From: Gemmatimonadota bacterium
Lineage (GTDB): Bacteria > Gemmatimonadota > Gemmatimonadetes > JACCXV01
NCBI GenBank assembly: GCA_046262075.1
Contig: JBHENL010000104.1
Span: 1 to 36,597 of the forward strand
Length of the DNA: 36,597 bases
Direction of reading: 5' to 3'
The notes below the pieces were generated by a model that saw only the letters and a list, made by a program, of their open reading frames with translations, did no database searches and was not told the DNA's origin. A program made the position numbers and the translations under genes. Below, one piece after another: positions 1 through 36,597 of the stretch (positions are counted from its first letter, which is position 1; every line of letters starts with the position of its first letter).

Positions 1-1965
1 TTCCGCCTCTCGCGCTCCTGGGACGCTTCCCTCCCCTGCCAACCGCCGCGTGAAGCCGCCCGGTGCCTCGACCCCAGCCTCGCCCCCCTGGTGGCGGCGC
101 ACCGAGACCGTCCCGTTCTCGCGCTCGCGCTGCCCCACGACGAGCATGTAGGGGACCTTCTGCAGCTCGGCCTCACGGATCTTGTAGCCCACGCCCTCGC
201 GCCGGCGGTCGATCTCCACACGCGCGCCCGCCTCGCGCAGCCGCGCCGCCACCGACTCGGCATACGCCAGGAACTCGTCGCTCACGGGGATCACCACGGC
301 CTGCACGGGTGCAAGCCACACGGGGAACGCCCCCCCGTAATGCTCGATCAGGATCCCGAAGAACCGTTCGAGGGACCCCAGCAGCGCGCGGTGGATCATG
401 TACGGGCGGTGCTCGCGGCCGTCCTCCCCCACGTATGCAAGCTCGAAGCGCTCCGGCAGCACGAAGTCGAACTGGATCGTGCTGCACTGCCACTCGCGCC
501 CGATGGCGTCCTCGAACTTCAGGTCGATCTTGGGCCCGTAGAAGGTGGCCCCACCCGGGTCTTCTTCGTACGGGATCCCGGCGCGGACGATCGCCGCGCG
601 CAGCGCTTCGGTGGGCGCCTCCCACTCCTCGGCCGTGGCGGCCGCCTTCTGCGGGTCGCGCGTCGAGAGGTAGGCGTTGAACTTCTCGAAGCCGAACGCG
701 CGCAGCAGGTCGATGCAGAAGTTCAGCACGCGGTCGATCTCCCCGGGCATCTGGTCGGGCCGGCAGAAGAGGTGCGCGTCGTCCTGCGTGAACCCGCGCA
801 CGCGCATCAGCCCGTGCAGCACCCCTCCGCGCTCGTAGCGGTAGACCGTGCCCCATTCGGCGAAGCGCAGCGGCAGGTCGCGGTAGCTCCGCGGCCGGCT
901 CTTGTAGATGAGGATGTGGAACGGGCAGTTCATGGGCTTCAGGTAGAACTCCTGCCCGTCCATCTCCATCGGCGCGTACATGTTCTCGCGGTACCAGTCG
1001 AGATGTCCGCTGGTCTCCCAGAGCCACGAGCGTCCGATGTGCGGCGAGTACACGAACTCGTAGCCTCCGGCCTCGTGGCGGCGGCGCGCGAACTCCTCGA
1101 TGACGCGCCGGATCGTGCCGCCCTTCGGGTGCCACAGCACCAGCCCCCCGCCGAGGTCCGGGTCGACGCTGAAGAGGTCCAGGTCCTTTCCCAGGCGGCG
1201 ATGGTCGCGCAGCCGCGCCTGCTCGAGCCGAGAGAGATGCTCCTCCAGCTCCTGCGCCGTGCGGAAGGAGCCGGCGTAGAGGCGCTGGAGCATCTCCTGG
1301 TGCTCGTCCCCCCTCCAGTAGGCGCCCGCGACGCTCAGGAGCCGGAAGGTGCCGGGCGCGATGCGGCCGGTGGAGGCGAGGTGCGGCCCGCGGCAGAGGT
1401 CCACGAATTCGCCCTGCTCGTAGAACGAGAGCGTCTCGTCCTCGGCGAGGTCCTCGATCAGGCGCACCTTGTAGGTCTCGCCGCGCTCCTCGACGAAGCG
1501 CAGCGCCTCCTCGCGTGGCAGCTCGAAGCGGCGCACCGGGAGGTCCTCGGCGACGATCCGTTCCATCTCGGCCTCGATGGCGCGGAGGTCCTCGGGCGTG
1601 AGCGGGCGGGGGGCCTCGATGTCGTAGTAGAAGCCGTCGGCGATCGGCGGCCCGATCCCGAGCCGTGCTTCCGGGAAGAGCCGCTTCACCGCCTGCGCCA
1701 TGAGGTGCGCCGACGAGTGACGATAGACGTAGAGCCCCTCCTCGGAGTCCGCCGTCACGATCGCGAGCTGGACGTCCTCCTCGAGCGGTCTCTCGAGATC
1801 GGTGAGGTGCCCGTCCACCTTGGCGGCCACCGCGTCCCGGGCGAGGCGCTTGCCGATCGAGGCCGCCACCTCCCGCGGCGTGGTGCCGCGCGCGAAGCTC
1901 CGGCGGCTGCCGTCGGGGAGCGTCACGGTGATCGAGAGCGCGGAGGCCGGAGGCGCGTGCGTCAT
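1..1965 (-). CDS. thrS: Threonine--tRNA ligase (3' end runs off the window)
   Basis: Translated by hand from ATG 1965: MTHAPPASALSITVTLPDGS (TGS domain), YRHSSAHLMAQAV, DLCRGPH, DHRRLGKDLDLF, LKPMNCPFH, YRYERGGVLHGLMRVRGFTQDDAH, FYGPKID, MIHRALLGSLERF, KVPYMLVVG. No stop before position 1, so it is absent from the ORF track. Confidence 0.97.
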   Translation of the reverse strand, partial: MTHAPPASALSITVTLPDGSRRSFARGTTPREVAASIGKRLARDAVAAKVDGHLTDLERPLEEDVQLAIVTADSEEGLYVYRHSSAHLMAQAVKRLFPEARLGIGPPIADGFYYDIEAPRPLTPEDLRAIEAEMERIVAEDLPVRRFELPREEALRFVEERGETYKVRLIEDLAEDETLSFYEQGEFVDLCRGPHLASTGRIAPGTFRLLSVAGAYWRGDEHQEMLQRLYAGSFRTAQELEEHLSRLEQARLRDHRRLGKDLDLFSVDPDLGGGLVLWHPKGGTIRRVIEEFARRRHEAGGYEFVYSPHIGRSWLWETSGHLDWYRENMYAPMEMDGQEFYLKPMNCPFHILIYKSRPRSYRDLPLRFAEWGTVYRYERGGVLHGLMRVRGFTQDDAHLFCRPDQMPGEIDRVLNFCIDLLRAFGFEKFNAYLSTRDPQKAAATAEEWEAPTEALRAAIVRAGIPYEEDPGGATFYGPKIDLKFEDAIGREWQCSTIQFDFVLPERFELAYVGEDGREHRPYMIHRALLGSLERFFGILIEHYGGAFPVWLAPVQAVVIPVSDEFLAYAESVAARLREAGARVEIDRRREGVGYKIREAELQKVPYMLVVGQRERENGTVSVRRHQGGEAGVEAPGGFTRRLAGEGSVPGAREAE

Positions 1966-2027
1966 GCGCCCGAAGTTAGAGGAGCCGGAGGGTGAAGTGA
2001 AGGCGCCGCGGCGCGCGGGGACGAGGC

Positions 2028-2453
2028 CTAGCTGCGCGGGCGCGCGGCTTGCCGCCTGCCGCGAGAAGGGCCGGTCCAGAGGAACCGCGCCAGCTGCAGG
2101 CGCCCTTGCCCGTCCACCGGCACCGACTCCCGGCGCAGGAGCGCCGCCTGGAGCGAGGCGGCGTGCTCGCGGCAGCCCGTGCTGATCCGACCCTGCGCGT
2201 TGACCACCCGGTGCCAGGGCACGTCGCTCGCCTCCGGCAGCGCGTGCAGGGCCCATCCCACCGTTCGCGCGGCGCGCGGGCTGCCGAGGAGCGCGGCCAC
2301 CTGCCCATAGGTCGCCACCCGCCCGCGCGGGACCGCGCGCACGATCCCGTAGACGCGCGCGAAGAACGAGCCGCCCCCGGCGACGTCGCCGGCGGCAGAG
2401 CCTCGCGACCCGCCGCTACGAGCCGGGTGGCCCCGGATCGCTCGAGCCGCCAT
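2028..2453 (-). CDS. Alkyltransferase-like (ATL/YbaZ-type) MGMT-family DNA-binding protein
   Basis: VPRGRVATYGQVAALLGSPRAARTVGWAL and PWHRVVNAQGRIS; Trp replaces the catalytic Cys of PCHRV. GGAGG lies 7 nt upstream of ATG 2453. Confidence 0.88.
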   Translation of the reverse strand: MAARAIRGHPARSGGSRGSAAGDVAGGGSFFARVYGIVRAVPRGRVATYGQVAALLGSPRAARTVGWALHALPEASDVPWHRVVNAQGRISTGCREHAASLQAALLRRESVPVDGQGRLQLARFLWTGPSRGRRQAARPRS

Positions 2454-2955
2454 CCTCGCCCTCCTCCGGGAACAGCGGGATGAACTGCACGTTCTCGTGC
2501 TCCGTGGAGTCCACGTAGCCCGGAGCGGGCGGGGCCCCGCGCGGGATCGCAGCGAGAGCGCGAGGCACCGTCAGGCGTCCACCAACCGCCTCGAGCTCCT
2601 CGTAGGTGAGGACGAACGAGTCGACCAGCTCCTCGTCGGGCGCGCGGAACTCGAAGAGACGCCGGTCGCCGCGCCCCGTGCGCACGATCGCGTTCTCCAG
2701 GCGGAACTCGCGGTTGGGAGGAAGCGAGAAGATGCGGTCCGGGAATTGGCTGAATTCGTCGCCGTCCTCGAGCGAGTAGACCCGCATCGTCAGCGACCTC
2801 ACGGTCCGGTTGTCGATGAGCAGGTCGTAGCTGCGCATGCAGGCCGTCCACGTCATCGCTACCAAGACGACGGCGACTGCTGCGCCGCAGTGGCCGGACC
2901 ACCACCCGCCGCAGCGAGACAGCCAGGCCCCACCTACGCGGGGGAAGGCAACCAT
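2416..2955 (-). CDS. Hypothetical exported protein/lipoprotein
   Basis: Hydrophobic stretch AAVAVVLVAMTWTA-C followed by a globular domain (YDLLIDNRT...FVLTYEEL). Start uncertain. Confidence 0.55.
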   Translation of the reverse strand: MVAFPRVGGAWLSRCGGWWSGHCGAAVAVVLVAMTWTACMRSYDLLIDNRTVRSLTMRVYSLEDGDEFSQFPDRIFSLPPNREFRLENAIVRTGRGDRRLFEFRAPDEELVDSFVLTYEELEAVGGRLTVPRALAAIPRGAPPAPGYVDSTEHENVQFIPLFPEEGEDGGSSDPGPPGS

Positions 2956-3129
2956 GCGGTGAGGCACGGGTGCGGATGCCGCTCCGGCTCTGAAGGGCGT
3001 CGATGCATCGCTCGAAGATAGCCACCCGGGGGTGATCGCCGCAGGATCGCCGAGCGAAAGATTACACCCGGGCGGCCCGACCGGGCGCTGCGTGCTGTCC
3101 GGCCCGGGGAAGATGGCCGGTGGCCCACC

Positions 3130-3145
3130 CGGCACGGATCATGCA
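3130..3145 (+). promoter_or_regulatory. sigma54 (-24/-12) promoter
   Basis: CGGCACG-GATC-ATGCA matches YGGCACG-N4-TTGCW with exact GG/GC spacing. It sits ~65 nt upstream of ATG 3210, which has a GGAGGT RBS. Confidence 0.7.
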
Positions 3146-3209
3146 TTCCTGATGCTAGAGGTAACACGATGTACGGCAACAATATGGATCCCCCTCCTGG
3201 AGGTAACTT

Positions 3210-4254
3210 ATGAAACTCGCGCTCTCGGCTGTGTTCTTCACGCTGACTCTCTCCGCCGCGGCGGCAACTCAGGAAAGGGCCGCACCTAACCTGGAGCCGC
3301 GCGGCGAGCGCCTGGACCCTGACGTGCATGCGCCTCCCTGCGGCGGCGGTCACGGAGCCGCGCAGCTCGATGGGGTCCGAGACGCGAATGAGCTGCGCGG
3401 TCGTACCGCACGCGAGCTGGTCTTCACGCGCCGACTCCATGGTGCTGGGCCGCCAGTTCACTGGCCTGCCCACGCCCGAGGTCGTCGAGAGGAACGCGTC
3501 CTTCCCCGATACCACCCGCACGCTGACGGAGCGGCAGGGCATCACCGAGACCCTGCAGCCAGCTGACGATCCGGACGCCAACGACCCGCTCGTGGAGCGC
3601 GCTGGAGACGAGCGCCGCACGGAGGCGCGGGCCGAGAGTGACGCGCGGCCCGAGGCACGAGCCGCCGAGCGGGTGGGCCTCACGTGCGTGAACGTGCCCG
3701 ACCAGGTGACGCTTCGTGCGAAGCCGGGCGCAGCCCCGCAACAGGTCGACGTGGACTGCCTGCTCGTTCCGGAAGCGGAATGGTCGACTCGCGTCGACAC
3801 CATGGTGCTCGGACGGCAGCTCACCGGGCTGCCGACGCCTGCGGTCGGCGAGGACGAGGTCCGGCATCCCGACACGACCGTGACCGTCACGGAGCGGCAG
3901 GGCATCACCGAGACCATGCAGCCGGCCGCTGACGCCGACTCGATCGACCCGCTCATCGACGACGGCCGTCGGCCCACGGAGCGGGCGGAGGTCGATCCTG
4001 CCCCCGCTTCGGTGGCGGCGGGAGTGATGATTCCCCTGAACTTCGCGTGCGTCGCCGTCGCCGAAGGCGCCGCAGAGCTGCGCGAGGACGTGCGGGAGCG
4101 CCAGATGCGATGCCTGCTGATCCCCGATGCCGTCCCGAACTTGATCGATCCGGCGGAGACGGGTCCAACCCCGGCGCCGGGGGACACCGTGACCACCGGA
4201 AGGAGCAGCCGGGGCGACGGCGGCACGCGTGACGCGAGCCGTGCCGGCAGCTGA
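3210..4254 (+). pseudogene. Secreted internal-repeat protein interrupted by a +1 frameshift near 3315 (sequencing error or recent inactivation)
   Basis: RBS GGAGGT and signal peptide MKLALSAVFFTLTLSAAAA in the 3210 frame. Removing one G at 3314/3315 gives ...ERLTLTCMRLP..., which joins ORF 3328-4254 and aligns with the repeat-2 segment ERVGLTCVNVP. Confidence 0.75.
3418..3954 (+). repeat. Intragenic direct repeat, 363-nt period (cores 3418-3591 and 3781-3954)
   Basis: WSSRADSMVLGRQFTGLPTP...PDTTRTLTERQGITETLQPADDPDANDPL versus WSTRVDTMVLGRQLTGLPTP...PDTTVTVTERQGITETMQPAADADSIDPL. Confidence 0.9.
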
Positions 4255-4288
4255 GTCGAGGCAGCGGGCTCGCGAGACGAGGACACTG

Positions 4289-4316
4289 GGGGCCGGCGGG
4301 AACGCCGGCCCCTCTT
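4289..4316 (+). terminator. Intrinsic terminator-like hairpin
   Basis: GGGGCCGGCG-GGAA-CGCCGGCCCC followed by TCTT, 35 nt after stop 4254. Confidence 0.65.
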
Positions 4317-4521
4317 CGCGTATACGTCCCCGCATTCAGAAACATTGCGGATGGAATAACGCGGTCGAATCCACGGCGCGTGCCGAGCGGGCGTTCGCCG
4401 CGAGACCCCGCCCTTCGCGACGCCTGACCCTGGCGCGGCGGTGCGCGCTCCGCCTACCCTGAGCTCCACCGTCCGGTGCACCCGGACGGGCCCTCGGCAC
4501 CGAAAGCGCAGGAGCTCGCCC

Positions 4522-5781
4522 GTGCCCGGCCGCAACTTCCTGTTCGTCCCCGGACCCACCAACGTCCCCGATCGTGTCCTGCGCGCCATGCACCGCGGGA
4601 TGGAGGACCACCGCTCCTCGGCGTTCCCAGAGCTCGCGCTCCCGCTCCTCGACGATCTCAGGGGGATCTTCCAGACCGCCGAGGGGCGGGTCTTCGTGTT
4701 CCCGGCTACCGGCACCGGCGCCTGGGAGGCGGCGCTCACGAATACGCTCTCGCCCGGTGACCGGGTGCTGGCGCCGCGCTTCGGGCAGTTCAGCCACCTC
4801 TGGATCGACCTGGCGCAGCGCATCGGGCTCGAGGTGGACGTGCTGGAGGTCGAATGGGGCGAGGGCGCGCCGCTGGAGCGTATCCAGCAGGTGCTCGCCG
4901 ACGACCGCGCGCGCTCGATCAAGGGTGTCCTGATCGTGCACAACGAGACCGCCACGGGCGTGACCAGCGACGTGGCGGGCGTGCGCCGCGCCATGGACGC
5001 GACCGGGCATCCAGCGCTGCTCTACGTCGACGGCGTGAGCTCGATCGCCAGCATCGACTTCCGCATGGACGACTGGGGCGTGGACCTGGCGGTCACCGGC
5101 TCCCAGAAGGGGCTGATGCTGCCGGCGGGGCTCGGCATCGTCTGCGCGGGCCCCCGGGCGCTCGCCGCGCGCGAGGGCGCACGCTGCGCGCGCGTGTTCT
5201 TCGACTTCGGCGACATGCTCAAGGCCAATGCCGCGGGCTACTTCCCGTACACGCCGTCGCTGCCGCTGCTGTACGGCTTGCGGGAGTCGCTGGCGATCCT
5301 CTCCGAGGAGGGCCTCGAGAACGTCTTCGCCCGCCATCGCCGCCTGGCCGAGGGCGTGCGCGCCGCCATTCACGCCTGGGGATTGCGATTGTGCGCGCGC
5401 GCACCCCATTGGCACTCGGACACCGTGAGCGCCGTGATGGTGCCGCCGGGCGTGGATGGAGCCGAGGTGATCGACATCGCGTTCCGTCGCTACGACCTCG
5501 CACTCGGCGCCGGTCTGGCCCGCGTGTCCGGCAAGCTCTTCCGCATCGGCCATCTCGGCGACCTGAACGAGTTGATGCTGCTGGGTGCCCTCGCCGGGGT
5601 CGAAATGGCGCTGCGCGACGCCGGCGCGGAGGTCGAGTTGGGCAGCGGCGTCGCGGCCGCCGCCGGGCACTACCGCGCGACCGCTCGGCCCCTGGCGGCG
5701 CGCCCCTCGGGGGCGGTATCGCCCGACGCACGACCCGTCGCCGACGGCGCTGCCCGGGCCCGCGCGGCGGCTCCCGCGTGA
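4522..5781 (+). CDS. sgaA: Serine--glyoxylate aminotransferase (class V PLP)
   Basis: GTG 4522 with AGGAG RBS. PGRNFLFVPGPTNVPDRV, HNETATGVTSD, VDGVSSIASIDFRMDDWGVD, PLP lysine motif GSQKGLMLPAG, FRIGHLGDLNELML. Context of mcl/mtk/ppc. Confidence 0.92.
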   Translation: MPGRNFLFVPGPTNVPDRVLRAMHRGMEDHRSSAFPELALPLLDDLRGIFQTAEGRVFVFPATGTGAWEAALTNTLSPGDRVLAPRFGQFSHLWIDLAQRIGLEVDVLEVEWGEGAPLERIQQVLADDRARSIKGVLIVHNETATGVTSDVAGVRRAMDATGHPALLYVDGVSSIASIDFRMDDWGVDLAVTGSQKGLMLPAGLGIVCAGPRALAAREGARCARVFFDFGDMLKANAAGYFPYTPSLPLLYGLRESLAILSEEGLENVFARHRRLAEGVRAAIHAWGLRLCARAPHWHSDTVSAVMVPPGVDGAEVIDIAFRRYDLALGAGLARVSGKLFRIGHLGDLNELMLLGALAGVEMALRDAGAEVELGSGVAAAAGHYRATARPLAARPSGAVSPDARPVADGAARARAAAPA

Positions 5782-6746
5782 GCCACACCCGCCACGACCC
5801 CGCCGCCGTGCGCCTCCAGCGCAGCACGCTGGCGGTCCCGGGCTCGCGCTCCGAGCTCTTCGCCAAGGCTGCCGCCGCCGAGGCGGACGAGATCTTTCTC
5901 GACCTAGAGGACGCGGTCGCGCCTGCGGAGAAGGAGGGTGCCCGCGGCAACGTGATCGCGGCCCTCCTCGAGATCGACTGGCGCGGGCGCGGCAAGACGG
6001 TGTGCGTGCGGGTGAACGGGCTCGACACGCCGTTCTTCTACCGCGATCTGATCGATGTCGTGGAGTCCGCTGGCCAGCGCATGGACACGGTGCTCGTCCC
6101 CAAGGTCGGCGTGCCCGCCGACCTGTACGTGGTGGACGCGCTGCTCACGCAGATCGAGGCCGCGCGCGGGATCCCGCAGCGGATCGGCGTCGAGGCCCTG
6201 ATCGAGAGTGCGCTGGGGCTGTCGAACGTCGAGGCGATCGCGGCGTACGGGGGGCGGCTCGAGGCGCTGCACTTCGGCGTCGCCGATCTCGCGGCGAGCC
6301 TGCGGGCGCGCACGACGAGCATCGGCGGGTTGCATCCGGACTATCCCGGCGACGTGTGGCACGCCCCGCTGGCGCGGGTGGCGGCCGCCTGCCGCGCCTA
6401 CGGCCTCCGCGCCCTCGACGGGCCCTTCGCCGACTTCAAGGACCCCGACGGCTACCGGGCTGCGGCGAGGCGAGCGGCCGCGCTCGGCTACGAGGGCAAG
6501 TGGGCGATCCATCCCTCGCAGGTGGCGCTCGCGAACGAGGTGTTCACGCCGCCCGAAGCCGACGTCGCCCGCGCGCGCCGTATCCTGGAAGCGCTCGAAG
6601 AGGCCGAGCGCGAGGGACGCGGCGCGGCTCAGCTCGACGGCAAGATGATCGACGCGGCGTCGGCCCGGATGGCGACCGCGCTCCTGGAGGTGGCAGAGAT
6701 CATCGAACGCAAGGAAGCCGTGCCCGGAGGGTTTCCCAGCGTCTGA
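5778..6746 (+). CDS. mcl: L-malyl-CoA lyase (CitE/HpcH family)
   Basis: GTGA overlap with sga[71 protein letters not shown]; resembles Methylorubrum MclA as recalled. Confidence 0.88.
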
Positions 6747-6903
6747 GCGCGGCCGCGCCGAGGTCGCGGAGATCGAGGTAAAGGAGGTCGAACGACGGCG
6801 GAGCCGGAGCGAGCCCCCGCCCGAGCATGGAGCGACCGCTGCGCCGAGCGAGGGCTCCGCCCGAGCGAGGCCGCGCCCACAGGGAAGTCACCGCCTAAGA
6901 ATA

Positions 6904-8097
6904 ATGGACATTCACGAGTACCAGGCGAAGGAGCTGCTCGCGGGTTTCGGAGTCGCGATCCCGCGCGGGGGCGTCGCGTACAGCCCGGAGCAGGCGGTCT
7001 ACCGCGCCGAGGAGATCGGCGGCGAGCGCTGGGCGGTGAAGGCGCAGATCCACTCCGGCGCGCGCGGCAAGGCCGGCGGGATCAAGCTATGCGCCACCGA
7101 CAACGAGGTCCGCGAGGCTGCGCGCGAGCTGTTGGGCAAGACCCTCGTGACGCGTCAGACGGGTCCGGAGGGCCGCCCCGTGCACCGTGTCTACGTCGAG
7201 GCCGCCGTGCCGCTCGAGCGCGAGATCTATCTCGGCTTCGTCCTCGACCGGAAGAGCGAGCGGATCATGGTCGTCGCGGCGCCGCAGGGCGGGATGGAGA
7301 TCGAGGAGATCGCGCAGGAGGCGCCCGACTCGATCCTGAGGGAGGTCGTGGAGCCCGCCGTCGGCATGCAGACCTTCCAGGCGCGCGAGCTCGCCTTCGG
7401 CCTGGGCCTGCCCCCGGCCCAGGTGCGCTCGGCGACCGGGAGCATCCTGGGCGCCTATCGCGCCTTCCGCGACCTCGACGCGATGATGGTCGAGATCAAC
7501 CCGCTCGTGACCACGAAGGACGGCGCCGTGCTCGCGCTCGACGCCAAGATGACCTTCGACGACAACGCGCTCTTCCGCCGCCCGTCGGTGCGCGAGCTGC
7601 GCGACTACGCCCAGGAGGACCCGCGCGAGGCGCAGGCCGCCGAGCACGGGCTGAACTACGTGGCGCTGGAGGGCGAGATCGGCTGCATCATCAACGGCGC
7701 CGGGCTCGCCATGGCGACGATGGACATGATCAAGCACGCGGGAGGCCGACCGGCGAACTTCCTGGACGTGGGCGGAGGTGCTTCGCCCGAGCGCATCGCC
7801 GCGGCGTTCCGCCTCGTGCTCTCGGACGCGAACGTGGGTGCGATGCTGGTGAACATCTTCGCGGGCATCAACCGCTGCGACTGGGTCGCGCGGGGGATCG
7901 TGCAGGCGCTGCGCGAGCGCGAGCTGCCGATCCCCCTCGTGGTCCGACTCGCCGGCACGAACGTCGAGGAAGGCCGCCGCATCCTGCGCGAGAGCGGCTT
8001 CGCCATCGTCGAGGCCGAGACCCTGGCCGAAGCCGCCGAGCGCGTGGTCGCAGTCCTGGAATCGAGCCGGCCTGCCGCCGGCGACGGGGTCGGGTGA
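6904..8097 (+). CDS. mtkA: Malate--CoA ligase (malate thiokinase) beta subunit
   Basis: [70 protein letters not shown] (Mtk-type rather than SucC-type NIFGGIVRCD). Confidence 0.9.
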
Positions 8098-9005
8098 GCG
8101 TCCTCCTCGACGAGACCACGCGCGTCCTGGTGCAGGGCTTCACCGGCGACAAGGCGACGTTCCACGCCCGCGAGATGATCGCCTACGGCACGAACGTGGT
8201 GGGGGGCGTGACGCCGGGGAAGGGCGGCGCCCTCCACCTCGACCGGCCGGTCTTCGACACGGTGAAGGAGGCCGTCCGCGAGACGGCGGCGACGGCCTCG
8301 ATCCTGTTCGTGCCCGCCGCGTTCTGCGCCGACTCGATCATGGAGGCGGCCGACGCCGGGATCCGCCTGGTGGTCGCGATCACCGACGGCATCCCCGCGC
8401 AGGACATGATGCGCGTGAAGCGCTACCTCTTCCGCTATCCCCGGGAGCGCCGAACGACGCTGATCGGTCCCAACTGTGCGGGGATCATCAGCCCCGGCAA
8501 GGCCATGCTCGGGATCATGCCGGGCCACATCTACGAGCGCGGGCCGGTCGGCGTGGTCACGCGCTCGGGCACGCTGGGGTACGAGGCGGCCTCGCAGATG
8601 AAGGCGCTGGGGATCGGCGTGAGCACGAGTGTGGGCATCGGCGGCGATCCGATCAACGGCACTTCGTTCCGCGACATCCTGGCGCTGTTCGAGCAGGACG
8701 ACGAGACGGAGGCCGTCATGATCATCGGCGAGATCGGTGGCCCGCAGGAGGCGGAGGCGGCGACGTACTTCAGGGAACGCATGACGAAGCCGGTGATCGG
8801 CTACGTCGCGGGTCTCACGGCTCCGCCCGGCAGGCGCATGGGCCATGCGGGCGCCATCATCTCCGCGTTCGGCGACAGCGCCGCCGAGAAGGCGGAGATC
8901 ATGCGCTCCGCAGGCCTCGCCGTGGCCTCCACGCCCTCGGAGCTGGGCTCGACCATCCAGGCCGTGCTGCGCGGCCGGCCCGCGAAGAGCGTCGCCGCTA
9001 CCTGA
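8094..9005 (+). CDS. mtkB: Malate--CoA ligase alpha subunit (SucD-like)
   Basis: GTGA overlap with mtk[43 protein letters not shown], phospho-His motif RRMGHAGAI. Confidence 0.88.
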
Positions 9006-9018
9006 GCCCGCCGCGCCG

Positions 9019-9993
9019 GTGACCACCCGCCCCACGGTGACGGCGACCCGGCGCTTGCCGGCGGCCGTCGAGGACCAGCTGGGGCTCCGCTACGACGCCC
9101 GCCTCAACGCCCACGACCGGCCGCTCGATGCCGGGGAGCTGCGGGAGGCTCTCGCGTCGTCCGACGCGCTCCTCTGCACGGTCACGGACCGGCTCGACGC
9201 CGGAGTTCTCGCCGCCGAGCCCCTCCGCGCGCGCATCCTCGCGAGCTTCGGCGTGGGCTTCGACCATATCGACCTCGACGCCGCGCGCACGCGGGGGCTG
9301 CGGGTCACGAACACCCCCGACGTCCTCACAGACGACACGGCCGACCTGGCGGTGACGCTCATGCTCATGGCCTGCCGCCGCGCGGGTGAGGGTGAGCGCC
9401 ACGTGCGCGCGAACGCCTGGAGCGGCTGGCGCCCCACGCACATGCTCGGCACGCGCGTGACCGGCAAGACGCTGGGGCTGGTCGGGATGGGCCGGATCGC
9501 GCGCGCGGTGGCGCGGCGCGCGAAGCACGGCTTCGGCATGCGCGTGCTGTTCCAGGACCCCAACCCTCCGCCGCCGGAGGTCGCGGCGGAGCTGGGAGCC
9601 GAGTCGCGCGGGACGCTCGAGGAGCTGCTCGAGGCCGCCGACGTGGTCTCGCTGCACTGCCCGGCCACGCCCGAGACGCACCACCTGATCGACGACGGCG
9701 CCCTCGCGCGGATGAAGCCCAGCGCGATCCTGGTGAACACCGCGCGCGGCGACGTCGTGGACGAGGCCGCCCTCGTGCGCGCGCTCCGGGACGGGCGGAT
9801 CGCCGGCGCCGGCCTCGACGTGTATGAGCGGGAGCCGCGCGTCCCCGACGCGCTGCGCGCGCTCGAGAACGTGGTGCTGCTGCCCCACCTCGGCAGCGCC
9901 ACGCTCGAGTCGCGCGTGGCCATGGGCCTGCGGGCGATCGAGAACCTCGACGCGTTCTTCTCCGGTGCTCCCCTCCGCGACGCCGTCGTCTGA
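9019..9993 (+). CDS. D-glycerate dehydrogenase / hydroxypyruvate-glyoxylate reductase (D-2-hydroxyacid dehydrogenase family)
   Basis: GTG 9019. GVGFDHID, VTNTPDVLTDDTADL, GLVGMGRIA, VSLHCP, LVNTARGDVVDE, GLDVYEREP, LPHLGSAT. The Hpr role is inferred from context. Confidence 0.85.
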   Translation: MTTRPTVTATRRLPAAVEDQLGLRYDARLNAHDRPLDAGELREALASSDALLCTVTDRLDAGVLAAEPLRARILASFGVGFDHIDLDAARTRGLRVTNTPDVLTDDTADLAVTLMLMACRRAGEGERHVRANAWSGWRPTHMLGTRVTGKTLGLVGMGRIARAVARRAKHGFGMRVLFQDPNPPPPEVAAELGAESRGTLEELLEAADVVSLHCPATPETHHLIDDGALARMKPSAILVNTARGDVVDEAALVRALRDGRIAGAGLDVYEREPRVPDALRALENVVLLPHLGSATLESRVAMGLRAIENLDAFFSGAPLRDAVV

Positions 9994-9994
9994 G

Positions 9995-12784
9995 GTGCCG
10001 CCGCCCGCCGGCGCGACCGCCCGGCTCGAGCCCTACGCCGCCGCCTCGCTCCCCCGCTCCACCGCGCCCGCCGCGGCGAGCGCCGCGGCGTACGCGGACG
10101 AGGTCGCCTCCCTGCTCTTCGACCTGCTGCTGGACGTGCTGCGCATCCACGCGCCCGCCGTCGAAGCGCTGTGGCGCGGCGAGCCCGCGCCGGAGCACGC
10201 GCCTCCCGATCTGACGCCACGGCTCCTGCAGGCGCAGGGGATCTGGTTCCAGCTGCTCTCGATCGTGGAGCAGAACGCGGCGATGCGCCGCCGGCGCCAG
10301 ACGGAGGCCGAGCGCGGGCCCGCCGCGTTGCGCGGCACGCTGGCACAGGTGGTCGCCGCCGCCGCCGCGGAGGGAGTGGGCGCCGACGAGATGCGGACCC
10401 TCCTGAAACGCCTGCGTGTCAGGCCCGTCCTCACCGCGCACCCCACGGAAGCCAAGCGCGTGACCGTCCTCGAACGCCACCGGCGCATCTACCGCCGGCT
10501 CGTGGACCTGGAGTCGCCGCGCTGGACGCCTCGCGAGCGCCGGGAGCGGATCGCCGCGCTGCGCGGCGAGATCGAGCTCCTCTGGCTCACCGCGGAGCTG
10601 CGGCTGGAGCGGCCGACCGTCCAGCAGGAGGTGGCGTGGGGTCTGCACTTCTTCCAGGAGACGCTCTTCGGCAGCGTGCCGGCCGTGCTGCGCACGCTCG
10701 AGGAGGCGCTCGAAGCCGCCTGGCCTGCCGAGCGCTTCGACGTTCCCGCCTTCTTTCAGTTCGGCTCCTGGATCGGGGGCGACCGCGACGGCAATCCCTT
10801 CGTCACGAACGCGGTCACGCGCGGCACCGTGCGCGAGAACCGGCTCGCCAGCCTGGCGCGCTACCGCGAGCGACTGCTCCAGCTCCTGCGCGCGCTGTCG
10901 GTCACCGAGCGAGCCACTCCCGTGCCCGCGGCGTTCCGGGAGGCGCTCGCGCGTGCGCTGGAGGCGAGCGGCGACGCCGCGGGCATCGCGGCACGCAACC
11001 CCGGCGAGATCTTCCGGCAGTTCCTCGCGTGCTCCCTGCGCCGTCTCGACGCGACGCTCGCTCTCGCCGGCGGCGGCGCCCCCGCCGGAGACGGCGAGCC
11101 GTACCGCGGCGCGGACGAGCTTGCGGCCGAGCTCCGCGCCGTGGAGGAGGCGCTCGCGGGAATCGGCAGCGGCGCCCTGGCGATCTCGCTCGTGCGACCC
11201 CTGCGCCGGGAGGTCGAGACCTTCTCGTTCAGCACGGTGCGGCTGGACCTGCGCGAGAACGCCGCGCGGGTGCACGCGGCCCTCGTCGAGCTCTGGCGCG
11301 CCAGGACCGGGGCCGACGGTGAGCCTCCGGGAACGGGGACGCCGGCATGGGAGGCGTGGCTGTCCAGCGAGCTGGCACGGCCCCGCTCCGGCGCTCGACC
11401 GGCGCCCGTCCTCTCCACTGCCGCCGGGGAGACCCTCGGTCTCTTCCGCCTCGTGAGCGAGGTTCGCGCGGAGGTGGACCGGGAGGCCTTCGGCACCTTC
11501 ATCCTCAGCATGACCCGCGACGTGGACGACGTCCTCGGCGTCTACCTGCTCGCGAAGGAGGCCGGTCTCTTCGCCGACGCCGCGGGGGTCGAGAGCTGCA
11601 CGCTGCCGATCGTGCCGCTCTTCGAGTCCATCGACGACCTCCGTCGCGCGCCCGAGGTGATGCGGCGCCTCCTGCAGATTCCCCTCGTCCGGCGCAGCGT
11701 GCGCGCGCAGGGCGGCGTGCAGGAGGTCATGATCGGCTACTCGGACTCGAACAAGGACGGGGGGTTCCTGACCTCGAACTGGGAGCTCTCGCGGGCCCAG
11801 CTGCAGCTCACGCGGCTGGGCGACGAGTGCGGCGTCCCGATTGCGTTCTTCCACGGCCGCGGCGGTTCCGTGAGCCGCGGGGGGGCGCCCACCGGACGCG
11901 CGATCGCGGCGCAGCCGGCGGGCTCCGTGCGCGGCCGGTTGCGGATCACCGAGCAGGGGGAGGTGGTCACGTTCAAGTACGCGAACCGCGGGACGGCCGC
12001 CTACCAGATCGAGCTGCTCGCGGCCAGCGTGGTGGAGCACGCGCTGCGCTCGGAACGCGAGCAGGCTTTCGTCCGCGTCGGGGAGTTCGAGGAGGCGCTG
12101 GAGGCGCTCTCCGGGGCGGCGCACGCCGCCTATCGCGGCCTGATCGAGCACCCCGCTCTCGTGGCCTACGTGCAGGCCGCCAGCCCGCTCGAGGAGATCG
12201 CGCTCCTGAACATCGGCTCGCGTCCGGCGCGGCGGACGGGTGCTCGCACGCTCGACGACCTGCGAGCCATCCCGTGGGTCTTCGCGTGGTCCCAGAACCG
12301 CCACGTGATCCCCGGGTGGTACGGCGTGGGCACCGGCCTCGCCACGTTCGTCGAGGTGCGCGGTGCCGCGGGCGAGGACCTCCTGCGGAGGATGTTCGAG
12401 CGCTCCCGGATCTTCCGTCTGATCCTCGACGAGGTCGAGAAGACGCTCGCGCAGGTCGATCTCGATGCGGCGCGGGAGTTCGCGGATCTGGTGGCGGACG
12501 CCGACGTGCGGGAGGCGATCTTCGGGAGGATCGAGGAGGAGTACCGGCGCACCGTCGCGAGCGTGCTGCGGGTGAGCGGGGGCGCGTTGCTCGCGGAGCG
12601 TTTCCCCCGCTTCCGGCGCCGCCTCGAGCGCCGGCTCGCCACCCTGAGCCAGGTGAGCCACAGGCAGGTCGAGCTGCTCCGGTCCTTCCGAGCCGCGGGA
12701 GACGAGGCGAGTCGAGAGCGGCACCTGGCGGCGCTGCTGCTCTCGATCAACTGCACCGCCGCGGGGCTCGGCGCCACGGGCTGA
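9995..12784 (+). CDS. ppc: Phosphoenolpyruvate carboxylase
   Basis: VLTAHPTE, GSWIGGDRDGNP, QEVMIGYSDSNKDGG, FHGRGGSVSRGG, LRAIPWVFAWSQNR, C-terminal AAGLGATG. GTG start 1 nt after the upstream stop. Confidence 0.96.
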   Translation: MPPPAGATARLEPYAAASLPRSTAPAAASAAAYADEVASLLFDLLLDVLRIHAPAVEALWRGEPAPEHAPPDLTPRLLQAQGIWFQLLSIVEQNAAMRRRRQTEAERGPAALRGTLAQVVAAAAAEGVGADEMRTLLKRLRVRPVLTAHPTEAKRVTVLERHRRIYRRLVDLESPRWTPRERRERIAALRGEIELLWLTAELRLERPTVQQEVAWGLHFFQETLFGSVPAVLRTLEEALEAAWPAERFDVPAFFQFGSWIGGDRDGNPFVTNAVTRGTVRENRLASLARYRERLLQLLRALSVTERATPVPAAFREALARALEASGDAAGIAARNPGEIFRQFLACSLRRLDATLALAGGGAPAGDGEPYRGADELAAELRAVEEALAGIGSGALAISLVRPLRREVETFSFSTVRLDLRENAARVHAALVELWRARTGADGEPPGTGTPAWEAWLSSELARPRSGARPAPVLSTAAGETLGLFRLVSEVRAEVDREAFGTFILSMTRDVDDVLGVYLLAKEAGLFADAAGVESCTLPIVPLFESIDDLRRAPEVMRRLLQIPLVRRSVRAQGGVQEVMIGYSDSNKDGGFLTSNWELSRAQLQLTRLGDECGVPIAFFHGRGGSVSRGGAPTGRAIAAQPAGSVRGRLRITEQGEVVTFKYANRGTAAYQIELLAASVVEHALRSEREQAFVRVGEFEEALEALSGAAHAAYRGLIEHPALVAYVQAASPLEEIALLNIGSRPARRTGARTLDDLRAIPWVFAWSQNRHVIPGWYGVGTGLATFVEVRGAAGEDLLRRMFERSRIFRLILDEVEKTLAQVDLDAAREFADLVADADVREAIFGRIEEEYRRTVASVLRVSGGALLAERFPRFRRRLERRLATLSQVSHRQVELLRSFRAAGDEASRERHLAALLLSINCTAAGLGATG

Positions 12785-12796
12785 GACCGCCCGCCA

Positions 12797-12821
12797 CCGC
12801 CCGGGTCCGTGACCCGGGTGG
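12797..12821. terminator. Hairpin between convergent ppc and lipoprotein genes
   Basis: CCGCCCGGGTC-CGT-GACCCGGGTGG; no U-tract. Confidence 0.4.
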
Positions 12822-12855
12822 CTGCCGGAAGGCTGCGCGGGCGATCGCGCCGGGG

Positions 12856-13491
12856 CTAGCGCACCTGGATGTTCCCCTGCTCCACCGCGTGCGGTCCGAA
12901 CCTGGGGTTCGGCACGGCAGGGCTGTCGCAGAAGGCCTCGTTCGCCGCCTCGTCTCCCAACCCGAACAGCGTGCTCAGGTCCGGCGGGCTCTTCGCTCCC
13001 TCCCCGTTGTCGATGGACTGGAACCAGGCGAACGTCCCCACCGGAACGGTCGGATCGTTCGTCTTCTCGATCGGTCCCCCCCACTTGGCGCGGTTCTGCG
13101 TCATGGGCGGGATGTCTTCGAAGCGCTCGAGTACGGGCGTGTCGTAGACCCGAAAGCACGTCACGCTTCCCTTGTACGTATACGGTACCCCCGCCGTCCC
13201 GTGGTCCGTCTGCTCGTAGTTGAAGGATCCCGTGACGGTGCCGTCGGCCGCCCGCTTCGCCTGGAACGTCAGCCGATTGTCGACCGCGCCCCCGAAGATC
13301 CCGCCGTTGAAGTCAGCGGGGATCGTGAACTTGAACCCGCCGCTCGCCATGTTGACGAAGCGCCCGGCCTGCACGGCCTCGCGCCCGCCCGCGGCGCTTT
13401 CGCTGGGTGAGGTGACCAGCTCGGACTCGGACGAGCAACCCAGCACGGCCAGGCTGCCCACGACTGCCAGCGCACGTCGTGTCACGCTCAT
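12856..13491 (-). CDS. Hypothetical lipoprotein (beta-rich domain with DNGEG and C-terminal GNIQVR motifs)
   Basis: AAGGAG RBS and ATG 13491; lipobox MSVTRRALAVVGSLAVLG-C; two further Cys (possible disulfide). Confidence 0.75.
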   Translation of the reverse strand: MSVTRRALAVVGSLAVLGCSSESELVTSPSESAAGGREAVQAGRFVNMASGGFKFTIPADFNGGIFGGAVDNRLTFQAKRAADGTVTGSFNYEQTDHGTAGVPYTYKGSVTCFRVYDTPVLERFEDIPPMTQNRAKWGGPIEKTNDPTVPVGTFAWFQSIDNGEGAKSPPDLSTLFGLGDEAANEAFCDSPAVPNPRFGPHAVEQGNIQVR

Positions 13492-13915
13492 GAGGCGCTC
13501 CTTCTGGAAGGATGGTGAGGCGCGCCGGCGGGTCACGGGCCACCGCGCGCGTGGGGGATCGGACCGCAGCCGAGTCCCGAAGCGACGGTGGCATGGAGTC
13601 GCGGAAACGTCTTGAACGATCGGAACGCGCTGGAACGCGATTAGCCTGCGGCAGAGCTGGCAGGCGGATCCCAACGGACGAGAGCCGCGGGCTGGGATGG
13701 CCCGCGGCTCTTGGCTTGGACGGCGCGTGCGCCGGAGACGAGGCGCGGCCTGGTGGCGGCGCAGGCTCGAGGCTGACGGCCCGCCCTCCGGGGAGGGGTA
13801 GGTGGACCGCAGGGATCTCTCCTGCTGCCGCCGGCAGATCCGCGCAAGCCAACGCTGCCCTTCGCGATCCGGCCGCGAGATCGGCCGCCGGACGGATCGG
13901 GGTCGGTCTTTCGAG

Positions 13916-14098
13916 CTACTCCGTCCGGCGGCGCCTGGGCCGCGCCACCAGCTCCCCGCCTCAGTTGGGACAGACGCGACTCAGCGCCTCGGCGCAGCGA
14001 GCGCAGAACGTGCACTCGAAGCTGCAGATGAAGGCGGGCCCCGCGGCGTCCAGGGACGCCTCACACCTCTCGCAACTGGACCGCATCTCGAAGGCCAT
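13916..14098 (-). CDS. DUF1272-family Cys-rich small protein with in-frame TGA at codon 46 (candidate selenoprotein, 60 aa)
   Basis: RBS GAAGGTG and ATG 14098: MAFEMRSSCERCEASLDAAGPAFICSFECTFCARCAEALSRVCPN-[TGA 13963-13961]-GGELVARPRRRRTE-TAG. Recalled family pattern is ICSFECTFC..C....CPNCGGELVxRP. Confidence 0.8.
13925..13963 (-). promoter_or_regulatory. Putative bacterial SECIS element
   Basis: UGA + GGCGGGGAG + stem CUGGUGGCGC / loop GGCCCAG / stem GCGCCGCCGG. The stem is 10 bp including two G-U pairs; the loop starts with GG, 19 nt after UGA. Confidence 0.5.
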
Positions 14099-14133
14099 CG
14101 CCGTTCTCACCTTCCCATTCGACTGCGTCCAGG

Positions 14134-14655
14134 TCAGCGGCTCGCAGTGCGGGGATCGTCCGTCGGATCGACGTAGGTGAGCTTCCAGGGCCCCATCGCG
14201 TGCACCTGGATGACGGTTTCCCCCCGCGACGACAGGAAGTGGACCGTGCCGGCCGGCATGACAGCAAAGCCGCCCGCGGGGAGCGCCGTGCCCCGGCTCT
14301 CGTCGAATTCGTCCCCGAGCCCCATCACCGCCGTGCCAGAGATCACCGTCACGTGCTCGTCGGCAGCATGGTAGTGTGGCTGGACACGGTAGCCGTCGGG
14401 GACCCGAAGACGCATCGTGAAGAGACCCGGCTCCGCCGGATCGCCACGGATGATCGCCATGCGAGCACCCTGCGGCAGGGCCGAGGGTCCCGGCTGCCAT
14501 TCGAGCGTTGCCGGCAGGACGAAGGCGTGCTCCGAGATCCCACCGCCCTCCGGACGTCCCTCGGGGACGTCGCGTGCCGGAGAGGCTTGCTGGGCCTGCG
14601 AGCTTCCGGCGTGAAGGGCCGTACAGAGGACGCCGGCAAGGACGAGACGCTTCAT
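14134..14655 (-). CDS. Secreted cupin-domain protein (DUF4437-like)
   Basis: AAGGAG RBS; signal peptide MKRLVLAGVLCTALHAGSSQA; cupin motifs PHYHAADEHVTVISG and MPAGTVHF. Confidence 0.85.
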   Translation of the reverse strand: MKRLVLAGVLCTALHAGSSQAQQASPARDVPEGRPEGGGISEHAFVLPATLEWQPGPSALPQGARMAIIRGDPAEPGLFTMRLRVPDGYRVQPHYHAADEHVTVISGTAVMGLGDEFDESRGTALPAGGFAVMPAGTVHFLSSRGETVIQVHAMGPWKLTYVDPTDDPRTASR

Positions 14656-14729
14656 CGGTATCGCTCCTTTGGAAGGTCCGGGATCTCTGCTGGTTTCTAC
14701 GTCGCTCGCTCCCGTGAGGCAACATTCCC

Positions 14730-16298
14730 GTGACGCTGCGGCAGGACCACCGGGCGGCAGGTTCGCCGGCGAGCCTCTGCGCGCCATGGACGGCCGCCTT
14801 CGGGCTGCTCGTGGCCGGGGGCGTCCTGCTGCGGGTGGTTGATCTGGGTCACTTGCCGGGGGTCAACGGGGACGAGGCGTGGTACGGCGTGCAGATGCAG
14901 CGCCTCGCGGCCGGGGAGCCCGTGGACTGGCGCACCCCGACGGGGAACCTGATGGGCCCGCTGCAAGCGGGGCCGCTGCTTCTCCTGCAGCTCGCCTTCC
15001 CGCCCTCGATCGCTCTCCTGCGCTGGCCTGCCGTCCTCTCCGGGCTGGCCATGATCGCGCTGGCGGGTCTCGTGCTCGGACGTCGCTTCGGCGGCACGAC
15101 CGGCTGGATCGCCACCTCGCTGGCGGCCGCCCTGCCGGTGGCGATCGCCTACTCCCGCTTCGGCTGGGACGCCAGTCACTCGGGTGCTCTCGCGCTCGTG
15201 GCGCTGCAGGCGGCTCTCGCCACGCGCGTGGTAGGCGTGGCGCTCCTGTTCCTGCTGCTCCTCTGGGTGCACCCCACGAACGTCTTCCTCGCACCCTTCC
15301 TGATCTTCGCGATGCTCGGCGCCGCCCGCGAGCGCTGGGGCCTGCGCCGGGTGCTGCCCCGCGCCGCGGTGCTCGTCGCGCTGCTGGCCGCCGGGACGAC
15401 GGTGCTGCGCTTCACCACGTCCGGAGCCAGTCCCGCGCCGGCGGCGGCCGAAGTTCTCGGCCGCGCCCTCTCCGGAGCGGAGTGGACGAGCTTCGCGCGC
15501 CACCTGACGCGCTTCGTCACGGGCGACGCGACCCACGCGTACGTGGTCGGATCGGCGTTCTCCCCGTGGCCCACCGGCGCGGACCTGGCGGCGGCCGGCG
15601 CCCTGGTCGCGGCCGCCGCGTTCGCGCTGGCCCTGACCGTGAGAGAGGGGCTCTCCGCCACAACGGGTATGGCCGTCGGGCTCGCGGTCGCCCTGGCTGG
15701 CTTCGGGGTCGGGGTGGGAAGTTGGGGCTTGGCGCCGCACACGGAGCGCTACGGCCTCTGGCTCGTGGCGCCGCTCGTCTCGGTGATGGCGGTGCTCGCC
15801 GGAAGGGCGGCAGCGGAGCGGGCGCGACCGGTGGTGCTCGGCGCGAGTGCGGTCGCCGCGCTGCTCCTCCTGCTCCACGCGCAGCAGGGCTACCTGGGCG
15901 CGCTGCGGGAGACGGGCAGCCGCTCGCACCCCACGTTCTGGAGCGGCCCGCAGGAGCCGAAGGCCCTCGCCGTGCGCGCCATCCTGCGCGACGCGCGCGG
16001 GCGGCGCCCCCTGCGGATCGTCGCCGACAGCTGGTGGACTCTCTGGCCGGCGCGCTATCTCACGCACGGAGAGGCGGACGTAAAGGTCGTACCCTTCGAG
16101 GAGCCGCTCGGGGCCGCGGCCGGCGGCGTCACCTACCTGCTGGGGTTTCCGGACGGCGAATTCGAGGGCTGGGGCGCCGGCCGGGCATTCGACGTGCCGG
16201 GTACCGGCCGCCCGGCGGCGCTTCGCGTGTGGCGCCTGGCGACTCCCACCCAACCGCAGGGATCGCAGCCGCGAGCTGAAGAGGCCACGGGGCTCTGA
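14730..16298 (+). CDS. Polytopic GT-C fold glycosyltransferase (PMT/ArnT-like)
   Basis: TM1 followed by the loop LGHLPGVNGDEAWYG (DE motif), about a dozen hydrophobic segments, YSRFGW, HPT and ERY motifs. Confidence 0.65.
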   Translation: MTLRQDHRAAGSPASLCAPWTAAFGLLVAGGVLLRVVDLGHLPGVNGDEAWYGVQMQRLAAGEPVDWRTPTGNLMGPLQAGPLLLLQLAFPPSIALLRWPAVLSGLAMIALAGLVLGRRFGGTTGWIATSLAAALPVAIAYSRFGWDASHSGALALVALQAALATRVVGVALLFLLLLWVHPTNVFLAPFLIFAMLGAARERWGLRRVLPRAAVLVALLAAGTTVLRFTTSGASPAPAAAEVLGRALSGAEWTSFARHLTRFVTGDATHAYVVGSAFSPWPTGADLAAAGALVAAAAFALALTVREGLSATTGMAVGLAVALAGFGVGVGSWGLAPHTERYGLWLVAPLVSVMAVLAGRAAAERARPVVLGASAVAALLLLLHAQQGYLGALRETGSRSHPTFWSGPQEPKALAVRAILRDARGRRPLRIVADSWWTLWPARYLTHGEADVKVVPFEEPLGAAAGGVTYLLGFPDGEFEGWGAGRAFDVPGTGRPAALRVWRLATPTQPQGSQPRAEEATGL

Positions 16299-16487
16299 GC
16301 TCCGCGGCCTCTCGGCTGCCCGTTGACGCTATCGATCGCGCCTATGGGCGCCGGGATTCTGTCGAGAGCTCCCGGCACCGAAGGTGCATATTACCCCGAT
16401 CGATTCTCCGTGAGCACGTCGGTCGAACCCACGTACCCGCTCGGCGACGCGCCATCGGCCATCCCTCGACGAGGCGGGAGGCACGCC

Positions 16488-17876
16488 ATGCGCAGCATCC
16501 TGGGGATTCTCGCGGCAGGCTCGATCTGCTGGGCCCTGCTCGTGGCCTGTGACGACGATGCCGATCCGGGCGGTCCGAACGGCCCTCGAGATCCGGTGAT
16601 CACGAACGTGAGCCCCTCCGAGGCGGTGGCTGGACAGACCGTGACCATCACCGGCTCGAACTTCGGGTTCGACGCGAGCCTCGTAGCCGTCACGTTCGAC
16701 GCTATCATCGGGCCGATCGTCTCCGTCTCGTCCAACACGATCGTCGCCGTGGTCCCCTCTTCGCTGCCACCGGGCGCGACGACGCTCCGCGTCTCCGTCT
16801 CGGGCGCCTCCACCACGGCGAGCGCCACGATCACGATCGTCGAGCCGCCCCGACCGGTCATCAGCGGGTTCGATCCCGACACGGCCGTGGCCGGAGACAC
16901 TCTCACGATCCTGGGACAGGACTTCGGGGAGAGCGTCGGAGAGACCAGCGTCACCATCGGCGGAGCGCCGGCCCAGATTCTCTCCGTGACCAATGCCGCC
17001 ACCGTCGTGGCGATCCCCGGTACGCTGAGCGGTACGGTCGCCGTGGTCGTGACCGTGCTGGGCCAGGCCTCGGCGCCCCGGACGCTGACGGTGGTAGCGA
17101 GGGGTCCCTCCTCGGCGGGTGCCGTCTTCGGCAGGGTGACGAGTGTGGCGACCGGCCAGGCGATCGGCGGTGCCGAGGTCACGACGCGCCCGGCGACGGC
17201 GAGCGTCCTCACCGACGCCGAGGGGAACTACCGGATCGAGGATGTCGGCCCGGGCACGTTCTCGGTCACGGCCGTCAAAGAGGGGTTCGACTCGGCTACC
17301 GTGCAGGTGACCGTTGCGGCAGGCGAATCGACGATGGCGGATCTGGCTTTGAGGCCGCTGGGCCAGAGCACGATCTTCGGCCGCGTCACGAATGCCTCCA
17401 CGGAAGCCGGTATCGGCGGCGCGCAGGTCACCCTCAGCGTCATCGCCGACACGATCCCTGTCATCGGAGACACGATCCCGATCGCGTCCGATCTCACCGA
17501 CGGCCTCGGGAACTATCGAATCGAGAACGTGAGCCCCGGCACGTACGTCCTGACCGCGCGGGCGAACGGCTTCGCCTCGCTCTCGGTCGAGGTGACCGCC
17601 GTGGCCGGTCAGCTCGTGTTCGTGAACTTTCCGCTCACGCCCGCCACGGCGGCGGTGACCGTTCGCGAAGCCGTGCTGGCCATGTGGTCCGGTCCCCGGG
17701 CCGACCGCAGCCCCACGCGACCCTGGAGGGCCGATCGGCAGGCACGGGGCGTCGGGAGCGCCAGACGACGGAAACGGCCCGGGTCGCAGAAGCAGGGAGG
17801 CCCTGCAGGCGGAACGCCTTGCAGGGCCTCGGGTCGAGTGGTGGAGCTGATCGGGCTCGAACCGACGACCTCCTGA
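16488..17876 (+). CDS. Lipoprotein with two IPT/TIG and two carboxypeptidase-regulatory-like domains (3' end doubtful)
   Basis: GGGAGG RBS; lipobox LLVA-C. PVITNVSP..TVTITGSNFG and PVISGFDP..TLTILGQDFG; FGRVT...TDAEGNYRI..PGTF and FGRVT...TDGLGNYRI..PGTY. 21-nt tandem duplication at 17439-17480. The tail reads into the tRNA. Confidence 0.8.
   Translation: MRSILGILAAGSICWALLVACDDDADPGGPNGPRDPVITNVSPSEAVAGQTVTITGSNFGFDASLVAVTFDAIIGPIVSVSSNTIVAVVPSSLPPGATTLRVSVSGASTTASATITIVEPPRPVISGFDPDTAVAGDTLTILGQDFGESVGETSVTIGGAPAQILSVTNAATVVAIPGTLSGTVAVVVTVLGQASAPRTLTVVARGPSSAGAVFGRVTSVATGQAIGGAEVTTRPATASVLTDAEGNYRIEDVGPGTFSVTAVKEGFDSATVQVTVAAGESTMADLALRPLGQSTIFGRVTNASTEAGIGGAQVTLSVIADTIPVIGDTIPIASDLTDGLGNYRIENVSPGTYVLTARANGFASLSVEVTAVAGQLVFVNFPLTPATAAVTVREAVLAMWSGPRADRSPTRPWRADRQARGVGSARRRKRPGSQKQGGPAGGTPCRASGRVVELIGLEPTTS
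17797..17830. terminator. Hairpin immediately downstream of tRNA-Ala
   Basis: GAGGCCCTGCAGGCG-GAA-CGCCT(T)GCAGGGCCTC, 8 nt beyond the tRNA CCA. Confidence 0.55.
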
Positions 17877-17914
17877 GTGCGATTCAGGCGCTCTCCCAGC
17901 TGAGCTACAGCCCC
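17839..17914 (-). tRNA. tRNA-Ala(CGC)
   Basis: GGGGCTGTAGCTCAGCTGGGAGAGCGCCTGAATCGCACTCAGGAGGTCGTCGGTTCGAGCCCGATCAGCTCCACCA: 76 nt, G3:U70 pair, anticodon CGC, encoded CCA. Confidence 0.97.
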
Positions 17915-17967
17915 GTTCAGGAGTGCAAGCTAAGCGCTCTCGGCCGCCCGCTCAAGCCGCGGGCTCC

Positions 17968-18759
17968 TCAGTCCGCGGGGCCCTGCCCTTCGCCGAGTTG
18001 CGCCTCGAGCCCGTGCAGCAGTCCCATCAGGAAGAGGAAGGTCCCCGCCACCTCCAGCCCCTCCTCCACGAGCACTTCCAGCCGGTACATCGTCAGGTGG
18101 CCGGCCGCCCACATCGGCGCGCCGAGCAGGACCTCGAGGAGCAGGGCCGCGGCCCACGCTCCGAACCCGAGCACGAAGCAGTTCGAGCAGCTGCGCAGCA
18201 GCACCGGGTTTCCACGCAGCGCGATGGCGAAGCCCCAGGCCAGAAGGGCCAGCACGGGCAACGCGAAGAACACCCAGACGCGCGCGGCGGGAGCGATCTC
18301 GACCTCCATCAACGCGTTCACGATCCGGTGTGCGACCATGCGGTCGAGCAGCTCGTGCAGCCTCCCCGTCTCGTCCATGGACAGGTAGAGGAAGAGCAGC
18401 GCTGCGATCGAGGGCAGGAGCCTCTCGCGCGCGGTCTGCCGGCGGGAGGCGAGCACGACGGCCGCCGCCGCCAGCGCGCAGAGAAGCAACAGCGAGCTCG
18501 AGAACCAGGTGGCGAGGTTCGCCTCGTCGTCCAGGTCCACGTAGGGATAGAAGTAGTTCAGTGCCGGCGTTGCGAATGGATCGGGGACCAGGAGGATCAG
18601 GACGGCGTAGGGCAACGCGCAGAGGACCAAGTATGCCGCGGGAACGACGCGCAGGATCCAGCGCCGGAGACGGCGGATGAGCTCGGCCATCCGGGGGCGA
18701 CTCGGCGCGGCGAGGCTCTCGGAGCCCTGGCGCTCGGACACCGCGCGCGGGTCGGTCAT
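17968..18759 (-). CDS. Conserved hypothetical multi-pass membrane protein
   Basis: About six TM segments with motifs DLDDEANLATWFSS, SMDE...LHE and VEEGLEVAG. Confidence 0.75.
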   Translation of the reverse strand: MTDPRAVSERQGSESLAAPSRPRMAELIRRLRRWILRVVPAAYLVLCALPYAVLILLVPDPFATPALNYFYPYVDLDDEANLATWFSSSLLLLCALAAAAVVLASRRQTARERLLPSIAALLFLYLSMDETGRLHELLDRMVAHRIVNALMEVEIAPAARVWVFFALPVLALLAWGFAIALRGNPVLLRSCSNCFVLGFGAWAAALLLEVLLGAPMWAAGHLTMYRLEVLVEEGLEVAGTFLFLMGLLHGLEAQLGEGQGPAD

Positions 18760-18878
18760 CGTCCCGGGAGCAACGTCACCGGACGTCTCCTGGACGCGAT
18801 CGCCTCTATAGAAACTACACGAAGTCCGCGGTGACAAACCAAGCCGTGACCGCAGCTTGCCCGCTTCGATAAAAACTG

Positions 18879-18906
18879 TTGACTATCCTGCGCTTGCTGA
18901 TATAAT
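18879..18906 (+). promoter_or_regulatory. Near-consensus sigma70 promoter
   Basis: TTGACT-N16-TATAAT with extended -10 TG (TGATATAAT) and an upstream A-tract (TAAAAAC), in otherwise very GC-rich DNA. Confidence 0.8.
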
Positions 18907-18911
18907 GGACG

Positions 18912-19003
18912 CGTGTTTGGGGAGGAGGATGGGGCTTGAGGCCGCCTAGCGGCCTCAAGCCCTCGGGTGGTGAGAAGAGCCGGGCCAGCCGCCCGGCTTT
19001 TTT
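18912..19003 (+). ncRNA. Putative small RNA (~90 nt), family not recognised
   Basis: Lies between the promoter and a U-tract terminator. Purine-rich GGGGAGGAGGAUGG, then a perfect 14-bp stem (18932-18945/18949-18962). No credible CDS. Confidence 0.6.
18975..19003 (+). terminator. Intrinsic terminator (possibly bidirectional with hpnD)
   Basis: AAGAGCCGGGC-CAGCC-GCCCGGC-TTTTTT. Confidence 0.8.
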
Positions 19004-19027
19004 CGTTCCGGCCCCTGCGCGCGACGC

Positions 19028-19945
19028 TCACGGTGCGCCTCCCTCCGAAGCTCCGCGCTGGACGAAGGCACTCATGGCGATCCAGGCCTTGCGCGCACGC
19101 GGCAGCGACGCCCGCTCGACCAGGACTCTCCGGCCCATCCGTTCCATCCGCACGAGCAGCTCGCCGTAGAGCGCGGCGAGGACCCGGGGGCAGTAGCGCT
19201 GGCGCGGCTCGAGCAGCGGCAGCAGCCCGCGACCGCTGGCGAGGAAGCCACGCGCACGCCCCACCTGGAAGGCGAGCAGGGCCTCCAGGTCCTCGAGGCG
19301 CCGCTCGCCCGCGCTGCCCCTCCCATCCTGCCTTGCCGCCTGCAGGAGTTCGGTCTCCTCCACGCCGAAGCGGCGCAGGTCCTCCAGCGGCAGATACAGC
19401 CGGTCCCGGCCGGCGTCCTCCCCCACGTCGCGCAGGATGTTGGTGAGCTGCATCCCGATCCCGAGGTCCATGGCTCGGCGGCGAGCGGTGTCGTCGCTCC
19501 GCCCGAAGATCGGCAGGCACAGCAGGCCGACGGCCGAGCCCACCTGGTAACAGTAGCCGCAGAGGTCGTCGAAGGTCTCGTAGCGCCGCGGCGTGAGGTC
19601 GCGCTCCACGCCGGTCAGCACCTCCAGGAAGTCCTCCTGCCGGATGCCATACGCCCGCACCGCGTCCTGCAGGGCCAGGTCGCGAGGGAGCGACGGCTTA
19701 CCGAGGAAGATCTCCTGCAGGCGCTGCCGCTGCGCGGCGAGCGCCCGGCGGGCCGCATCCGGCGGACGGCCGTCGTCGGCGGCATCGTCGGCCTCGCGAC
19801 AGAACGCGTAGACCGCGTGCAGCGCCCGCCGCGCGCTCGGCGGCTGTCCCACGAAGGCGAACGCGAAGTTGCGCGCGCGCCGCCGCACGACGCGCGCCGC
19901 CTCCTGGTAGCCCTGCTCGACCGCCTCGCGTTGCTCGCTCCTCAT
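19028..19945 (-). CDS. hpnD: Squalene/phytoene synthase family, presqualene diphosphate synthase HpnD-like
   Basis: NFAFAF, YAFCREADDAADD, YCYQVGSAVG, LGIGMQLTNILRDVGED..RDRLYLP; directly follows hpnC with an ATGA overlap. Confidence 0.78.
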   Translation of the reverse strand: MRSEQREAVEQGYQEAARVVRRRARNFAFAFVGQPPSARRALHAVYAFCREADDAADDGRPPDAARRALAAQRQRLQEIFLGKPSLPRDLALQDAVRAYGIRQEDFLEVLTGVERDLTPRRYETFDDLCGYCYQVGSAVGLLCLPIFGRSDDTARRRAMDLGIGMQLTNILRDVGEDAGRDRLYLPLEDLRRFGVEETELLQAARQDGRGSAGERRLEDLEALLAFQVGRARGFLASGRGLLPLLEPRQRYCPRVLAALYGELLVRMERMGRRVLVERASLPRARKAWIAMSAFVQRGASEGGAP

Positions 19946-20880
19946 CGGACGGCGAGGGTCAGCGCTTCGACGGCGAGATCCAGCAGGCGCCGCCGGCGCG
20001 GGACGCGCACGTCGCTTCGCAGGAGGTCTCCCGCGCGCGCCTCCAGCTCGTCCACGATCGCGCGCCCGCCGCGGAGGAAGAGCCGCAGGACGGCGCGCGG
20101 CGCGGCCGGGAACGCCTCGGGGAGAACCTCCGCCGAGGCGAGCAGCGCGCGCGTGCGGTCCAGCTGGAACGCCAGGAGATCGCGCACGGCTCGGGTGGGG
20201 CGCTCGCGCCGCAGGTCGTCCTCGGCGACGCCGAAGCGCCGCAGGTCCTCGAGCGGGACATAGAGTCGGTCGCGCACCCGCAGGTCCTCGCCCACTCCCT
20301 GCCAGTGGTTCGCGAGCTGCAGCCCGGTGCAGAGCGCGTCGGCCGGGCCCGCCAGGCGCGGGTCACCGGCGCCGAAGAGCGCGAGCACGATGCGACCGAC
20401 GGGGTTCGCCGACAAGGCGCAGGATTCGAGCAGGTCCGCGAGGGTCTCGTACCGCGAACGGAGCTGGTCTCGGCGATTGGCCTCGATCAGGGCGCGGAAC
20501 GGATCGGGCGAGAGGCCGCGCGACCGGATCAACCGCGCCGCGGCTCCAACGGCTGCGGGGACGCCGTCCTCGCGAGCGCCGTCGGCGAGCACGCGGTCGA
20601 GCGCCCGCTCCCAGTGGTCCAGTGCCGCGAGCCGCTCCCCCGGCAGGGCGCTGCCCTCGTCTCCCAGGTCGTCCGTGGCACGCGCGAAGGCGTAGACGGC
20701 CGCGAACGGGTCCCTCAGCTCCGGCGGCACCAGCCGCGAGAGGACGGGAAAGTTCTCGTAGTGCCGCAGGGCCAGCTCGAGCGCACGTGGGAGCGGATCG
20801 GCGCCGGCGACGGGTTCGCGCTCGACGTGGCGGAACGCCGCGGATGCACGCTCCCGGGGGCGACCTGGAGGAGCTCTCAC
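19942..20880 (-). CDS. hpnC: Squalene synthase HpnC (hydroxysqualene synthase)
   Basis: Diagnostic HYENFPV, YAFARATDDLGDE, SANPVGRIVL, LQLANHWQ, DRLYVP. GTG 20880 overlaps the upstream stop. Confidence 0.85.
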   Translation of the reverse strand: MRAPPGRPRERASAAFRHVEREPVAGADPLPRALELALRHYENFPVLSRLVPPELRDPFAAVYAFARATDDLGDEGSALPGERLAALDHWERALDRVLADGAREDGVPAAVGAAARLIRSRGLSPDPFRALIEANRRDQLRSRYETLADLLESCALSANPVGRIVLALFGAGDPRLAGPADALCTGLQLANHWQGVGEDLRVRDRLYVPLEDLRRFGVAEDDLRRERPTRAVRDLLAFQLDRTRALLASAEVLPEAFPAAPRAVLRLFLRGGRAIVDELEARAGDLLRSDVRVPRRRRLLDLAVEALTLAVR

Positions 20881-21722
20881 CGGAGCAGGCTCTCGAGCTC
20901 GTCCACGTGGGCCTCCACGAACGCGCCGTATTCGTTCAGGCGCGGCACGGCCGGAGCCTCCCCGCGCAGCTCGCGCCGGCGATTGGCCTCTCCCAGGCGA
21001 AGGGCGCGCCGCGCCGGGGAGCCCAGATGATAGAGCGTGGCGAGCACGCCCGGCTCGCCTCGCAGGTCGAGCCCGGCGTAGCGCGCGTAGGCCTCCTCGG
21101 CTTCGAGCAGGATGACGGCCGCGTACGACAGCGACCCCTCCGGCTCCAGCACGGCACGCACGATCTGGCTCACCGTGCGTTGCGCCCGTCCCTCCAGACG
21201 CGCCAGACGCGGCTCGTAGAAGAGCGCGTTGCGGAACGAGACCTGGGCCGGCCCGACGCTCCAGAGATAGGGGTTCTTCAGGCGCCCCAGCCCGGGATCC
21301 TCGCCTCGGCGGACCTCGTTCTGGTACGACTCCTCCTGCGCCGCGGCCCAGGTACGCAGCGCGCGCTCCGGGAGCGTGGCGAAGTAGGCGCGAAAGAGGG
21401 CGTCGGCAACGGCGTCGTAGCGGTCGTGCAGCAGGGTGCGCTCGGCGGCGACGATCCCGGCCAGCGCGACGTCGGGGATCCCCAGCCGCTGCGCGGTGCG
21501 GCGGATCAGCGCGCGGTGCTCGCCGATCCAGCTCCGAGCGGAGGCCGACAGCGGCCGCACCGAGGGCGCGGACTGTGCCCCGGTCCCGCGCGCCGGCTGC
21601 GCGACCGGCAGCCGGGCCGCCCTGGGCGCCGGGGGGCCGCTCAGGAGGAGCCACAGCGCCAGCCCACAGAAGGCGGCCGTGGATCCGTCCCGGGAACGCG
21701 TGGCCATGACCTGCCCGGTCAC
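20877..21722 (-). CDS. DUF1402-like exported protein (possible lysozyme/transglycosylase-like fold)
   Basis: Signal-like FCGLALWLLL; IRRTAQRLGI..LAGIVAAE, SVGPAQV, SLSYAAVIL, AGLDLRGEPGVLATLYHLG and NEYGAFV match the recalled DUF1402 pattern. Confidence 0.6.
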   Translation of the reverse strand: MTGQVMATRSRDGSTAAFCGLALWLLLSGPPAPRAARLPVAQPARGTGAQSAPSVRPLSASARSWIGEHRALIRRTAQRLGIPDVALAGIVAAERTLLHDRYDAVADALFRAYFATLPERALRTWAAAQEESYQNEVRRGEDPGLGRLKNPYLWSVGPAQVSFRNALFYEPRLARLEGRAQRTVSQIVRAVLEPEGSLSYAAVILLEAEEAYARYAGLDLRGEPGVLATLYHLGSPARRALRLGEANRRRELRGEAPAVPRLNEYGAFVEAHVDELESLLR

Positions 21723-22615
21723 GCCGCGACGCTGGCCTCACGCCGGCTCGCAAGCGAGCGCAGCACGCCCACGTTCACGGGGTCCATGAGCACGCCGTCG
21801 CGGACCTTCGGGAGCTCGACGACCTTGGGGACGCCGGCCAGCGTGGGGTCACGCAGGAGCAGGCGGAAGGCCTCTCTGCCGAGCTGGCCCTCGCCGATGT
21901 GCGCGTGGCGGTCACAGCGCGAGCCGAGCTCGCGCTTGGAATCGTTCGCGTGCACCAGGTGCAGCCGATCACGGCCGATCGCCGCGTCGAACGCCGCCCA
22001 CGTGCGGCGGTAGGCGGCGGGGGTGCGTAGGTCGTAGCCAGCGACGAAAACGTGGCAGGTGTCCAGGCAGACGCCGAATCGCTCGCGCGGCTCGAGACGG
22101 GAGAGCAGCCCCGCCAGCTCCTCGAAGCGGTGCGCGAGGCCGTCGCCCTGGCCGGCGCCGGTCTCGAGAAGGATGCGGGGCCAGCCCGGGCCGCGCAGCC
22201 GCGCGGCGACGGCGTTCAGCGCCTCGGCCACCCGGAGCAGCGCCTCCGCGGCGGGGCAGCCGGGGAACGCCGCCGGGTGCGTCACGACGCCGTCGAGCCC
22301 CAGTGCCCGCGCGCGGTCCAGCTCGCCCACGAAGGTCGTGAGCGAGCGGCGGAGCAGCTCCGGGTCGCGGTGCCCGAGACGCACCAGGTACGAGTCGTGC
22401 GCGAAGGCGGCGCGGATTCCGGCCGCGCGCCGGGCGGCCCGGAAGGCGCGCGCCTCCCCGGGTGCGAGCGCGCGCGGCGCCCAGCGGCGCGGGCTCGACG
22501 TGAACAGCTGCAACGCGCCGAGCCGCAGCTCGCGCGCGCGCCGCACCCCTTCCACGAGCCCGCCGGCGGTGGAGACGTGCACGCCCAGGAAAGGCTTGTG
22601 GGAGTCGTCTGCCAT
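21719..22615 (-). CDS. nfo: Endonuclease IV
   Basis: LGVHVSTAGG, QLFTSSPRRW, AHDSYL, VTHP, LLETGAGQG, CLDTCHVF, HANDSK..GSRCDRHAHIGEG. Confidence 0.93.
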   Translation of the reverse strand: MADDSHKPFLGVHVSTAGGLVEGVRRARELRLGALQLFTSSPRRWAPRALAPGEARAFRAARRAAGIRAAFAHDSYLVRLGHRDPELLRRSLTTFVGELDRARALGLDGVVTHPAAFPGCPAAEALLRVAEALNAVAARLRGPGWPRILLETGAGQGDGLAHRFEELAGLLSRLEPRERFGVCLDTCHVFVAGYDLRTPAAYRRTWAAFDAAIGRDRLHLVHANDSKRELGSRCDRHAHIGEGQLGREAFRLLLRDPTLAGVPKVVELPKVRDGVLMDPVNVGVLRSLASRREASVAA

Positions 22616-22721
22616 GGCCGGATGGTAAGCCCGGCCCCCGGCGGCCGCCACGAGCACCGCGCGAGGGTCTCGGGCGCCGCCCGCCTCCCACGTGTCGAAG
22701 GCGCCGGATAGATTGCCGGCC

Positions 22722-23942
22722 ATGCGCTTCGCCGAGGCCGTCCTCTCCGCGCTGCAGTCGCTGCGCGCGAACAAGCTCCGCTCGTTCCTCACGCTGCTGG
22801 GCATCATCATCGCGGTCGTCTCGATCATCGCCGTGGTGACGGTGATCCAGGGCCTGAACGCCAAGGTGACCGAGCTGTTCACCGGCCGCGGCGCCGACGT
22901 GTTCGAGATCGACAAGTTCGGCGCGGTCGTGGCCAGCCGCTCCGAGTGGAAGGAGATGCAGCGGCGACCGGACCTGACGCGCCACGACGCCGAGGCCATC
23001 CGGCAGGGAGGCCGGGCGATCCGCTACGTCAGCCCCAAGCTCACCGGCAGCGGATCCGTGACCTACCGCGACCGCACGCTGGAACGAGCGGAGCTGCAGG
23101 GGCTGGGCGAGGAATACGGCTTCCTCTCGGAGTTCGAGATCGCGCGCGGCCGGCACATGACGCCCGCGGAGGTGACGCACCGCGCGGCGGTCGCGGTCGT
23201 GGGCCCTGAGACGGTGGAGGAGCTCTTTCGGGGCGAGGAGCCGCTGGGCAAGCGCATCAAGGTCGGAGCCGTGACGTTCCGGATCGTGGGTGTGGCGGAG
23301 GAACGGGGCTCCGTCTTCGGCGAGAGCCAGGACGCGTTCGTGGCCATTCCCATCGGCGCCTTTCAGAAGATGCACGGGCAGCGCCGGAGCGTCACGCTGG
23401 CGGTGAAGCCGCTCGACCCCGATCTCCTGCCGCAGGCCATCGAGGAGGCGCGGCTCACGCTGCGGATCCGCCATCGCCTTCGGCCCGGCGAGGCCGACGA
23501 CTTCGGGATCGTCACCACCGAGGGCCTCCTGACGCTCTACCACCGGATCACCACGGGCGTCTACTCGGCGCTCGTGGGGCTCGTGGCGATCTCGCTCGTC
23601 GTGGGCGGCATCGTCGTCATGAACATCATGCTCGTGGCCGTGACCGAGCGCACCCGCGAGGTGGGGATCCGCAAGGCGCTGGGGGCGCGCCGGCGCGACA
23701 TCCTGTGGCAGTTCCTGGTCGAGGCCGTGATCCTCTCGGCCGCCGGCGGGCTGATCGGCGTGCTCGGAGGCTTCGGCGTCGCCCTCGCCCTCGCGGCCAG
23801 CACGCCGCTGCCCGCCGCGCTGGAGTGGTGGTCAGTGGCGCTCGGGCTGCTCCTCTCGTCGGCCGTAGGCGTCTTCTTCGGCCTCTGGCCGGCCCTGAAG
23901 GCGGCGCGCCTGAATCCAATCGACGCCCTGCGCTACGAATGA
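22722..23942 (+). CDS. ABC transporter permease, MacB/FtsX family
   Basis: LRANKLRSFLTLLGIII; VGGIVVMNIMLVAVTERTREVGIRKALGARR; AARLNPIDALRYE. Confidence 0.93.
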   Translation: MRFAEAVLSALQSLRANKLRSFLTLLGIIIAVVSIIAVVTVIQGLNAKVTELFTGRGADVFEIDKFGAVVASRSEWKEMQRRPDLTRHDAEAIRQGGRAIRYVSPKLTGSGSVTYRDRTLERAELQGLGEEYGFLSEFEIARGRHMTPAEVTHRAAVAVVGPETVEELFRGEEPLGKRIKVGAVTFRIVGVAEERGSVFGESQDAFVAIPIGAFQKMHGQRRSVTLAVKPLDPDLLPQAIEEARLTLRIRHRLRPGEADDFGIVTTEGLLTLYHRITTGVYSALVGLVAISLVVGGIVVMNIMLVAVTERTREVGIRKALGARRRDILWQFLVEAVILSAAGGLIGVLGGFGVALALAASTPLPAALEWWSVALGLLLSSAVGVFFGLWPALKAARLNPIDALRYE

Positions 23943-25270
23943 CGCCGCCGCGCCGACCTCCGCCCTCGGAAGAGGCCGCCGCACGGGGCGACGGCGTCGC
24001 GCCGGTTGCGCCCCGCGCCGCACGCCTCGACCTCGGGGAGGCGTTCGCGGTCGCCCTGGGGACCCTGCGCGCGAACAAGCTCCGCTCGTTCCTGACGATC
24101 CTCGGCATCGTGATCGGCATCACGACGATCGTGGGCATGACGGCGCTCGTCCGCGGCCTGGACCAGAGTGTCACCGGCTCGATCCAGAGCTTCGGCTCCA
24201 CGAGCCTGTTCCTGCGCAAGTGGGGCGGCCGGATCGTCTCCTCCGAGGAGGAGTTCGAGCGCCTCGAGCGGCGGCCGGACATCACCGAGACCGACGCCGA
24301 GGCGATCCGCAGGCGCATCCCCGCCGTCGCGCGCATGGACCTGATGTACGGCACGGGGCCCGAAGCCAAGACCGCGACGCTGCGCTACCGCGGCAGCACC
24401 GCGCGCGACCTGTTCGTGACCGGCGCCTCGGAGAGCTACCTGGAGCTGAACGACTCCGAGATCGCCAACGGCCGCATGTTCACCGGCGCCGAGGCCCGCG
24501 CGGGACGCCGGCTCGTAGCGATCGGCCAGGACCTGGCCGATCAGCTCTTCCCGCACTTCGACCCCGTGGGCAAGCGGCTCACGATCCGCGACTTCCCGTA
24601 CACGGTCGTCGGCGTGCTGCGGAAGAAGGACCTGCTGCTCTTCGGCATGAGCGAGGACGACCGGGTGATCATCCCCTACCCGGCGTACGCCCGCGACTTC
24701 GCGGAGGAGGACGACACGCTGATGCTCATCCTCCAGCCCGGGAGCCCGGCGCTCTTCACCCGCACGCGCGACGCCGTGATCGCGCTCATGCGGCTGCGCC
24801 ACGGCCTGGCCTACGACGAGGAGAACGACTTCGACCTGCTCGACTCCACCACGTTCCTGGACCTCTGGAGTCAGATCTCCAGTGCCGTGTTCCTGGCCAT
24901 GATCGTGATCTCCTCGATCGGCCTGATGGTGGGCGGGATCGGCGTCATGAACATCATGCTCGTCTCGGTGACCGAGCGGACGCGCGAGATCGGCATCCGC
25001 AAGGCGGTCGGGGCGCGCCGGCGGGACATCCTGCTCCAGTTCCTGGTGGAGGCCGTGATCCTGACGGCGATCGGCGGGCTGGGGGGCGTGGTCCTGGGGA
25101 CGCTCCTCGCCGTGACCGTTGCCGGAGCGACGGGGTTCCCCCTGTCGATCCCGCCCTGGTCCTATGCCCTCGGGGTGGGCTTCTCGTCGACCATCGGCCT
25201 GTTCTTCGGGCTCTATCCCGCCAACAAGGCGGCGCGGCTCGACCCGATCGCAGCGCTGCGCTACGAGTGA
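23939..25270 (+). CDS. ABC transporter permease, MacB/FtsX family (paralog 2)
   Basis: ATGA overlap; LRANKLRSFLTILGIVIG; GGIGVMNIMLVSVTERTREIGIRKAVGARR; AARLDPIAALRYE. Confidence 0.93.
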   Translation: MTPPRRPPPSEEAAARGDGVAPVAPRAARLDLGEAFAVALGTLRANKLRSFLTILGIVIGITTIVGMTALVRGLDQSVTGSIQSFGSTSLFLRKWGGRIVSSEEEFERLERRPDITETDAEAIRRRIPAVARMDLMYGTGPEAKTATLRYRGSTARDLFVTGASESYLELNDSEIANGRMFTGAEARAGRRLVAIGQDLADQLFPHFDPVGKRLTIRDFPYTVVGVLRKKDLLLFGMSEDDRVIIPYPAYARDFAEEDDTLMLILQPGSPALFTRTRDAVIALMRLRHGLAYDEENDFDLLDSTTFLDLWSQISSAVFLAMIVISSIGLMVGGIGVMNIMLVSVTERTREIGIRKAVGARRRDILLQFLVEAVILTAIGGLGGVVLGTLLAVTVAGATGFPLSIPPWSYALGVGFSSTIGLFFGLYPANKAARLDPIAALRYE

Positions 25271-25935
25271 AGCGGCCGCGCGCCGGGGAGAGCTCGGCTG
25301 CGGTGGCGTCGCGCCGCTTCACCCCGGCCGAGCGCCGGCTCGTGACGCGGCTGCGGACGCCGCGCGCCGTACAGGCCTGGCTCCGATCGCTGCCCTACAA
25401 CCGCGAGGACGCCGGCCCCACGCTGCGCACCCTCCGCGGTGTCGTGCGCGAGGGCTCGGCGCACTGTCTCGAGGCCGCGCTCGCGGCGGGCACGATCCTC
25501 GAGCAGCACGGCCATCCGCCGCTCTTCCTCGACCTGGAGTCGCAGGACCGGCTCGACCACGTGCTCTTCCTGTTCCGCTCCGGCGGACGCTGGGGCGCGG
25601 TGGCGAAGTCGCGCGACGCCGGGCTTCACGGGCGCAAGCCCGTGTTCCGCAGCGTGCGCGCCCTGGTGTGGAGCTACACGGACCCGTACGTCGACGGCTC
25701 GGGGAGGATCGTCGGCTACGGGGTCACGCACCTCGACCACCTGGTGCGCGTGGACTGGAGGCTGTCGGAGGGGAACGTCTGGTCGGTCGAGCGGGGGCTG
25801 CTGCGCATGCCGCACCGGCCGCTCACGACCTCGGACGCACGCTACGAGCGCGTCCTGCGCCGCTACCGTGCCTTCCGCGAGCGGCACCCGCGGCGGCAGG
25901 CCACGTACTACCCCGCCCGCGAGCGATGGCTCTAG
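25267..25935 (+). CDS. Conserved hypothetical protein, possible transglutaminase/papain-like Cys-His fold
   Basis: GTGA overlap; LPYN, AHCLEAAL, DHVLFLF, WGAVAKSR..GLHGRKPVFRS..LVWSY. Confidence 0.7.
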   Translation: MKRPRAGESSAAVASRRFTPAERRLVTRLRTPRAVQAWLRSLPYNREDAGPTLRTLRGVVREGSAHCLEAALAAGTILEQHGHPPLFLDLESQDRLDHVLFLFRSGGRWGAVAKSRDAGLHGRKPVFRSVRALVWSYTDPYVDGSGRIVGYGVTHLDHLVRVDWRLSEGNVWSVERGLLRMPHRPLTTSDARYERVLRRYRAFRERHPRRQATYYPARERWL

Positions 25936-27149
25936 ACGGCGCCCTCCAGCAACCCGTGCCTCCGGCCCACCGTCTCGAAGGCGGCGAGCGCGCGGTCGAG
26001 CTCCTCGCGGGAGAGCGCCGCCGACACCTGCACGCGCAGACGGGCCTCGCCCTTGGGCACGACCGGGTAGCCGAAGCCGGAGACGAAGACACCCTCGTCG
26101 AGCAACTCGCTCGACAGCTGGATCGCCAGCGCGGTCTCGCCGACGATGATCGGGATCACGGGATGGACCCCCGTACGGACGGCGAAGCCCAGGCGCGCCA
26201 GCGCGCCGCGCAGGTAGACGGTGTTCTCCCGCAGCCGGCGCAGGAGCGAGGGATCCTCGTCCAGGATCTGGAAGGCGCGCAGCGCCGAGGCGGTGAGCGG
26301 CGGCGGGAGCGCGTTCGAGAAGAGGTAGGGCCGGGATCGCTGCCGCAGGATCTCGACGAGCGGCCCCGGGCCGGCGACGAACCCGCCGGCGGCGCCGCCC
26401 AGAGCCTTGCCGAGCGTGCCCGTCACGACGTCGATCTCGCCGTGGATGCCCAGCTCCTCCGCGGTGCCGCGCCCGCGCGCGCCCAGCACCCCGGTGGCAT
26501 GGCTGTCGTCCACGGCCAGCAGCGCTCCTTGGCGGCGGCAGACGTCGCGCAGCTCGACCAGAGGTGCCAGCTCCCCTTCCATGCTGAAGACGCCATCGGT
26601 GATCACGAGCCGGTGCCGGCTCTCGTCATCGGCGAGCTGCCGGTCCAGGTCGGCGACGTCGTTGTGGCGATAGCGGCGGCGACTCGCCTTGCAGAGCCGG
26701 ATTCCGTCGATGATCGAGGCATGGTTCAGCTCGTCGCTGAAGACGGCGTCGTCTGCGCCGAGGACGGTGGCGAAGAGCGCCTCGTTCGCGTTCCAGCACG
26801 ACGTGTAGAGGATCGCGTCGTCGGTCCCGAAGAACTCCGCGATCGTCCGCTCCAGCTCGCGATGCAGCGTCTGCGTTCCGCAGATGAAGCGCACCGACGC
26901 CATGCCGTGCCCGAAGCCCCGCAGCCCCTCCCTCGCGGCCTCCACGATGCGCGGGTCGTCGGCGAGCCCGAGATAGTTGTTCGAGGTGAGCATCACGACC
27001 GGCCCCGGCCGGCCGGCGATCTCCACCTCGGCGCCTTGCGGACCGGAGAGCAGGACCTCGCGCTTGAGGGTGCGGCTCTCGGCGAGCTCGGCGAGCTCCC
27101 TGGCGAGGGCCTCGAGCAAGCCGCCGGACGACCCCTCGGCCGCCGTCAC
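25932..27149 (-). CDS. kbl: Glycine C-acetyltransferase (2-amino-3-ketobutyrate CoA ligase)
   Basis: SNNYLGLA, GMASVRFICGTQ, SDELNHASIIDGIRLCKA, TDGVFSMEG, DDSHATG, GTLGKALGGAAGG, RQRSRPYLFSN; coupled to tdh. Confidence 0.93.
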   Translation of the reverse strand: MTAAEGSSGGLLEALARELAELAESRTLKREVLLSGPQGAEVEIAGRPGPVVMLTSNNYLGLADDPRIVEAAREGLRGFGHGMASVRFICGTQTLHRELERTIAEFFGTDDAILYTSCWNANEALFATVLGADDAVFSDELNHASIIDGIRLCKASRRRYRHNDVADLDRQLADDESRHRLVITDGVFSMEGELAPLVELRDVCRRQGALLAVDDSHATGVLGARGRGTAEELGIHGEIDVVTGTLGKALGGAAGGFVAGPGPLVEILRQRSRPYLFSNALPPPLTASALRAFQILDEDPSLLRRLRENTVYLRGALARLGFAVRTGVHPVIPIIVGETALAIQLSSELLDEGVFVSGFGYPVVPKGEARLRVQVSAALSREELDRALAAFETVGRRHGLLEGAV

Positions 27150-28240
27150 CAGCTGGCCCGGCCGTCGGGGAAGAAGGCCACCTTCAGCGCCTCGTGGCTG
27201 TCGAAGAGGTTCATGCCTTCGACGAACCGTTCCAGGGACGGGAACTCGCGCGTGACGACGAAGTTCACGTCGAGACCCGAATCCAGGAGTGCGAGCATCC
27301 GCTCCCAGGTCGAGAACAGACGCCGGCCGATGATGGCGTTCAGGGTGACGCCCTTGAAGATCACGTCGTGGGTGTAGTCCTCGATCGCGATCTGCTTGCG
27401 GCTGGGGATCCCCAGCAGCGACATGCGCCCGCCGTGGCGCAGGACCCGCAGCCCGGCATTGATGCCGCCCTCGGCGCCGGACATCTCGAGCACCAGGTCG
27501 ACGCCGCCGTCCGTGCGCTGGAGCACCTCGTCCACGGTCCCCGCCGCGTCCGCTCCGGCCGTCGAGAGCAGGTGCACGTTGGAGACTCCCCGTTCCGCGG
27601 CCCAGGCCCGGGCCTGCTCCAGCGCGCGCGCGCTCACGTCCAGAACGAAGATCTCGGCCGCGGCCAGATGGTCCGCCAGCGCCGCGGCCATGGCGCCGAT
27701 CGGGCCGAAGCCCACGATCGCCACCCGCTCGCCCGAGACGCGCTCGTCCTCGATCGTGTGGACGGCGTTCCCCAGCGCGTCGAGGAAGGCGCCCACCCGC
27801 AGCGGCACGACCGCGGGGTCCAGCTTGATCACGTTCCCCGCCGGCACCTTCACGTACTCCGCGAAGCACCCGTCCGCGTGGAAGCCGAGTATCTTCGTGC
27901 GCACGCAGACGTGCGCGCGGCCCATGCGGCACGGATGACAGGTCCCGCACACGACGTGCATCTCGGCGCTGGCGGCGTCGCCCTGCGCCAGGTCCGCACG
28001 ATCCGCTGACCGCCCCAGCTCGACGATCTCGCCGCAGAACTCGTGGCCGTAGACGCGCGGGGGCTGGACCGTCTTCCGGATGGGAGGATCCCAGTGGTAG
28101 ATGTGGCGATCGGACCCGCAGATCGAGGTCGCGCGCACACGCAGCAGCACCTCGTCGGGCCCGATCTCGGGAACCGGGACGTCCAGCACCGCGGTGCCCG
28201 CCTCCCCCGCCTCCGCGTTCGTCTTCACCACCGCCCGCAT
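27146..28240 (-). CDS. tdh: L-threonine 3-dehydrogenase (Zn-dependent MDR)
   Basis: SICGSDRHIYHWD, GHEFCG, EMHVVCGTCHPCRMGRAHVC, LGNAVHT, GFGPIG, LEMSG, IIGRRLFSTW; adjacent to kbl. Confidence 0.9.
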   Translation of the reverse strand: MRAVVKTNAEAGEAGTAVLDVPVPEIGPDEVLLRVRATSICGSDRHIYHWDPPIRKTVQPPRVYGHEFCGEIVELGRSADRADLAQGDAASAEMHVVCGTCHPCRMGRAHVCVRTKILGFHADGCFAEYVKVPAGNVIKLDPAVVPLRVGAFLDALGNAVHTIEDERVSGERVAIVGFGPIGAMAAALADHLAAAEIFVLDVSARALEQARAWAAERGVSNVHLLSTAGADAAGTVDEVLQRTDGGVDLVLEMSGAEGGINAGLRVLRHGGRMSLLGIPSRKQIAIEDYTHDVIFKGVTLNAIIGRRLFSTWERMLALLDSGLDVNFVVTREFPSLERFVEGMNLFDSHEALKVAFFPDGRASW

Positions 28241-28244
28241 CGTC

Positions 28245-29204
28245 TCACCCACGTGCGGCCACCTCGACCTCGGCGGGAAGGGTCACCCGGGCCGCATCGG
28301 CCTCCAGGAACTTCTCGGCGTCCATCGCGGCTCGGCAGCCGGCGCCGGCGGCCGTGACCGCCTGCTTGTAGTGCCGATCGTGCACGTCGCCCGCGGCGAA
28401 GACTCCGGGCACGTTCGTGCGGCTCCCCTCGTGGATCACCAGGTAGCCGTCGGCGTCCATCTCCAGCTGGCCGCGGAAGGCTTGCGTGTTGGGGGTGTGG
28501 CCGATCGCCACGAACAACGCGCTCACGGGCAGCCGACGCCGCCGGCCCGTGAGGACGTCCCGCAGCACGACGGCCTCGAGCTCGGTCGCACCCAGGTACT
28601 CCACGACGACGGCGTTCCACACGAACTCGATGCGCGGGTTCGCGAACGCCCGCTCCTGCATGATCTTGGACGCCCGCAGCTGACCGCGGCGGTGGATCAC
28701 GTGCACGCGCGAGGCAAAGCGTGTGAGGAAGATCGCCTCCTCCATGGCGGAGTCCCCGCCACCCACGACCGCGATCTCCCGCTCCCGGAAGAAGAAGCCG
28801 TCGCAGGTCGCGCAGGAGGAGACTCCGCGGCCGACGAGCTCCTTCTCGCGCGGGAGCCCCAGCCAGCGCGCGCTCGCACCCGAGGCCACGATGAGGGACC
28901 GGGCCAGGTGCTCCGCTCCGTCGACACGGATGCGGAACGGCCGCTCCGAGAGCTCCGCGGTCTCGAGCGTGCCGCGGATCACTTCCGCGCCGAAGCGCTC
29001 CGCTTGCTCTCGCATGCGGCGCACCAGCTCCGGCCCCTGGATCGCTTCGGGAAAGCCCGGGAAGTTCTCGACGTCCGTCGTCAGGCTGAGCTGACCGCCG
29101 GGCTCGAGCCCCTCCACCACGAGGGGCTGCAGGTTCGCACGGGCGGCATAGATCGCCGCGGTGTAGCCGGCGCACCCGGAGCCGATCACGATGACGTGGC
29201 GCAT
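28245..29204 (-). CDS. trxB: Thioredoxin-disulfide reductase
   Basis: IGSGCAGYTAAIYAARA, GGQLSLTTDVENFPGF, GVSSCATCDGFFF, VGGGDSAMEEA, FAAGDV..YKQAVTAAG. Confidence 0.96.
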   Translation of the reverse strand: MRHVIVIGSGCAGYTAAIYAARANLQPLVVEGLEPGGQLSLTTDVENFPGFPEAIQGPELVRRMREQAERFGAEVIRGTLETAELSERPFRIRVDGAEHLARSLIVASGASARWLGLPREKELVGRGVSSCATCDGFFFREREIAVVGGGDSAMEEAIFLTRFASRVHVIHRRGQLRASKIMQERAFANPRIEFVWNAVVVEYLGATELEAVVLRDVLTGRRRRLPVSALFVAIGHTPNTQAFRGQLEMDADGYLVIHEGSRTNVPGVFAAGDVHDRHYKQAVTAAGAGCRAAMDAEKFLEADAARVTLPAEVEVAARG

Positions 29205-29443
29205 GAGGTGGGGCGGAGAGGGTGGAGGGGGGCGCGGACAAGATACCGGCGACAGGACACGCCGGGCAACGCGACCCCGCGCAGCCAATTCTACCGACGG
29301 TCCTCGTGGACGCGTGTAAAAACTACGCGTGCAATGAGTCGTACGGCTGCGCGCTCCCCGCTGTTCCGCTCGGGCCTGGAGCTTGCGTACGGCGTGAGGT
29401 CATCCGAATCGCCCGACCGCGACAACTGCAGCCGGAGCCGTCG

Positions 29444-29641
29444 ATGACCTACGAAATGAAGAAGGACGAGATCGTGCTCCATCTGACGTGGGACGAGGTC
29501 GAGAAGCTGCCTGCAAGCCTGCCCATCCGCTGGAAGGTCGGCGTCGGGTACGTCATGCCGCCCAGCGGCGCGCTGCTGGCTCGGGTCCGCCGCGCTCTGG
29601 CGGAGCCGTTCAAGCCCGCCATCCCCGACGTCGCCGCCTGA
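29444..29641 (+). CDS. Small hypothetical protein (65 aa)
   Basis: GGAG RBS and ATG; MTYEMKKDEIVLHLTWDEVEKLP...; GC3-rich codons; followed by a terminator. Confidence 0.65.
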   Translation: MTYEMKKDEIVLHLTWDEVEKLPASLPIRWKVGVGYVMPPSGALLARVRRALAEPFKPAIPDVAA

Positions 29642-29667
29642 GCGCGGTCGTTCCGCACCGCAAACGC

Positions 29668-29706
29668 GAAACCGCGCGCCCGCTCCGGCCGGCGCGCGGT
29701 TTCTTT
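29668..29706 (+). terminator. Intrinsic terminator (likely bidirectional)
   Basis: GAAACCGCGCGCC...GGCGCGCGGTTTC-TTT between convergent genes. Confidence 0.7.
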
Positions 29707-29783
29707 GCTAGCGCCTCACGCCCGGCTGGCGTAGGTGCCGCCAGCCCGGGCTTCGCCGCTTCCCCGGCATCCCGCTTGCTCGC

Positions 29784-31130
29784 CTAGAAACGACCCCCGC
29801 CGCTCAGGTAAAGCTTCGCCCCCTCGCTGCTCCCCAGCGCCGCCCCGAGCCGGGCCACCACGTCGTTGGGTGCCAGGATCCTCAGCTCCGTCCCGAACGA
29901 CTGCTCCATGTCGCCGAGGCTCACGTCCTCGGTGAGGTCGCGGTAGACGCCGCCGGACTCGACGAACAGGGACGCGTCGAGCGCGGCCTGTCCCGCGGCC
30001 TCGGTCCACACCCTCCGCCGCAGCTCCGCGGCGCCGTAGAGCAGGTCGTTGTCCTGGAAGCGGAAGCTGGAGAAGCTCCGCAGGAAGCTGCCCCCACCCA
30101 GGCTCGAGAGATAGTAGAAGGGCACCAGCACCTGATCCTCCCCCGGCTCCTGGTGCACGCCGAGGAGGCGCACCGCGAAGACGCGCGTCTCGTCGGGCAG
30201 CGGCAGGTAGCCGACGAGCTCACCCGCGAAGCGATCGACGTCGAAGGGCGTCTCGGACACGCCGCGGAAGAGGTCCGCCGAGCCCGCGAGGAGCAGCCCC
30301 CGGTCCGGATTGTTCGGATCGTTACGGCTGTCGTAGGCGAGGAAGCCGCCGTACTGCCCGTACTCCGCCGCCTCACCCGAGATGCCGGGGAGCTCCGCGC
30401 CAACCCCCGGCAGCAGGCTGTCCTGGAAGAACGCCTGCGTGTCCTCCACGTCGTCGTTCTCACCCCCGCGCAGGTTGTTCTTGCGCCAACCCCCCCGGGC
30501 GCCGACCCGCACGTTCTCGGCGAACAGCACCGCTCCGTCGCCGAGCAGCCGGATCTCCTCCTGACGGTAGTCGGTGGCTGGATCCTGCTCGTCCTCGTCG
30601 ATGAACTCCGGGCTGTCCATCCCGAGGCCAGCGAACTCGTCCTCCGTGTCGAGGTCGTAGCTGCCCGTGACCCGCAGGTAGCGGTCGCCGCGGTCCGTGC
30701 GGACGCCGACGAACGCCTCGTGCTCCTGGTACCGCTTGGTCGTGTACCCCACCGACGCGCCCGCCCAGACCGGAGCGGGATAGGCGACGTAGCCCACCGA
30801 CAAGCCGATGCCGGAGTTCGAGCCGAGGCTGCCGGGATTGATGCGAAAGCCCTCGATGCTGCCCGAGCCGCTGCCGATCAGGCCCTTCTCGACGCCGAAC
30901 TCGACGAGCGGCGCGAGCCCGAGAGACACGACGCGGTGCACGCCGAAGAGGATCGCGTCGGGCCCCTCGAGGTCGGCTTCCGTGAGCCGCTCCCGGGGCT
31001 CCAGTGGCTCCGGCGAGACCGCCCCCTCGAACGGCGGCTGCTGCGCATCGATCCCAGCCGGGCGCAGACAGACGAGGAACAACAGGCTCCCGGCGCAGCG
31101 GAGCCACCACCACCCGACGTGACGGTTCAT
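29784..31130 (-). CDS. Omp85 (BamA/TamA-family) outer-membrane beta-barrel without evident POTRA domains
   Basis: Signal peptide; YDSRND..NPDRG, loop-6 motif LGGGSFLRSF..FRFQD, ELR, FVESGGV, terminal Phe (YLSGGGRF). Confidence 0.8.
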   Translation of the reverse strand: MNRHVGWWWLRCAGSLLFLVCLRPAGIDAQQPPFEGAVSPEPLEPRERLTEADLEGPDAILFGVHRVVSLGLAPLVEFGVEKGLIGSGSGSIEGFRINPGSLGSNSGIGLSVGYVAYPAPVWAGASVGYTTKRYQEHEAFVGVRTDRGDRYLRVTGSYDLDTEDEFAGLGMDSPEFIDEDEQDPATDYRQEEIRLLGDGAVLFAENVRVGARGGWRKNNLRGGENDDVEDTQAFFQDSLLPGVGAELPGISGEAAEYGQYGGFLAYDSRNDPNNPDRGLLLAGSADLFRGVSETPFDVDRFAGELVGYLPLPDETRVFAVRLLGVHQEPGEDQVLVPFYYLSSLGGGSFLRSFSSFRFQDNDLLYGAAELRRRVWTEAAGQAALDASLFVESGGVYRDLTEDVSLGDMEQSFGTELRILAPNDVVARLGAALGSSEGAKLYLSGGGRF

Positions 31131-31271
31131 CCGAGTCTCTCCACGAGAGATATTGGGGGGAGGGAGGAGGGCCTGGATCGGCGGAGATCAACTAAGCCGC
31201 GCGCCCGAGTTCTGTCAATCGCCGCGGGGCGCGTGACGCGGGAACGCCGCTCACCTGTTGCAGGGAGCCGA

Positions 31272-31976
31272 ATGGGAGAGCCCTTCACCGTCGTCTTCGA
31301 GAGTCGCCTCCCCCACGGCGTATGCGTCGGCGTGGCGCTCCCGGAGCCCGGCGGCGAGACGCGCGCCGGCCTGGAGCGACTGCACCCGCGCGAAGCCGCG
31401 CACGCGTGGGAGATGCCGCCGTTCCGTCGCGCGCGGTGGGTCGGCGGCCGTCTGGCGCTCGCGCGGGCCCTCGCCGGCATGGGCGTCGAGGATGCCGCCG
31501 TCCTGGTCGCCGAGGGCGGTGCACCGGACCTGCCGCCCGGCTGCGTCGGGTCGGTGAGCCACAAGCGCGCTCTCGCGGTCGGCCTCGCCGCCCCCGACGA
31601 AGGCTGCCGCGTCGGCGTGGACGTCGAGGAGCGCCGGCCCGTGCACCCGCGGCTGGCGCAGCGCGTGCTCACGGCGGATGAGCGGCGCACGCTCTCCTCG
31701 GCCGCGCCGGGCTCGCCGGCCGCCGACCTCCTGCTGCGCTTCTCGCTGAAGGAGGCGCTCTACAAGGCCCTCCATCCGTGGGTGCGCCGCCGCGTGGGGT
31801 TTGCCGAAGTCGAGGTCGAGCCCCGCCCCGGCGGGCAAGCCGACGTGCGGCTGCTCCTCGAAAGCCTGGAGGCGGACCTCGTCGCCGAGGCCGGCTGGCA
31901 CCTCCTGGCCGGGCACCTCGTGACGACCGCGCGTCTCAGCTCCCGAGATAGCTCGTCTCCCAGGGCGAGACGCTGA
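31272..31976 (+). CDS. 4'-phosphopantetheinyl transferase (EntD/Sfp type)
   Basis: GGGAG RBS; GRLAL..AL, GAPDLP..CVGSVSH, VGVDVE, FSLKEALYKA. Confidence 0.88.
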   Translation: MGEPFTVVFESRLPHGVCVGVALPEPGGETRAGLERLHPREAAHAWEMPPFRRARWVGGRLALARALAGMGVEDAAVLVAEGGAPDLPPGCVGSVSHKRALAVGLAAPDEGCRVGVDVEERRPVHPRLAQRVLTADERRTLSSAAPGSPAADLLLRFSLKEALYKALHPWVRRRVGFAEVEVEPRPGGQADVRLLLESLEADLVAEAGWHLLAGHLVTTARLSSRDSSSPRARR

Positions 31977-32361
31977 AGGCGATTCCGGGCTGAGCACCCG
32001 CCACGAGCACGGTCGTGCCGTCCTCGGCCGCGACGGCGGAGCGGACGACCGTGGGATCGCGGACGAACACCAGCGTGCCCGCGGGCGCGTCGACGTCCTC
32101 CCCGTCCACGCGGAATCGCGCGCGACCGCGGCTCACGAAGTAGAGCTCCTCGTGCCCCTCCAGTCCCGGCCCCTCGGCAGGGACCTCGTCGTGCTCGGGT
32201 ACGAGGGCGTCGCCCGCGCTGCGCGCGACGTAGGCGTTCACTCCGAAGCCGAGGATGCCCAGGTGGTGTCGGATGGGCTTCCAGTCGGGTGCCGGGGCCC
32301 CGCGCATCCGGCGCGCGGGGATCTCGTCCAAGTGGGTTCGGGTCCAGCGAGGCTGGCGCAT
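31936..32361 (-). CDS. Cupin-domain protein
   Basis: GGGGAG RBS; PIRHHLGILGFGVNAY, EHDE, HEELYFVSRGRARFRVDGE..DAPAGTLVFV. Confidence 0.8.
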   Translation of the reverse strand: MRQPRWTRTHLDEIPARRMRGAPAPDWKPIRHHLGILGFGVNAYVARSAGDALVPEHDEVPAEGPGLEGHEELYFVSRGRARFRVDGEDVDAPAGTLVFVRDPTVVRSAVAAEDGTTVLVAGAQPGIAFSVSPWETSYLGS

Positions 32362-32401
32362 GCGCTCCCCCTGTCGCGAATGGATCTTGACGGACTGGCG
32401 A

Positions 32402-32476
32402 TAACCGGCTAAATCATGAACGACGGTTCAGCGTAATCCCCACGTCACTAACCTGTCAAGACTTCTTCGTAGGTTA
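32402..32476. promoter_or_regulatory. Two palindromic operators TAACC-N18-GGTT(A/C) in a divergent promoter region
   Basis: 32402-32429 TAACCG..CGGTTC and 32449-32476 TAACCT..AGGTTA. The second overlaps the CGNR gene ATG and a minus-strand TTGACA-N18-TACGCT promoter. Confidence 0.7.
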
Positions 32477-33123
32477 TGCCAGCCCTGACGCGCGATTCGA
32501 CGCTCGATCCCACGCGCCTCCTCCTGCGCGGCGGCCGCCTATGTCTGGACTTCGTGAACACGGTCGACCCGCGCGCGGGGGAAGCGAACCGCGACTACCT
32601 GTCGACCTACCCCCAGCTCTTGAGCTGGGGCGTGCACGCCGGTGCGCTCCGCGCCGAGGAAGGGCGACAGCTGCTCTCGCACGCAGCGGACCACCCGCGC
32701 CGTGCGGGCCATGTCGTGGAGCACGCCTCTGCGTTTCGGGAGGCGCTCCATCGCGTGCTCTCGGCCGCCGAGGCGGACACCTCGGCCCACGAGGACGACC
32801 TCGAGGAGGTGAACCGGACGCTCGCCGGGGCCATGGCACACGCGCGGGTGGTGCCCGACGGGGAGGGCTTCACGTGGGAGTGGGATCCCGTCGCCGACGC
32901 GCTCGACCGGGTGCTGTGGCCCGTGGCGCGCTCGGCCGCCGACGTCCTGACCTCGGGCGAGCTGGCGCGCGTGCGGTCCTGCGCGAGCCACGACTGCGGC
33001 TGGCTCTTCCTCGACGTGAGCAAGAACCGCAGCCGCCGCTGGTGCACCATGGAGTCCTGCGGCAACCGAGCGAAGGTCCGCCGGCACTACGCGCGGCGGC
33101 GGCGTGCCGCCGCAAGGAGCTAG
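32476..33123 (+). CDS. ABATE/CGNR zinc-finger transcriptional regulator
   Basis: GGRLCLDFVNT; C-terminal RVRSCASHDCGWLFLDVSKNRSRRWCTMESCGNRAKVRRHYAR. Confidence 0.93.
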   Translation: MPALTRDSTLDPTRLLLRGGRLCLDFVNTVDPRAGEANRDYLSTYPQLLSWGVHAGALRAEEGRQLLSHAADHPRRAGHVVEHASAFREALHRVLSAAEADTSAHEDDLEEVNRTLAGAMAHARVVPDGEGFTWEWDPVADALDRVLWPVARSAADVLTSGELARVRSCASHDCGWLFLDVSKNRSRRWCTMESCGNRAKVRRHYARRRRAAARS

Positions 33124-33574
33124 TGCGACTCGCCTGCGCATCCCTCCGCCGCTGATCGCGCTCTCCTGCCTGGCCGCCGCCTGGATCGTCCAGCGGGCTG
33201 CTGCCCTTCCACGCATCGTCTCACCTCCGTGGAGCTGGGCCGGCATCCTGTTCGTCTTGGCCGGGCTGGCGCTGACCGCGTGGGGTGCTGCGACCTTCCG
33301 GCACCGGGCAACGACCATCGATCCCTTCGGCGTTCCCTCTCGTCTGGTCCAGGAGGGGCCGTTCCGCCGCACGCGCAATCCCATGTACCTGGGGCTCACC
33401 TCCGCGCTGCTCGGCGTCGGGCTGCTGGCCGGGACGCCTGCCTTCCTCCTCGTGCCGGTGGTCTTCGCGGTCACGATCCAGCTGCTCTTCGTGCCGCTGG
33501 AGGAGCGGAAGCTCGCTCGACTCTTCGGCGAGGAGTACGGAGGCTATCGTCGGCGCGTTCGCCGGTGGTTCTGA
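33104..33574 (+). CDS. Isoprenylcysteine carboxylmethyltransferase (ICMT/PEMT) family membrane protein; start uncertain
   Basis: RIPPPL, TTIDP...LVQEGPFRRTRNPMYLG, EERKLARLFGEEYGGYRRRVRRW. Confidence 0.87.
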   Translation: MPPQGASATRLRIPPPLIALSCLAAAWIVQRAAALPRIVSPPWSWAGILFVLAGLALTAWGAATFRHRATTIDPFGVPSRLVQEGPFRRTRNPMYLGLTSALLGVGLLAGTPAFLLVPVVFAVTIQLLFVPLEERKLARLFGEEYGGYRRRVRRWF

Positions 33575-33631
33575 GGCACCCCGCATGCACGCGGCCCGCC
33601 GAGCGCCTCGAGCGGCGTTCGCACGTGAGCC

Positions 33632-33660
33632 TTGACAGGAACGCGGCGCTGCGCTAAGAT
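33632..33660 (+). promoter_or_regulatory. sigma70 promoter of the cold-shock gene
   Basis: TTGACA-N17-TAAGAT, implying a ~225-nt structured 5' UTR. Confidence 0.75.
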
Positions 33661-33890
33661 GATCACGCGATAGGTGCACGCACGTGGGTGCGCCGGTACA
33701 CCAGCCACGCCACCGGGACCTGGCTTTCGCGCCAAGGTCCCGTTCTTGTTTGTGGTCCAGTTTCCGGCGACGGCCGGGGGAAGGGTTCCCCTGGCGGGCT
33801 GACAGCCGACCCAATCCGGGCGTCGAATCGCGGACGACCGGACCGGTACCCTATTCCGGATCCGATTACACCAGAGAAGGAGCAGCACAG

Positions 33891-34103
33891 GTGAGCACCA
33901 AGGGAACGGTGAAGTGGTTCAACGACAGCAAGGGTTTCGGGTTCATCACGCCGGAGGACGGGCAGAAGGACTGCTTCGTTCACCACTCCGCCATCCAGGG
34001 CAACGGCTTCAAGTCGCTTTCCGAGGGAGAGCGCGTGGAGTTCGATATCGTGCAGGGACCCAAGGGTCCGGCTGCCGAGAACGTGACGAAGATCACCTCG
34101 TAA
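33891..34103 (+). CDS. Cold-shock protein (CspA family)
   Basis: AAGGAG RBS and GTG; [47 protein letters not shown] (RNP1/RNP2). Confidence 0.96.
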
Positions 34104-34131
34104 TCCGAGGCGATCGCTCGAACCAGACGCT

Positions 34132-34162
34132 GCGAGGCCGCCCCAGCCGGGGCGGCCTTCGC
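34132..34162 (+). terminator. Hairpin after the csp gene
   Basis: GCGAGGCCGCCCC-AGCC-GGGGCGGCCT(T)CGC; weak U-tract. Confidence 0.5.
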
Positions 34163-34229
34163 GTCGTGTGGAGGCCCCGCCGCCTGCGCACGCGCGATTC
34201 CCCGGACACGACGCGCACCAGGAGGCCGC

Positions 34230-34481
34230 ATGGCTGGCGAGGACGTCCTCAAGAAGCTCTGGCCGGACGGAACGCCGCCCACCAGCGGCGGACCCTACGA
34301 GTACAAGGGCGTGCGCTTCAAGCTGAGGTCCTCGGGACCCCGGGCGACTGGAGGCTGGTCGTTCCAGCCGTACGGCCACGAGACCCAGGTCTTCGCGAGC
34401 TGGGAGGAGGCCGGTCCGGCGATCGAGGAAGCCTGCACCGCGATCCAGCGCCACCGGGTGAAGCGCAGGGACAACCTCTGA
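34230..34481 (+). CDS. Small hypothetical protein (83 aa)
   Basis: AGGAGG RBS and ATG; GC3-rich codons; no family recognised. Confidence 0.65.
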   Translation: MAGEDVLKKLWPDGTPPTSGGPYEYKGVRFKLRSSGPRATGGWSFQPYGHETQVFASWEEAGPAIEEACTAIQRHRVKRRDNL

Positions 34482-34673
34482 GGCGCGACCCCGCGACCTG
34501 AGATCGGCGGGAGACCGCTCCCGCACGCCGTTCTCCACCCGCGATCGCCGTTCGGCTCCCGCATCCCTCAGCACCCAGCCTAGGCTAGCGACTCCGCGGC
34601 TTCGCCGGAGCGGGGCGCCTCGTCGTACCACGGGCCGGACGCCGCCTTCCGGAATTCGCCCGCTTCGCGGGAC

Positions 34674-34694
34674 GTTGACCTTGATAAGGTCGAC
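34674..34694. promoter_or_regulatory. Palindromic operator-like site
   Basis: GTTGACCTT-GAT-AAGGTCGAC (8/9 inverted repeat), 20 nt upstream of ATG 34715. Confidence 0.45.
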
Positions 34695-34714
34695 TTCCAC
34701 GAAGGGCCGGGTCC

Positions 34715-35209
34715 ATGAACTCCAGAGTTGCGGCCGGCGCGCTAGCCGGCGTGATCGCAGGGATCGTCTTCGGCATCATGATGACCGTGATGACGGCACC
34801 CACCCCCGACGGCGCCCGAATCCCGATGATGGCGATGGTGGCGATGGTGGTCCGCTCCGAGAGCCTGCTCGTCGGGTGGATCTATCATTTGTTCAACAGC
34901 GCCGTGATCGGCGCGCTCTTCGGCTGGCTCCTGGGCGGTCGTGTCCACGGCCTCGGCAGCGGGCTGATCTGGGGCTCAGCCTACGGCATCCTCTGGTGGG
35001 TTCTCGGCGGTCTGATCCTGATGCCCGTGCTCCTGGGAATGCCCCCCTTCGCCCCTCTGCAGATGGCACCCATGCGGCCGGTGGCGATGGGGAGCCTGGC
35101 CGGTCATCTGGTCTACGGCGCCATCCTGGGGCTGGGGCTCGCCCTGGCCTTTCGCGCCAGGCCGGAAGTCGGCAGGCGCAAGAGCAGCCGCCTGCGGCCC
35201 TCGCCCTGA
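34715..35209 (+). CDS. Met/His-rich 4-TM membrane protein (DUF1440/DUF6789-like)
   Basis: GALAGVIAGIVFG, GWIYHLFNS, YGILWWVLGGLILMP, SLAGHLVYGAILG. Confidence 0.75.
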   Translation: MNSRVAAGALAGVIAGIVFGIMMTVMTAPTPDGARIPMMAMVAMVVRSESLLVGWIYHLFNSAVIGALFGWLLGGRVHGLGSGLIWGSAYGILWWVLGGLILMPVLLGMPPFAPLQMAPMRPVAMGSLAGHLVYGAILGLGLALAFRARPEVGRRKSSRLRPSP

Positions 35210-35222
35210 GAGCCTCGCGCGC

Positions 35223-36054
35223 CAGATCTTCGGCGGGGACTGCTCCCTCGAGGGAGTGCCGCAGTTCGAGAACGACCTGATCGACCTGCGGCTGGGGCTC
35301 GACGTCGAAGCCGAGCTCTTCGCGCTGTCGGCGACCTTCGGGCTGACCGACTGGCTCGACCTGAGCGTCGCCGTTCCGGTCATCGACCTCGAGCTCGACG
35401 GCCCCTCGACGGCGAGCATCGAGCCCACGACGGCTGGTGGGGCGCTGCACTTGTTCGGAGGGACGCCCGAGAATCCGGTCCTCGAGGCTCGCAACCAGGC
35501 CAGCGAGCGCACGACCGGCATCGGGGACGTGGCGGGGCGAGTGAAGGCTCGTCTGGTCCGGAACGAGAAGTGGCAGTTCGGCGCGCTGGGCGAGCTACGC
35601 GTGCCGACCGGGCGCGAGGAGGACTTCCTCGGTCGAGGCGAGGTCGAGGCCCGCGGACTGCTGATCCTCTCGGGTACGTTCGCGGGCTTCTCGTCGCACG
35701 CGAACGTGGGCTACCGTCCGGTCGGCGGCGGCGTGGCGCAGGACGCCGTGGAGCTCATCGCGGGGTTCGACCACCGCCTCGCGGACTGGGCCACGCTCGC
35801 CGTGGACGTGCTCGGGTCCTTCAAGGTCGGCGACGAGACGCTCGCGTTCCCGGAGCCTGCGCGTTACGACGCGCCCTTCCCGCGCACGGTGCGTCTCACG
35901 AACGTCCCCAGCCGTCGCGACCGACGGCTCCCTGGGATTCAAGTTCCGCACCGGGAGCGGGATCGTCCTGGTGACGAACGTGCTCGTGCCGCTGAACGAC
36001 GGCGGCCTGCGCGCCAGCCCCATTCCCACGCTGGGGCTGGAGTTCTCCCCGTAG
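35223..36054 (+). pseudogene. Truncated, frameshifted outer-membrane beta-barrel ('transporter', MetA-pathway-like) gene
   Basis: No signal peptide; the frame begins mid-domain (QIFGGDCSLEGVPQFEND). FGLTDWLDLSVAVP, GIGDVAGRVK, LRVPTGREEDFLG, HANVGY. A frame change at ~35922 resumes as DGSLGFKFR...VPLNDGGLR...LGLEFSP-TAG. Confidence 0.72.
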
Positions 36055-36089
36055 GCCGGCGCACGGCGCGCCCGCCGCGCGCCGCGGCA

Positions 36090-36597
36090 TCACTGGCGGC
36101 TGCCCACCACGACCCAGCGGCCGTCGCGCGAGCGCAACTCCAGCATCTGCTCGAACGCCCGCCGCTCGCGCTCGCCGGAACTGGCGTCGTAGAACCCGTA
36201 CGTCGTCTGCACACGCGCGACGAGCGCCTCCCCCGCCCGGCTCACGGACTGCAGCTCGTAGCGCACCTCGGTCTCCCGCACCTGCTCGAACCAGTGCTCG
36301 AAGCCGCTCGCCTCGTCGCCGCCGAGGCTCACCCAGGTGCGGCGCAGGGCGGTCAGGTCCTCGGCCTCGATCGCGCCGCGGAGCTCTCCGAGGGCGGCCA
36401 CGGCGACCTCCCGCACATCGACTTCCGGCTCCACCGCCACGGGCGGAGGCGGTGCCGGCGGCGGATGCGCCCGCACCCGCGCCGGAGGACGCGCGGCTGC
36501 GTGCCGCCTACGCCTCGGCTCGGGCGGCCGCGGACGAGGCTCGCCAGATCGCCATAGTCGCCGGCGCCGGGGGGTCTCGGGCGACCGTGCTGCGGCG
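36090..36597 (-). CDS. C-terminal part of a protein with a Pro-rich linker and NTF2/SnoaL-like terminal domain (5' end outside the window or uncertain)
   Basis: PPPAPPPP linker; AIEAEDLTALRRTW...LELRSRDGRWVVV. The frame stays open to the window edge. Confidence 0.55.
   Translation of the reverse strand, partial: AAARSPETPRRRRLWRSGEPRPRPPEPRRRRHAAARPPARVRAHPPPAPPPPVAVEPEVDVREVAVAALGELRGAIEAEDLTALRRTWVSLGGDEASGFEHWFEQVRETEVRYELQSVSRAGEALVARVQTTYGFYDASSGERERRAFEQMLELRSRDGRWVVVGSRQ

Follow-up and report, generated by a model that had tools for sequence, protein, structure and literature searches.

A probable serine-cycle operon conserved in Gemmatimonadota

Within a 36,597-nucleotide stretch of DNA from an uncultured soil-type Gemmatimonadota bacterium (the whole stretch is hereafter called the window), six co-directional genes raise the question of whether a compact set of serine-cycle enzymes serves C1 assimilation in this phylum, and how it came to be there. 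Taking all the evidence below together, we consider it highly probable that the six genes are a serine-cycle operon conserved in a lineage of methylotrophic Gemmatimonadota.

C1 assimilation by the serine pathway in Gemmatimonadota is already on record. According to the sections cited here, the soil Gemmatimonadetes MAGs of Butterfield et al. (2016) have the serine pathway, a XoxF-type PQQ methanol dehydrogenase, the H4MPT route, PQQ synthesis, the THF route, serine-glyoxylate transaminase, PEP carboxylase and a "canonical malate-intermediated" pathway, with a "glycerate kinase" in place of glycerate 2-kinase (PMC5103831), and in 2024 XoxF3 systems were reported in Gemmatimonadetes, together with the whole serine pathway in most of the XoxF-bearing genomes studied (PMC10875860). 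The 2016 MAGs share the phylum and the inferred physiology of our host, and every component listed for them in those sections was also found in the host genome (G000). Operon order, spread across the phylum and the return of acetyl-CoA to glyoxylate in Gemmatimonadetes are not described in the cited sections of either paper.

Layout of the cluster and identity of its genes

All six open reading frames lie on the + strand between positions 4522 and 12784 of the window, where the initial annotation had placed them, in the order sgaA-mcl-mtkA-mtkB-hpr-ppc. GC at third codon positions was 0.91-0.96 in all six genes, and the start codons are backed by alignments with the genomes of two sister genera (G002 and G003, which share family f1 with the host), since these alignments open at residues 1-5. 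The overlaps and gaps given earlier proved correct when read from the sequence: the sgaA stop and the GTG start of mcl overlap in GTGA (5778-5781), as do the mtkA stop and the GTG start of mtkB (8094-8097), while mtkB and hpr are separated by 13 nt (9006-9018) and hpr and ppc by 1 nt (9994). What had been missed is that a 157-nt spacer (6747..6903, +) separates mcl from mtkA. It contains an AGGAGG distant from the mtkA start; an Rfam search of the spacer found no family and a promoter scan found no promoter-like site. In relatives, as judged from the ends of tblastn matches, the spacer is about 45-55 nt (G002 and G003) or about 84 nt (locus L044).

The first gene, sgaA-like (4522..5781, +, 419 aa), encodes a class-V aminotransferase (Pfam Aminotran_5) and is a serine--glyoxylate aminotransferase candidate. 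The best solved structure was 6pk1, "Serine--glyoxylate aminotransferase" (503.5 bits, residues 2-383), and the protein is 78% identical to its G002 orthologue. The top NCBIfam model was BhcA, at 599.9 bits, short of its cut-off (650). A beta-hydroxyaspartate cycle (BhcABCD) was rejected on this score and on the neighbours, which are mcl, mtkAB, hpr and ppc; no bhcB-, bhcC- or bhcD-like gene was found among the genes adjacent to the cluster. The gene mcl (5778..6746, +, 322 aa, GTG start) encodes an HpcH/HpaI (CitE-type) lyase (Pfam HpcH_HpaI, 144 bits), a malyl-CoA/beta-methylmalyl-CoA lyase candidate. Its best solved structures were 5ugr, "Malyl-CoA lyase/beta-methylmalyl-CoA lyase" (374 bits, full length), and 4l9y, "Malyl-CoA lyase" (304 bits); no curated bacterial Mcl model was matched in the NCBIfam search.

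The gene mtkA (6904..8097, +, 397 aa) encodes the beta subunit of malate--CoA ligase (malate thiokinase), scoring 698.5 bits with NCBIfam NF010647 (malate--CoA ligase subunit beta; cut-off 604), and a distinct SucC paralogue (394.7 bits) is encoded on contig C191. The alpha subunit gene mtkB (8094..9005, +, 303 aa, GTG start) directly follows mtkA in every locus long enough to show it; its product has CoA_binding and Ligase_CoA domains, scores 433.7 bits with the SucD model and contains a GHAGA stretch, which we take to be the phospho-histidine motif. The product of hpr (9019..9993, +, 324 aa) is a D-2-hydroxyacid dehydrogenase (Pfam 2-Hacid_dh_C, 212 bits) and a hydroxypyruvate reductase candidate. 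It falls below all curated cut-offs, the top model being glyoxylate reductase PRK13243 (303 bits against 455), and is 62-78% identical to the gene in the same position of Gemmatimonadota loci. The description of this reductase as GyaR/GhrB-like holds; it shares only 33% identity with the HprA-type gene found in the serine-cycle locus of Methylorubrum rhodesianum and belongs to another branch of 2-hydroxyacid dehydrogenases than the Methylobacterium-type Hpr (about 33% identity). The last gene, ppc (9995..12784, +, 929 aa), encodes phosphoenolpyruvate carboxylase, with 793.9 bits for Pfam PEPcase and 762 bits, below the cut-off of 815, for the NCBIfam model; it is 73% identical to the G002 orthologue from residue 4 on. 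The profile and solved-structure matches thus agree with the earlier assignment of the serine-cycle gene set, and the conserved operon position suggests the substrates of SgaA and Hpr.

Conservation and age of the operon

The distribution of the operon was followed in a phylum sample of 401 Gemmatimonadota genomes and in a separate set of 41 close relatives. All six genes were found in G002 in an order identical to that of the host, and the five genes reached by the short contig of G003 are likewise arranged, with amino-acid identities to the host operon of 72-86%. As far as each locus reaches, the order is kept in all seven named Gemmatimonadales/Gemmatimonadaceae loci and in 12 of 12 phylum loci. 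An MtkA-type match was present in 76 of the 401 genomes (above the curated cut-off in 70), and carriers belong to 18 of the 148 genera sampled.

The proposal that the gene order is unlike that of Methylorubrum, with mtdA and fch absent from the cluster, was borne out by locus comparison. The clusters of Methylobacterium/Methylorubrum read sga-hpr-mtdA-fch-mtkA-mtkB-ppc-mcl, whereas mcl is second and hpr fifth in the host, and the Methylorubrum ORFs between hpr and mtkA, presumably mtdA and fch, have no counterpart in the host cluster. These clusters nevertheless contain homologues of all six enzymes, alike in biochemical role (identity 68-72% for MtkA, 72-75% for MtkB, 57-74% for SgaA, 60-63% for Ppc and 56-60% for Mcl). 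The order of the host was also found in Pseudomonadota: six Gammaproteobacteria MAG loci (L066, L071, L107, L111, L117 and L129) have all six genes in this order, and Aminobacter aganoensis and Mesorhizobium sp. Root157 have the first five. These same-order clusters share the Hpr type of the host (53-64% identity), but they belong to another phylum and their MtkA is less similar (66-74%).

The initial annotation suggested that the module had been acquired horizontally. A recent transfer from a proteobacterial methylotroph into this genome or into family f1 would be consistent with the confinement of above-cut-off MtkA among the 41 close relatives to the three f1 genomes (0 of 31 genomes of f2, a family of the same order), with the operon flanks, which differ between the host and G002, and with an MtkA tree rooted on SucC, in which the Gemmatimonadota clade is nested among Pseudomonadota. 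However, the sequences closest to the MtkA and Mcl of the host all belong to Gemmatimonadota (78-83% identity, while those of Pseudomonadota reach 64-74%), and they group in a single clade. This clade comprises 21 rows in the Mcl tree (SH-aLRT 99) and likewise 21 in the MtkA tree (SH-aLRT 90), where one long-branched row of unsettled placement stands beside it. Within it the f1 trio forms a subclade of its own (SH-aLRT 96 and 92), and the trait is spread over the genera counted above. Composition is host-like as well, with a GC content of 73.1% in the cluster, 71.4% in the rest of the window and 72.2% in the genome. Given the common order among phylum carriers, this composition and the single Gemmatimonadota clade, a recent import is not upheld and we regard it as very unlikely; the operon is a long-standing trait of the phylum. 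What stands of the earlier suggestion is at most an exchange in the distant past, with Pseudomonadota on one side and some ancestor inside Gemmatimonadota on the other, and a single such exchange of the operon is probable. In the MtkA tree the Gemmatimonadota are nearer to the Methylobacterium-type clade (55 rows, SH-aLRT 99), while in the Mcl tree they group with the same-order Pseudomonadota clusters (38 rows, SH-aLRT 100), so that mtkA and mcl point to different proteobacterial groups as the closest relatives. As to the pattern within the order, f1 may have received the operon from elsewhere in Gemmatimonadota, in place of a loss in f2.

C1 genes of the host and the proposed route

The host genome is a MAG of 95% completeness and 1.66% estimated contamination that belongs to Gemmatimonadota, as suggested earlier, and not to an alphaproteobacterial methylotroph. 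In agreement with the initial annotation, the window was found to contain no glyA, glycerate kinase, enolase, mdh or C1-oxidation gene. The C1 partners that the initial annotation had named were found elsewhere in G000. One of them encodes a PQQ alcohol dehydrogenase resembling XoxF (TIGR03075, 625.7 bits; cut-off 480) that has the WDYDG stretch; a cupredoxin-like PQQ-associated gene precedes this gene and an SBP_bac_3 (XoxJ-like) gene follows it. The scores of the enzyme against solved ethanol and methanol dehydrogenases are nearly equal (414, 395 and 394 bits), so this likeness does not fix its substrate. PqqC (320 bits; cut-off 240), Fae (222 bits), Mch (279.6 bits), FTHFS (FtfL, 852 bits) and FolD, which is cut by a contig end, are also encoded. 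Adjoining fae is an Mpt_N-domain (Mtd-like) gene, 46% identical to an ORF that Methylorubrum rhodesianum has between its hpr and mtkA; the second ORF there, taken as fch, had no match in G000. The genome further encodes SHMT (434 bits), glycerate kinase (TIGR00045, 217.5 bits; cut-off 168.45), enolase (Enolase_C, 390 bits) and a malate synthase, and a search for RuBisCO found none. Malate dehydrogenase was not found in this 95% complete genome with the Ldh_1_C and Ldh_1_N models or by tblastn with the G002 enzyme; since G002 and G003 have it, an assembly gap is likely. The pathway genes are spread over different contigs of a binned genome, and the repetition of the gene set in the sister genomes argues against a binning artefact. 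With C1 and serine-cycle partner genes on other contigs, the predicted methylotrophy of the host is well supported.

From gene content, the following route may be proposed. Methanol would be oxidised by the periplasmic XoxF-like PQQ alcohol dehydrogenase, formaldehyde would pass to formate through the H4MPT route (Fae, the Mtd-like enzyme and Mch), and FtfL and FolD would put the carbon on tetrahydrofolate. SHMT would form serine from methylene-THF and glycine, SgaA would transaminate glyoxylate with serine as the amino donor, and Hpr would reduce hydroxypyruvate to glycerate, which a GlxK-type kinase and enolase, both encoded outside the operon, would convert to PEP. Ppc would then carboxylate PEP with CO2 to oxaloacetate; after reduction to malate, MtkAB would form malyl-CoA, and Mcl would cleave it to glyoxylate, which is recycled, and acetyl-CoA, the product.

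The same enzymes could instead serve glyoxylate, glycolate or C2 metabolism, with Mcl and MtkAB interconverting malate and glyoxylate plus acetyl-CoA, and with the aminotransferase and reductase acting on glyoxylate, glycine and glycerate whether or not methanol is used. The top curated models for the two latter enzymes, BhcA (an aspartate--glyoxylate enzyme) and glyoxylate reductase, would suit such a role, as would the malate synthase and the five MtkA-type carriers of the phylum sample that have no Fae. The wider pattern points the other way: Fae was found in 84 of the 401 genomes (71 together with MtkA and 13 alone), that is, in 71 of 76 MtkA-type carriers but only 13 of 325 genomes without MtkA, counts that are phylogenetically non-independent. 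Moreover, G000 has a full gene set from methanol to methylene-THF in addition to glycerate kinase, no bhcBCD-like neighbour accompanies the aminotransferase gene, and the translational linkage of Ppc and Hpr to mtkAB speaks more for the full cycle than for a glyoxylate shunt bypass. We therefore consider a C2 function unlikely and prefer C1 assimilation.

Return of acetyl-CoA to glyoxylate

The serine cycle of Methylorubrum uses the ethylmalonyl-CoA pathway, while in the ICL-plus variant glyoxylate is regenerated by isocitrate lyase. No Ccr above the cut-off was found in any of the 401 phylum genomes (with at most four candidates scored in each), and none was found in G000, which, lacking Ccr, would be without the ethylmalonyl-CoA pathway, unlike Methylorubrum. 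As in the ICL-plus variant, an isocitrate-lyase-family gene stands next to citrate synthase: on contig C236 an ICL-like gene directly follows the sole citrate synthase gene detected in G000, and the pair recurs in G002. The putative enzyme, of about 385 aa and shorter than canonical ICL, keeps most isocitrate lyase signature stretches when aligned to solved isocitrate lyases. It differs from the variant in falling below the curated isocitrate lyase cut-offs (TIGR01346, 152.2 bits against 275.9; NF011645, 154.4 against 562), as it does below that of PrpB, and in reading RTCGH where the two solved enzymes aligned read KKCGH, the catalytic motif of isocitrate lyases. PrpD was found in none of the four family genomes searched.

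The ICL-like enzyme is almost confined to serine-cycle carriers, its orthologues occurring in 53 of the 401 phylum genomes, 49 of which have MtkA. Other Gemmatimonadota MtkA carriers have the canonical enzyme: canonical ICL was present in all five tested MtkA carriers without the ICL-like gene and in none of the five tested carriers with it, so that the two were complementary in 10 of 10. Judging from these sequences, citrate synthase and the divergent ICL-like enzyme, as an ICL-plus variant, probably regenerate glyoxylate from acetyl-CoA, in place of the ethylmalonyl-CoA pathway. More tentatively, Gemmatimonadota may run an ICL-plus cycle free of the ethylmalonyl-CoA pathway in which, in one large branch comprising f1 and several genera of family f4, canonical ICL has been replaced by this RTCGH enzyme of the ICL family, joined in one operon with citrate synthase. 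If this is true, the enzyme would represent a new subfamily of isocitrate lyases whose dedicated role is to regenerate glyoxylate in methylotrophy.

The serine-cycle operon and its surroundings

The window corresponds to contig C104 in a binned Gemmatimonadota genome (G000) of 2.66 Mb in 258 contigs with a GC content of 72.2%, whose completeness and contamination were estimated at 95% and 1.66%, respectively. All six reading frames proposed for the operon in the initial annotation were found on the plus strand, with the families as stated there. The gene mtkA (6904–8097) encodes the beta subunit of malate–CoA ligase and was identified with model NF010647 (698.5 bits, cut-off 604). Family searches assigned the others to a class-V aminotransferase resembling SgaA (4522–5781), an HpcH/CitE-type lyase (mcl, 5778–6746), a CoA-ligase alpha subunit (mtkB, 8094–9005), a D-2-hydroxyacid dehydrogenase (hpr, 9019–9993) and a PEP carboxylase (ppc, 9995–12784). 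Along its entire length, the Mcl candidate matched malyl-CoA lyases of known structure (5ugr, 374 bits; 4l9y, 304 bits), and the aminotransferase matched the solved serine–glyoxylate aminotransferase 6pk1 with 503 bits; the aminotransferase and the reductase encoded by hpr both fell under every curated cut-off. A reading of the aminotransferase as part of the beta-hydroxyaspartate cycle was rejected because of its score and its neighbouring genes.

The junctions described before, two GTGA overlaps, a 13-nt gap and a 1-nt gap, are correct by sequence; mcl and mtkA are further separated by a 157-nt spacer (6747–6903) that the initial annotation had left out. This spacer is longer than that of relatives (about 45–84 nt, as taken from tblastn match ends) and contains an AGGAGG, which precedes the mtkA start by about 110 nt. 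An Rfam search of the spacer and of the region upstream of sgaA found no known RNA elements, and a scan of 4000–13500, of a kind ill-suited to this phylum, returned no sigma-70-like promoters or intrinsic terminators. At 12800–12818, starting 16 nt past the ppc stop codon, lies a GC-rich inverted repeat that has a perfect 8-bp stem, a 3-nt loop and no T run; read from the sequence only, it may mark the end of the operon.

No C1-metabolism genes were found elsewhere in the window, where the operon is flanked by ThrS, two squalene/phytoene-synthase genes, MacB-type permeases, a tRNA gene (17842–17914, minus strand; Rfam RF00005, 62 bits) and others. The two squalene/phytoene-synthase-family genes adjoin each other on the minus strand (19028–20870), are HpnD-/HpnC-like by position and possibly form a squalene/hopanoid locus; next come a gene that matches DUF1402 weakly and one for a xylose-isomerase-like TIM-barrel protein.

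C1 metabolism in the host genome and across the phylum

The initial annotation had proposed a serine-cycle methylotroph and had named the lack of glycerate kinase and of a methylene-THF supply as speaking against it. Both were checked and are present in G000, and together with the C1-oxidation genes of this genome they leave the proposal well supported. The glycerate kinase is of the GlxK type (TIGR00045, 217.5 bits, cut-off 168.45), present in place of the MOFRL-type glycerate 2-kinase, which was found in none of the four genomes of the family. A formate–THF ligase (FTHFS, 852 bits), SHMT, enolase and a folD cut by a contig end were also detected. The Calvin cycle was rejected as the assimilation route, as the RuBisCO large subunit was not found in G000.

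One PQQ alcohol dehydrogenase, assigned to the methanol/ethanol family (625.7 bits, cut-off 480), carries a WDYDG stretch, with a cupredoxin-like PQQ-associated gene before it and an SBP_bac_3 (XoxJ-like) gene after it. Since this enzyme is about equally similar to solved quinohaemoprotein and ethanol dehydrogenases as well as to XoxF (414, 395 and 394 bits), we infer methanol as its substrate from the context and the XoxF3 literature. A second PQQ alcohol dehydrogenase, with a WDLDA stretch, is split over two contig ends (C34:5770-7431 and C251:7058-7882); its two fragments overlap in protein sequence, and a sulfocyanin-like cupredoxin gene adjoins it on C251. PqqC, Fae and Mch are present as well, and fae is adjoined by a gene for an Mpt_N-domain dehydrogenase with 46% identity to the ORF that in the locus of Methylorubrum rhodesianum lies between hpr and mtkA.

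The PQQ dehydrogenase, glycerate kinase, Mch and Fae each occur in all four family genomes, and FTHFS in three of them, being missing from G001, which is 65% complete. Neither two Pfam models nor tblastn with the enzyme of the sister-genus genome G002 detected an Ldh_1-family malate dehydrogenase in G000; it is present in G002 and in G003, the other sister-genus genome. We read this as a probable assembly gap in G000, the alternative being that another enzyme fills the step. Malate synthase (C2:20617-21354; locus L139:5070-7775) was found in G000 and in none of the other three family genomes. No public sequencing run, RNA runs included, was listed as containing the operon.

Across 401 evenly drawn Gemmatimonadota genomes, 76 gave an MtkA-type match (70 above the cut-off, 5 cut by contig ends, and one, in G049, full-length but below the cut-off), and Fae was present in 84. 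The two occurred together in 71 genomes, MtkA alone in 5, Fae alone in 13 and neither in 312. Given that these genomes are akin to one another, the counts describe an association and not a statistical test; by this association the operon is linked far better with formaldehyde metabolism than with glyoxylate metabolism in general.

Methylotrophic physiology in this phylum is already in print, and, the marker described below aside, the present finding confirms earlier genome-resolved work. According to Butterfield et al. 2016 (PMC5103831), soil Gemmatimonadetes genomes hold the whole H4MPT formaldehyde pathway, a THF-to-serine pathway and PQQ synthesis and, unlike Rokubacteria, the serine pathway in its canonical malate-intermediated form, which includes glycerate kinase and PEP carboxylase. 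A 2024 study (PMC10875860) reports that Gemmatimonadetes possess XoxF3 systems and that most genomes bearing XoxF encode the serine pathway in full, and a further paper (PMC11264602) counts Gemmatimonadetes as one of the classes that have methanol dehydrogenase. In the portions of the literature on Gemmatimonad mtkA, serine cycle, xoxF and methylotrophy that the search covered, we found no description of the operon order or of how the cycle is closed.

Gene order and origin of the operon

The order of the operon, sga-mcl-mtkA-mtkB-hpr-ppc, differs from that of Methylobacterium and Methylorubrum, as had been claimed and as the named loci confirmed, the latter being sga-hpr-(two ORFs)-mtkA-mtkB-ppc-mcl. 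Yet the Gemmatimonadota order is not unique, for all six genes are arranged likewise in the Gammaproteobacteria MAG loci L066, L071, L107, L111, L117 and L129, and the first five in Aminobacter aganoensis and Mesorhizobium sp. Root157. The Hpr of the operon is of the type found in these same-order clusters (53–64% identity), against about 33% identity to the Methylobacterium-type gene. An sga directly followed by mtkA was also seen in a Verrucomicrobiia MAG (L109) and in a Candidatus Cybelea (Vulcanimicrobiota) MAG (L133).

Among the best 80 matching loci of named public genomes, the nearest MtkA proteins come from Gemmatimonadales and Gemmatimonadaceae MAGs (78–82% identity), followed by those of Pseudomonadota (64–74%). 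All six genes recur in G002 in unchanged order, and G003 keeps this order over the five genes within reach of its short contig; the operon genes of G000 are 72–86% identical to theirs, and the flanks differ. The order also holds, as far as each locus reaches, in each of the 7 named Gemmatimonadota loci and of the 12 phylum loci compared. MtkA above the cut-off was confined, among 41 close relatives, to three genomes of family f1 (G000, G002 and G003), and none of 31 genomes of f2, a family of the same taxonomic order, had it. In the phylum sample the trait was found in 18 of 148 genera, mostly in families f4 (66/166) and f8 (8/93).

The MtkA tree (LG+G4, quick search, SH-aLRT support only) comprised 101 rows, namely the window, 94 loci and six SucC outgroup sequences, and held no f8 sequence. 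In this tree, Gemmatimonadota formed a clade of 21 rows (support 90), with the f1 trio as a subclade (support 96) and a long-branched Gemmatimonadaceae row (L078) unresolved beside it. The Gemmatimonadota clade joined a Methylobacterium-type clade (55 rows, support 99), and with the SucC root this group was nested among other Pseudomonadota. The Mcl tree, likewise without f8, had 77 rows, two loci with short matches being left out and 16 having no Mcl in reach; all 21 Gemmatimonadota rows formed one clade (support 99), which grouped with the Pseudomonadota whose gene order it shares (38 rows, support 100). The nearest proteobacterial relatives thus differ between the two trees.

The initial annotation had suggested a fresh horizontal acquisition by the host, and this is unsupported. 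The GC content of the cluster (73.1%) matches that of the rest of the window (71.4%) and of the genome (72.2%), the gene order is kept among the carriers compared across the phylum, and both proteins fall into Gemmatimonadota clades; on these three grounds a recent transfer into G000 was rejected. Both trees fit one old exchange between phyla, which would have been followed by descent, loss or spread within Gemmatimonadota. Family f1 may have inherited its operon or may have acquired it from a different lineage of the phylum, and the old exchange could have run in either direction.

Two unpublished genomes, G008 and G009, lie within the 41 close relatives, and locus L008, from G008, is one of the six outgroup rows of the MtkA tree; a third, G093, is counted in the phylum tallies with MtkA, Fae and the isocitrate-lyase-like gene described below. 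When these three are dropped, every tally shifts by one or two and the conclusions are the same.

Closure of the cycle

Crotonyl-CoA carboxylase/reductase (Ccr) was found neither in G000 (best score 22 bits) nor in any of the 401 phylum genomes, with at most four candidates scored per genome, so that the ethylmalonyl-CoA (EMC) pathway is unlikely in this phylum. A canonical isocitrate lyase was not found in G000 either. Contig C236 of this genome carries a divergent gene of the isocitrate-lyase family (C236:1006-2226; locus L025:748-1965), which encodes about 385 aa and lies under the cut-offs of both ICL (152 bits, cut-off 275.9) and PrpB (88 bits, cut-off 354). Most signature stretches of solved isocitrate lyases could be aligned with its protein, which has RTCGH in place of KKCGH.

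Directly before this ICL-like gene lies a type II citrate synthase (C236:1-744), and the pair is kept in G002. Such a pair could also be read as part of the methylcitrate cycle, a reading weakened by PrpD having been found in none of the four family genomes and by this citrate synthase being the only one found in G000. Orthologues of the ICL-like gene were found in 53 of the 401 phylum genomes (62–75% identity), 49 of which also have MtkA. Canonical isocitrate lyase was detected in all five MtkA carriers tested that lack the ICL-like gene (550–593 bits), and was above the cut-off in none of the five tested that have it; the two thus complement each other in all 10 of the carriers tested, of 76 in total. 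This complementary distribution suggests that the ICL-like enzyme may be the isocitrate lyase of this branch and that the phylum may run the ICL-plus variant of the serine cycle, in which glyoxylate is regenerated by isocitrate lyase.

The ICL-like gene is also adjoined by a gene for a full-length aldehyde:ferredoxin oxidoreductase (C236:2648-4582, minus strand; AFOR_N 372 and AFOR_C 223 bits), an enzyme unexpected amid aerobic methylotrophy genes, which could act on formaldehyde or other aldehydes.

The part worth pursuing is a possible EMC-free closure of the cycle through the divergent ICL-like enzyme, and with it whether that enzyme is a true isocitrate lyase. Gemmatimonadota abound in soil, and among the volatiles that plants give off methanol is a major one. 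The conserved operon provides a clean marker with which Gemmatimonadota serine-cycle methylotrophs can be counted in metagenomes, and mtkA is the best marker within it because it scores above its curated cut-off and separates cleanly from sucC.

Follow-up and report, generated by a model that had tools for sequence, protein, structure and literature searches.

The prokaryotic selenoprotein families in Table 1 of a 2026 review number more than 110 (PMC13188914), and a DUF1272 protein that uses selenocysteine (Sec) would add one more family to this bacterial catalogue. The same review describes predicted CxxU selenoproteins that are small and Cys rich or metal binding, namely, the CC/Se motif family (NF041239), the dual CXXC motif small protein (NF041197), and MbdU, a metal-binding double selenoprotein (PMC13188914). 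As far as the main text of the review describes them, these proteins resemble the DUF1272 candidate analyzed here in pairing Sec with Cys within a CxxC-type motif, in the hairpin that lies 3' of the UGA, and in coming from a Sec-utilizing host. The DUF1272 protein differs from all three in that its 60 residues match no NCBIfam model, the selenoprotein models included, and in that our searches gave only this one candidate Sec-type gene followed by a hairpin.

The main text of the 2026 review (PMC13188914) mentions neither "DUF1272" nor "PF06906," and the same holds for that of the BSepDB paper. Our statement that DUF1272 is not listed covers the main texts of three papers (PMC13188914, PMC13326102, and PMC12013277), to which supplements could add families. 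In the text covered by a literature search on "DUF1272," the sole mention of the term was in an unrelated Dickeya paper.

A DUF1272 gene with an in-frame TGA at an invariant Cys position

The window is the whole 36,597-nt stretch of DNA that we analyzed, taken from contig JBHENL010000104.1 of the Gemmatimonadota bacterium assembly GCA_046262075.1. On its minus strand, an ATG at 14098-14096 opens a frame in which 45 codons precede a TGA. An initial annotation of the window had noticed that the same frame continues past this TGA to a TAG, and our analysis bore this out (Table 1). With the TGA read as U or C, the translation matches the Pfam DUF1272 model (PF06906) at 85.5 bits (E value of 2.5e-24, profile positions 2 to 57 of 57), the gathering cutoff of the model being 25.3 bits. 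A six-frame scan without read-through scored the gene at 79.8 bits and flagged it as containing "1 TGA," and the whole-genome scan found a single DUF1272 copy. Codons 43 to 46 read C-P-N-U when the TGA is taken as U, and they are followed by a 14-residue tail similar in length to the tails of Cys-type DUF1272 relatives.

We aligned the window protein with 44 database relatives. Across these 45 sequences, eight Cys residues are invariant (C9, C12, C25, C29, C32, C35, C43, and C46), and so are P44, N45, G47, G48, L50, V51, R53, and P54. The TGA occupies the last of the eight Cys positions, as the annotation had claimed. DUF1272 scores above the Pfam cutoff in 14 of 60 related genomes, and codon 46 is TGC in all 14 of these orthologues. 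The family ending CPNCGGELVxRP, on which the annotation had relied, was also recovered: CPNCGGE is present in 116 of the 120 best database relatives and continues with ELV in 115. The closest relatives are 64 to 79% identical to the window protein. Its length, its eight-Cys pattern, and its invariant CPN-x-GGELV-x-RP end are the same as those of Cys-type DUF1272 proteins; the differences lie in the TGA, rather than TGC or TGT, at codon 46 and in a 10-bp hairpin, which the Cys forms lack.

A private nonsense mutation from TGC to TGA would also place a stop codon at this position, leaving a recent pseudogene or an inactive 45-residue fragment, and the hairpin would then be a product of chance in GC-rich, Arg-rich coding sequence. 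The DUF1272 gene is Cys rich, so a random nonsense mutation has a fair chance of falling on a Cys codon. Against this explanation, the gene is otherwise undamaged. All invariant residues except that of codon 46 are intact (seven Cys residues plus G47, G48, L50, V51, R53, and P54), and no further damage was seen in the translation or the alignment. Taking this together with the evidence presented below, we regard a nonsense origin of the TGA as doubtful.

Table 1. Positions of the features of the DUF1272 locus in the window
Feature	Position	Strand	Basis or remark
DUF1272 ORF, 60 codons including one TGA, to TAG	13916..14098	(-)	Translation; Pfam PF06906
In-frame TGA, codon 46, at the eighth and last invariant Cys position (the second one in the final CxxC)	13961..13963	(-)	
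TAG ending the frame beyond the TGA, after 14 further codons	13916..13918	(-)	
Shine-Dalgarno-like purine-rich stretch GGAAGGTGAG, 7 nt 5' of the ATG	14106..14115	(-)	Putative role
SECIS-like hairpin (candidate)	13925..13951	(-)	10-bp stem, 7-nt loop

Sec machinery and other UGA-containing genes in the genome

The assembly comprises 2.66 Mb in 258 contigs, with a GC content of 72% and an estimated completeness of 95%. Homology searches identified selA (415.3 bits), selB (310.4 bits, contig C60:23863-25746), and selD (361.5 bits), the last of which carries an in-frame TGA of its own. A tRNA-Sec was found by Rfam (72.2 bits) and was also called by ARAGORN, with the anticodon tca. The annotation had tied a Sec reading to the presence of selA, selB, selC, and selD elsewhere in the genome, and all four are there, selD in its Sec form. 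Judged by this gene content, the genome can decode UGA as Sec.

We scanned the genome for in-frame TGA codons flanked on each side by 40 codons with the coding GC3 signature, a design that is blind to short-tail cases such as DUF1272. The scan returned 93 candidates, 47 of them with a sense-strand pattern. In five of the 47, a Pfam domain is broken by the TGA, and the model has Cys at the residue in question. These five are one MerB-like gene, two near-copies of a gene for a CbiA/CooC-like P-loop ATPase, and two rhodanese genes. No Pfam domain spans the TGA in the remaining 42 candidates, which are neighboring genes sharing a frame or unmatched frames, and no plain TGA-nonsense gene was detected among them. 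The TGA of the MerB-like gene recurs in a relative (G005) at 49% protein identity and that of the ATPase gene recurs in another (G022) at 59% identity, and both are therefore conserved. The best NCBIfam match of both rhodanese proteins is the rhodanese-related (seleno)protein model NF041203, below its cutoff.

These genes bear on two alternatives to a Sec codon in DUF1272. The other domain-breaking TGAs of the genome, that is, five of five in the scan plus that of selD, are all Cys-aligned Sec candidates, and this, together with the count of zero nonsense genes among the 42 other candidates, argues against a nonsense mutation. They also bear on a sequencing or assembly error at position 13961 of this metagenome-assembled genome, in which case the true codon would be TGC. 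The division of the assembly into 258 contigs is in keeping with such an error, as is the database record of the protein, whose 45-residue form reported by gene callers (P0005) is a singleton with one member on one contig. However, the six other TGA genes show that such codons are reported faithfully, two of them recur in other genomes, and a single-base slip would have had both to give TGA at just this codon and to do so beside an uncommonly good hairpin, two coincidences at once. We consider an error at this position very unlikely.

Several of the genes found in the scan deserve description in their own right. The MerB-like gene (C26:4390-5076, minus strand, L044) has its TGA within the MerB domain and a GGUC loop at +19. 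In NCBIfam, its protein falls short of the cutoff for MerB as well as for SaoL. The CbiA/CooC-like ATPase genes (C122:92-871, plus strand, L045, and C213:2-553, minus strand, L046) carry the TGA in a G-U-M-C motif. This ATPase is named by none of the NCBIfam selenoprotein models, and "CooC" is absent from the main text of the 2026 review. Possibly, then, the ATPase is a further selenoprotein family that has not been listed. Over 184 residues, its two copies show 95% identity, and the one on C213 meets a contig end, which suggests duplication or strain mixture. A further gene (C22:12337-13179, L172) has an undecaprenyl-diphosphate-synthase domain that covers only profile positions 101 to 178 of 219 and lies directly past an in-frame TGA; its N-terminal part is out of frame, which may reflect a frameshift or a rearrangement.

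A SECIS-like hairpin downstream of the TGA

Bacterial SECIS elements generally have a small apical loop with G in the first two positions, located 16 to 37 nt past the UGA. The annotation had drawn a 10-bp stem with a 7-nt loop starting with GG at 19 nt from the UGA of DUF1272, and we confirmed both the coordinates and the pairing. The stem arms lie at 13951-13942 and 13934-13925 on either side of the loop GGCCCAG at 13941-13935, 2 of the 10 pairs are G-U, and the stem begins 9 nt past the TGA and the loop 19 nt past it. The hairpin fits the general geometry.

We determined how often a comparable stem follows other codons, counting as qualifying any uninterrupted stem of at least 10 bp whose loop starts at 14 to 25 nt, measures 3 to 9 nt, and has G in its first two positions. 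As controls, we used 3286 Cys codons in confidently assigned coding frames of the same genome; 13 of them (0.4%) were followed by a qualifying stem, and the control rate was 1.5% when a 16- to 37-nt window was used instead. We also resampled synonymous codons 20,000 times with the codon usage of the genome, leaving the peptide unchanged, and 1.85% of the resulting sequences qualified; among 20,000 dinucleotide shuffles, 0.43% did. No qualifying stem was present in any of 96 Cys-type DUF1272 genes, a set from which eight of 105 loci had been dropped for mismatching the Cys-motif expression and in which redundancy between collections is possible; two of the 96 had 9-bp stems. The best stems at that spot in the 14 Cys-type orthologues from related genomes measured 2 to 7 bp. 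When we considered GG-start loops at 17 to 21 nt, rules that were derived from selD and the MerB-like gene, 24 of the 3286 control codons reached 7 bp and 2 of the 3286 reached 10 bp.

The annotation had cautioned that hairpins are common in GC-rich DNA, and the folding energies justify the caution. The 48-nt stretch folds at -21.3 kcal/mol, compared to a shuffle mean of -20.2 (z of -0.39), and 61 of 200 dinucleotide shuffles fold at least as well. The sequence is GC rich, and energy alone is uninformative for this hairpin. These results show that the hairpin is rare by geometry, lying in the top 0.4 to 1.85% in stem length and placement across four nulls, and ordinary by energy. The unremarkable energy and the 9-bp stems at the same spot in two Cys-type genes are what one might expect of a nonsense codon with a chance hairpin behind it, whereas the rank of the stem across the nulls argues against that explanation.

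Two other identities for the hairpin were considered and rejected. It is not a repeat element, since the genome holds no second copy and matches elsewhere are just short chance matches of 22 nt or less, and it is not a terminator, since a U-run after the stem is absent. Rfam gave no match at the gathering score. The six weak matches that it listed at E values of 10 or less all fell in unrelated families, and no selenocysteine-insertion element was among them.

We compared the hairpin with those that follow the other UGAs of the genome, a comparison that the annotation had pointed to. In these, the loop starts at 17 to 21 nt on stems of 5 to 7 bp, and the loops are GGUC, GUC, CGUGACCU, CGGUU, and, in selD, GGA, with G in the first or second position. 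The DUF1272 hairpin matches them in its placement and in its G-start loop, a fit that argues against a nonsense codon followed by an unrelated structure. Its loop has no U, whereas the loops of four of the other UGA hairpins contain GU. We infer that the candidate hairpin could be recognized by SelB.

The selD genes of the same bacterial order served as a calibration. Searches of the window genome and its relatives gave 31 selD matches (L001 and L140-L168; relatives G003-G035), 28 with TGA and 3 with Cys. Among the 29 alignable selD genes, counting the relatives and the genome's own, 27 have TGA. A GGA or GGC triloop at +17 was the best hairpin in 21 of these 27 Sec-type genes, with a 7-bp stem in 19 of the 21. 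One pair of the stem differs between groups in a compensatory manner, being G-C in one and A-U in the other. The two aligned Cys-type genes have only 4-bp stems, and the third Cys-type gene was missed by the search expression. In these alignments, the selD hairpin appears and disappears together with the UGA within this lineage. Like the DUF1272 hairpin, it lies right 3' of the UGA and has a GG-start loop, at +17 rather than +19. The two differ in that the selD element has a 7-bp stem and a triloop kept in 21 of 27 genes, while the 10-bp stem and 7-nt loop of DUF1272 were seen once. We also observed that selD switches between Sec and Cys within one bacterial order.

TGA codons in other DUF1272 genes

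The annotation had proposed looking for the TGA and the hairpin in homologues, and here the results went against conservation. Codon 46 is TGC or TGT in 96 of the 96 other DUF1272 genes that we checked at the DNA level. In a sample of the phylum, 36 of 400 genomes have DUF1272, none with TGA. Together with the 14 related genomes, three of which are counted in both sets, this makes 47 other genomes with DUF1272 and TGA at codon 46 in none of them. A search of the 35 nearest relatives detected a selB gene in 31, so that Sec at codon 46 of DUF1272 would be possible there, yet it is not used.

We also searched for the DNA pattern encoding CPN-TGA-GGELV. It had no match in 185,579 species genomes, a collection with one genome per species that possibly excludes the window's own record. 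In metagenome contigs it had four matches, each in a DUF1272 gene whose TGA falls on this Cys position, and their number may or may not exceed what random damage would give. The best stems after these four TGAs measure 3 to 5 bp in the 14- to 25-nt window, which is background, and the 6 bp that two of them (L040 and L041) reach in the 16- to 37-nt window is background as well. A third (L043:3500-3720), on a metagenome contig with 55% GC, has a frameshift after ...ECTF in addition to the TGA at the Cys46 position and probably represents either a pseudogene in decay or sequence of low quality. We rejected the metagenomic forms as Sec homologues because of their background-level hairpins and this frameshift. 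One further stop allele came from a genome (G300:C12:16855-16998) whose DUF1272 has an in-frame TAG and a reduced score of 50.6 bits; by its sequence, this is ordinary nonsense damage within the DUF1272 family.

These data speak for a nonsense mutation. The TGA is private to one gene among the genomes covered, the other stop alleles resemble damage (a TGA with a frameshift in L043, a TAG in G300, and no comparable hairpins in L040-L042), and the metagenomic forms show that TGA at codon 46 does arise as ordinary damage. Since 47 genomes do not share the TGA and the metagenomic forms have no such hairpin, there is no evidence for a Sec clade, and a single-genome candidate remains. The annotation's central claim, a Sec-containing member of DUF1272, thus stands in part: the Sec machinery, the invariant Cys, and the gene-specific hairpin speak for it, and the fact that no relative shares the TGA and the hairpin speaks against it and is, for the most part, the outcome that the annotation itself had said would refute the claim.

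Another possibility is that the 45-residue product ending at CPN, the form that gene callers report, is itself functional and has lost the last ligand and the tail. In that case, other proteins ending at CPN might be expected. A search of shorter proteins with an N-terminally extended translation of the window gene gave two matches, namely, its own 45-residue product and an internal-deletion variant. The same search with the gene of the long subfamily in L040 gave 11 matches, none ending at CPN, and several of these are internal deletions or contig-end fragments. Among word-sharing relatives in these protein sets there is no hidden set of CPN-terminated forms. With C46 and six residues past it invariant in DUF1272, we consider a functional 45-residue protein extremely improbable.

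The shorter proteins included recurrent internal-deletion variants of DUF1272 (P0121, P0124, P0125, P0129, and P0130) from which the Cys-rich core is gone. In these variants, an N-terminal "RPNC" (or "CERC") is fused straight to the C-terminal "PNCGGELV" part, which looks like the outcome of a deletion between the two similar motifs.

Predicted fold of the DUF1272 protein

An AlphaFold model built from the 45-sequence alignment had a mean pLDDT of 84. The best solved structures found by Foldseek with this model were ZZ (p62/SQSTM1, 5ypf) and RING domains, with probabilities of 0.97 to 0.99, TM scores of 0.55 to 0.67, and a weak E value of 0.035. A profile search of PDB sequences returned nothing below an E value of 0.1. 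The DUF1272 protein may resemble these cross-brace fingers in predicted fold, and its eight-Cys spacing suits two interleaved metal sites. The matches are weak, with 21 to 23% identity and no significant sequence match. Our prediction is a small ZZ/RING-like eight-Cys finger with putative metal sites. If the cross-brace scheme applies, residue 46 would be one of the four ligands of the second metal site, the others being C43, C25, and C29. A Cys that serves as a Zn ligand is an atypical place for Sec, which occurs mostly in redox-active sites, and this counts against Sec at residue 46.

Origin of the TGA codon

The explanation that we favor, and that we think is probably correct, is a lineage-specific change from Cys to Sec that gave a selenoprotein form of DUF1272 in a single genome. 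The UGA at codon 46 would be read as Sec by the SelB and tRNA-Sec of the host, and the 10-bp hairpin 19 nt downstream would direct the insertion. Translation would then yield 60 residues, with CxxU in place of the final CxxC. Sec at residue 46 may then create a softer, more readily oxidized metal or redox center.

More tentatively, the gene could be the first natural case of Sec replacing a ligand of a Cys4 site in a ZZ/RING-like cross-brace finger, caught at its origin, with the hairpin arising first and the UGA second. The 3' end of DUF1272, which encodes LVxRPRR, would tend to form hairpins at the right distance. Given a chance hairpin that was already in place, as the 9-bp stems of 2 of 96 Cys-type genes suggest can happen, a new TGA, made by one TGC-to-TGA substitution in a Sec-using host, could be rescued by SelB at once. 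For this reason, a Sec codon and a nonsense mutation are not far apart in origin.

If the codon is read as Sec, the gene captures a Sec codon soon after its origin, a stage rarely seen, while all relatives still have Cys, and it bears on how a UGA and a hairpin originate jointly. Sec would then sit in a probable metal-binding finger and not in a classical redox fold, and the gene would provide a small, tractable protein in which to study selenium in a Cys4 metal site. Among bacterial Sec/Cys pairs that are followed by a hairpin, it would be unusual as a singleton and for its location in such a finger. If the codon is nonsense only, the gene is a warning that a Sec/Cys alignment, the Sec machinery, and a hairpin are insufficient alone in GC-rich genomes.

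Gene context of DUF1272

We compared the neighborhood of the window gene with 108 other DUF1272 loci. The gene just upstream has no counterpart at any of them, and the downstream gene is matched only in L025. The gene context gives no functional clue for DUF1272. The upstream gene (14137-14787, minus strand) is cupin-like, with weak matches to ChrR cupin-like and DUF4437 models and a signal-peptide-like start. Elsewhere in the window, a full-length PEP carboxylase gene lies at 9824-12781 on the plus strand.
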